DNA of 64,000 nucleotides from Octopus vulgaris. Lineage: Eukaryota. Location: positions 5,952,001-6,016,000 of the forward strand of contig OX597814.1 in the NCBI GenBank assembly GCA_951406725.2. The letters are read 5' to 3'. The notes under the pieces were generated by a model. The model had not been told where the DNA came from and did no database searches. It was given only the letters and a program-made list of their open reading frames with translations. The position numbers and the translations under genes are program-made. Positions 1 to 64,000 of the stretch are shown one piece after another. Each line of letters opens with the position of its first letter. Position 1 is the stretch's first letter.

Positions 1-310
1 TTTTTTTTTAAACTATCAAAAAGTATTAAAAAGTTTAATATAATATAATAAGTAATATAATATTACTTATTATATTATATTAAACTTTTTAATACTTTTT
101 GATAGTTAAAAAAATATAAAAATATAAAAATTTATAAATATAAATTTAAATTTTAAATTTAAATAATTTAAATTTTAAATTTAAATAATTTAAATTTTAA
201 ATTTTATATTTTATTTATTTTGTATCTTATATTAATTATATTTATTTTTATGTTTTGGTTTACGTCTTTCACTGTTTGAGTTGTCTAATAGTGGTTTTAT
301 CTCTAATTTA

Positions 311-358
<48 letters not shown>

Positions 359-432
359 TCCTTGTTGACACACAGACAGACAGATACACGAATCCCCTTA
401 GTAATAATCCAATGTTGATGTTTCTTCTGTAG

Positions 433-608
433 GTGTCACAGTAATATTGGTTACAAAGGCAAACCCCAAGGAATATCTCTCGGCCGTGGCTGCCGATCAA
501 GAGGAATTGTTTCTCATGAGATGCTACATACACTGGGATTTTATCACGAACAGAGTCGACCAGATCGAGATAATTATGTGAAAATAAATATGACTAATGT
601 AAAGGAAA
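433..608 (+). CDS. Astacin-MAM metalloprotease gene A, internal exon with zinc-binding motif
   Basis: Acceptor ttctgtAG (431-432), donor a|GTAAG (609). Translates (g)CHSNIGYKGKPQGISLGRGCRSRGIVSHEMLHTLGFYHEQSRPDRDNYVKINMTNVKE, matching the astacin signature HExxHxxGxxHExxRxDRD (zinc motif at 515-547). Phase 2 to 1. Absent from the ORF track. Confidence 0.96.
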
Positions 609-1229
609 GTAAGAATTAATGTTTCACTCAACCGTTTAATCAGCAGAAGAATTCTAACTAAAATAGAATTCTTCTGTGTTTTAATTATTTTTTTCAAAAT
701 AATTTAAAATCATGTCAGATTCAGGAAATTGATTACAAATGTTTCTATATATTAGTTTTGTATTTGTTTCTGCTGTAGTTGTTGATGTTTATATTTCCAC
801 TGATGAGGCCTAATAAGAAATATGTTTTGAGTTGTCTCCCTTGTTTGATCAATTCAACTTTGACGTTTGCTGCTCTCCAATATTTTCCCATATCATTGTA
901 TCTCTTCTGGGTTTGTTGCTGTCTTTGAAAACATTGGGCATTCATCAGTCATGTGGAATATTTATTATGTAAATATGCAGTGAGTGGGTGTTGAAAATCT
1001 CACCGTTTCAAGTGTTGAGTGGGTACATGTCTTTTACCAAAGGTTTGGGTTAACCCAAGTCTTGTCAGGGAAACTGGGGAAATGAGTGGCACCAGCAGAG
1101 TTACCAATCCCATGCCCAGTACTACCAGCCACAACACCATTAGCAACAGCATCACCAGCACTATTTCTAGGGATGAATACTGCAACTGCAGCAAGCACAC
1201 CAATATCACCAGAACCCATTCCCCCTGGT

Positions 1230-1645
1230 AACAGCACCGATGACAGCCCCAGCAACAGCAGTGTTAACAACTCCAGGCCCAGAGCACTCAGAACATACAC
1301 CAGAGGTGTGAACACAACCAGCACTCAAGTTTGGAGATATATCAGATTGACTGGAACTACTTTTAAGTGGCGCCTGTACAACCACAGATACTCTTTTAGG
1401 GTTCTGGAAAAATGTTATGTCACATCCTTGGCCATCCACATGTGGCACTTTAAGTATGAAGGAACTCCATACGAAATTAAACAGAAGATCATAGAGAAGC
1501 CAAGGTCCTATATAAGTGGGAGTGGAGGATGCAAGCTCTGCATAGCAGAGCAGGCAAGCCTCGCTTAGCCCTTAAAGCCTCACTGAGCCCAGACACTCTC
1601 TTAAACTCAAGACTTAAGTTCTATAGTTTAAGAGAGTGTTTGGTG
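1230..1645 (+). mobile_element. Penelope-like element relic, GIY-YIG endonuclease C-terminal half
   Basis: RYIRLTGTTFKWRLYNHRYSFR...TSLAIHMWHFK...KIIEKPRSY...CKLCIAEQ matches the PLE pattern YIGxTxxxFKxRxxNHxxSF...SxLSxxIW...CxLCLxEK. Confidence 0.8.
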
Positions 1646-2074
1646 ATATGAGGTTCTTGAGAAGACCTGCCTACCACATGACACTAAGTTCTGGAAATGC
1701 TTTGTAATTGACAAACGGGGAATCCCACACCTGCAACAGGTAGCATTTGAAATAGGGGATTCTCTGTTTGTCAATTAGAGCTGGAAAAAGTTCTTGCAGA
1801 CTGGAGACAGCTTAAGGGCAGAGATGTCCTGTTTGCCCTTTAGGTTCATAAGATTCGCCAACAAGACTAATTTAAGGGAGATAACTCATCCTGTTTAAAG
1901 CTCAGTGTACATTTATTCTTTGTTTACAAATTAATTGACTGTAATGGTTTTCTACCTCCAGTTTGAAGAGAGGTTATATACCCATGGCCATTGGAATCAG
2001 ATGAGTTTTCTATAAGGCTAAGGGCTTTGTGTGAAACCATTGCTCACTCTATGACTAGACATAGACTTAACTGC

Positions 2075-3305
2075 ATCGACATTACCCAAATCACTGATCG
2101 TGGATCCTTGGTGGATGTTGTTTACCTGGACTTTGCTAAGGCTTTTAACTCTGTGCCACACAAAAGACTTATGGTGAAGCTCTCCGCGTTGGGCATAAGA
2201 GACAAACTCTATAACTGGTTGAAGTCCTTTATTTTTGGCCAAAAAGGGTTGTCACAGTTCTAGGACAGCACTCTTCATCCTATGAGATGACATCTGGTGT
2301 ACCACAGGGATCTGTTCTTGGCTCCCTTTTATTTGTTGCATATGTTAATGACATAGATGCCAACTTAAAGAATGCCACAGTGCTGAAATATGCAGATGAC
2401 ATCAAGCTGTACCTTGAAATAAAGAGGTCAGATCCTGTACACTATAGACCTCTATTGCAAGCAGACCTGGACACAATGCAGCAGTGGATCATGGACTGGC
2501 AACTCAAGCTGGCTGTGGACAAATGTACCACCATGCATTTTGGGAGGAGAAACCCAGTGTCCACCTACTCCCTCCACAACACTGGGTGTTATTATCGACA
2601 GTGATTTGCGTTGGACAAAACACATCGCTAAAATTGTCAAGAAGGCTGAGGGTGTCTTGGCATCACTCACCAAATCCTTTGTGAGCTGCTCTCTGGCTTT
2701 ATATAGCTATGGTAAGACCTCACCTGGAATTTGCATCACCGGTCTGGAACCCCTATGTTGCCCAGGATATCAATTGTCTGGAAGCTGTTCAACGACATGC
2801 AACCAAAAGAATACCCTCCATCAGGAATTTGCCATATTCTGAATGCCTTACTTCCCTGGGCATGGATACATTGAAACTCCGACGTCTGGCAGCTGACTTG
2901 GCAGACACCCATAAAATTTTTAACCATCTTACAAACAATAACTCTGAGCAGCTTTTCAAACTCCACCTGTCTAACACCTGTGGACATATTTACAAAGCCA
3001 GAAAACAGCACAGCTCCCATGACTTTTGGAAACATTTTTTCACGCTGAGAGTTGCTGAAGCATGGAACAAACTGCCGGCATCAGTTGTTAGTTGTCGGAG
3101 CACTGCATCCTTCAAAACTTCCATGCTTCCTGAGATTCGCCAACACTACACCTGATTTTCTCCCTCCATACACACACAAGCATGTATCTGACTCATACAC
3201 TGTTCACTTCCCAGACATTTGTACATTACTGCATACGCTTTATACACTCTTGTGACAAGTTGTGGTGCACCTGAGCACTGTATACAATAATTTAATTATT
3301 ATTAT
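2075..3305 (+). mobile_element. 5'-truncated CR1/L2-type LINE (RT and C-terminus), frameshifted
   Basis: VDVVYLDFAKAFNSVPH, SGVPQGSVLG, KYADDIKLY, VRPHLEFASPVWNP and FFTLRVAEAWNKLP occur across three frames; ends in an (ATT)n tail. Confidence 0.9.
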
Positions 3306-3369
3306 TATTTTTAAAAACATTACTGCTCTATCGTTTAGTTAGAGTGTACTTTTTAGGATATACAAAGCA

Positions 3370-3575
<206 letters not shown>

Positions 3576-3976
3576 TATGTATATATATATATATATATAT
3601 GTAAAAAAAATACAAACTGGGACGAGAGCGCAAAACATTTAGAAGACGATACAAAAAACACGGATGGGACATTCGAAGCCTTCAATCTTCAGTCAAGAAC
3701 CGGATCATATATATATATATGTGTATAATATATATATAATAATAATAATTTGAGGGAATATTATTCCTAACTTACAGGGAAAAATTCAATTTAGAAATAC
3801 TAAATCAAATTTCACAAAATACAATATATATATAAAAGTTAGAAAAAAGCCACATTTTATCAATTCAAAATGAACGATTAAATTACACCATCTAGAAAAT
3901 ATGTAATTTTCTAGATGGTGTAATTTAATTGTTTATTTTGAATTGATAAAAGGTGGTTTTTCTAACTTTTATATAT

Positions 3977-3977
<1 letters not shown>

Positions 3978-4008
<31 letters not shown>

Positions 4009-4580
4009 TTAACGTCCGCTTTCCATGCTAGCATGGGTTGGACGGTTCAACTGGGGTCTGGCAAGCTCGAAGGCTGCACCAGGCCAGTCAGATCTGGCAG
4101 TGTTTCTACAGCTGGATGCCCTTCCTAACGCCAACCACTCCGTGAGTGTAGTGGGTGATTTTATGTGTCACCAACACAGGTGCCAGACGAGGCTGGCAGA
4201 CGGCCACGCTCGGATGGTGTTTTTATGTGCCACTGACACAGGTGCCAGACGAGGCTGGCAGACGGCCACGCTCGGATGGTGTTTTCTTATGTGCCACCGA
4301 CACAGGTGCCAGACGAGGCTGGCAGACGGCCACGCTCGGATGGTATTTTTATGTGCCACCGACACAGGTGCCAGACGAGGCTGGCAGATGGCCACGCTCG
4401 GATGGTGTTTTCTTATGTGCCACCGACACAGCTGCCAGACGAGGCTGGCAGACGGCCACGCTTGGATGGTGTTTTCTTATGTGCCACCGACACAGGTGCC
4501 AGACGAGGCTGGTGAACGGCCACGCTCGGATGTTGTTTGTTACGTGCCCACAGCACGGAGGCCAGTCGATGCGGTACTGG
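3978..4580 (-). mobile_element. (GAT)n-tailed SINE-like element with six internal 62-64 bp tandem units
   Basis: (CAT)n, then ttaacgtccgctttccatgctagcatgggttggacgg...gatgcccttcctaacgccaaccactcc, then tandem units starting near 4163, 4225, 4289, 4351, 4415 and 4479. Many other copies occur (near 12410, 23720, 25530-25950, 27816-28020, 32271, 39160, 40000, 46200-46520, 50830-51125, 59600, 62390-63400). Confidence 0.8.
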
Positions 4581-4860
4581 CTATATATATATATATAGAT
4601 AGATAGATAGATATATACATACATACATACATACATCTTGTGATCGTGTGATTAACCAGACTATCAGATGTTGTTACACATCACTGGTTACAATGTGCTT
4701 TGCATCATTTTAGCTTTGAAATGATGCCAGTCTGCTGGCTTATGTGAGCTGTGCCCTGGTCAGAAGATCAGTCCACTGCAGGCTCATCCGTTTACAGCTG
4801 AGTGGGAACATATCTATCATCATCATTTAATGTCTGCTTTCCATGTTGGCACACACACAT

Positions 4861-4903
<43 letters not shown>

Positions 4904-4925
4904 GATATATGTATATATATATTTA

Positions 4926-5012
<87 letters not shown>

Positions 5013-5016
<4 letters not shown>

Positions 5017-5400
5017 GAGTGGCTGTGTGGTAAGTAGCTTGCTAACCAACCACATGGTTCCGGGTTCAGTCCCACTGCGTGGCATCTTGGGCAAGTGTCT
5101 TCTGCTATAGCCCCGGGCCGACCAATGCCTTGTGAGTGGATTTGGTAGACGGAAACTGAAAGAAGCCTGTCGTATACATGTATATATATATATGTATGTG
5201 TGTGTATGTGTTTGTGTGTCAGTGTTTGTCCCCCCTAGCATTCCTTGACAACCGATGCTGGTGTGTTTACATCCCCGTCACTTAGCGGTTCGGCAAAAGA
5301 GACCGATAGAATAAGTACTGGGCTTACAAAGAATAAGTCCTGGGGTCGATTTGCTTGACTAAAGGCGGTGCGCCAGTATGGCTGCTGTCAAATGACTGAA
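5013..5400 (+). mobile_element. tRNA-derived SINE family A (CORE-like segment)
   Basis: A/B-box-like head gtggctgtgtggtaag...gggttcagtccc, then cttgggcaagtgtc and an internal (TA/TG)n. Similar copies at about 29915-30330 (-), 36463-36858 (-), 54815-55225 (-), 59993-60300 (+) and 61662-62080 (+). Confidence 0.85.
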
Positions 5401-5429
5401 ATATGTAAATTGCAGCTGTGGTTAAGCGA

Positions 5430-5955
5430 ACCATCCGATCGTTTGTCCGTTGCCAGCCTCGCCTGGCCCCCGTGCTGGTAGCACATAAAAGCACCATCAG
5501 TCCGTGTCCATTGCCAGCCTCGCCTAGCCCCCGTGCCGTTGGCACGTAAAAGCACCATCCGCTCGTGTCCGTTGCCAGCTTCGCCTGACCCCCGTGCCGT
5601 AAGCATGTAAAAGCACCATCCGTTCATGTCCGTTGCCAGCCTTGCCTGGCCCCGTGCCGGTAGCACGTAAAAGCACCATCCGTTCATGTCCGTTGCCAGC
5701 CTCGCCTGGCCCCCGTGCCGGTAGCACGTAAAAGCACCATCCGTTCGTGTCCGTTGCCAGCCTCGCTTGGCCCCCGTGCCGGTAGCACGTAAAAGCACCA
5801 TCCGTTCGTGGCTGTTTGCCAGCTCTGTCTGGCACCTGTGCAGGTGGCACGTAAAAAGCACCCACTACACTCACGGAGTGGTTGGCGTTAGGAAGGGCAT
5901 CCAGCTGTAGAAACACTGCCAGATCAGACTGGAGCCTGATGCAGCCTTCCGGCTT
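5430..5955 (+). mobile_element. (GAT)n-family element fragment with seven ~61-bp tandem units, opposite orientation to 3978-4580
   Basis: Repeated caccatccgttcgtgtccgttgccagcctcgcctggcccccgtgccggtagcacgtaaaag, followed by gttggcgttaggaagggcatccagctgtagaaac. Confidence 0.8.
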
Positions 5956-6126
5956 CTGTGCTGGCATGGGTGGGATGGTTTGACAGGCACTGGCTAGGCA
6001 GAAGCCTGCACCAGACTCTGAGTCAGTTTTGGCTTGGTTTTTACAGCTGGATGCCCTTCCAAACACCAACCACTTCACAGTGTGGACTGGATGCTTTTTA
6101 AGTGGCACCTGCACTGACAAGGTGAC

Positions 6127-6165
<39 letters not shown>

Positions 6166-6390
6166 ACACGCACACACACACACGCACACACACACCCACA
6201 AATATATATATATATTTTTTTATTCTTTTACTTGTTTCAGTCATTTGATTGTGGCCATGCTGGAGCATTGCCTTAAAGGGTTTTTTTATTTGAAGAAATC
6301 AACCCCAGGACTTATTGCTTGTAAGCTTAGCACTTATTCTATCAGTCTGTCTTGCCAAACCACTAAGTTACAGCAACAATATATATTTAG

Positions 6391-6423
<33 letters not shown>

Positions 6424-6605
6424 TGTGTGTGTGTCTGTGTGTCTGTGTGTGTGGCCTATACATGGCTTATATTGCTAACAACAGGAGGTTTACTCCATTA
6501 TTTCTCACCCCCACCCACCAACCTCTTGGCTCACTTCTCCAGACAGTTCTTTTAGTGTTTGTTGTTCTTGATTCAATCAAAGACGGATGTAAGTTTGATC
6601 CTTTA

Positions 6606-7056
6606 ATTCCTCTTCATCACTCATATTTCATAACTCTTCATAATTCCTCTTCATAACTCATATTTCATAATTCTTCATAATTCCTCTTCATAACTCATAT
6701 TTCATAACTCTTCATAATTCCTCTTCATAACTCATATTTCATAACTCTTCATAGCTCATATTTCATAACTCTTCATAACTCATAGTTCATATCTCTTCAT
6801 AATTCCTCTTCATAACTCATAGTTTATAACTCTTCATAATTCCTCTTCATAACTCATATTTCATAACTCTTCATAATTCCTCTTCATAACTCATATTGCA
6901 TAACTCTTCATAATTCCTCTTCATAACTCATATTTCATAACTCTTCTTTATCACTCATATTTCATAACTCTTCATAACTCATATTTCATAACTCTTCATA
7001 ATTCTTCTTCATAACTCATATTTCATAACTCTTCATAATTCCTCTTCATAACTCAT
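6606..7056. repeat. Almost G-free minisatellite built from ttcataactc / ttcataattcctc / atatttcataactc subunits (higher-order unit about 37 bp)
   Basis: Directly visible tandem repetition ending about 120 nt upstream of the 7174 exon. Confidence 0.9.
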
Positions 7057-7173
7057 CCCACCCTGATTAACTTCTCAGCCAATATAAATATATTTTTATT
7101 ATTAATTATCTTTCCTGATCTTCAATTACAATTCATTTGTACAATGGAATTATTTTCCTTTTGTTTGTTTCAG

Positions 7174-7419
7174 AGGCCAAAAGCAATTTCTTAAAATTGT
7201 ATCCACCAATTGTTAGCACTCAGGGGCTTCCATACGATTACAATTCAATCATGCATTACAATCCATATGAATTTGCTATAGACCGAAGTATACAAACAGT
7301 TGAATCTCTCAAGGAAGGTGTAACAATTGGTCAACGCATTGGTATGAGTCAGTTAGACATTCTTCGAGTTCAAAAATTGTACGGATGTCCAGAACGGAAG
7401 ATAGTTGTCCGCCAACCAG
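7174..7419 (+). CDS. Astacin-MAM gene A, exon with Met-turn (SIMHY)
   Basis: Acceptor tttcAG (7172-7173), donor ccag|GTAAAA (7420). Encodes KAKSNFLKLYPPIVSTQGLPYDYNSIMHYNPYEFAIDRSIQTVESLKEGVTIGQRIGMSQLDILRVQKLYGCPERKIVVRQP. Phase 1 matches the preceding exon. Confidence 0.96.
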
Positions 7420-8062
7420 GTAAAAGGGTTTGTCCTAGTAATTCTTTAAAGAGAGTTTGTGGAAGAGACTGGGTAGCAGGGAGGTGTAGTGTGGATGTGA
7501 AGGGGGTAGGTTCAATAGAAGGATTTAATTAGGATGAAAAGGTGTTCCAGCATCATTCTTGCTACTAATAATACAGCATTGATATTCCTCCTCTAACGAC
7601 CTTTTCTAAATTAGTTATTCATCCCTCCTCACTTCTCAAAGGCTTTCTATTACCATTTCCTTATAATTTTTTTACTGATTCCATTCTAATTTTCCTTTTT
7701 GAACCATTCCCTGTAGGGTTCACTGTATAACCCTATAACTGCTACCTTCAGCTTCCAGAAAGTGGGTCCCTGTCAAAAAGTCTTAACTCATTAGAAACAT
7801 GTAGTCAGATCCACAGAATTGAGGACAACATGTACTTTGCTTTGTCCATTTTCCTAAAAATTTTATATGAACACATTGATTACATTGACCCCAGTACTCA
7901 ACTGGTATTTATTTTATTGACCCCGAAAAGATGAAAGGCAAAGTCAACCTCAGCGGAATTTGAACTCAGAACGTAAAGACGGATGAAATACTGCTAAACA
8001 TTTTGCCTGGTGTGCTAACGATTCTGCCGGCTCATCACCTTCAATTAATCATAATCATAATA

Positions 8063-8138
<76 letters not shown>

Positions 8139-8140
<2 letters not shown>

Positions 8141-9822
8141 GAACTTGAAGGCCTATTGTGCACCGTGAAAGCATTCAGCGATGACATCGGGATGGAGTTT
8201 GGACTTGAGAAGTGTGCCAAGGCCACTTTCCAGAAAGGGAAAGTGAAGACCACAAATTCAGTCGTGTTAGATGTTGACACAGTCATAAGAGAGCTTGAGC
8301 AAGAACAAACATACAAATATTTAGGGATAAATGAAGGCTCTGGTATTCAGCATGCAAGCATGAAAGAGAAAATCAGGAAGGAATGTTATAGGAGAGTTTT
8401 TCAGTCCTGAAATCTGAACTAAATGCATGTAACAAGGTGTTAGCTATAAATTCCTTAGCAGTTCCAGTTGTTACTTATAGCTACAATGTGTTGAACTGGA
8501 ATATGAGTGAAGTAAAGAATATAGATAGAAAAATACGCAAGCTGCTGAGTTGTAATAGGATGCACCACCCAAAGGCAGACGTAGATCACCTTTACCTTCC
8601 CAGAGCCCAAGGAGGTCGAGGCCTGATCCAATTTGAACTAGCTTACAAAACAACCACAATTGGACTGGCCAAATATCTCAAAATATCGAATGACTGGATG
8701 CTAAAGCTCGTGGAAAATCACGAGAAACGAAAGAAGCTTCATTCTATCATAAAGGAAAGCAAAAAATTTGCTATTGATCTCATGCAGGATACCCAAACTG
8801 AACAACCCGAGGGGAGTACGGCAACTATTGTTGCAAAGAAGGTGAAAATGATGGCAATGAAAAAAGCGCACGAGCAATTGGCTGATAGGTGGGAGGAGAA
8901 ACCTCTGCACGGCAAATATGTGACCCGCAGCAAACAAGCTGATGTTGACCAGAAGCAAACCCATCAGTGGCTACGGAGCTCAGGGCTAAAAGCAGAGAGC
9001 GAAGGTTTCATCCTGGCTGCTCAAGATCAAAGCCTATTAACCCGGAACTACCAGGCCAATGTGATGAAAAATGGAGCAGACCCAAAATGCCGATTCTGCA
9101 ATGACATGATTGAAACAGTGGACTACCTAATCTCTGGATGTAAAGTCTTAGCACCAGTGGAGTATAAATTAAGACATGACAGAGTTGGCCAATATCTCCA
9201 CTGGCTAATAAGTCGGCATTACAATATCAAAACTGCCGACAAGTGGTATAATCACCACCCTGAGGCTGTAACTGAAGGAGAAAATGTAACCATTCTGTGG
9301 GACTTTCCAGTACATACAGACCGAACCATCAAGGCCAATAAACCAGATATTGTTGTGAAAGACCAAAACAATAAAGTTTGCTTATTGATCGACATGAGCA
9401 TCCCCTGTGATCATAATATCTCAGCGAAAGAGTTTGACAAGCTCAGAAAATATAAAGACCTACTCATTGAAATTGAGAAAATGTGGCATCTCAAGGCGGT
9501 TACAATACCAGTGATTGTAGGAGCACTAGGAATGATCAAGAAGGGAACCGAAAATTATATGAGAATGATCCCTGGCTTACCATCCCTGCAAGAAGTGCAA
9601 AAGATTGTCTTAACTGGTACATCACATGTATTGAGAAGAGCATTGTCGATGTGAGAATTATTACGACCCATGTAATTTAATTTAACTTAAAAAAAAAAAA
9701 AAATGAACGAACTATTGAGTTTAGTTTAATGGCCTACCAATGTATACTATGAGTTTCTTTGCCCTAAGAGTCGGGAAGACACTCGGCAAGAAATGGAAGC
9801 AAATTTGAAAGAAGAAAAGAAA

Positions 9823-9824
<2 letters not shown>
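8139..9824 (+). mobile_element. 5'-truncated R4/Dong-type non-LTR retrotransposon (RT end, zinc knuckle, restriction-like endonuclease) inserted in (TAA)n
   Basis: DIGMEFGLEKC, YKYLGI, GGRGL, CRFC..ETVDYLISGC, RHD, PDIVVKD..LLIDMSIP and KLRKYKDL. One frameshift near 8400, stop at 9654, and a 3' UTR ending in an A-rich tail. (TAA)n flanks both sides. Confidence 0.92.
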
Positions 9825-9874
<50 letters not shown>

Positions 9875-9876
<2 letters not shown>

Positions 9877-10114
9877 TGTCTTAAAAAGATTGTCTTAACT
9901 GGTACATCACACGTATTGAGAAGAGCATTGTCGATGTGAGAACTGTTGCTGCTCATGTATTTTAATTTAACTTAAAAAAAAAAAAAAAAATGAACGAACG
10001 AACTACTGAGTTTGGTTTAATGGCCTACCAATGTATACTATGAGTTTCTTTGCCCTAGGAGTCGGGAAGACACTCGGCAAGAAATGGAAGCAAATTTGAA
10101 AGAAGAAAAAAAAA
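9875..10114 (+). mobile_element. Second, short 3' fragment of the same R4/Dong element in the same (TAA)n tract
   Basis: Near-identical to 9600-9820 (aagattgtcttaactggtacatcac...gaaagaagaaaa). Confidence 0.9.
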
Positions 10115-10135
10115 ATAATAATAATGATAATAATG

Positions 10136-10175
<40 letters not shown>

Positions 10176-10464
10176 TAATAATAAATGACCTGATGCAGTA
10201 CCAGGCAGTGTCTCTCATGGCTTCTGATCTTAACTGATTGGAAGTATTATCATGTACATTGTTCTGTCTTGGTATAAAAGATGTTCTACAGCAAATATTC
10301 TGCTCAATACCACAGATTTGCTTGTCAGTTGTTGGACCTTAACCAGTTGAGCATGTCCCTTGGTGGCTAACGAAATGTGCATCTCTGATCACGAGCAGAA
10401 GTAGTGGGGGAGCATCGTAGCCATGTGTTGAGAGGGATTCTTTGGGGTTTGAATATGTTTCCAG

Positions 10465-11422
10465 AGGTGAATTATTCAAACATAGCATGGTATGTAAAAA
10501 TGCCACAGAACCACTATTATTAGAAGTAAGAAGGGCAGGCTTGTGTAGGATGGAAGATTGCAAAGATAAAGTATTGTACAAGCACTTGAGAATGAATGAA
10601 ACTGAAAATAGGTGAGCAAAGAAAAGAATGCATGGACAAATTCATAGGGATGTTGAAGATACGACAGACAGAGGAAAAAGATGGCTGTGGATGACTAAAA
10701 GTGATTTAAAACTGGAAACAGAGGCTCTAGTCTGTGCTGCCCAAGAACAAACTACATAAAATACAGAATAGACAACACAGCAGAAAATGATAAGTGTAGA
10801 ATCTGAGGACAAAACTGTGAAACTGTATGGTATATTACCAGCCCAGAAGGAATATAAGAAATGCCACAACAATACAGCAAGGCTCGTCCATTGGACACTT
10901 TGCAACAAGTATGGATTTGACTAAGAAAACAATTGGTATGACTACAAACCCGAAGGTATCATCAAAACTGATAATGCAAAGATCCTGTGGGATTTTATGA
11001 TTCAGTGCAACTATGAGATAGAGAATAGGAAGCCGGACATAGTCTTAATTCAGAAAGAAAGCAAACTATACTGGATCATAGATATAGAATGCCCAGCTGA
11101 CAACAAGGTATGCAATAAGGAAGAATGAAAAGTTGAGATATATGACAGGTTAGCTTGGGAAGTTAAGCAGTTGTGGTCGATGAAAAAGGTAGCAGTAGTA
11201 CCAATAATTGTCGGAGCCCTGGGAACAGTGAGTAAAAATCTCAAGAAGTATGTGGAACAAACAGGGGCTGCAATAAAGGTGGAGCACTTGCAGAAAACAG
11301 CACTGCTTGGAACTGCTCGAATACTCTGGAAGGTGCTTGAAAAATTAGGTGTTACTTTAGTTCACTGGTAGTGAACTGCTGGCACCGTAGTACATCTCCA
11401 GCATTAGAAGCTGTGCAATGAC

Positions 11423-11425
<3 letters not shown>
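10465..11425 (+). mobile_element. Older, degenerate R4/Dong-related LINE (different subfamily) ending in (TAA)n
   Basis: WLWMTKSDLKLETEALVCAAQEQ, KILWDFMIQC, RKPDIVLI and VPIIVGALGTVSKNL...LQKTALLGTARIL, interrupted by stops and frameshifts. Confidence 0.8.
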
Positions 11426-11503
<78 letters not shown>

Positions 11504-11524
11504 TTCTTTAAATTTTATTAATAA

Positions 11525-11903
11525 CTAGCAGTATCACCCGGTATTGCTTGGGTTTGTAAGGGAAATAACTATATAAGCATTTTTAGAGAGTTATAGCCAA
11601 AAAATAGAAAAAAATGCATTAAAAATGGGAAAAAAATGATGGTAAATTTTTTTTAAATCGTTGACTCATCGTAGACATTTTTAGAGAGTTACTTTCCTTA
11701 TATAATAGCAAAAAAAATGCATTAAAATGGAAAAAGATGATGGTCAATTATTTTTTTAAAAATCGCTAATACCCAGAAGGGCTCAATATGAATCACGACT
11801 ATAAGATACCCAGTTTTGGTTAAACTGCACCGCAAAATGTGGGAGTAGTTAGGAATCTAAATCGTAGGAGACAGACACACAACTTCTCTTTTATATATAA
11901 AGA
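11525..11903 (-). mobile_element. Non-autonomous Helitron
   Basis: Minus strand starts A|TCTTTATATATAAAA and ends CTAG|T, with a subterminal hairpin (acccggtattgcttgggt, 11536-11553). No target-site duplication. Confidence 0.75.
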
Positions 11904-12150
11904 TAAGAATGAAAATAAGTCCTAGCTTCAAAAGGCCTTGGAGAAAATAGAAAAGTAAAATTATTTATTCTATGAAAGAAGGAATATGGAGCAGAATCAG
12001 TATTTGTTGAAAGGTTGGCCATGTGCGGCATCTGGAAATATCAACCAAGAATGAGATGAGAGTTTCACAAACATTTCCATTAACAAATATATTGTAATGA
12101 GATTTCATTTGAAAATTGCTTTCTTTTTCATCAATGTCCATTGACGGCAG

Positions 12151-12315
12151 CTGGTTTGGTGACCCCAAACTGTACCTTTGATAGTGATCTGTGTGGATGG
12201 ACCCATGGCGAAATTAGTCCAAATGTGAAAAATAACACTTGGATCAGAGAAAATGAGGAAACCTTTACTTGGAAGACAGGACCTTCCAGGGATCATACGT
12301 ATGGAACATTTGAAG
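12151..12315 (+). CDS. Astacin-MAM gene A, MAM domain exon 1
   Basis: Acceptor gcAG (12149-12150), donor aag|GTGAG (12316). Encodes AGLVTPNCTFDSDLCGWTHGEISPNVKNNTWIRENEETFTWKTGPSRDHTYGTFE, containing the MAM motifs CxFdxxlCgW and TGPxxDHT. Phase 1 to 1. Confidence 0.95.
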
Positions 12316-13127
12316 GTGAGAATATTGAAGTTCACTATTTCAATAGAATTTAAATGTTGGACAATGAACCAAAGTGTTTAGAGATCGGATTCAGTATGAA
12401 TCCTGAACTCATCATCATCATCATCATCATCATCATCGTTTAACGTCCACTTTCCATGCTAGCATGGGTTGGACGATTTTGACTGAGGGCTGGCGAACCA
12501 GAAGGCTGCACCAGGCTCCAATCTTGATTTGGCAGAGTTTCTACAGCTGGATGCCCTTCCTAACGCCAACCACTCCGAGAGTGTAGAGGGTGCTTTTACG
12601 TGCCACTGGCATGGGGCCAGTCAGGCGGTACTGGCAACGACCTCGCTCTAATCTTTTTGCACATGACACCGGCACAAGTGCCAGTAAGGCAATGTTGGTA
12701 ATGATCCCGCTCAAGTGGTGCCCTTCTACGTGCCACCGGCACGGAAGCCAGTTGGCTGCTCTGGCAATGATCACACTCGGATGGTGCTCTTGGCACCCTA
12801 CTAGCACGGGTGCAAGTGCCAGTAGGGCGACGCTGGTAATGATCACACTCGAATGGTGCCATTCTATGTGCCACTGGCACTGAATGAAGAGAGTTTCTAA
12901 CAAAAGTGAGAACACAAAGGCCTATCTTCAGAAGGATACAGCCAATGGAATGTGTATCTCCGTAAGTCCTGCCATTTTTGCATAACTGGATGGGCACAGA
13001 TTAATTGATATCCATCTGAAGATGGGCCTTTGAGCTTGAAACATAGAAACATACAGAGCTTTTCCAACATTTATCTCTGCTTTGTTTAGAAGCATTCTCC
13101 ATTTCCCTTATCACCTTTACTTTGTGC

Positions 13128-13155
13128 GCACACACACACACACACTCACACCCCC

Positions 13156-13189
<34 letters not shown>

Positions 13190-13250
13190 ACACTCAAACA
13201 CACTCACGCATATACACACACACACACTCACACACACTCACACACACACA

Positions 13251-13294
<44 letters not shown>

Positions 13295-13592
13295 CACACA
13301 CTCACACACCCTCACATACACACACACACACACACTCACACACATACACACTCACACACACACACACACACACACACCCTCACATACACACACACACACA
13401 CACACACTCACACACACACACTCACACACATACACACTCACACACACACACACTCACACACTCACACACACACACTCACACACACTCACATACACACACA
13501 CTCACACACACTCACACACACCCTCACTCACACACACTCACACACACACTCACACACACACACACACTCACACACACACACTCACACACCCT

Positions 13593-13635
<43 letters not shown>

Positions 13636-13686
13636 ACACACACGCACTCACACACAAACACTCACACACACATACACACACACACT
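13128..13686. repeat. Compound (CA)n/(CACT) microsatellite
   Basis: About 560 nt of CA repeat ending 40 nt before the MAM exon acceptor. Confidence 0.95.
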
Positions 13687-13727
13687 TGCACATCTTGTAA
13701 ATTCTTCTCGCCTCTCTATCTTGCTAG

Positions 13728-13975
13728 GTTACTTCCTGTATTCCGAAGCTTCATTAAATGCTGGGTCTGTTGCGAAAATCAGGACGCCAACTCTAAAGGC
13801 AGGCGTTCACTGTTTGTCATTCTGGTACCACATGTATGGCCACAACATGGGCTCGCTTTCTGTCAACGAATTAGTGAAGGGCAAAACACTGACAAAACTG
13901 TTTACAAAATCTGGGAACCAAGGAAACAAATGGATCAATGGGAGAATCTCTTTTACTGCTACTGAGGACACAAAA
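13728..13975 (+). CDS. Astacin-MAM gene A, MAM domain exon 2
   Basis: Acceptor gctAG (13726-13727), donor aaa|GTAAGT (13976). Encodes GYFLYSEASLNAGSVAKIRTPTLKAGVHCLSFWYHMYGHNMGSLSV...SGNQGNKWINGRISFTATEDTK, with the MAM motifs CLxFwYhMyG and GNQGNxW. Phase 1 to 0. Confidence 0.95.
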
Positions 13976-14133
13976 GTAAGTTACTATTCCTCAAGTTACG
14001 TACATACACACACTCACACACATGTATACATATATACATGCATACATACGTATATACATATATGCATATATACATATATACATGCATACATACGTATATA
14101 CATACATGCATATATACATATATACATACATGC

Positions 14134-14166
<33 letters not shown>

Positions 14167-14245
14167 AGAAAAATAAATCTCATTATAAACAACATGGACC
14201 CATTTTCTTCTTAAGAAAAAATATATTTTCATATAAATTAAACAT

Positions 14246-14282
14246 TGTATCATGAATAGCGATTGCGAAACCGGTCGATACA
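14246..14282 (+). ncRNA. Minimal type I hammerhead ribozyme fold, A3:U8 core variant
   Basis: TGTATC-ATGAATA-GC(GATT)GC-GAAA-CCGG-TC-GATACA: 6-bp helix I, 2-bp helix II, palindromic helix III, GUC triplet. Confidence 0.7.
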
Positions 14283-14398
14283 TTAAAAATGATACTATAA
14301 CCATGTAAGTGTGCGTATTTTCTGTTTTTATTTTTCTTATATACATTACAATCCACCACGTGGGAACAACCGAAATTCCTCTTTTCTGTTACTACTAC

Positions 14399-14451
<53 letters not shown>

Positions 14452-14717
14452 GGTGCAGGAGTGGCTGTGTGGTAAGTAGCTTGCTTCCCAACCACATGGT
14501 TCCGGGTTCAGTCCCACTGCATGGCACCTTGGGCAAGTGTCTTCTACTATAGCCTGAGGCCGACCAAAGCCTTATGAGTGGATTTGGTAGACAAAAACTG
14601 TATGTGTGTGTATGTGTGTGTGTGAGTGAGTGTGTGTGTGTATGTGTGTGTGCACATTTGCATGCATGAGTATGTATGTATATATAAGCATAACATATAT
14701 ATATATATGTATATATT

Positions 14718-14753
<36 letters not shown>

Positions 14754-14958
14754 AATGTATGTATATTTTTTCAGTGAGTACAAATAACAAGGGAAAAACA
14801 AATAAATAGTTACCATGGTAGCAAAAATTGACATAAATGCCAAGGATATTACACCCTACTCATAAAGGCGGAAATTCCAGGGTAAAGTGAAATATTTTTC
14901 TATAACACGATTAATTAAGAAATGGAATCAAATGCAGGTGTTATTCAAATCATTTATA

Positions 14959-15047
14959 CTTACAACATATGTTTCAAAAAAAGCATTGATATTATTCCGG
15001 AAGGAATAAAAATGATGTAAAACAATGCAATCACCTCATCAGGGAAA
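14959..15047 (-). ncRNA. Type I hammerhead motif (family shared with 27496 and 53551), helix II decayed
   Basis: TTTCC-CTGATGA-ggtga...tttt-GAAA-CATATG-TT-GTAAG; lies about 180 nt from the PLE RT fragment. Confidence 0.55.
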
Positions 15048-15226
15048 AAAAACAAAATATATCAATAAGCCGTTTTAACCGAATGTGATTACTGCGTACG
15101 TAAGTGTATGATGTAAGAAGAACGCTAGGAAGTTATGTTTTAAAAAACCATTTATAGATTTAATGTCAAAGGTAATTTAGCGAAAGAGAAGGAGGAGAAA
15201 GAAAGAAATTAACAGAAAATTAAGAG

Positions 15227-15755
15227 TTGGAAAATATTAAATTTGAAAATAAGCTATGGGTCTGTAAATACACACCTAATAATTTTGATATTATGATGGG
15301 AAATTCTGGCTCAGCACAACTGGTTGATTTGGTATGTATATCCTTTATGAGATGGCTGACCAATTCCCAAACATCAGTGGATGTTTATATCGAGATGATT
15401 GTCTACTCTACCTTCAAAATGCTTCTAGCCAAAAATTAGAAAGGGTTACAAATAGCTTCGTTAAATTTTTCCAAATCATGGGCTTAAGCATTGTTTTTGA
15501 CGATGGTGTAACTAAAGCCAACTTTTTGGATATTTCCCTCAACTTATATAATGATTCATATTTCCCATACCACAAACCCTCAACTAATTTAAAATAGATT
15601 AACTCTTTCAGTAATCAACTGAAGACTCTTACAAGAATCTTAGAAATTTCCACTTTCTAGATTATCTCTAAATGTTGATATTTTTAACGATAAAGCCAAA
15701 TTTTATAACTGTGCTTTACTTAAAGCAGGCTATAAAGAAAAAAATTACATATATC
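15227..15755 (+). mobile_element. Penelope-like element RT fragment
   Basis: FDIMMGNSGSAQLVDLV / YILYEM...LYRDDCLL...NFLDISLNL...PYHKP matches the PLE RT pattern FDVTMGSxDGAEvcELVG...LYRDDGL...NFLDV. Confidence 0.85.
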
Positions 15756-16473
15756 GACCATATTGACATATCAGAAATATGGAAAGCGGACGTTATGTTC
15801 TAGCATGGGTTGGACGATTTTGACTGAGGGCTGGTAAACCAGATGGCTGCACCAGGCTCCAATCTTGATCTGGCAGAGTTTCTACAGCTGGATGCTCTTC
15901 CTAACGCCATATATATCATCATCATCATCATCATCATCATTGTTTAACGTCCACCTTCCATGCTAGCATGGGTGATATATATATATCATTCAACTATTAA
16001 CGGAGTCGAATAATATTGTTAAGGCCGTAATTTACTCACAAGCAGCATCTTCAGAACTTTGGTCGTTAATTCAGTTCTTAACCAAATTGAAAACTGTTAA
16101 CATTTTTGCAGAGGACTGGTCCCTAGCTAAATTTTGGCATAAAAAGAATTGAGATTTGGTCCAGTAGAAAAAAAGTTTACATCAAAATTTGTAGTAACAC
16201 CACCAATCAAGTTTAGATCTAAATAACTTTTAATTTAAAAGCAAAATATACTTATCTTAGCTTCAATGACAGAAGAAAGCATGAAGAATTTCATAGTTTT
16301 GGTCCCATGCAACAAAAATTTATATCAAAAATGTTGTGACATAAAATATGAAAAAATATTGGGTTTAAGTAGCGGAATGTGACTGGGCTAAAATGTTTTG
16401 CTAACCCAACACCCTCACCTGAAACTCAAAATGTTTGGTTGCTTATTAAATTCTTTAATTTATTTCTCCACAG

Positions 16474-16554
16474 ATTGAATTTGAAAGCACCGTTGGTTCA
16501 GTGCAGAGTGACATTGCTATCGATGATGTGATGGTGCTTGATGCGAAATGCTGA
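16474..16554 (+). CDS. Astacin-MAM gene A, terminal coding exon
   Basis: Acceptor ctccacAG (16472-16473). Encodes IEFESTVGSVQSDIAIDDVMVLDAKC then TGA (16552-16554), the MAM C-terminal DIAIDD...C motif. Phase 0 matches. Confidence 0.95.
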   Translation: MEFESTVGSVQSDIAIDDVMVLDAKC

Positions 16555-16715
16555 CAAACTGTCTTGGTACAAATTCTTCAAAATCACCAGAACACACCTT
16601 TACCTCAAAAACTGGAAATCCTTTAACATTTGTTTCTGTTTGTTGTACGGGTTTAGGTCATTCAGTATGTATACATGTATACATCTATCTACACCTGCAC
16701 ACACAAAAACACATG

Positions 16716-16762
<47 letters not shown>

Positions 16763-16781
16763 CCATTCTTATTTTTGTTGT

Positions 16782-16787
16782 AATAAA
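16782..16787 (+). terminator. Candidate polyadenylation signal of gene A
   Basis: AATAAA about 230 nt after the stop, followed by a GT/T-rich tract. Another AATAAA lies near 16985. Confidence 0.4.
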
Positions 16788-17042
16788 CCTAAACCCCATT
16801 CCATGTTTTGTTGTTTTATTTGCATATTTTGTCTATTAAAAATAGTTTTAGCAATGAATGTTTTATGTAAAATCCTCCATAAAACACGGTTGTCTTTAAT
16901 CGTAAAGTTGAAATGAAATTTTTTTTAAAATTACTTAAATATTAAAATTCCTATTTTCATTACTTTTGTAAAATTACAACTTTTAATAAACTTCCTTTGT
17001 AGCATTATCAGTAATACAATATGATAAAATATTTTTCTCATT

Positions 17043-17106
<64 letters not shown>

Positions 17107-17137
17107 CTTCTATCTATCTATCTATCTATCTACCTAC

Positions 17138-17199
<62 letters not shown>

Positions 17200-17266
17200 C
17201 TATTTATCTATCTATCTATCGATCTGTCTGTCTGTCTATCTGTCTATCTATCTATCTATCTATCTA

Positions 17267-17350
<84 letters not shown>

Positions 17351-17410
17351 TCTATCTCTCTGTGTCTGTCTATCTATCTATCAATCTGTGTGTCTGTCTG
17401 TCTGTCTGCC
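17043..17410. repeat. (TATC)n/(TGTC)n microsatellite
   Basis: Directly visible. Confidence 0.95.
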
Positions 17411-18194
17411 GTATCTGTATATATAAAGGGAAGATAACACTGACAATCTTCTCAGACCACAACATGGTAGAACTGACGATGTATGGTCCAAAGCCAATTA
17501 ATGATGTATTCCATACAGATGGCACCTAAACTCTGTCCAGTCTGAACATCTACAAGTCTGACTGAAAAACCGATTATCCAGCAAAATTGGCCCCAAAGTC
17601 CCTCTATGCAAGACATTGATATGAAACTTAAAGAATCCATATCAATAATGCTTAGCGACATTTCATCTGTTGCTATGTTCTGAGTTCAAATTCTGCCAAG
17701 GTCGACTTTGTCTTTCATCCTTTCAGGGTTGATAAATTAAGTACCAGTTATGCACTGGGGTCGATGTAATAGTCTGGTCTCCTCCTGCCAAAATTTCCGG
17801 CCTTGTGCCTATAGTAGAAAGGATTATTTCTCCTTGGTCATATTAGCTGGGAACAGTGTCTGAGTGAGCTAACCATGTTGTTTTTATATTATTTGTTCCT
17901 TCTCAAGCCATGCCTGGCTCACAAGGGCCGGTTTCCCAGTTTCTTTGACATATAGGTTCCCCACCTGGATGGGACACCGGCCTATCACAGGTGAGCTGTA
18001 AGATGCAGGAGGAAAGAGTGAGAGAAAGTTGTAGCGAAAGAGACTACAGAAGTCCCGCCATTACCTTCTGCTGGAGCCACATGAAGCTTAGGTGTTTCAC
18101 TCATAAACACACACGCATCGCCCCGTCTGATATTTGAACCCACGATCCCTCGACCGCAAGTCCGCTGCTCTAACCACTAGGCCATGTGCCTCCA

Positions 18195-20944
18195 TGAGCT
18201 CACCATGGAATGTTCATAGTCTGTTTCATTTGAATTGGGGTTCATGCATACTGTCTCTATTTCTCTTTCCAATCTTCTTGACAGAATGTCGTTCCTCTGT
18301 TCTCTTTCAAACATTTAATTTTGGAGAGTGTAGCACCATTGCTTTTCAGAACTTTGGGTCATCTCTTGACCATTTGTAAAACAGAAAGATTTTGTGCTTT
18401 CCTTCACCATACATTTCTAGATAATTTCTCAGTGGAATCTTGCACAATTCCTCTTGTCGGATCTGTTGTCTATGGATTCTTGCACACAGGTTGTGGGAAT
18501 TGTTTGTTTCATTCTTGAATTTTATGTGGAAACCACTTTCTAAATACTTGAAGTTGTTGTCGTTGCATGTTCCACGTCTGTTATCTTCACATTCTTTTAT
18601 GGAAAATTCTGATTCATTCTCTGATGTGAATTTTGCTCTTGTGTGGTGTATTTTGAGATTTTTTGGTTGGCATCTACTGTTTCATAAGGGGGTTTTATTA
18701 ATCAGATTTTTCATTTTGGGGCTTTTTGGAATATAGGTAGGTTTGATTTTATTGTGTGAAAGATTTTGGCCCTTCAGGATTGTGCATATTGATAAATGGA
18801 ATCGTGTGTTCATTACTTTTTTCCTTTGATGTCCTTGGTTGTGTGGTGTTCAGCTTCTTTACCTTTTTGATTCCATCATTTATTAATTCTAAGGGGCATT
18901 TCTGTTTTGTTAGGAAACCCTTGAGTTTGTTGAGTCAGATTTGGTGTATTTTGGGGTCAATCAGTGCAGATACATCTTGCCATGGGATATTCCTTTTGAT
19001 GTGTGAGGGATTGCAAGAGTAGAAATTCAAATATTGGTGTGTGTTGGTTTTCTTGTAAAATATGTCTGTTGTGACTGTGGAGTGTGTGTATTTTTACGTG
19101 GATATTCATTGCACCTGGATTCTATTGTGAATTTGATGGATGGGTGAATTGTGTTGAGTATATTATTAAATATTTGTAGGTCCTCGTCTGATTTTGCTCC
19201 AAAAGGTGAAGCAGTCATCCAGGAAGCATTTCTTGCAATCATGAGTAAAAGCTCTCTTCCAAGTATCTCATGACTAGGTTAGCATATGATGGTGCAAACC
19301 GCATCCCCATGGCCATGCCCTTTATCTGTCGATGTGTTTTATTATCGAATCTAACAGTGTTTTCTTGTAGTATTAGGTGTGTGGCCTTAGTGATGAAGTC
19401 AGTTTTGAAGCATTCCTTTATCCGTCCTCTATGTTTCTCTGCCCAGTGTTTGACTGCTTCCAGGATCAAAGTGTGAGGTATATTGGTATAAAGATTGGTG
19501 ACATCAAAACTTGTTTGGTACCTTCTGGGACAGTAAGTGGAATGTGCTGGAGGAATTCTATACCATCCTATACATAGCTGGGTTTTAATGGGCATAAAGC
19601 TTTTAGGATTATATCCAAAAGATGACTCAGTTTGATGTCTGTAGGTCTTAGTATTTTTATGTATTAGCCCCTCTGTTCATTTATAGATCTCCGTATTTTG
19701 GAGCTTTTGCAGATTTTGAGGGAATCCGTAGAAATTGCTCTCTTTGATTACAGAGTTCCTTATATAATCTTTCCCCTTGTCTGTAAAGGAATCTTGGAAT
19801 TCATTGATTAGTTTTCTGATTTTATTCATTATTCTTTTTCCTGAGTGTCTTGGTTCTTCCTTGCTGTAGGTTTGCTTTGTTAACATTCCCAATATTTTAT
19901 CTTTATAACAGTCCTTGTCCATGATTACTATCCCCCCCCCATATCGACTTCTTTTAGGATGATTGAATTGTCGTTCTTCAGTGTTAGTAAGGCTTCCTTT
20001 CCTTCTTCATGAAGGTTTTATTTGCATTTATGGGAACTAAGGGGAAATTTCAAAATTGTGTCTGTATAAGCATCTAAATGGTTATCATTCCCCTTGTTAT
20101 CATTCCCCATTCTAAATGGTTATCATTCCCAAAAGGCAGTGAGCTGGTAGAAATGTTAGCATGCCGGGCGAAATGCTTAGTGGTATTGCGTCTGCGTTAC
20201 ATTCTGAGTTCAAATCCTGCCAAGGTCGACTTTGCCTTTCATCCTTTCGGGGTCGATTAAATAAGTACCAGTTATGCACTGGGGTCGTTGTAATCGACTT
20301 AATACCTATGTCTCTCCTTGTTTGTCCCCTCTGTGTTTAGCCCCTTTGTGGGTAATAAAGAAATAGGTTATCATTCCCCTTGTAGGGGGTGAAATGGGAT
20401 TTATTTCTGATAATTGATTCATTATTTATATCCTTATTGCTGAAGAATTCTATAAGTGAGAGGTAGCAGTTAAAATGTTCAATATCAGCTTTGAGTTCAA
20501 TGAGATTTGGGTTGGGAGTCAGAGTAAATTTGAAACCTTTCAATAGGAGATTCATCTTTTTCTTGTTGAGGTTTCTTTTTGACAAATCTTTGATCTTTCG
20601 GCCTATATGTTCTGTGTGTGTCGGGTCCGGTGTGTGATTGTGGGATTTTCTCCCTAAAAAACGAATTGCTTCTCTGTTTTACCATTTTTTGTTTCCTGGA
20701 TTCTTGTGAGGGGATGGTTTATGTTCTTTGTATTTCATTGTCTATACATTTTGTTTTCTTCCCATCTTCTATGTTCATTGGGCCATTCAGGATGTCTGGG
20801 ATTGTTGGTTGTAAATCATGGCTTTCTTGAGTTTCCATGACGATTCTTCATATTATGGTTTCTGTGTTGTCTACATTTTACTTGTCTTTCTTTCCATGTA
20901 TTCATCCATCTGGGTTATTTGGCATTATGGGTTGATGGTTGTCT

Positions 20945-20945
<1 letters not shown>
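18195..20945 (-). mobile_element. Long decayed Penelope-like element (N-terminal region, RT, GIY-YIG) of a second PLE lineage, interrupted by a SINE
   Basis: LLKGFKFTLTPN, MDKDCYKDKI, SFDVTNLYTNIPH, GMAMGMRFAPSYANLVM, LNTIHPSIKFTIE and a C-terminal IHRQQI; many stops and frameshifts. Confidence 0.85.
20131..20365 (+). mobile_element. tRNA-derived SINE family B with 13-bp target-site duplication
   Basis: ggcagtgagctggtagaaatgttagc...ttctgagttcaaatcc...gcctttcatcctttcggggtcga, flanked by GGTTATCATTCCC at 20118-20130 and 20366-20378. Other copies near 7885-8040 (-), 24897-25128, 36222-36445, 45300-45522, 57150-57365, 57802-58022 and 63560-63710. Confidence 0.85.
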
Positions 20946-20991
<46 letters not shown>

Positions 20992-21249
20992 CATACATAA
21001 TAATACATACATACATACATAATAATACATACATACATACATACACACACACATACATACATACATACACAAACACACATACATACATACATACATACAT
21101 ACATAATAATACATACATACATACATTCATACATACATACATACATACATACATACATACATACACACATACATACATACATACAAACATACATACATAC
21201 AAGATTAACCTATCAACAGTCATATTCCAGGGTGATTAATTTGTCTGTA

Positions 21250-21750
21250 ATGTTTGAAATGTTTATCAGTCCTGTTAACAAAATGCCAAGGTTGCATGCT
21301 GGGATATGCAGAAAAGAATAAGGCTAATGTTACCCACACAGTTTTTGCTGATGATCTAAATTTGTATTCTGGCAATATGACCAAAATCAAGGAACAGTTA
21401 GAACAAGTCACAACATTCTCAACAGATACAGAAATGGTGTTTGGGCAAGATAAATGCTCATACATGATAGTCAACCAAAGAATGATTGTCATCCAGGCAG
21501 AAAACATGTGCATCAATGGTTTGTCTATTTCCTCTATCTTTAATGATGAAAGCTACAAGTACCTTGGAATCGATTGGGATGTTGCATACATTGATGCTGT
21601 GACTAAAGCCAAAATAATAAAAGACTACTTCTGTAGACTCCAGAAGATATGGAACTCAGAGCTGCCTGCATTTAATATCTCACAATGTTTTTCCAATACC
21701 AGTGTCAGTGCTAACATTTGGGATATTGGACTGGACACTCGATGAGATAT
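21250..21750 (+). mobile_element. RT fragment of an RLE-type (R4-like) LINE
   Basis: VTHTVFADDLNLYS...MVFGQDKC...YKYLGI...IWNSEL, collinear with motifs in the 8139 element. Confidence 0.75.
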
Positions 21751-21809
21751 GCAGCCGGGGCACTTTTGAAAAATCCACCCCATGCTATAATGTTGCATTA
21801 GAAAGGTGA

Positions 21810-23075
21810 AACTTCAAGAATAGAATAAACTACATTGAACCAAATACAGATAGACCAAGAAGACACAGACAGAAGAAAATCTTATGGTTTAACCCACCTT
21901 ATAGCATGAATGTAGCCACTACTATGCCTAGAAAATTCTTAAAATTAATAGACAATCACTTCCTACATTAACACAAATACCACAAGATCTTCAACAGCAA
22001 CACTGTTAAAGTTAACTATAATTGCTTCCCCAATATAGGGTCAATAATACTCAACCACAACAAAAATAAACACACCAGAAATACCCCCAAAATCGATGTA
22101 ACTGTAGATCTCCAAATTGCTGTTTAGAGAACAGCAACTGTTTGGAAAAAGAAATTATATACATGGCAAAAATTATGGACCCCAATGGAGTAACAAAGAT
22201 GTATATCAGAATGAGGGGCAACTTGTTCAATGAAAGGTATACACAACACCTGGCCTCATTCAGGGACAAAAATAATAAAGACATGCAGCTTCCCTATCAA
22301 ATATGATATGGACATTGAAAGAAGGGAGAATAAGTAACCCCAAATAAACTGGAACATCATTGCTAAAGCCAGAAAATACAAATGAGGAACCAAATGTGAA
22401 CTCTGTATCACTGAAAAACTAACCATCATACTGTCAATAGATAACACCCTTAATATTAGGGGTGAAATCGTCTCTCCCTGCATATATAAGCAATATATCA
22501 CACTTAGACACTTCAAAGAGGAACCACCACCCGTGCCACTAACCTCACAAAGATAGTTGAATATATACAAAGAAATTGAATATATACAACACACAAAGCC
22601 CACATATAGACGAAACATGTTCACATGATGAACTACCTCAATACACAAACATACAAACATCACATATACTCAAAATATAATATAATACAAACAATTTACA
22701 ATCCAACATGACTGTTTTCCCCCCATAATCAAATCCAATGGAGATAACCACTCAAAAGGTGTCATCCAAGAGTAGCGCCCCCTTGATATATTGTTTTCTT
22801 TACAAGACTTTCTGCAAATTCATGAGACTTTGTGTTTTCATCCAAAATGGAGATGAACACTATCGGCTTGAAATATTGTTAAGATATTAAGATATTTTTT
22901 AACATGAATAATTGAACAATTCACACCTTATGTTAATGAGTCAAATAAATGTAAGCTCTGTTTAGCTGAAAGAACTCAGATCTTTCTCAGATCTAAGGCC
23001 CATAACTAACTACTGAACTTTAGGTCTGAAATGTTCAGCAGTTGTAAACATACATCTAAGAACATTTTGAAAATT
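21810..23075 (+). mobile_element. Penelope-like element 3' region (linker and GIY-YIG) plus a second short GIY-YIG-end fragment
   Basis: KKILWFNPPYSMNVAT, HKIFNSNTVKVNYNCFPNI, CNCR...NCLEKEIIY and KCELCITEKL (21870-22500); NKCKLCLAERTQI...CKH (22930-23060). Confidence 0.8.
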
Positions 23076-24006
23076 TGAAAAATTTCATCTACACCTGATT
23101 AACTTGTTGATATCTTTCCAGCCTTATAATTTAAGGTTTAAGGAGGATAACTCTTTTACCATTTTTACTTTTTACTCTTTCGATTTCCATTTTTTAACCT
23201 TTCACATTTTTTATATGCTTCCTTCTCAACTATTAGTTGCACATAAAAACATGCATTGTGTCTATCACTCTGAAAGCAGCCATAGACGTCTTCTAGTAAC
23301 ATGGAACCTCGTACAACCTGTTACATGGTCAGATTGTTGGCAACTAAAGCAGCACCCCCACCAGGATATTCTGGTGGGGAGGATTGCTAGAAACCTGGCA
23401 GGACTAAAAACAAGAGCTGCATTATGAGATCTAGTTGGGTTTTCTCAGGCGATATGTAAATATTGTCTCCATAAGTTCAAATTCTTGGCTTCAAGAGTAT
23501 CCTCGCTGTCTGTCGTGGTCTGAAGTTAATAGTAACCACAGAATTTATCAATTTTTGACTCCAATTTTTCCAATTATCTATTCACACACAACAGAAGCCC
23601 AAACACAAACCTGGAAGTATGTATAATACTACTGCTGGATAGCAAAGGGAGAAATCTGAAGGTGGACGAGCTTTATACTGTACTCTACTATGTCCTTAAC
23701 AGAATATACCATCCACAACTGTATCATCATCATCATCGTTTAGCGTCCGCTTTCCATGCTAGTATGGGTTGGACGGTTCAACTGGGGTCTGGGAAGCCAG
23801 AAGGCTGCACCAGGCCCAGTCTGATCTGGCAATGTTTCTACGGCTGGATGCCCTTCCTAACGCCAACCACTCCGTGAGTGTAGTGGGTGCTTTCATGTTT
23901 ATATGCTTTCATGTATATAAACATTTGTATATTTTTTGTATTAAATGTATTTAATATTTTTTGTATATCAACTTTCCTAACTTGCTTATCCTTACATTTT
24001 CTCCTA

Positions 24007-24170
<164 letters not shown>

Positions 24171-24205
24171 TGTGTGTGCGTGTGTGTGTGTATGTGTGAG
24201 TGTGT

Positions 24206-24257
<52 letters not shown>

Positions 24258-24493
24258 ACGTGAGTGTCTTGGTGCCGTTGTTTGTCTCCTGCCACCACTT
24301 GACAGCTGGTGTTGGTTGGTTTACGTCCCCCATAACTTAGCAGTTCAAGAAAAGAGACAGAAAGAATAAGTACCAGACTTACAAAAATGTCCTGAGAGGA
24401 ATTTGTTTGACTAAAACTTTTCAAGGCAGTGCCCCAGCATGGCCACAGTCTAATGACCAAAACAAGTATAAGATAAAAGATCTGAGCTGTTCT

Positions 24494-24540
<47 letters not shown>

Positions 24541-25966
24541 CATCATTGTCATCGTCATCACCATCACCATTATCGTCATTTAACATCCGTTTTCCATGCT
24601 GGCGTGGGTTGGATGGTTTGACTGGGGACTGGCAAGCCAGGAGACTGCACCAGGCTCTGATCTGGCAGAGTTTCTACAGCTGGATGCCCTTCCTAATGCC
24701 AACCACTCTGAGAGTGTAGTGGGTGCTTTTTATGTGCCACTGGCACAGGAGCCAGACGGGACAAGGGGGCTGGCATCAACCACATTTGGATGGTGCCTTT
24801 CACATTCAGATATTGTAGATATTTAAAAGCAATGGCATATTGAGGGAATGACTTGTTGGGTGGTAATAGTATTAATCTATGACAGAATTGTATTAAGGTG
24901 GTGCGATGGCAGAACCGTTAGCAAGCCGGACGAAATGCGAAGCCGTATTTCGTCTGCCGCTACATTCTGAGTTCAAATTCCACCAAGGTCAACTTTGCCT
25001 TTCATCCTTTCAGGGTCGATAAAATAAGTACCAGTTACGCACTGGGGTCGATGTAATCGACTTAATCCCTCTGTCTATCCTTGTGTGTCCCCTCTATGTT
25101 TAGCCCCTTGTGGGCAGTAAAGAAATAAGAATTGTATGACAGAATTGAAAGACATACATCTTACAAGTTGTTATATAATTTCCCAGCTTTCTTAGATTTT
25201 TTTTGTTTTGATTTTGTTCTGTAAAATATTTTATTCTGACTTTGTGTTTGACAAATATTTAAATCAGCAGGTTTCTTGAGAAATGATAAAAGCAAAGTAT
25301 TCTTCAGATTAATTAATCTCGACTATTATCTCTGACAAAATGTCTGTCATTGATTAAGTGAAACAACAACCCGGCGACAGTTGTGGATTCTCTCACATTT
25401 GTCACATCAGATTAAATATAGTTAAAGTGAATTAAAAATGAATTAAAAATAGAAATATTAATTTGGTTTTGGTTTCATCTAAATCTATCACATCTTTTAC
25501 AACCATTCTTTAAGTAAACTTTGACTTAACTCTTTCCTGTGCCGGTGGCACCTAAAAAGCACCATCCATATGTAGCTGATGCCAGCGCCGCCTTGACAGC
25601 CTCCCCTGGCACCTGTGCCAGTGGCTGTAAAAAGCACCATCCGTGCTGTAAAAAGCACCATCTGTACGTGGTCGATGCCAGTGCCACCTTGACTGGCTTC
25701 CGTGCCAGTGGCATGTAAAAAGCACCAACCGATTTTGGACATTGCCAGCCTCCCCTGGCACCTGTGCCAGTGGCACGTAAAAATCACCCACTACACTCAC
25801 GGAGTTGTTGGAATTAGGAATGGCATCCAGCTGTAGAAACTCTGCCAGATCAAGATTGGAGCCTGGTGCAGCCTCCTGGTTTCCCAGACCCCGGTCGAAC
25901 CCTCCAACCCATGCTAGCATGGAAAACAGACATTAAACGATGATGATGATGATGATGAGGATGAGT

Positions 25967-26860
25967 GCTGATGACAGAGGGGAGTGGCTCCTCATTTGCT
26001 CCTCTAAATTACACCATAAACGTTTGATTATATTGAAGTCTGGTGATTTTAGGGTCCAGTCCAGTTGGTATGCTTCATTTTTGCTCTCTTTGTATTTATT
26101 TTGAATAGCATTAGCCATGTGAAGGGGTTATATTATCATCCTGGATGATTGTGCTACCATCAGGGAATAATGCTACCATTAAGCAGGTTCCACCTAAGGA
26201 ACTTTGCCCAAATTGGTAAAAAGGGTGAATGGTGATTCATCAGAGAGAAGTGGACATTGTTTCTGGGACCACTTCTGATAATCTAGACATGACTTTTTAC
26301 ATTTCTCAATATTGAATGGGGTACAGGAGACATTTAGCAATTGTGACCCTCCCTTTGTATCCCTGCTTTGTATGGAACTCCTGATGAACAGCATTGATTG
26401 AGACCTGGTTAGCAAGATGGAGGGCTTTAGTCCTGCTCTCCCTTGTGCTGCTGTAGTTTGATGCCTTTTTGAGACACCCTACCTTTCACTATTCTTTGGG
26501 ATTTGCCTTCCATCCAGAACTATGCTTACCAAAGCTAGTTTTACTTTGGTTTTGGTTAATGCTGATAGGATTTTAAAGACTGTATCTCTTAGAACGTTAA
26601 ACAATTCAGCAGTTTTAGTGGCCGAAACTCCAGCCGTCCATGCTGCAGCAATCTGCCCTCTTTGGAAAGCAGACAAGTCATGCATTTTATCTTATTTAAA
26701 TATAAATATCTGCAAAAGAAAGAAAACCAGAGAGCTGTATAATAAAGTACAAGGTGTATGTAATGCATAAGGACCCACAGAGATGGGTTTAGGGACTGAA
26801 ACAGTTTCGAGTTTATCATATTGGCAATCGAAAAAATAGTTAAATTTTGTCTAACACCTG
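25967..26860 (-). mobile_element. Decayed Tc1-family DNA transposon
   Basis: MHDLSAFQRGQI...TAELFNVLRDTVFKI (HTH), LSDESPF, QDDN and WTLKSPDFNIIKRLW (DDE motifs). The 5' end reads TA|CAGGTGTTAGAC at 26860; the other end is replaced by a (GAT)n element. Confidence 0.8.
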
Positions 26861-27495
26861 TATAAATAAATAAATAAATATACATGTATGTATGTGTGTG
26901 TGTGTGTGTACACATCTGATGGGCTTACATTCCACATGGTTTCCGTTTTCACCCAATCCCATGCTAAAGATGTCCAACTTGCTGTGACCCTCTTCTCACT
27001 CTGTCAGACCTGTGGCATTTGAGCCATGAATCCAGATAATCCCAAACCAAAGCGAGTGTCTATGTATGTGTATGTGTGTGTTTATGCCTATGTGTGTGAG
27101 TATGTGTCAATGTATATGTATGCATGTGTATGTCTTTGTATATGTGAAAGCGTGTGTACGTGTGTATAAGTGTGTATACAAGTGTGTGTGTATGTGTGTG
27201 TCTATATGTGTATGTGATATTGCGGTTGCTGTTGTTTAACCCCAAGTAATATTTATCAAAGACTTTCCAGCCATGACCCTTTCCTTGTATGTTATCTCAG
27301 ATTCTCTGTCTACAACTCTATTCATACATGTTACCTTTTTGTAAAACAGTGAAGCACTTTAAAACCTAAATTCTTCATTATTTTCAAAATATCTACTAAA
27401 GTTTTTTTTAAAAAAAGAAACTTAATAGCGTCCCCTTCATCATTATATGCAGTCATCACATTCTGCTAAAATGTCTTATTGATGTGTTTGGTTTC

Positions 27496-27582
27496 TTTCC
27501 CTGATGAGAAGATTCCATTGTTTTACACCATTTTATTCTTTCTGTAATAATAGCATGTTGTCTTCGAGACATGTGTCGGAAG
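27496..27582 (+). ncRNA. Type I hammerhead motif with one core substitution (GAGA for GAAA)
   Basis: TTTCC-CTGATGA-GAAGA...TCTTC-GAGA-CATGTG-TC-GGAAG. Confidence 0.65.
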
Positions 27583-27618
27583 TTAAAGACTTTTAATAAC
27601 ACCTGCATTTAACTCCAT

Positions 27619-27697
<79 letters not shown>

Positions 27698-27759
27698 CAT
27701 ATATATATATATATATCCAGTAAATATCGGTACTTTGTTGTGCCATTTATTTACTAATT

Positions 27760-27816
<57 letters not shown>

Positions 27817-28021
27817 CCTCGTCTGGCACCTGTGTCGGTGGCACATAAAAAGCACCCACTACACTCACGGAGTGGTTGGCGTTAAGAAGGGCATCCAGCT
27901 GTAGAAACACTGCCAGATAAGACTGGAGCCTGGTGCAGCCTTCGGGCTTCCCAGACCCCAGTTGAACCGTCCAACCCATGCTAGCATGGAAATCGGACGT
28001 TAAACGATGATGATGATGATG

Positions 28022-28057
<36 letters not shown>

Positions 28058-28197
28058 AACCAAGAAAGAGAGGACACATTTCAGAGGTCAGTGTTCTTAA
28101 TCACTCAATATATTTCAAACCTCCACAGCATACATAGGTGCACTCATATATTTATATATAAATACATTTATATATTTATATATTATTATATGATATC

Positions 28198-28332
<135 letters not shown>

Positions 28333-29641
28333 AATATATAACACACACACATATATGTGCATATGTGTGTGTTTGTGTGTCTGTTTCCCCACAACGATTG
28401 CTTGAAAACTAATGTTGGTGTGTTTACATCCCTGTAACTTAGTGGTTTGGCAAAAGAGACCGATATAATAAGTACTAGGCTTACAAAGAATAAGTCATGT
28501 AGTTGATTTGCTCAACTAAAGGCAGTGCCCCAGCATGGCCACAGTCAAATGACTGAAACAATTAAGAAAATAAAAGAATCAAAGAATTTTGGCAACACAA
28601 GAATTGATATTCATGCGAAGCCGGAAGAAGAGTGGTGTTGGGTTTTTAGGAAGAAGGGAGATGAAGTCATTTAAGGTGAAGTCGTGCATTGCTGTTGTTG
28701 GTTGCTTCCTGAGGGACCGGCTGACCCTCCTCCATAACGGTTACCAAAGGGGTTACGTAATAGGACAGAGAGTTGTGCGTCACCAAACTCGATTCTGGTG
28801 TGTTTGACGTCGACAACAAGGTCGGCTGCTGGTAAATGATGTCACTTGTTTTTAGGAAATCTGAGAAACAGATTTACGAATGCATTTACGTATTTACCCT
28901 TTCTAAATATCAAATTCCTATTTCAATAACCCATCCACCCACCGTCACTGACAGGCCCACCCCCAGCCCAACACTCCTCAAACTCTCGTTTTACTTTCAT
29001 GATACAGATACCCTGAATAACCAGTTGAATCAAGTACATCATTTCTCTGTTAGAAATGATATTTGGTTAGCTGTGTTAACAGAACACTTCACCACATCAA
29101 CCTGTGAAATGTCAACATTAACCAACCTGAATCCAACATTGTTTGAAGGACTTAATTAAGACAGAGATGAGTTGTATGCAACACTGACTACGGTCATGCT
29201 GGAGCATCGCTTGGAAGGGTTTAGTCAAAGAAACAACCCTTACACCAATTTTTGAAGTCTATTGCTTATTCACTCACTCTCTTTTGTTGAACCCCTAAGT
29301 CAAGGAGATGTAAACAAACCAACATTGGTTGTCAAATCAATAAATGGTGGGGATATACATACACATATATATGTGTGTGTGTGTATGTGTGTGTATGTGT
29401 GTGTGTGTATGTGTGTGTGTATGTGTGTGTGTATGTGTGTGTTTATGTGTATGTGTGTGTGTGTGTATGTATATATATATATATATATTTTTTTTTTTTG
29501 TTAAGTTAATATAAGAAAATGGATAAGAAATACATTCGATGCTTGTTCAATTTTATTTGTATCACGATGAAGACATATCAAAGAATATGATAGATATAAA
29601 ATTTAAAGGATCAAAACCCATCAAAAATGAGCATAAAAAAT

Positions 29642-29755
29642 GCCTACACATGTTTCAATCTGGCCCCTGGGTGAACAGTGCTTCAGATCGTCATGATTTG
29701 AACCAATGTTAGATGGAAAAGAACCCCACAATAAATTGCCAGATTTCATCAGGGC
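29642..29755 (-). ncRNA. Type I hammerhead ribozyme, intact core, 8-bp helix II with 73-nt loop
   Basis: GCC-CTGATGA-AATCTGGC-(73 nt)-GCCAGATT-GAAA-CATGTG-TA-GGC. Confidence 0.8.
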
Positions 29756-31674
29756 TTTTTCAAAAGACGATGGAATGTAACGAACTAAATAAGATGGATG
29801 AGCATTGTATTTTCAAATATCTGAATAACGTAAAGAATAAGTCGTTAGGAAAGGTAGAACGCCAAGGTAGTGGTGGTGGTGGTGGTGGTGGGGGAGAGAT
29901 ATTATCTCTTTACTCTTTTACTCTTTTACTTGTTTCAGTCATTTGAGCATTTGACTGCGGCCATGCTGGAGCACCACCTTTAATCGAGCAACTCGACCCC
30001 GGGACTTATTCTTTGTAAGCCCAGTACTTATTCTATCGGTCTCTTTTTGCCGAACCGCTAAGTGACGGGGACATAAACACACCAGCATCGGTTGTCAAGC
30101 AATGCTAGGGGGACAAACACAGACACACAAACATATACACACACACTTATATATATATACATATATACGACAGGCTTCTTTCAGTTTCCGTCTACCAAAT
30201 CCACTCACAAGGCATTGGTCGGCCCGGGGCTATAGCAGAAGACACTTGCCCAAGATGCCACGCAGTGGGACTGAACCTGCAACCATGCGGTTGGTTAGCA
30301 AGCTACTTACCACACAGCCACTCCTGCGCAATCTAATGAAATAAAGCAATCTAAAAGATGATAATGTTTAAAAAAAAGGACAAATTCTGCTAAAATAAAA
30401 TCTAATATAAATATGATAACATTTACAAAGAACAAAAAAACCCACAAGACTCCTATTATGCTATTACATATTTTGTCTCAACCAAAATTATGAAATGGTA
30501 CAAGATTAATTGTGCATAAACTTCATTGACCCAAACATTTTCACTGTTTGTAGTAAAGGTTTATGTACCCCGAAATAAAACAAAAAACATGGTTCATAAA
30601 GAAATATTCATTCTTAATGCAACACAAATACTTCAATAACTTCATTTACCATTATTATCATTACATTCAAAAATGAGTAAATCACCTATTTCAATGAACT
30701 GCATCATATAATTGCCATTACTGTATTGATAAATAAAATAACACATGCTCTCACTTATTATTATCATGTTATAAACAAATAGAATTTCATGTATAAAATT
30801 TTATACATGAAATTCTGTTTGTTTATAACATGATAATAATAAGTGAGAGCATGTGTTATTTTATTTATCAATACAGTAATGACAATTATATAATATAATA
30901 ATAATAATAATAATTATTATTATTATATTATATAATTGTCATTACTGTATTGATAAATAAAATAACACATGTATTATTATTATTATATTATATAATTGTC
31001 ATTACTGTATTGATAAATAAAATAACACATGCTCTGACTTATTATTATCATGTTATAAACAAACAGAATTTCATGTATAAAATTTTCTTTTTTCTGCCTC
31101 AATTATTACATGTTTTTCTCTTATTATATGAATGCCATTACTGTATAGATTAACAGAATAACACATACGACTCACTTATTATTGTCATATCATAAACAAA
31201 CACAAGTTCATGTATGATATTGATCTTTCTTCTACTTCACTTATTACATGGTTTTCTCTTCTAAAAATACAAACATACAGGAGGAGTAAATTATACATGT
31301 AATAATAGTAATAATACCTTCAATGTGGCTCCCAATAAACAGTAAAAGTAATTACCCAATCAATGACAGGTTTTACTGCTAGTATATATATATATATATA
31401 ATCAACTAATAAGGGTGAGAAAATTGGATACTAATTTAATAGTACCATCAATTTAACACCAAGTGGCTTAGTGCATAAAAACCAGGAATACAATAAATTT
31501 TATACGTAAATATAAGAGAGTGACCACTATGTGGTCGACTCTAGCACTAAAAGTAGATCTGCTACGGATCTATATATATATATAGGGAGAGTTTACGAAA
31601 AAAACAAAAGACGAAGACAGATGGTGTAGAAAACAAATAGATGTATTAGTATAACACTCAGGAATAGAAAAAGT

Positions 31675-31710
31675 CTTTTACATTTCGAGTCTACGCTCTT
31701 CTACAGAAAG
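31675..31710 (-). ncRNA. Hammerhead-like fold with atypical core (CTGTAGAA)
   Basis: CTTT-CTGTAGAA-GAGC(GTAG)ACTC-GAAA-TG-TA-AAAG. Confidence 0.4.
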
Positions 31711-32270
31711 GGACACAGAAAAAACAAGGAGAGAAAAAAATGTGTGTAGTTGCTAGTATGTATGTATGTATATATAGTTTATAGATTTGGTTTTCAAGAT
31801 TCTTTATGTGAGTTCGTGTGCTGAAGCATATTTTGTTGTTTTTGGGGAGATTCATTCTCTTTTAGTGCCCTATTATTTAACACACTCACTGGTAAAATTT
31901 CCAATCATGGAGTTACACACACACACATAAAAACACACAAACACATGAATATGCAGAATACATAGAAATGTACACACATACATATATACATATGCACACA
32001 TACATACTTACATGCATACACACACATACATACATACATACATACATACATGTGTATGCGCACACACACTGACCCACATACATGTGCACAAACAAGCAAA
32101 AAGAATGCAGCTCAGACAAGAGGCAGAGACAACAACTATTGAAACGGTTTCAAGATGCAACAAATATTTTAGGAAAAATAAGTAAGTAAATGAGTGGAAA
32201 CTTTACCGGTGTGTGTGTTAAATAATGAGGCACTAAAAGGGACGGACTCTCCCCAGACACAACAATATAT

Positions 32271-32835
32271 CATCATCATCATCATCATCGTTTAACGTCC
32301 GCTTTCCATGCTAGCATGGGTTGGACGGTTCAACTGGGGTCTGGCAAGCCAGAAGGCTGCACCAGGCCAGTCAGATCTGGCAGTGTTTCTACAGCTGGAT
32401 GCCCTTCCTAACGCCAACCACTCCGAGAGTGTAGTGGGTGATTTTATGTGCCACCGACACAGGTGCCAGACGAGGCTGGCAGACGGCCACGCTCGGATGG
32501 TGTTTTTTATGTGCCACCGACACAGGTGCCAGATGAGGCTGGCAGACGGCCACGCTCGGATGGTGTTTTTTATGTGCCACCGACACAGGTGCCAGATGAG
32601 GCTGGCAGACGGCCACGCTCGGATGGTGTTTTTATGTGCCACCGACACAGGTGCCAGATGAGGCTGGCAGACGACCACGCTCGGATGGTGTTTTTTATGT
32701 GCCACCGACACAGGTGCCAGACGAGGCTGGCAGACGGCCACGCTCGGATATGGTGTTTTCGGTGTTTTTCTTATGTGCCACCGACACAGGTGCCAGACGA
32801 GGCTGGCGAACGGCCATGATCGGATGGTGTTTGTT
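32271..32835 (-). mobile_element. (GAT)n-tailed element with six ~63-bp tandem units, near-identical to 3978-4545
   Basis: Same body and same unit, gtgccaccgacacaggtgccagacgaggctggcagacggccacgctcggatggtg. Confidence 0.85.
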
Positions 32836-33149
32836 ATATATATATATATATATATATGCATATATGTCTATGCATGTGTGTGTGTACATATATATATATA
32901 TATTTATACATATATGTGTATATATATATATGTGTGTGTGTGTGTATGTATGTGTGTGTATATATGTATGTATGCATGTATGTATGTCCTTGTTCAGTTT
33001 TTTTTCAAGATTTCTTGCCAATAGAGAAAGAACTGGTTTCTAACCCAGATCCAAGGCTCCTTCATTGGAATTTCAACATTAACAACAGAGTATTTTTGTA
33101 TGTATGTGCATATGTATGTTTTGTTTTACGCATGTATTCTCATGCATAT

Positions 33150-34245
33150 AGTTGCCTTTGATAAAGTCGATCATGGAATGATATGTCACAAACTGCATGA
33201 TCTTAGCATAGTTGGAAAATTGGGAGAATGGCTTCACGACTTTCTGAAGGATAGAAGTCAGGTAGTAGTAGCCAATGGGGCCACCTCCAATAACACGCAA
33301 ATAGTGAGCGGTGTTCCGTAAGGCACTGTTTTGGGACCACTACTGTTCATAATGGCCCTCTCAGACATGCCCTCATCCACGTAGAGAGCCACGATCACAA
33401 GTTATGCAGATGATACAAAAGTTTCGCAGGTAATACAGAACCCTGAAGACACTATGCACCTGAAATGTGAGCTGGACAAAATATACAAGTGGGCTGTAAA
33501 GAATAGCATGCAGTTCAATGCTGAAAAGTTTCAAGCTTTATACTATCAGCATGCAAAACTAAATGCAATACCCAATAAATACACTGGACCTGGCTGGATT
33601 GCAATCCCAGAGGCACAATCAGTGCGAGACCTGGGTATTTACATGAGTAATGATGCAACCTTTCATGTGCATGTTGCTAAATTGGCAATGAAATGTAGGT
33701 GGCTGACCGGATGGATTCTTAGAGTTTTAACTCTGTGCAGCATATAAACTATTGGGAAAGACTCAAGAGATTAAGACTCTATTCCTCAGAGCGTAGGCGA
33801 GAAAGATATACCCTAATATACATCTGGAAGATCCTAGAAGGACTTTTCCCAAACCTTGGCATCGGGAGTTACACAAATACTAGAACTGGGCACCACTGCA
33901 TAGTGCCAAGGACTCCAAATTTGCCATCAAGATGTAGGACAAGATACTGTGATAGCCTGGGCTTCAGAGGTGCACAGCTCTTCAATATCCTCCTGAAGGA
34001 CCTGAGAGGCCTGCATGGGGTGGATGCAGATGTCTTTAAAATAAAACTGGATCTCTTCCTGTCAGGTGTCCCAGATGAACCAACTTCACGGCAGGAGGTG
34101 CAGATGAGGGCAGCTGCATCAAACTCTCTCATGCATCAAATGCCAATTGCTAAAAAGCATTCGAGAAGTAAAATCTTGTAGCAACACCGAATGGCGGTGC
34201 CCCAGCATGGCCACAGCTCGTGAGCTGAAACTAGATAAAATAACA
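33150..34245 (+). mobile_element. Truncated CR1/L2-type LINE with internal deletion
   Basis: AFDKVDHG, SGVP*GTVLGPLLF, SYADDT, MQFNAEKF, VRDLGI, YWERLKRLRLYS.ERRRERY and LFNIL...FKIKLDLFL..VPDEP. Confidence 0.85.
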
Positions 34246-34259
34246 AAAAAAATATCAAG

Positions 34260-34470
34260 ACATGTTCATATATATTTAAATGATAAACTTCTGGAACGTT
34301 TTACAGATTTTTATAGTTCCATTGATGGATTGGATCTGTAGTCTTCCAATTAGCTTTCTCCTTTCTGGTTTTGAGAAGCCTAATTTCTCAAGATTGCTAT
34401 TTAGACAGTGTGTTATATATCCCAGGACCCCCCCAATAATTACAGATATAAACCTGAACTTGTAATCTGT
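34260..34470 (-). mobile_element. C-terminal fragment of an RLE-type LINE
   Basis: YKFRFISVIIGGVLGYI...LQIQSINGTIKICKTF resembles the ViGaLG...lQ...l.GT tail of the other RLE elements in this window. Confidence 0.55.
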
Positions 34471-34658
34471 ATGTATGTATGTATCTTCTATCAAACTATC
34501 AAAGTATCAATATATATATATATATATGTACTCGCATAGCAAGTAATTTGATCTGAGATCGTGTGCTGAAACGAAAACAATTGCAGCGTGGAAGGTGTTT
34601 GTAAGCCATTTAAGAAACACACAAAAGCCGTTCGATTCACTTCAACATTTAAGTTTAA

Positions 34659-34708
34659 TTTGTCAAAATATTTTCGTCGCTAAAATCCGCGACCTGTTCA
34701 CTGATAAA
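34659..34708 (-). ncRNA. Hammerhead fold, G3:C8 variant (left-arm copy)
   Basis: Reverse complement of 34723-34772 with one mismatch in helix I. Confidence 0.6.
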
Positions 34709-34722
34709 AATGCAGCACGGAC

Positions 34723-34772
34723 TTTGTCAGTGAACAGGTCGCGGATTTTAGCGACGAAAATATTTTGACAAA
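34723..34772 (+). ncRNA. Hammerhead fold, G3:C8 core variant
   Basis: TTTGTCA-GTGAACA-G-GTCGC(GGATTTTA)GCGAC-GAAA-ATAT-TT-TGACAAA: 7-bp helix I, 5-bp helix II, palindromic helix III. Confidence 0.65.
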
Positions 34773-37003
34773 TTAAACTTAAATGTTGAAGTGAATCGAA
34801 CGGCTTTTGTGTGTTTCTTAAATGGCTTATAAACACCTTCCACGCTGCAATTGTCATATATATATATATATATATATATATAAGCATGTACACACAGATA
34901 TACACATATATAAGATGTACTTATGTGTGGGTGTATGCATGTGTGTACGCCCGTTATCATTTGGTTAGGAGAATTCCCCCCTCCCCTGTCAACTCGATGC
35001 TTTGATAACCTCATTACCCTCCATGGTTTGTTGTTCTGTTGCATTCAAACAGTTATGTCAACAGCCATGTGACTCAAATATGCATGACACACATCAGAGT
35101 CAGGACAGAGGAATGGAAGAGGAGATGGAAGGAATTTGGGTTAGATTCTGGGTGGAGTCAGTCAGAATCTAATCTGCCCTGAAGACAAATAAATGTATGA
35201 AGAAACTTCTAAAGAAGTTTGCTGCTTGCAATGGTTTGGTTTCAGGTTCAATTCTGCATTGTGGTTATGTGAGAAAGTATTGCCTTCTGTAACTTTGAGC
35301 TGACCAATGCCTTCTGTGAGGAAACAACAACCTATAGGAGGGGCCACTGAATGCCACAGTGTAGGGATTGAAACTTAAATATGTATATATATGTATATTC
35401 TCCCCCTTTCCAATCCTGGTGTGCTTCAGTTTATACCCCACCCCGTAACTTGGGTGTACGGTCCCTACCCTCTGCCTGTCATATCTTCACCATCTTTCTG
35501 ACCCCACTTTTTCTGAGGTAACTACATCTCTCTTCTAATGCAGGACAACTTTCTGTCCCTCAGTACTTCTCCCCACCCAGCAGACAGGTCTTGTCTTCCA
35601 AGTCATTTGGTGACCCCACTGATGCCAGTGCCATGTAAAAAGCACTCAGTACACTCTGTAAAGGGTTTGGCATATTAGGAAGGGCGTCCAACCAGAGAAA
35701 CCATACCAAACCACACAGCAGAACTTGATGCAGCATTCTGACTTGTCAGTTCCTGTCAAACCATCCTATTTGTGCCAGCAAGTTTGAGTTAGACAAGAGG
35801 AAGACAAGACGCTAGAAAGTGCAGTACCCAAAATGTTATCAATGAGAATAGAAGAAATAATCTGGAACATAGGCGAAATAAGTTAGAGATTAACCTTAAT
35901 GAAACCAACATAGAAAATAATAATGTGTTTTCCATGCTGGCTTGAGTTGGACATCTTGACAGAAGCTGGCAAGGCCAGGTGTCCACACCAGGTGCCCACA
36001 CCAGGTGAACATAGACTGTATTAGTTTGGTTTCTTCAGCCAGATGCTCTTCCTAACACCAAACCCTTTGTAGAGTATACTTCTTATGTGGAACCATCAAC
36101 AATGCCTTTTTTTAAACTTGGAACAGTCACCAGTGCTTTTTACATGGCATCAGCATCAATACATTTTATGTGGATCCAGCACTGACATGAAAGCTTTTAT
36201 ACATGGCACCTCACATATATATGAGCTGGAAAGAAACGTTAGCACGCCGGGCAAAATGCGTAGCCGTATTTCGTCTGCCGTTACGTTCTGAGTTCAAATT
36301 CCGCCGAGGTAGACTTTGCCTTTCATCCTCTCAGGTTCGATAAATTAAGTACCTGTTACGCACTGGGGTCGATGTAATCAATTTTATCCCTTTGTCTGTC
36401 CTTGTTTGTCCCCTCTGTTTAGCCCCTTGTGGGCAATAAAGAAATATATATATATATATATATACTCTTTACTCTTTTACTTGTTTCAGTCATTTGACTG
36501 CGGCCATGCTGGAGCACCGCCTTTAGTCGAGCAAATCGACCCCGGAAGTTATTCTTTGTAAGCCCAGTACTTATTCTATCAGTCTCTTTTGCTGAACCGC
36601 TAAGTGACGGGGACGTAAACACACCAGCATCATAGGGGGACAAACACAGACACACAAACATATACACACACACTTATATATATATACATATATACGACAG
36701 GCTTCTTTCAGTTTCCATCTACCAATTACACTCACAAGGCATTGGTCAGCCCAGGGCTATAGCAGAAGACACTTGCCCAAGATGCCACGCAGTGGGACTG
36801 AACCCGGAACCATGTGGTTGGTTAGCAAGCTACTTACCACACAGCCACTCCTGCGCCTATATATATATATATATATAATTTATAAAAATATGGTAAAGTA
36901 AAAGAATTCACTTTACCACACACCGAACTTTTCAGAAATAGCAGCCAAAAACTTGGCTATTTTTATATTGTTATGAGAAAATGGGGGTCGAATCAATTAA
37001 TTA

Positions 37004-37043
<40 letters not shown>

Positions 37044-37944
37044 TAAAAAAATAAAACATATGCATATATATAAACATATATGTACATACCTACCTCTACA
37101 TGTACATATACACGCATATATGAGTACAGGACACCAAAAGGACGTCGAACACAATGAGAAACGAAAACATAGGCACAAACCAAAGGAACTGGAAATTTTT
37201 TTAAAAACAGCAAAAAAAATAGAGTACAGGACAATTAACACAAAGAACAAACCCCTTCTTCAGTCGCTAAAGGTTTCGCATACTTATATAAGCAATAGTG
37301 CATATATTTTCGTGCCTGTAGTATTTATGCTGGGTGGGAGAAGGTAGACAGACTACATATTAGGTTGGGTAGGAAAAGGACATATGTTTGTTTGTACTTC
37401 TCTCTTTCATTTCTCACCTATCTGTGGACAGGATATTGAGTTACTAAAATAGTTGTTAAATTTTTTAAAATGTTTTGGTGTTTATACAGGCATCTAAAGA
37501 CCTGTTCCAGCCTATTAAGTAATTTGTGTCGTGATGTAAAGATTTGGTACATTTCTTCAATACACAATTCACATCTATTTCCTCTTGCTCAATATGGTTT
37601 AGCCATACTAGTTAACTCCCACTCTGTGGTATAGCTATGGTTCCTATCTTTAAGGCAACAGATTAGTTTGCTTAGGCTCACACTCCAGATAATATTACTA
37701 TTCAGAGAAATTACCTATCAGTGAAATTTACCATGTGAGTTACAGTTCATAGTATTCATAGATGTTAAATACTAATCAATTGTGCTTAGCCATAACCTGG
37801 AACGTAATTGAGAGCCACCATAGGATCTACTCAGATAATATATCCCTTTAAACTCACATTAATACGTGAGTGTGTGTGTTTGTGTGTGTATGTTTGTGTG
37901 TGTGCGTTTGTGTGTGTGTGTGTGTGCTTGTGTGTTTGTGTGTG

Positions 37945-38206
<262 letters not shown>

Positions 38207-38808
38207 GAGGGAAGGACTGTTTTAATAAAGTCGCTTCTTGTCCTTACCTTCGAAACGCGGAGTAGATAAAACAGGGGACAACTGATGAAGGGATTGTTCT
38301 TTATGTTGCATGCCTCGTTTCTCTGTTTGTTTGTTTTTTTGTTGTTCGAAAAAGTTCACTTCTATGTTTTTGTTTTTTTATGTTCTTGTTTCTCATTTTG
38401 TGTACGTTTTTTAATGTCTTGTGCCCATATATGCATGTATATATACATACATATGTAGGTATGTACATATATGTATGTATGCATATATTAATATATTATT
38501 TATATTATTATATATATTGATACATATATAACAATATGATCTAGGGATCTGAGTGTAGGAAGTTTGTAGGCTTCAAGCAGTAAGTGGTAGGTATTTATAG
38601 AACAAAAACTATACAGTGTATGATTAAAAAACAATATCAGTTTGTTAGCCTGAAGAGTTATGCACTTTTACCCCTGTCGAAGTTGCGAGGAAATTCAATA
38701 AACTGATAGTTGCTATAGAACATACAGTTTGCAAATAGAGAAGCTACAATTGTGAATAAAAATCCAAATTGAGAGAGTGGACCCTGCGAAATGCATGCTG
38801 CATATCTT

Positions 38809-38867
<59 letters not shown>

Positions 38868-39101
38868 AAAGTGGAGAAATATATCTAAATCATTCATCAA
38901 CTATCAGATAATACCGAATCATATACTTTATTAAAACACTACACAAGAGCATTAAGATTAGACATTAATACAGTACAACAATTACAATCAATAATAATGA
39001 GATATAACTAAATAAATATAACAAGATATGAAATTACATATACATTATATTTTACATTATAACATATATATATATATATAACATATATATAACATTATAA
39101 C

Positions 39102-39160
<59 letters not shown>

Positions 39161-39390
39161 TCATCATCATCATCATCATCATTTAGCGTCCGCTTTCCAT
39201 GCTAGCATGGGTTGGACGGGTCAACTGGGGTCTGTGAAGCTGGAAGGCTTCGTCAGGCCCAGTCAGATCTGGCAGTGTTTCTACGGCTGGATGCCCTTCC
39301 TAACGCCAACCACTCCGTGTGTGTGTATGTATGTATATATATATATATATATGTGTGTGTATATATATATATATACATATATATGTGTGT

Positions 39391-39445
<55 letters not shown>

Positions 39446-39926
39446 AATGGCTATATATATATATATTTAAATAGGGTGAGTGGAACAGGTAAAATGCACA
39501 CTACATATGTTTTTTAGCTCTTGATGTAATACTCACTGTGGATAATCATCAGGCTGAGATTACCTTAACAAAATGAAACTTTACATTGTTGCTTGGAATC
39601 TCAAAGTCAAGGCGTTCAGCTTGCTAAGAAACATATACAGCATGTATTTCGCAGGGTCCACTCTCTCAATTTGGATTTTTATTCACAATTGTAGCTTCTC
39701 TATTTGCAAACTGTATGTTCTATAGCAACTATCAGTTTATTGAATTTCCTCGCAACTTCGACAGGGGTAAAAGTGCATAACTCTTCAGGCTAACAAATGA
39801 TGTTGTTTTTTAATCATACACTGTATAGTTTTTGTTCTATAAATACCTACCACTTACTGCTTGAAGCCTACAAACTTCCTCAGATCCCTAGATCATATTT
39901 TTATATATGTATCAATATATATAATA

Positions 39927-39995
<69 letters not shown>

Positions 39996-40184
39996 TGATC
40001 ATCATCATCATCATCATCATCGTTTAACGTCCGCTTTCCATGCTAGCATGGGTTGGACGTTCAACTGGGGTCTGGGAAGCCCGAAGGCTGCACCAGGCCA
40101 GTCAGATGTGGCAGTGTTTCTACAGCTGGATGCCCTTCCTATCCGAGGTGTATGGGTGATTTTATGTGCCACCGACACAGGTGA

Positions 40185-40261
<77 letters not shown>

Positions 40262-40410
40262 ACAACCCCACCATTTATTGATCTATATATATATATATAT
40301 ATATACACCCACATATATATACACATATAAATACACATATACACATACATATATACATAAGTGGAGGGCACACACAATGTGTATGTATGAGAGAGAGAGA
40401 GATAGTAAGG

Positions 40411-40445
<35 letters not shown>

Positions 40446-40723
40446 AAGACTTGTTGACGTAAATGTGGAAGCAAAGCAGAGCTGCTAATTTTTTTGAATT
40501 CAATCTGGAAATATGAAACAACAATGTTTAAAACTGAAAACGTTGCCGTTTCATTCCCCGATTTCTGTGCCATTATCTTGGTTTGTGTGGGAAGATATGG
40601 CATATCTTAAAGATGACCTCAATCTTCGTTCCCATCTGTCAGTCTCTTTTTCCCCTTCTTTCTGTCTCAGCTCTGAGGTGTGTGCTTGGAACTCCTTCCT
40701 TTTGTTTAGTCATTTTCTGAGGA

Positions 40724-40729
40724 TATAAA
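40724..40729 (+). promoter_or_regulatory. Candidate TATA box of gene B
   Basis: TATAAA starting 47 nt upstream of the ATG at 40771, in non-repetitive sequence. Confidence 0.5.
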
Positions 40730-40770
40730 CAAGCTTTCGTGAATGATTTTACTGTTATTCAAAGATAAAC

Positions 40771-40842
40771 ATGCAAGGAACTATTTTATGGACTGTCTCT
40801 CTCTGGCTGGGTTTGGTTGGTGCCATACCAATCGTATTAAAG
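40771..40842 (+). CDS. Astacin gene B, exon 1 (signal peptide)
   Basis: aaacATG start. Encodes MQGTILWTVSLWLGLVGAIPIVLK, a hydrophobic signal peptide with predicted cleavage near VGA|IP. Strong donor AAG|GTAAGT, phase 0. Confidence 0.85.
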
Positions 40843-41467
40843 GTAAGTCTCTCAGGCCATCTTCAAATATTATGACATGTTTTTAATGTGTGACAGGCAG
40901 AATGGGTGACGACTTTTATGTCTCATTCTCAAAAATATTGAGAAAATGAAAAAAGAAAATTTGCTTTCAAATATTTATTATTATTATAATAATCTCAAAT
41001 TGGTAATTTCTGTGAAAGATTTTTTTTTATTAAATATAGGAATTTTGATTTTTGAATTTTCTGTTAGAAAACTAAGTATTTGTTGTAATTAATTAAATTA
41101 GCTAAATGTATTGTTTAATCGACGTTGTGTAAAGCTGAGGATCTTCAAGATTTTTGGAGAAAATTTAGTTGTTTACCATATAAGGATAATAATCTTAATT
41201 TCCTTAAATATAATATTTTATAAAAAACACTATGATCGGCTGGGTGAAACAGGATCTGCTAGAAATAACAGCCAAATACATCTAAAATCGCTTTCTACTT
41301 TATAAAAAATGGATGGACACATCTGATATTTTAATTCCAAAAACAATATGAGAACAAAAGACAGAAAAGTCACAACTTTGATCATAATTCTGCCACATTT
41401 GGTCTGATTTGGTATTAGATTTACAATAAATATCACTAAACATACCATATATAAGATACATACATAC

Positions 41468-41607
<140 letters not shown>

Positions 41608-41957
41608 GTATATATATATACATACACACATACACACACATGCATGCGCACATACATACATATATACATCCTCCTCCTCCTCCTCATCATCATTTAAATT
41701 CCTTTCTCCCTCTATTATACTAAATGTGTATACACCATTTGAAGGCATAATGCTGTGGAATTGTCTGAGATGAAATCTCTTCGCAGATGTGTTGCTTTCT
41801 CCAAAATAAACTGTGTTTTACCTTCCTACATTTTAGAGATGAGGAATTCTGTACATTATTTACATTATCTACATTGGACGGATAGGTGCCCTCATCTTGT
41901 TTGTTGTTACCACAAAGTTTATTATTATTATTATTATCATTATTATTATTATTATCA

Positions 41958-42049
<92 letters not shown>

Positions 42050-42127
42050 TATTCCTCGAATAAATAATAATAATAATATGCCTCCTCATTGTCCCAATCG
42101 ATATAAACGTATATGTCAAGACCTACC

Positions 42128-42545
42128 AAAAACTGAGCAAATATAAAGATCTTGAAATAGAAATCAGCAAAATGTGGAACCTGAAGACTAAAACAATACC
42201 TGTTGTCATAGGTGCCCTGGGAATGATAACAAAAGGGGCTGATTGCTACCTAACTCAGATACCAGGAAACCCCAAAATGGCAGAAATTCCAAAGATAGTG
42301 CTCATGGGAACTGCTCATATCCTACACAAAATACTTTCTATGTAATCTAAAGTTTTAAAACAAACACAATTTTCTTATGGTTTTTTTAGACATTCACTAG
42401 TACAACACTAAATACAAAACCAAATATATGGCACCCTAGGCATAACACCAACATGAACTTCTAACTTGTTGTCTCTTGAGGTCTCTGGGTGAGACTTGGA
42501 GCCAACTTGTACAAATGCAAAGCAAAAGTCAAACATAAAATAGTA
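42128..42545 (+). mobile_element. 3' fragment of an R4/Dong-related LINE next to (TAA/TTA)n
   Basis: KLSKYKDLEIEISKMWNLKTKTIPVVIGALGMITKG...IVLMGTAHILHKILSM* plus 3' UTR. Confidence 0.8.
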
Positions 42546-42752
42546 ATAATATTATTATTTTAGGTTCAAAATTCTACCAGGACACCTGATGAAGACGTGT
42601 GTAAATAATGTAAACTGTGTTTTAAAACAAATTTAGGAAGAAATTTTCTCTGACAATTAATTCCACAGCATCATACCTTTTAATGGTGTGTATACATTCA
42701 GTATGATACACAGATGTGTATTTTGATTCAATGTTGTTTTGATTGTGTATAC

Positions 42753-42791
<39 letters not shown>

Positions 42792-43874
42792 ACACAAAGT
42801 AAATACATATGCATGTGTTTGTATGTATATAATAAGCATAACATCCAGCTGTAGAGACGATGCCGAAAGAGACACTGGAACCTGGTGCTGCTCCTGGCCT
42901 TGCCAACCTTTGTCAAACCATCCTACTCATACCAGCATGGAAAGGGGACATTAAATGACGATGACGATGATGATGAGGACGACAATGTAGATGATGACAA
43001 CAACGTTGATGATAATGACGACAATGGTGATGACGAAAATGATGACGATGACGATGACGAAAATGATGACGACAATGATGATGACGATTTGATATAGTAA
43101 ACTTTTGGTGTCTTCCACATTGTGCATACGTGTTATACCATTTATTGTATTCTAAATATATGACATACCGTATGCCATACATTATACTGTACCTCATAGA
43201 CACTACGTATGGGATTTGCTGTGTATCAAAGGCTTGTCTTATATACACACAGGTCACACTGCATAGTATATAAGTTATATACCATATTGTATGCACAATT
43301 TATACTGTATATTTTCCATCATCAACAACAACAACAGCAACATTTAATGACCAGTTTCCACACTGGCATGAGATGGAAGGCTTGAGAGGAACAGACAAGA
43401 CCAGGGGCTGCACCAAGTCCCATTGTCTGTTCTGGCCAGGTTTCTATGGCTGGACACCCTTCCTAATACCGACCACTCCACAGAGTGTATCGGGTGCTCT
43501 TTACCTGGCACCAGCACCAGTGTTTTTTTTTTATGAGGCATTGGTGCCATTGCTTTTCACATGGCACCGGCACCAGGCTCTTTTATGTGGCACCGGCACC
43601 AATGCTATTCATGTGACACTAACATTAGGGTTTTTATGTGGCACCAGCACTTACAGGGTCGTGTGTGTGTGCGTGTGTTGAGGTTGTCCCCAGAATTTAG
43701 ATACTTTGAGAATGAGAAACAATTCATTTATGGAACGGTGAACCTTGAAGCATATAAAGCTATAAAGAAATATTGTGAATATTGGGTAAGAAAACTGTTT
43801 GGATTGAAAAAGTCAAAGGCTGCCAGTGAGGTTTGAACCCACAGCTCCTGTAAATATCACACACACACACAACA

Positions 43875-43915
<41 letters not shown>

Positions 43916-44010
43916 ACATACACATACACTTATATAAATGGTTTGCGTATGTATGTGAGTGTATGCAAGTTTATATGAGGGACTTGTGAATGTATTATAT
44001 GTATGTAACC

Positions 44011-44075
<65 letters not shown>

Positions 44076-44085
44076 TGTGTATGTG

Positions 44086-44118
<33 letters not shown>

Positions 44119-44324
44119 ATGTGTGTGTGTTTGTGTATGTGTGTTTGTGTGTGTGTGTGTGTGTGTTTGTGTATGTCTGTGTTTGTGTATGTGTGTGTGT
44201 GTGTGTGTGTGCGTTTGTGTATGTCTGTGTTTGTGTATGTGTGTTTGTGTATGTGTGTGTATGTATGTAACCTTGTGTGTGTGTCTGTGTGTGTGTGTGT
44301 GTTTGTGTGTATTTCCTCAAACAG

Positions 44325-44339
44325 GTTTATTGGGATCAG
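44325..44339 (+). CDS. Possible 15-nt frame-preserving microexon of gene B (VYWDQ)
   Basis: ttcctcaaacAG|GTTTATTGGGATCAG|GTCTGA. Phase 0 to 0, so it fits between exon 1 and the 16-nt exon. The donor is weak. Confidence 0.35.
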
Positions 44340-44862
44340 GTCTGAGCTAAAATAAACAGAGAAATTGGGAGAAATTTTTGACTGGAATTGAATTCATGTT
44401 GTTTGGTGACAGAGTTCCAATCTCACCGGTTCTTTGCCGTCATTGTTGCTGTCATCACCACAACCCCATCCACTCCAACCACTGCTTCCACAAACCATCA
44501 TCATCATCATCATCATCACTACCTCCTCCTCCTCCTCCCATTACTGCTGATGCTGCAACCACCATGACCACCAGCGCCAACGACACTTTATAAGTATAAA
44601 TTAATAATTTAAAATTTTAAAAAAAATTTTTACTTTAAATTTAAATAATTTAAATTTTGAATTTTATATTTTATATATTTTGTATATTATATTAATTAAT
44701 TTTATTTCTATGTTTTGGTTTATGTTTTTCACTGTTTGATTTGCCTAATAGTGGTTTTATCTCTAATTTAATATATATATTTATACTGTAAAATTGGATT
44801 TAATCCTAAATCTAATTTTTCCCTGTAAGTTTGGATTTACTCCCTGATATTATTATTATTGT

Positions 44863-44917
<55 letters not shown>

Positions 44918-45145
44918 AATTTAAAATTAAGGATAAAATCTTTATATAGTTAGCGTGAAAAACCTTGTAAGAGAAAAAATCTGGAAATTTTTCCACTTTG
45001 AAAATATTTATTTATTTTATATAGAGGGTACTATTATTCATAGGTACCGCACGCTAGGAGGGACCTTTGCAGTCAAAACTACTAAAATAAACAAATTTTA
45101 CCGAATGCAAAACTTCAAAGCAAGTCATTTAAAAACAGAATTTAG

Positions 45146-45207
45146 TTACATATCACCTGTGATTTCGCAATCAATGCAGAATATGCATTCTATGCTCTTC
45201 AGTGCAA
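45146..45207 (-). ncRNA. Type I hammerhead ribozyme, intact core
   Basis: TTGCA-CTGAAGA-GCA(tagaATGCatattctGCATtgat)TGC-GAAA-TCAC(ag)GTGA-TA-TGTAA. Confidence 0.8.
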
Positions 45208-45629
45208 TGAACTGAAGACATGTAAGAAAAAACACAAGATGGCATACCCAGCATGGAACAGGGACGTTGAATGATTATGATGATGGTGGTAGTGATGATA
45301 AGGCAGAACCATTAGTATGCCGGTCGAAATGCGAAGCCGTATTTCGGCTGCCCTTACGTTCTGAGTTCAAATTCCACCGAGGTCGACTTTGCCTTTCATC
45401 CTTCCGGGGTCGATAAATTAAGTGCCAGTTACGCACTGGGGTCGATATAATCGACTTAATCTGTTTGTCTGTCCTTGTTTTTCTTCTCTGTGTTTAGCCC
45501 CTTGTGGGCAATAAAGAAATAGGTAGTGATGATGGTGGTGGTGGTGTTGGTGGTGATGATGATGACGATGTTGAATTAATATTTAAAATATATTCTAACA
45601 TTCTCTTTTGCTTTTTTTGTCTTTTTCAG

Positions 45630-45645
45630 TTGAAATCGGTTCACG
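45630..45645 (+). CDS. Astacin gene B, 16-nt prodomain microexon (LKSVH)
   Basis: Long polypyrimidine tract plus cAG, donor g|GTGAGT. Its phase 0 to 1 change is needed to join exon 1 to the 48997 exon. Confidence 0.7.
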
Positions 45646-46562
45646 GTGAGTTGGCTTTGTTTTCTCTTCTCTGTAGACTAAAAGATTTTTTTTTTTGCTT
45701 TGTCGACAATGGACCAATTTCTGACAACAATGAATATAATCAATCCAATTTATTGGTTTCATTGAATTACTGGTTTTATTGATTGGCCGAATAAGGAATG
45801 GTGTTGGAACTGAAAGCATCAAAGAGGAAAATGTTTGTTTTGTTCTTTGTTTTTGTTTGGACTTGGTGCAAGGTGAGGAGTGGTGGTCACACCTTCCAAG
45901 ACTAGAGACACTGATGCTGACAAGGTACACCTTACCAGTTGATGGTGGCAGGAGAAACTATACTGGTAGGAAGAGAATTCCAGGGGGATAATGGTTTTGG
46001 GAGGAAGGACTTGTTACAGGGATTAGTGCAGGAAATCAGGAGTGATGGGCATCCTAATACAGAGGATGAAGCAAGGAGAAAGGAGAAAATCTGGAGTGGC
46101 TTTTCGGGGGTGGGTAGAGAAATGAAATAGATGTGAGGTGCAGAGACCACGATCATGTTAGGAGGGAGTGGCCTGGATGGGTCTTTGGATTTTAAACTGT
46201 GTTAATGGAAATTGTAGTTGTGATACCAGTGCCGGTGGCATGTAAAAGAACAATCCAAACACACGGCCGTTGCCAGCTCCGCCTCAACTGGCCTCTGTGC
46301 CGGTGGCACGTAAAAAGCACCAACCGATCATGGCCATTGCCAGCCATTCCTGGTACCTGTGCCGGTGGCACGTAAAAAGCACACACTAACCTCATGGAGT
46401 GGTTGGCATTAGAAACACTGCTAGATCAGACTGGAGCCTGGTGCAGCCTCCTGGCTTCCTGACCCCGGTCGAACCATCCAGCCCATGCTAGCATGAAAGC
46501 GGACATTAAATGATGATGATGATGTTAAGTCATTTCAAATGTTCTTTATTTTGAAGTTCATG

Positions 46563-46651
46563 AATTCATCTGATGAAAACGGGTTCTTTACATTGATGTA
46601 ATGTTTTCATTAATCAATTAAAGGAGTCGTTAGAAACGGTCGTAATGGATT
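46563..46651 (+). ncRNA. Type I hammerhead ribozyme with long helix II
   Basis: AATTCAT-CTGATGA-a-AACGGGTTCTTTA..ATTGAT...ATCAAT-TAAAGGAGTCGTT-a-GAAA-CGGTCG-TA-ATGGATT; A/A mismatch at the base of helix II. Confidence 0.75.
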
Positions 46652-47099
46652 GACACCTGAACCTCTACTGTTACTCATTTATATTTTACTCACCTGTCTC
46701 GGAATCTGCCCATCCAAAACCTGCCACTCTATATTTAATATAAAGTCTGAATAACTCAAGAGCAGATTTCTTTACTCAGCTGGGTCTAGTGATCAACATA
46801 CACAGCATTAAAAGGATTCCGCCGATACTTAAGTACCAAGTTACATAATATTATTGTGTGTATATTATTCCAACCTAACAAGGTACCTCAATTTAAGTAC
46901 TTAATTTAACTGAATCTTATTTTGCATCTTTTGTAAACAAACATAAGTTTGTTTTTGAAGCATTGAAATGTATTTTAGAACAAATTGAAAGATGTTAGTT
47001 GGCACCAAATTTTTCTGCTCTTAAAAGGATTTTATCCCATTTAGGTCTGCTGTTCAGTATTTATGCATTGGAAACATATCTTTCTACGTGTTCTTATAT

Positions 47100-47478
47100 G
47101 GAAGCACTCCGTCGGTTACGACGACGAGGGTTCCGGTTGATCCGATCAACGGAACAGCCTGCTCGTGAAATTAACGTGTAAGTGGCTGAGCACTCCACAG
47201 ACACGTGTACCCTTAACGTAGTTCTCAGGGAGATTCAGCGTGACACAGAGACTGACAAGGCCGGCCCCTTGAAATACAGGTACAACAGAAACAGGAAGTA
47301 AGAGTGAGAGTAAGTTGTGGTGAAAGAGTACAGCAGGGATCACAACCCCCCCCCCCCCCGCCGGAGCCTCGTGGAGCTTAGGTGTTTTCGCTCAATAAAC
47401 ACTCACAACGCCCGGTCTGGGAATCGAAACCGCGATCCTACGACCGCGAGTCCGCTGCCCTAACCACTGGGCCATTGT
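47100..47478 (-). mobile_element. tRNA-derived SINE family C
   Basis: Minus-strand head caatggcccagtggttagggcagcggactcgcggtcg...ggtttcgattccc. Near-identical copy at 61238-61627 (-); related copies at 56027-56400 (+) and 17890-18195 (-). Confidence 0.8.
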
Positions 47479-47481
47479 TCT

Positions 47482-47604
<123 letters not shown>

Positions 47605-47929
47605 ATTGATATAAGAGATAATGGTGTCATTGAAACCCAAAGGTGTCAGGTAAGGCTGAATAAATGCTATAGACAGACCATAGTTAAGTTCCAGATTCGG
47701 TAATATTGTGAATAAGTGGTTCAACATTGGTTCTATGTCAGCGTGTGTGTATATAAGAAATTTTTGCGTAATAAGATAAAAAACCAAGGCTGTGTAGATA
47801 TTAGAGCATTTATAGATAGAAGGTCTTACAGCTTATATCTATAAATGCTCTAATTTCTAAACAGCCTTGGTTTTTTTTTATCTCATTATGCAAAAAATTC
47901 ATATATATATATAGAATTGGTAGAATTGG

Positions 47930-48364
47930 TTCAAAGCCACAGTCGAACCAATCCTACTATATGGCTCAGAAACCTGGACGTTATCAAAGAAGCTTGAGAG
48001 GCGGTTGGATGGAACCTGCACTCGCCTCCTTATGAGAGCTCAAAATCTCTCGTGGAAGCGCCATCCAACCAAAATGCAAATATATGGGAAACTACCACCT
48101 GTGTCATCTCTTGTGAAAGGTAAGAGAGTCCAGTTTGCTGGACATTGTTGTAGAGCTGAAAAAGAGGTAATTTCTACTTTTCTCCTTTGGAAGCCATCTG
48201 CTCGCGATACCAGAGGGCGCACACTCTCCTACCCTGATGTAATCTCCAGGGATACAGGCATCCAGCAACAGGACCTCTGTAATGCCATGATGGACCGTGA
48301 AGTCTGGTGTAGCATGGTAAATTCCATTGTCTCGACCACGGTCGAACAATGATGATGATGACGA

Positions 48365-48365
<1 letters not shown>
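47930..48365 (+). mobile_element. 3' end of an RTE-group LINE with (GAT)n tail
   Basis: KATVEPILLYGSETWTLSKKLERRLDG...VQFAGHC...AMMDREVW, then (GAT)n. Confidence 0.85.
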
Positions 48366-48407
<42 letters not shown>

Positions 48408-48996
48408 TGATAGGCTTTTCTCGGTTCTCATCTATCACATCCACTCAGCTAACTTTGGTTGGCCTCAGGCTATAGTAGAAGACATTTGCCCAAGGTGCCA
48501 CGCAGTGAGACTGAACATAGAACCAAACCATGTGTTTGTGAATTAAACTTCTTACCACCCAGCCACCTCTGTGCCTGTGTAAATGTTTCGTGAATGGCTA
48601 AACAGGAGATGAAGTAAGCACATGACACAATCCTTCCAAACTCAAATGGAAATTTGGAATTTCCTCCACATGCCTCAGCTAACCCACAGGCGTTGCTCAA
48701 ACGAAATCTCCTCATAAATACGAGGGGTGGGGAACCTGCAAACATCATGGGCATTGCCCTTTCTTTTCTAATTATTTAAGAAGAAACACTTTGGTAAATA
48801 ACAAAATTTGTTCACTCATCAAACCCACTTATATCTATCCATAAAAATATGAATTTAATAATAGAAAATAAAATTCTATTTAATTTTAATTCCAATTTAC
48901 AAATGAAATATAATTAAAATGAAGTTTTTAAAAAAAAATACTCTAATTTTTAATAGAATGTTGTTGAAATGAGATTGAAATATTTTTAATTTCCAG

Positions 48997-49029
48997 ATTT
49001 CGACCCAAGATATCCTGAAGAAGTTCCTG
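48997..49029 (+). CDS. Astacin gene B, 33-nt prodomain exon (DFDPRYPEEVP)
   Basis: Acceptor tttccAG, donor g|GTGAGT, phase 1 to 1. PEE lies just upstream of the FxGDI motif, as is common in astacin prodomains. Confidence 0.8.
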
Positions 49030-49072
49030 GTGAGTAGCATATTATTATCATTATTATCCTTATTATTATTAT

Positions 49073-49102
<30 letters not shown>

Positions 49103-49103
<1 letters not shown>

Positions 49104-49556
49104 TTTTTTTTTCTTCTTTCAAATTTGCTTCCATTTCTTGCCGAGTGTCTTCCCGACTCCTAGGGCAAAGAAACTCATAGTATACATTGGTCGGCCATTA
49201 AACCAAACTCAGTAGTTCGTTCATTTTTTTTTTTTTTTTTTTCAAGTTAAATTAAAATACATGAGCAGCAACAGTTCTCACATCGACAATGCTCTTCTCA
49301 ATACGTGTGATGTACCAGTTAAGACAATCTTTTGCACTTCTTGCAGGGATGGTAAGCCAGGGATCATTCTCATATAATTTTCGGTTCCCTTCTTGATCAT
49401 TCCTAGTGCTCCTACAATCACTGGTATTGTAACCACCTTGAGATGCCACATTTTCTCAATTTCAATGAGTAGGTCTTTATATTTTCTGAGCTTGTCAAAC
49501 TCTTTCCCTGAGATATTATGATCACAGGGGATGCTCATGTCGATCAATAAGCAAAC

Positions 49557-49557
<1 letters not shown>
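49103..49557 (-). mobile_element. 3' fragment of the same R4/Dong element as 8139-9824, inserted in (TAA)n 70 nt after a gene B exon
   Basis: IDMSIPCDHNISGKEFDKLRKYKDL...VLRRALSM* plus a 3' UTR near-identical to 9875-10114. (TTA)n on both sides. Confidence 0.92.
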
Positions 49558-49636
<79 letters not shown>

Positions 49637-49642
<6 letters not shown>

Positions 49643-49969
49643 TCACTGCCTGGAATCGAACTCAGAATCTTGGAGTTAGTAGCCTGCGCTCTTAACCACT
49701 TTGCCATATGCCTGTGCATATAGGGCATATGGCATAGTGGTAAAGAGCACAGGCTATTAACCCCAAGATTCCGAGTTCGATTCCAGGCAGTGACCTGAAT
49801 AATAATAATAATAATAATAACATCGAAAAATACCTTAGGAATGAGAACCCACATTTGAAATTCCCCCAAGACACCTGATGAAGGATGGAGGGTATATCAG
49901 CCGAAATGTTGTGTTAACAACAAACAAGATGAGAACAAATATCCATCAAATGTAAATAATGTAAATAAT
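49637..49969 (+). mobile_element. tRNA-headed element with inverted duplication of its head and an internal hammerhead-like motif
   Basis: Head gggcatatggcatagtggtaaagagc...gagttcgattcc (49723-49799) has an inverted copy at 49637-49712. The body carries GACAC-CTGATGA..GAAA..GTGTT and ends in (gtaaataat)2. Other body fragments near 41830-41920 (-) and 42560-42612. Confidence 0.7.
49870..49915 (+). ncRNA. Minimal hammerhead-like motif inside the tRNA-headed element
   Basis: GACAC-CTGATGA-a-GGATG(gagggtatat)CAGCC-GAAA-TG-TT-GTGTT; one helix II mismatch. Helix III ATGT may be a CpG-decayed ACGT (inference). Confidence 0.55.
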
Positions 49970-50570
49970 TTTAGGCCATGTTATTCCTTTATTCTCTCAC
50001 GTTCTTTGTCTACCATTCCTGTTCCAAACAGTCAAGCATCATCAATTAAGCAACACACTTGTTCCTCCTTATTGAGTGCAACAATACCTGGGGGTTTCCA
50101 TAGTGTTTCATATCTAACAGTACCTTCAGATGGCCATCTCCAAGGATGTGTTCCATTTTATGGCCATACTATTTTCCCACATGTTGTTCAAATTCATAAT
50201 TCTTTTACAGATCTTCATGCTTCCAGTTCTTAGAAACCATTTTCAGTGCCTGACCACACAACTGTCCTTTTTCCCTTTCACCACGAATTCAGTTTCCAAC
50301 CAGGATGTCTACTTTATCTCTATTCTTCCTCGTAGATTATGTTCCCATTGTTTAATCCTGTGCAACTGAAATCAAATTCCAGAGTTTCATTCTTGGAATC
50401 TCCTGTCTTCAGTTATTTTATTAATCCTCTGTGTTGAACTATTTCCTTCTTCCAAGTTAATGTAGTTCTCTCAGACTATAGACGTCCCACACCAATCTGG
50501 ACATCTTCAACCTTTAACCGCTGACCCACAGATATCCTCATCTTTCATTTCACCAACTTAATTTTCACGA
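49970..50570 (-). mobile_element. Highly degenerate RLE-type LINE fragment
   Basis: Minus-strand PGIVALNKEEQVCCLIDDA*LFGTGMVDKERERI resembles the PDIV...cliIDva.PfD....kE.EKi motif. Confidence 0.5.
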
Positions 50571-52024
50571 TTCGTTTATTTCAGTCATTAATTAAAGTAA
50601 ATTTACAGTAAATTGCATGAAATAGAAATAAATGTGTAAACAGTTAAAGTAGAAAATGAAATATTTATAGTTGAGGGTCTGTGGTAAGGGTCAGGCATGG
50701 TGGCAGGGTATAAAGGAGCCCTTGTGGTTGATATGGCAGACACGAAAAGGTGTTGAGCTGGCAGAACCATTAGCACACCGAGCAGAATGGTTAGCATTAA
50801 CTTCCTGGACTATCTAATTAATTAAATGGATTGGCCGTTGCCAGCGCCGCCTTGGCTGGCTTCCATGCCGGTGGCACGTGGTGGCACGTTAAAAGCTCCA
50901 ACCGATCATGGCCAATGCTGGACCCCCCTGGCACCTGTGCAGGTGGCACGTAAAAAGCACCCACTATACTCGCGGAGTGGTTGGCGTTAGGAAGGGCATC
51001 CAGCCGTAGAAACACTGCCAGATCAGACTAGAGCCTGGTGCAGCCCATGGCTTCCCAGACCCCGGTCGAACCGTCCAACCCGTGCTAGCGCGGAAAACGG
51101 ACGTTAAACGATGATGATGATGATGATGAAGATGACGAGGTTGTATCTCACTTTGCCAGATATTCTAAGCATCTCAGTGATAATTCCTGACGGATCAGGT
51201 TCTTTCTATGTCTTCATATCCTGTAATATTTTTGAAGTTACTTATTATAAATATATTTAATTTAAGGGATGCCTCTTCATAATTACAATGTCCAACATCA
51301 AACATAAACAATTGCAATAAGGTAGGAAAGTGGCTGGGGAGAAAAATGGAAGCTTTTCTATGTTCTCATGAGGTCTCTTTCATAACTTCTCTAAATCTTT
51401 ATTAGATATTCAGTTTTTAAAATATCCTGATGGTTTTGGGGCATTTTCTAGTTGCATTCTTTTTGACTTTAACCTCAAGTTGTAGACGTTTTACCTTATA
51501 ACATATTATGTCAATAAAATTAGATACATACGTATATATATATATATATATATATAGGTATAGGGGTACGTTACGCCGCAATAATATATGTATAGAAATT
51601 AAATATAAATTATAAATTACAGAGTGGGACAAGAACGCAAAAACACACAAAGAGACGACACAAAAAAAAAAGACGGGTCAATCGAAGCCTCTAATCTTCA
51701 GTCGGGAACCCGATCATCGAGATTAAACAGCCGAAATTGCTAAGATGATCCAGTTCCCGACTGAAGATTAGAGGTTTCGAGTGACCCGTCTGTTTTCTTT
51801 GTGTCGTCTCTTTGTGTGTTTTTGTGTTCTTGTCCCACTTTGTAATTTATAATTTATATTTAATTTCTATACATATATATATATATTGATAATACCCAGC
51901 AGTAGCACGCACACACACATGCACACACACACACACGCACACACACATGCACACACACACACACATGCACACATACACACACGCACACACACACACGCAC
52001 ACACACATGCACACACACACACAT

Positions 52025-52061
<37 letters not shown>

Positions 52062-52463
52062 CACACACACACATGCACACACACACACGCACACACACAC
52101 ACACGCACACACACACACGCACACACACATGCACACATACACACACGCACACACACACACACACGCACATACACACACACGCACACACACACGCACACAC
52201 GCACACACGCACACACATGCAGACACAGCGCACACACACACACACACACATATCCTCACTTTATTGTAAAGTATATTCTTATTGTTGCTGTTATGCTTTT
52301 CCTCATAAACTTTCATTTCTCTCTCATTTGTCTGTCACACTCACACACATGTAATACTCTACAAGTAATTAGCTAATTAATTACTTAACTAATTATTACC
52401 CAGTTTCATTTAACTGAATGACTTCTTCAACTTAGTTCAATGCAATTACTCTTTGTTATCCAG

Positions 52464-52507
52464 GAATGTTCCAAGGTGACATTGATCTTGAAGGCCGCAA
52501 CATTTTC
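52464..52507 (+). CDS. Astacin gene B, 44-nt prodomain exon with aspartate-switch motif (GMFQGDIDLEGRNIF)
   Basis: Acceptor atccAG, donor c|GTGAGT. FQGDI is the conserved astacin FxGDI latency motif. Phase 1 to 0. Confidence 0.9.
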
Positions 52508-52567
52508 GTGAGTATTCTGTATTATTCTAACAATTGCAGCATGGAAGATGTTTATGAACCATTTAAG

Positions 52568-52624
<57 letters not shown>

Positions 52625-52962
52625 CGTTGGATTCACACAATCTCAGATCAAGTCGCTTGCTATGCAAGTACATCTCTAATTGCTTTTCTCTACTTGTACA
52701 TCTATTCATGTATATCAATTTGAAGATATGTAAACATGCGTAAATATGTGTGTATTATGAGTGAGGTCTAATAACCAATTGATCTAGCAAGTGAAACCTC
52801 AGCCCAGTGGGGATGGGGAGGGGGTGCGCAATAATCGTGTTGAGAGCAAGGCTCCAAGGCAGTGTGCATTCTCTCTTGATGACCCCATAAGCCTGCTCGT
52901 GCCCAGTAAGGGCAGCTTTCGACTGGCAACACTTGCGTCTGTAAGTTGTTCGCAAATAATAT

Positions 52963-53007
<45 letters not shown>

Positions 53008-53126
53008 ACTATATATCATATATATATATATATGAATATATATATATATATATACATATATATATACATATATATATACACACACACACATATATATATA
53101 TATAATATATATATACTATATATATA

Positions 53127-53220
<94 letters not shown>

Positions 53221-53225
53221 TCATC

Positions 53226-53348
<123 letters not shown>

Positions 53349-53550
53349 TAGGTGAATGAATTATCCTGTGTTTATCGTCAGCATGGAAAATTCGTTTAAC
53401 CGAAACCTGGGTAGCAAATTCACGTCAGAAAACACGGTTGAAGCGACCTGTCAAGGGTAGAAACTCCGGGTTCATGTGTAGAAATTTGTGTGTTGTATAT
53501 GAATAAATGAAAGAACGGAGTCGAACGAAGATGTTAACAAAATTTCTTTA

Positions 53551-53648
53551 CTCTTGACACATGTTTCGAAGACAGCATGTTTCGAAGACAGCATGTTTTC
53601 ATTCCAAAGGAATAAAGGGTGCATTATGCAATCTTCTCATCAGGAAAG
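53551..53648 (-). ncRNA. Type I hammerhead motif, intact core, with a 16-nt internal tandem duplication
   Basis: CTTTC-CTGATGA-GAAGA...TCTTC-GAAA-catgctg-TCTTC-GAAA-CATGTG-TC-AAGAG. Confidence 0.65.
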
Positions 53649-54206
53649 AAAGGGAGCCTCTCTCGACAACAAGACAAACAAAAATTTCGATGATTGCCTA
53701 CATGGTAAACAAAGCGATAATGAGTGTTTTTTAAAAAAACCGTTAGAAGAATTGACGTCAATTCTAACAGTTTTTTTAAAAAAACACTCATTATCGCTTT
53801 GTTTACCATGTAGGCAATCATCGAAATTGTATAGAAATATTTTATATTGTATAGAAATATTTTACAAAATATATCTTGTGTTCTTTACACTTGGCATAAA
53901 GGTCATATATCTTATAAGCTGGAAGGGAGTTCAATCCTTGCTGCAGAATTATTTCTTTCGCTTTGTCTGCCATTGGTGGACATTTTTAGTGACAGAAACA
54001 AATTTGAAACAAATACGGAATAACACAAGACTGCGAATTCCATTCCAAATTGCCAGAAATCTGGTTAACTGAGTGAAGTGTGGTGCTGCATTCAAGTAAT
54101 TGCAGAATAGTTGACAGATACTTTGTCTCAACAATGCGTGCTGAGCACTGGTTGGAACCAGTTAAAAGAGCAACAGAAATACACAAAGCAGAATGATGTA
54201 GCAGTA

Positions 54207-54269
<63 letters not shown>

Positions 54270-54290
54270 ACAATGATAATGATAATGATG

Positions 54291-54335
<45 letters not shown>

Positions 54336-54344
54336 GTAATAGTA

Positions 54345-54393
<49 letters not shown>

Positions 54394-57068
54394 TAATAAT
54401 AATAATAATAATACACAATGATGATTCAACCATTTTTACTCGTGCTTTCTTTGTTGTGGAGAAGTTTGGTAAAATCTTGTCACCATGTTCTTGGATTCTG
54501 ACTGCAATAAAAGATTTTATTAGATAAAGATGTATTTAAGCAACCTGTGAGTATTTGATTTGTAAAGTCCAATAGAATAAGAGGTGGACACCAGTAGACA
54601 TTGATATTCTTTGGGAGATCAATCAATATAAAAAAGAAAGGAAAAGAATCAAGAAATAAAATAAAATATTTAACAAAAAAGAATGAAGAAGAGTAATCGA
54701 AGATTTTGGTAAGAAATCAAAGGATTTTATTGTAATAAGAGAATGGCTGCGATTAAATAGAATGGGCAATTCTTTGAAGTGTGTTCAATATGTATTAATA
54801 TTGATTAGTTTTTTTCTCTTTTATTCTCTTTTACTTGTTTCAGTCATTTGACTGCGGCCATGCTGGAGCACCGCCTTTAATCGAGCAACTCGGCCCCGGG
54901 ACTTATTCTTTGTAAGCCCAGTACTTATTCTATCGGTCTCTTTTGCCGAACCGCTAAGTGACGGGGACATAAACACACCAGCATCGGTTGTCAAGCAATG
55001 CTAGGGGGACAAACACAGACACACAAACATATACACACACACACATATATATATACATATATACGACAGGCTTCTTTCAGTTTCCGTCTACCAAATACAC
55101 TCACAAGGCTTTGGTCGGCCCGAGGCTATAGTAGAAGACACTTGCCCAAGGTGCCACGCAGTGGGACTGAACCCGGAACCATGTGGTTGGTAAACAAGCT
55201 ACTTACCACACAGCCACTCCTGCACTTATATAGAAATGGCTAATTCTTTAGGCTTGGAATGAGATTCATTTTTTTTTTTTAAATAGATAAGTAAATGATA
55301 TACTGAGTTGTCTGAGGTTAGCGGTTCAAACCCTGAGCAAGATGTTGTGTTTCTAGACTGGACCACTTACTTTGTGTCTCAGAGGAATACAGCTGGCAGA
55401 ACATTTTGAGCCCTTTGTTACCATATTTTGGTTGAAATCCGCTGTCTTTGTTTCGTTTAATTTTGAAAACAATGAAGAACTTTAGAAATATAATTTTGCC
55501 AATGTGAAGTTGGCACTGAGAAGATAAATTACCAGGAATTTTTGATGGCAGGTTTTCATTGAGATCAAACAGGAATATTGTATCCTTGAACCCAGGGGCA
55601 GTCTCAAGAAAAGGTTAATTACATAAAAAACACCAAAAGGAATTCATCTGTATCGCATTTATTCCTCTCCTTCACACTTTTTTGCCTTCCATCATTTCTA
55701 CCACACAGTTTTTGTTTTCTAAGCCTCTTATCCTTTTACCATGTATCGGTTCCCAAAATAATGTCACCATTTTTTTCCTCCAAAAGTGTCCTACAAACTT
55801 AAGTCCATGCTGTTTGATGGTTTCTTTTAATCATCTTCATCATCATTTAACATCTGTTTCCCATGCTAGCATGAGATGCATGGTTTGACAGATGCTGGCA
55901 AGGTGAGAAGCTGCACCACGTTCCATTTTCTATTTTGACATGGTTTCTATAGCTGCAAGCTCTTCCTAATGCCAACCATTTTACAGAACAGACTGGGTGT
56001 CTTTTACATGGCACCAGCAGCAGCAAGTGGAGGCACAATGGCCCAGTGGTTAGAGCAGCGGACTCGCGGTCGGAGGATTGCAGTTTCGATTCCCAGACTG
56101 GGCATTGTGTGTGTTTATTGAGTGAAAACACCTAAAAACTCCACGAGGCTTCAGCAGGGGGTGGTGGCGACCCCTGTTGTACTCTTTTGTTCCAACTTTC
56201 TCTCACTCTTTCTTCCTGTTTCTTGTCCCCGACTTCCTACGCAACCGCTGAGCCTGGATGCGCATTCATCCATCCGTCGATGCTCTCGGTGTTGTGGGTT
56301 GACCTGTTTTCTCTTCTGCGGGTTTTACGAATAGCAAAGGACCACAATTTGGACTTCTCCCATCTTGCGAGCTCTGGGACGAAGACCGCTTTGCTCAACA
56401 AAAACAGCACCAACTGTCACAAAGGAGAGTATATCCACTGATAGCTTTTTTGGTGCATTCAAAAATTACATACCCACCACCTACATATCCAAGACAAGGG
56501 TAGGGCCTGGAATCTTCCAAACAGAAGCATGACATGTCAGTCGAATTCACCTTTCATTTACTCCACAAATGTTTTGTCATCAATGCTGCACTTCTCCACA
56601 TCATATTGCAGCTTCAACGTACCATGTATACAAACTATGCCGTTTAAATCCCAGGCAATGCTTTCTCTTGGCCTGCTTTCTCTTCTGCGGGTCTTATGAA
56701 TAGCAAAGGACCACGTTTCGGACTTCTCCCATCTGGGATGAAGACCGCTTCGCTCAACAAACAAACAAACAAACCAGCAGCAGCAAGGTCACCGAGTACC
56801 TTGCAAGACAAAAAAATGGTAATATTCCCATTTAATACATAGTTTAGCAAATGTTGCTTTCAAGAAACATTCCCCGCTTTGCTAAACCTCTCAGTTTATG
56901 CTCCGTTTAATCTGTTCTGTGCTACTTTCACAAGAGTCCATCTTCAGATCCAAAAACCAACTCAGAACAGCCATTGAAAGCAAAATAGAACACTACATAA
57001 AAGTCAACATTAAGCAACAGGCTTGATGACAACACTACTACTACTGTTACTACTACTACTACTGTTAT

Positions 57069-57129
<61 letters not shown>

Positions 57130-57479
57130 GCTACTACTAACTACTACAAGGCGGCGAGCTGGCAGAAATGTTAGCACACCAGGCAAAATGTCTTTACGTT
57201 CTGAGTTCAAATTCCGCCGAGGTCGACTTTGCCCTTTGCCCTTCATCCTTTCGGGGTCGATAAATTAAGTACCAATTGAGTACTGTGGTCAATCTAATTG
57301 GCTAGCCCCCCCCCCACCACCACCCCCCACCGAAATTTTCAGGCCTTGTGCCTAAAGTAGAAAAGAATACCACCACCACCACCACCACCACCACCACCAC
57401 CACCACCACCACTACCACCACCACCACCACCACTACTACTACTACTAAACTGAAAGTTGATATTTTCTGTTCCTCACAG

Positions 57480-57555
57480 TCCCGCAATGCGATTGGCTCA
57501 GCCAAGAAGAAGTGGCCCAGCAGAACAATTCCCTTCAAAATCCATTCCTATTTCA
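57480..57555 (+). CDS. Astacin gene B, exon with activation site and mature N-terminus
   Basis: Acceptor cctcacAG, donor a|GTAAGT. Encodes SR|NAIGSAKKKWPSRTIPFKIHSYF, matching astacin R-NA...W..g.iPY. Phase 0 to 1. Confidence 0.92.
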
Positions 57556-58029
57556 GTAAGTACCGCTTCCTCTTATACTTCCGTTTCAGTCTCTTTAATT
57601 TTTGTTTTCCAAATAGTCTCGGATGACTAAATCCTTAAAATACCAAGCAACAAACTCTGAACACACATTGCCATTGTCAACGATTACCAATAACGTCAGG
57701 TGGAAGAAGATGGGGCACAATATGTCCAGGAGTGGCCAATCAGTCCGATGCATGGTCAGAAAGCTCTGCCACAGGTCAAGCACTGGTGTTCTGTTGAGAC
57801 AGGCGGTGAGCTGGCAGAAATGTTAGCACGCCGGGTGAAATGCTTTGCGGTATTTTGTCTACTGTTACGTTCTGAGTTCAAATTCTGCCGAGGTCAACTT
57901 TGCCTTTCATCCTTTCGAGGTCGATAAATTAAGTACCAGTTACGCACTGGGGTCGATATAATCGACTTAATCCCCTTGTTTGTCCCCTCTGTGTTTAGCC
58001 CCTTGTGGGTAGTAAAGAAATAGGTCTGT

Positions 58030-58380
58030 TGAGACATGAACGTGTGGTGTTGGCTCTGGACTTGTGCAGTTCACATTTATTTTTTGCCGCTGCAATCCTC
58101 TTCTCCTCAAAAGAGGAGGTGGCACCTCTGTCAATGCAGCTTCACCAGATAGGAAAGTCTTGTGCTTGTGTTGTCCAAATGCTGGGGTTGACCTCAAAGC
58201 TGATCAGTGAGGCTTTGCGTGTGTCCACCTTGCATGTGCTTTCCCTCTCCCACTTCTCTGTAAAACAGTTTCTTGGGGTGTTGTGTGTCAGGCATTTGAA
58301 CAAGGTGGCCTACCCACCTGACTTGTGCTCTCCACAGCAGTCTGTAAATGCTTGGCAAATCAGCTCAAGAGGGGAACTCC
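58030..58380 (-). mobile_element. RTE-clade LINE 3' fragment
   Basis: RWVGHLVQMPDTQHPKKLFY, then KASLISFEVNPSIW, matching the RTE pattern W.GH..RM.d.r.PK.lfYGEL. Confidence 0.7.
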
Positions 58381-58384
58381 TTTT

Positions 58385-58482
58385 CATACACACACACATA
58401 CATACATACATACATGCATGCATACATACATACATACATACATACATACATACATACATACATACATACATACATACATACA

Positions 58483-58516
<34 letters not shown>

Positions 58517-58682
58517 CATACATACATACATACATACATACATACATACATTCATACATACATACATACATACATACATACATACATGCATACATACATA
58601 CATACATACATACATACATACATGCATACATACATACATACATACATACATACATACATACATACATACATACATACATTCA

Positions 58683-58716
<34 letters not shown>

Positions 58717-58766
58717 CATACATACATTCATACATACATACATACATACATACATACATACATACA

Positions 58767-58800
<34 letters not shown>
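58385..58800. repeat. (TACA)n microsatellite
   Basis: Directly visible. Other long arrays: (TA)n 3373-3600, 41473-41620, 52970-53346; (TG)n 24006-24255, 37866-38203, 44013-44310; (CA)n 51905-52250. Confidence 0.95.
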
Positions 58801-58801
<1 letters not shown>

Positions 58802-58989
58802 GTATGTATGGTATATATGTATGCATGTATTAGGTGTTAAGAAGGGTGTTGATTCATAGAAACTATGGCAAAGCAAACATTGGCGCCTGCTGTGGCCTTG
58901 CAGCTCACTGGAACCTACCAAACTGGCCACCCCATGCCAACATGGGAAGTGAATGATGATGATGATGATGATGTATACATACATACACG

Positions 58990-59030
<41 letters not shown>

Positions 59031-59459
59031 GTGTGTATGTGTGAGAGTAGTCTAAAAGTCTATATGTCATAATGAGAGCATAGTGAATGCTTTTACATGC
59101 CAGTGGCACAGGTGCCACTTGCATGGCACTGCTATCTGCCATGACTGCGTTTTTGCTCAGCTTGATGGCTCTTCTTCTCAAGCAAGACATAATGCCACAG
59201 ATGTCAGTCATTGGCGCCATGAGGCTCAACACTCGAAAAGAGCTTTTCACATGCCATTGGCATCAGCCACTTTATCTCCGTGAGGCCCAATGCTTGAAAG
59301 GCGCTTTTTATATTCCCCCAGCTTGGGTGCCACTTACATAACACCAGCATCTGTCACGACTACGATTTCACTTGGTTTGACAGGTCTTCTCAAGCACAGT
59401 GCATTGCCAAAGGTTTTGGTCACCAGTCATTGCTTCTGTATCATCATCATCACCACCAC

Positions 59460-59503
<44 letters not shown>

Positions 59504-59523
59504 CCATCATCTTTCATCACCAC

Positions 59524-59573
<50 letters not shown>

Positions 59574-60380
59574 CCACCACCACCACCACCATCATTATCA
59601 TCATTGTTTAACGTCTGCTTTCCATGCTGGCATGGGTTGGATGGTTTGACTGGGAGCTGGCAAGCCAGGAGGCCACACCAGGCTCCAGTCTGATCAAGCA
59701 GAGATTCTACAGCTGGATGCCCTTCCTAATGCCAATCACTCCGAGAGTGTACTGAGTGATTTTACGTGCCACTGGCACGAGGGCCAGTCAGGCGGTATTG
59801 ACAATGGCTACGCTCAAATGGTATTTTTTATGTGCCACCTGCACAGGAGCCTGTCCAGTGGCACTGGCAACAACCTCGCTCGAATGTTGTTTTTCATGTG
59901 CCACAGGCACAAGTGCCAGTAAGGCGACACTGGTAACGATCATATAGATATATATATCTTTTGTGAGGGTATTAAAATTAATTTCAACGATAGGCGTAGC
60001 TGTGTGGTAAGAAGCTTGCTTCCCAACCACATGGTTTCAGGTTCAGTCCCACTGCATGACATCTTGGACAAGTGCCTCCTTCTATAACCTCAGGCCAATC
60101 AGAGCTTTTTGAGTAGATTTGGTAGATGGAAACTGAAAGAAGCCTGTCATTTATATATTTTTGTGTGTGTTTGTCCCCCACCGTCGCTTGACAACTGACG
60201 TTGGTGTGTTTATGTCCCTCTAACATTAGTGGTTCAGCAAAAGAAACCAATAGAATAAGTACTAGGCTTCCTAAGAAGAATTCCTGGGGTCGATTTCTTC
60301 AGCTAAAACCTTTTACCATCTCTGGAGCTTGCTGAATCTTCTTTCAAATTAGTGTTGCTTTTCTGTTATCTGTTAATACA

Positions 60381-60846
60381 GCCACCACCACCACCACCAC
60401 CACTACCACTGAACCACCACCACTACCACCACCAACACCACCACCACCACCAACAGCAAACTACCACCACCACCATCACCACTACTGCCACCACCACCAC
60501 TAACCCCTACCCCCCCCCCCCCACCACCACCAACAGCAAACTACCACCACCACCACCAAACCACCCCCACCACCACTAGCCCCTACCCCCACCACCGACA
60601 CCAAACTACCACCACCATCACCACCACCACCACCACCACCACCACCACCACCACCACCACCACCACCACCACCACCATCACCACCAAACCACCACCACCA
60701 TACCACCACCACCACCATACCACCACCACCACCACCACCACCATCACCACCACCACCAAACCACCACCACCACCACCACCAAACCACCACCACCACCACC
60801 ACCACCACCACCACCACCACCACCACCACCACAACAACAACAACAC
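60381..60846. repeat. (CAC)n trinucleotide array
   Basis: Directly visible; ends about 75 nt before the 60921 exon. Confidence 0.95.
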
Positions 60847-60920
60847 TATTGATTCCTGTTTTATACACACACAGACCTCATTGCACAGAGCTGACCTTCA
60901 TCAATTTCTCTCTTCCACAG

Positions 60921-61056
60921 GTAAATACGACAAAAAAGAGTTTGTGGCTGCCATGAATCACATTGAACAGATGTCGAGCCTGAACGGCAAGAACTGCATT
61001 ACGTTCGTCAACTGGACAAATGAAGATGCTTACATGTTTTTTGCCACCGGAAAAGG
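60921..61056 (+). CDS. Astacin gene B, catalytic-domain exon (gene continues beyond window)
   Basis: Acceptor ttccacAG, donor gg|GTAAGG. Encodes SKYDKKEFVAAMNHIEQMSSLNGKNCITFVNWTNEDAYMFFATGK(G), matching astacin AM..ie...CixF..r.ne.dy.f..g.G. Ends in phase 2, the phase at which the zinc-motif exon of gene A begins. Confidence 0.92.
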
Positions 61057-61833
61057 GTAAGGAGATTTCAATGCCAAACCTATAATTAGGATAAGCACAG
61101 GTAATGTCAGGATGGTAGTGGTGGTTTGGTGGACAGCTACAGAATTGGACAAAATGGCTTCTGTCTAGTTTCAGTTCTTCAAGTTCTGAGTTTAAAGCTT
61201 GGTTAGTAACATGCGTACACACATGTATGTGTATATGGGGAAGCACTCCATCGGTTACGACGATGAGGGTTCCGGTTGATCCGAATCATTGGAACAGCCT
61301 GCTCGTGAAATTAACGTGTAAGTGGCTGAGCACTCCACAGACACGTGTACCCTTAACATAGTTCTCAGGGATATTCAGCGTGACACAGAGAGTGACAAGG
61401 CCGGCCCCTTGAAATACAGGTACAACAGAAACAGGAAGTAAGAGTGGAGTGAGAGAAAGATGAGGCGAAAGAGTACAACAGGGGTCGCCACCACCCCCTG
61501 CCGGAGCCTCGTGGAGCTTTCGGTGTTTTCGCTCAATAAACACACACAACGCCCGGTCTGGGAATCGAAACTGCGATCCTCCGACTGCGAGTCCGCTGCC
61601 CTAACCACTGGGCCATTGCGCCTCCACATGTGTATATATACGTATATACATATATATATATAGGCGCAGGAGTGGCTGTTTGGTAAGTAGCTTGTTAACC
61701 AACCACATAGTTGCGGGTTCAGTCCCACTGCGCGGCATCTTGGGCAAGTGTCTTCTGCTAAAGCCCCGGGCTGACCAATGCCTTGTGAGTGGATTTGGTA
61801 GACGGAAACTGAAAGAAGCCTGTCGTATATATG

Positions 61834-61868
<35 letters not shown>

Positions 61869-62156
61869 TTGTGTGTCTGTGTTTGTCCCCCTAGCATTGC
61901 TTGACAACCGATGCTGGTGTGTTTACGTTCCCGTCACTTAGCGGTTCGGCAAAAGAGGCCGATAGAATAAGTACTGGGCTTACAAAGAATAAGTCCCGGG
62001 GTTGATTTGCTCGACTAAAGGCAGTGCTCCAGCATGGCCGCAGTCAAATGACTGAAACAAGTAAAAGAGTAAAAGAGAGAGTATATACATAAATAATAAT
62101 AATAAGTGGCCAGCAAGCATGATGAAGCAGGCATCAGCCTAGTCCCAGGCAGTAAG

Positions 62157-62213
62157 ACTCACTGATGAGAACTAAGAGTAATATCTCAAAGTTTGAAATC
62201 AAGTGATATGGTT
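62157..62213 (+). ncRNA. Type I hammerhead motif, intact core
   Basis: ACTCA-CTGATGA-GAACT(aaGAGtaatatCTCaa)AGTTT-GAAA-TCA(ag)TGA-TA-TGGTT; helix III is of the same type as in the 45146 copy. Confidence 0.65.
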
Positions 62214-62530
62214 ATATCTGCAAATTCATTTGAGTCTTTTCCCTGCAATGGCTTTTCTACTCATTCCCCGATTTCGTGAGCTTGGTAAACTTTTAGTGAC
62301 ATTGCGGCTTATTTGAGTATTTTTCCACTCCTGTTTCTAGAAACGCTGGTACCATCTGGTATCCTTGATTATAAATTTACATACAGATAGGCATTAGGAA
62401 GGGCATCCAGCCGTAGAAACACTGCCAGATCAGACTGGGCCTGATGCAGCCTTCTGGCTTCACAGACCCCAGTTGAACCGTCCAACCCATGCTAGCATGG
62501 AAAGCGGACGCTAAATGATGATGATGATGA

Positions 62531-62569
<39 letters not shown>

Positions 62570-63335
62570 TATGGCACGTAAAAAGCACCTACCAATCATG
62601 GCCGTTGCCAGCCTCCCCTGGCACCTGTGCCGGTGGCACGTAAAAAGCACCCACTACACTCACGGAGTGGTTGGCGTTAGGAAGGGCATCCAGCTGTAGA
62701 ATCTCTGCCAGATCAGACTGGAGCCTGGTGCAGCCTTCTGGCTTCACAGACCCCAGTTGAACCGTCCAACCCATGCTAGCATGGAAAGCGGATGCTAAAT
62801 GATGATGATGATATATGTATGTGGCTCAGCGGTTTAGGTATTCAGCTCATGATTGGAAGTTTATGAGTTCAATACTCAGCAGTGTGTGTTGTATCCTTCA
62901 CAAAGACACTTTTATCTCACGTTGCTTCAGTCCATTCAACTTCTTGTTACAGAAACAGCTGTTAGCCAAGAAAAGTGATTACATCACTCCTCTTCTTGTG
63001 CCATTCTTTGGTTTACACACACACACACATGCACACACACATATGCACACACACATCCGACTCGTGGCCGATGCCAGCACCGCCTCGACTGGCTTCCGTG
63101 CCGGTGGCACATAAAATGCACCAATCCGACCGTGGCCGTTGCTAGCCTCCCCTGGCACCAGTGCAGGTGGCACGTAAAAAGCACCCACTACACTCACGGA
63201 GTGGTTGGCGTCAGGAAGGGCATCCAGCCGTAGAAACATTGCCAGATAAGACTGGAGCCTGGTGCAGCCTTCTGGCTTCCCAGATCCCCGGTCGAACCGT
63301 CCAACCCATGCTAGCATGGAAAACGGATGTTAAAC

Positions 63336-63403
<68 letters not shown>

Positions 63404-63774
63404 CATATGCAGACATGTGCGTGTATGCGTATGTTAAACTTTTCCAAGGAAGAGGTCAACAGTGACTTCAAAAACTTGGCTTGCTTGTCTTCATCAGACT
63501 GTGCTTTATTTGGGTTCTGTTTTTTTTTTTTTCTGGCATTATATAGTCTTTGGCTCTACATTCTGAGTTCAAATTCTGCCGAGGTTGGCTTTGCCTTTCA
63601 TCCTTTCAGGGTCGACAAATTAAGTACCGGTTGTGTACTGGGATTGATCTAATCTTTTGGCACCCTCCCCAAAAATTTTGGGCCTTGTGTCAAGAGTAGA
63701 AAAGAATATTTTTAAAAAGGTGGCGAGCTGGCAGAAATGTTAGCATGCTGGGTGAGATGCTTAGTGGTATTTCA

Positions 63775-64000
63775 TTTGTTTGTGTGGCACAGTGCAAAGT
63801 CCTGTTGCCAGACAAAGGGTCTACCAGCTGTCAGCCCATTGCCCAAAGGCAGCACTACCTCCTCCAGGCACTTGATGTAGGTCTCCGTGTTGATTCTGAG
63901 ATTGGTCCTCATCGCTCCATCCCATGTCTTCTTGGGTCTCCCTCTTCCGCAGGTACCCTCCACGTTCAATGATCAGCACTTCTTTATACAACTGTCCTCA
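63775..64000 (-). mobile_element. Tc1/mariner transposase fragment abutting an RTE 3' fragment
   Basis: LRINTETYIKCLEEVVLP...RPFVWQQDFALCHT (DDE second Asp region, about 63775-63900); LNVEGTCGRGRPKKTW (RTE C-terminus, about 63915-64000). Confidence 0.6.

Follow-up and report, generated by a model that had tools for sequence, protein, structure and literature searches.

A hammerhead motif family with an A3:U8 core pair in an octopus Penelope-like retroelement

This locus raises the question of whether a hammerhead motif whose core differs from the standard one at positions 3 and 8, two residues that still complement each other, has decayed or has had its core pair kept by selection. The textbook hammerhead core is C3 U4 G5 A6 N7 G8 A9. 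In the window (the whole 64-kb stretch of DNA that was analysed), the 37 nt at 14246-14282 read TGTATC ATGAATA GC GATT GC GAAA CCGG TC GATACA. The features of the motif are listed below.

14246..14282, + strand: type I hammerhead motif with an A3:U8 core (sequence; 844 genomic matches, control 0)
14246..14251, + strand: helix I, 5' strand TGTATC, pairing with 14277-14282; compensatory A-U/G-C changes at two pairs between subfamilies
14252..14258, + strand: core ATGAATA, that is A3 U4 G5 A6 A7 U8 A9, with A3 at 14252 and U8 at 14257
14259..14266, + strand: helix II of 2 bp, GC (14259-14260) with GC (14265-14266); G10.1-C11.1 kept; variable 4-nt loop GATT
14267-14276, + strand: GAAA (14267-14270), CCGG (14271-14274), U16.1 (14275) and C17 (14276), from the sequence
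14270-14275, + strand: self-complementary ACCGGU, which would form an intermolecular helix III (sequence, folding energies)
14276/14277, + strand: predicted cut, after C17 (hammerhead numbering)
14277..14282, + strand: helix I, 3' strand GATACA (sequence, alignment)

Motif anatomy and insertion site

Every element of the motif in the preliminary description of this DNA, as well as its coordinates, was confirmed on the sequence. The topology was that of a type I hammerhead, with helix I open and helix II closed by G10.1-C11.1, and 85% of cells were paired. U4 G5 A6, A9, G12 A13 A14, A15.1-U16.1 and H17 were conserved at 91-100% in 34 segments picked by protein homology. The C3 and G8 that a type I hammerhead literally calls for were replaced by A3 and U8, and Watson-Crick complementarity of positions 3 and 8 was present in the motif family. 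The description had taken it as established that these positions pair in the active fold, which agrees with the pairing of residues 3 and 8 in the catalytically active conformation (PMC3884650).

A search with Rfam gave no hammerhead match in the window at the gathering score, nor locally at E up to 10. In constrained folding helix I was not extended, and loop II was variable between copies. The outer two pairs of helix I were broken in 37/51 and 25/51 distinct aligned rows and the inner 4 bp were generally paired. As judged from this alignment, the 6-bp helix I is a trait of a subfamily and not of the whole family.

The proposed position on the sense strand in the last intron of gene A also held: gene A is a MAM-domain gene whose last coding intron (13976-16473) contains the motif. 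The insertion and the neighbouring exons comprise the following features.

13728..13975, + strand: penultimate coding exon of host gene A, MAM domain (Pfam MAM E = 9.6e-15)
14158..14177, - strand: short inverted copy of the 3' part of the element, matching 14327-14346; 20 nt, 95% complementary
14176..14398, + strand: 3' end of a Penelope-like retroelement (PLE), truncated at 5' and comprising pseudo-LTR and tail, ~220 nt, 94-99% identical to 29 other fetched copies
14289..14298, + strand: competing helix with 14244-14253, made by a private G at 14291 (folding)
14402..14451, no strand: (TA)n microsatellite at the 3' junction
16474..16554, + strand: last coding exon of host gene A, with the MAM end and stop (spliced translation)

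In translation, the exon ending at 12315 and those at 13728-13975 and 16474-16554 splice into one MAM domain. The sequence of 14176-14398 was also found after RT + GIY-YIG ORFs in other loci (L080, L124 and others). The window copy carried no ORF, and tblastn gave no match near it. Inverted truncated copies are a known feature of PLE insertion (PMC8557442), and a TA-rich repeat was present 5' of the copy as well (13997-14166). Position 14291 is G in the window copy versus T in 27/27 pattern-matching close copies. In folding, the helix created by this G would capture the 5' strand of helix I together with A3 and U4. No second hammerhead of the main family, the one to which the motif belongs, was found in the 64-kb window, and no sign of host use of the copy was seen. 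Solitary and truncated, with a competing helix private to it and no other hammerhead of its family in the window, the copy is probably inert and probably does nothing for the MAM-domain gene.

Other strings in the window were also recorded. A stretch at ~14775-15760, in the same intron, looked by eye like a degraded retroelement and gave no tblastn match with the L124 protein. Hammerhead-like strings with a CUGANGA core were present at 49875 (+) and 45202 (-); one has no complete palindrome, and the other a long helix II. A decayed RT at 18716-19955 (-) belonged to a more distant PLE-type family, with 29-31% identity to L124 (E = 6.6e-40).

Carrier element and family consensus

The identity of the carrier had been missed in the preliminary description. 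By its sequence context, the motif sits in the 3' pseudo-LTR of a PLE encoding RT and GIY-YIG, and its intronic position is that of an ordinary insertion. In main-family loci (L080, L124 and others), the motif was ~250-350 nt downstream of the end of the RT + GIY-YIG ORF. The 635-aa frame of L124, which has the length of the longest open frame among the scored matches of the main family, gave RVT_1 at E = 1.1e-6 (28.9 bits, just below the cut-off of 29.6) and GIY-YIG at E = 1.6e-6. Its linker KCGRPNCGTC is of the CX2-5CxxC type, which suggests, from sequence, a Neptune-type element; Nematis has the same linker motif. Likened by features alone, the family resembles the Neptune-type PLEs of PMC8557442 in its C-terminal GIY-YIG, the CX2-5CxxC-type linker and insertion beside microsatellites. 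Inverted truncated copies (as in L080), an optional tail and (TA)n neighbours accompanied the family loci; the tail was present in 23/33 motif matches, and (TA)n followed 32/33 motif matches in L140-L169. The long copies L124, L125 and L138 were all 5'-truncated.

The motif is of the same kind as the hammerheads in metazoan PLE pseudo-LTRs reported by Cervera and De la Pena in 2014 (PMC4209133), which are type I and lie 3' of an RT + GIY-YIG ORF. Shared features are a short palindromic helix III implying dimers, the kept G10.1-C11.1 pair, AU-rich flanks and the occurrence of mostly single truncated copies together with inverted pairs. The octopus motif differs in its helix II of only 2 bp, the lack of an extra nucleotide after A9 and CCGG as loop III; its core is A3:U8, whereas C3:G8 and U3:A8 are those of PMC4209133.

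We also considered whether the copy was a non-LTR retrozyme, in which non-coding hammerhead units are in tandem. This candidate was rejected; the window held a single copy, and the family was dispersed and not tandem among the first 100 matches listed. No same-strand pair within 5 kb was among those 100 matches, and one was seen in L029. Non-LTR retrozymes (bioRxiv 10.64898/2026.07.22.740005) have a similar type I hammerhead related to those of PLE pseudo-LTRs, but they form tandem arrays, unlike the dispersed and ORF-linked octopus family. Retrozyme-like tandem arrays were found at other loci (L170-L176, L184-L187), with ~359-bp spacing and one canonical C3:G8 hammerhead per unit.

The family consensus was obtained with a pattern in which positions 3, 7 and 8 and loop II were left free, searched in the octopus genome itself (2.8 Gb) with the reversed pattern as control. 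There were 844 exact matches versus 0 for the control, and thus the motif is not a product of chance. A3 was combined with another base at position 8 in 28 matches (7 A, 11 C, 10 G), and 29 had a base other than A at position 3 (6 C3:U8, 10 G3:U8, 7 U3:U8, 5 U3:A8, 1 U3:C8). These 57 were scattered singles or members of other families, and the flanks of the five U3:A8 matches were unlike those of the main family. All other matches, 787/844, were A3:U8, and C3:G8 was found in 0/844. Among the segments chosen by protein homology alone, A3 was present in 33/34 (one gap) and U8 in 34/34. A relaxed A3:U8 pattern gave 1,496 genomic matches (control 48). In contigs from four public runs under four organism labels, no other letter exceeded the 5% threshold at position 3; C was at position 8 in one contig, and A3 and U8 were otherwise kept.

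A3:U8 is the consensus of the main PLE family. The preliminary description had left open whether AUGAAUA was the family consensus or a singleton double mutant in a CUGAAGA family; the counts in both sets settle this in favour of the former and exclude the latter.

Variation and history of the 3:8 pair

High copy number alone indicates one successful master, hence the comparison was made between lineages. Between the majority lines of the two most distant subfamilies, S1 and S3, the older of which was represented by 8 copies, 0/20 constrained motif positions differed versus 24/100 flank positions (Fisher p = 0.012). Two comparisons of closer subfamilies did not reach significance (p = 0.07 and 0.13). 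The variable parts of the motif were those in which a hammerhead tolerates change, namely N7, loop II and helix I, the last by compensation: A-U was present in 28 and G-C in 20 at one pair, and in 18 and 7 at another. The covariation score of helix I was 0.227 versus 0.106 for shuffled alignments, in an alignment where 6/58 rows came from other families and related rows inflate the score.

The sampled sister PLE families carried U3:A8, as did 20/20 copies in one further family. A second PLE family with A3:U8 had an endonuclease ~59% identical to that of the main family and flanks that could not be aligned with it. Its helix I was different, its helix II was GU(A)/(U)AC instead of GC/GC, and its triplet was GUA. 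When its copies were found or picked by position 8 alone, those with C8 had G3 in 9/12, A3 in 2 and U3 in 1, and those with U8, picked in the same way, had A3 in 18/18. This split between G3:C8 and A3:U8 gave a Fisher p = 1.5e-5, with copies that represent few events. Two subfamilies of the second family, with L251 and L262 as an example pair, had motifs identical except at 3 and 8, and both forms were present in contigs under other organism labels.

A G3:C8 pattern gave 151 genomic matches (control 13) and a C3:G8 pattern 451 (control 70). All four Watson-Crick pairs were found at 3:8 in the octopus genome, and a mismatched 3:8 consensus was found in none of the amplified families examined. 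These patterns suggest that 3:8 pairing is likely selected at the level of element lineages; the copies are not independent events, and a handful of changes between lineages underlie the covariation.

In a quick tree, the main A3:U8 family formed one side of a branch among U3:A8 families (SH-aLRT 95); its labels were assigned by family, so that the A3U8 label includes a few point mutants. A DNA tree of the second family, with positions 3 and 8 masked and a midpoint root, had G3:C8 on its two deeper branches, apart from a single G3:U8 row there; the 13 A3:U8 rows all fell in the youngest group, among 8 G3:C8 rows. The two A3:U8 families were not joined on the tree, which implied 2 changes, and a single clade was not rejected (p-AU 0.128, 140 columns). 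All these trees had midpoint roots and held no C3:G8 PLE. They suggest that A3:U8 was probably not a one-step change from C3:G8. With polarity taken from the midpoint root, A3:U8 in the second family likely arose from G3:C8 through two transitions, and in the main family it likely arose from a U3:A8 background.

The preliminary description had seen compensation rather than decay in this core. That much stands, since the motif is neither a singleton nor decayed and positions 3 and 8 covary between lineages. Its further idea of two changes from the textbook C3:G8 does not fit the lack of C3:G8 among the 844 matches, the U3:A8 of the sister families and the nesting of A3:U8 among G3:C8 in the second family.

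A literature search, which covered the first 20 listed papers where more matched and left several key papers outside, gave no published report of a natural A3:U8 hammerhead; a large survey of PLE-associated hammerhead variants is said to be that of Lunse et al. (RNA Biol 14:1499). A3:U8 was absent from the readable representatives in Figure S3 of PMC4209133 (most of 56, in machine-read text), and no mention of it was found in the accessible parts of PMC2920678, PMC6155905, PMC6765202, PMC8495972 and PMC8370743. Natural U3:A8 core variants have been published (Perreault et al. 2011, PMC3088659; PMC4209133), and in vitro tolerance of other 3:8 pairs is likewise already in print. The octopus core resembles the U3:A8 of PMC3088659 as a natural compensatory change of the 3:8 pair, but its order is purine at 3, pyrimidine at 8 (as A:U here and as G:C in sister families), and it is a family consensus, present in 787 copies or more.

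Further families with other core pairs were observed. Intact ORFs of 781 aa and of 753 aa were numerous and nearly identical, with U3:A8 hammerheads wherever the motif was found; by their sequences, the two ORF groups are two recently active PLE families. Young sister PLEs had U3:A8 and an extra purine after GAAA (GAAAACCGGUU or GAAAGCCGGUU), in L120-L123 and L127 (753-aa ORF) and in L129, L130 and L132. The latter group also had an extra C before the core, and the helix III register and N17 are ambiguous in these U3:A8 sisters. A small family with common 5' flanks carried A3:U8 in L215 (both copies), U3:U8 in L033 and U3:A8 in L042, and these few copies may possibly represent a lineage caught at the flip.

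The window itself contained an inverted pair of G3:C8 hammerheads, with position 3 at 34701 (-) and 34730 (+), within ~34540-34856. This pair had the core GTGAACA, helix II GTCGC/GCGAC, GAAA, an ATAT palindrome and UU. Its mostly-G3:C8 family gave 5,956 pattern matches (control 0), 16/20 examined being G3:C8, and no ORF similarity was found in 20 of its loci. G8 was present in 5 of the first 100 matches listed (L296, L316-L319); all five were mismatched (G:G twice, A:G twice, U:G once) and none was C3:G8. They are possibly a small decayed subfamily, and they count against the view of a kept 3:8 pair.

Cleavage and rival readings

We consider it probable that the hammerhead of this PLE family, A3:U8 throughout, still cleaves the element RNA behind C17, although weakly, and that it probably needs dimerisation or the element's own protein to do so. 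Przybilski and Hammann reportedly found in 2007 that two type III ribozymes were active with every Watson-Crick pair and that the preferred pair depended on context, and Perreault et al. cite that work for the activity of covarying pairs (PMC3088659). Activity requires the 2'-OH of residue 8 and is partly restored by the C3G/G8C swap (PMC8495972). Where helix III is a short palindrome, PLE hammerheads show weak cleavage in dimeric form (PMC4209133). The hammerhead of the Anolis Poseidon PLE also relies on the 3:8 pair, with single mutants dead and the C3G/G8C double mutant partly rescued, and cleaves in vitro only with the element's protein; it differs from the octopus motif in its canonical C3:G8 and in overlapping the ORF start (PMC11167929).

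The sequence, the consensus, the linkage to RT + GIY-YIG and the 3:8 covariation were observed, and the chemistry that we infer would be as follows. Catalysis would need the 2'-OH of residue 8 to be held by pairing with residue 3 and would not need a particular base there. Lineages could then pass among C:G, U:A, G:C and A:U, with selection on the retrotransposing RNA purging unpaired states. In a tandem transcript, the ACCGGU palindromes of two hammerheads would pair to make helix III, and the dimerised motifs would cut after C17 and thereby trim or circularise the element RNA.

Folding energies were +1.1 kcal/mol for the monomer hammerhead fold and -9.7 kcal/mol for the palindrome duplex. 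The lowest-energy dimer of the 37-mer (-20.6 kcal/mol) was not a hammerhead, and a partial hammerhead dimer was at -14.6 kcal/mol. Single-strand folding showed no gain over shuffles (z about 0 to -1). The public runs that hold the sequence were all contig sets, and none of those listed was recorded as RNA. A contig end at 14277 in one run was rejected as a trace of cleavage, because 31-mer unitigs break there anyway owing to common variants at 14246-14247.

The fold, including its 3:8 pair, might alternatively be kept as a binding or packaging structure for the PLE protein, with cleavage negligible or irrelevant. This would account for the anole system, where PLE insertion in vitro proceeded unimpaired with mutated hammerheads and RNA-seq showed no read ends at the cut (PMC11167929). 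It would also suit a scan of all double mutants in one type III hammerhead, where the G:C swap alone rescued, A:U did not and every other double in that region had low activity (PMC9901934). The unimpaired insertion and the scan also weigh against cleavage by the octopus motif. Genomic copy ends did not pile up at the cut in the octopus; only 2 matches lacked the UC before it and neither started there, one being an inversion junction that starts upstream of the cut and the other a point mutant; this is a weak test, as no full-length copy was found. However, the 3:8 pair belongs to the catalytically active conformation (PMC3884650), the NUH triplet was kept (UC, UA and UU in the families seen), and an element that serves for binding only would have no obvious reason to keep both. 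We therefore regard a purely structural role as unlikely.

Amplification of a master with a dead ribozyme, its A3 and U8 complementary by chance in an AT-rich lineage, seems improbable. A single master would by itself give the high copy number, AT-rich sequence favours A and U, and the longest frame of the main family is 635 aa versus the many 753-aa and 781-aa frames of the U3:A8 families. Such an accident would not explain a core unchanged across subfamilies with 13-24% flank difference, the recurrence of A3:U8 beside G3:C8 in a second family, or a Watson-Crick 3:8 pair in every amplified family examined, and the G3:C8/A3:U8 covariation largely refutes it. We give hardly any credence to co-option by the host, in which the window copy would cleave within the last intron of the MAM-domain pre-mRNA and tune expression. 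The sense orientation, the intact 37-nt motif and the full 6-bp helix I would suit this role, but the copy is 94-99% identical to many unselected copies, the window holds no partner for it from the same family, its monomer fold is unstable, and its private change makes a competing helix.

Weak cutting after C17 by the A3:U8 motif thus remains the preferred explanation. The evolutionary evidence points to selection in PLE ribozymes that keeps the 3:8 base pair and not the identity of C3 or G8. This evidence bears on the question of whether spread of the element depends on cleavage by the PLE hammerhead, whose activity in vitro is weak and whose mutation left insertion unaffected in one in vitro system. 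More tentatively, one animal PLE clade could have flipped the 3:8 pair repeatedly through all four Watson-Crick forms, cleaving with purine-3/pyrimidine-8 cores that are poor in some free ribozymes, with the active fold stabilised by dimerisation or by the element's protein. If this is true, CUGANGA descriptors and Rfam would miss functional hammerheads by the thousand in each genome, and the octopus genome would offer a natural series of C:G, U:A, G:C and A:U for probing the role of the ribozyme in PLEs. The two natural subfamilies whose motifs differ only at 3 and 8 provide a clean test. Standard searches undercount such ribozymes, as seen in the matches to the relaxed A3:U8 pattern (1,496; control 48) and to that of the mostly-G3:C8 family (5,956; control 0).
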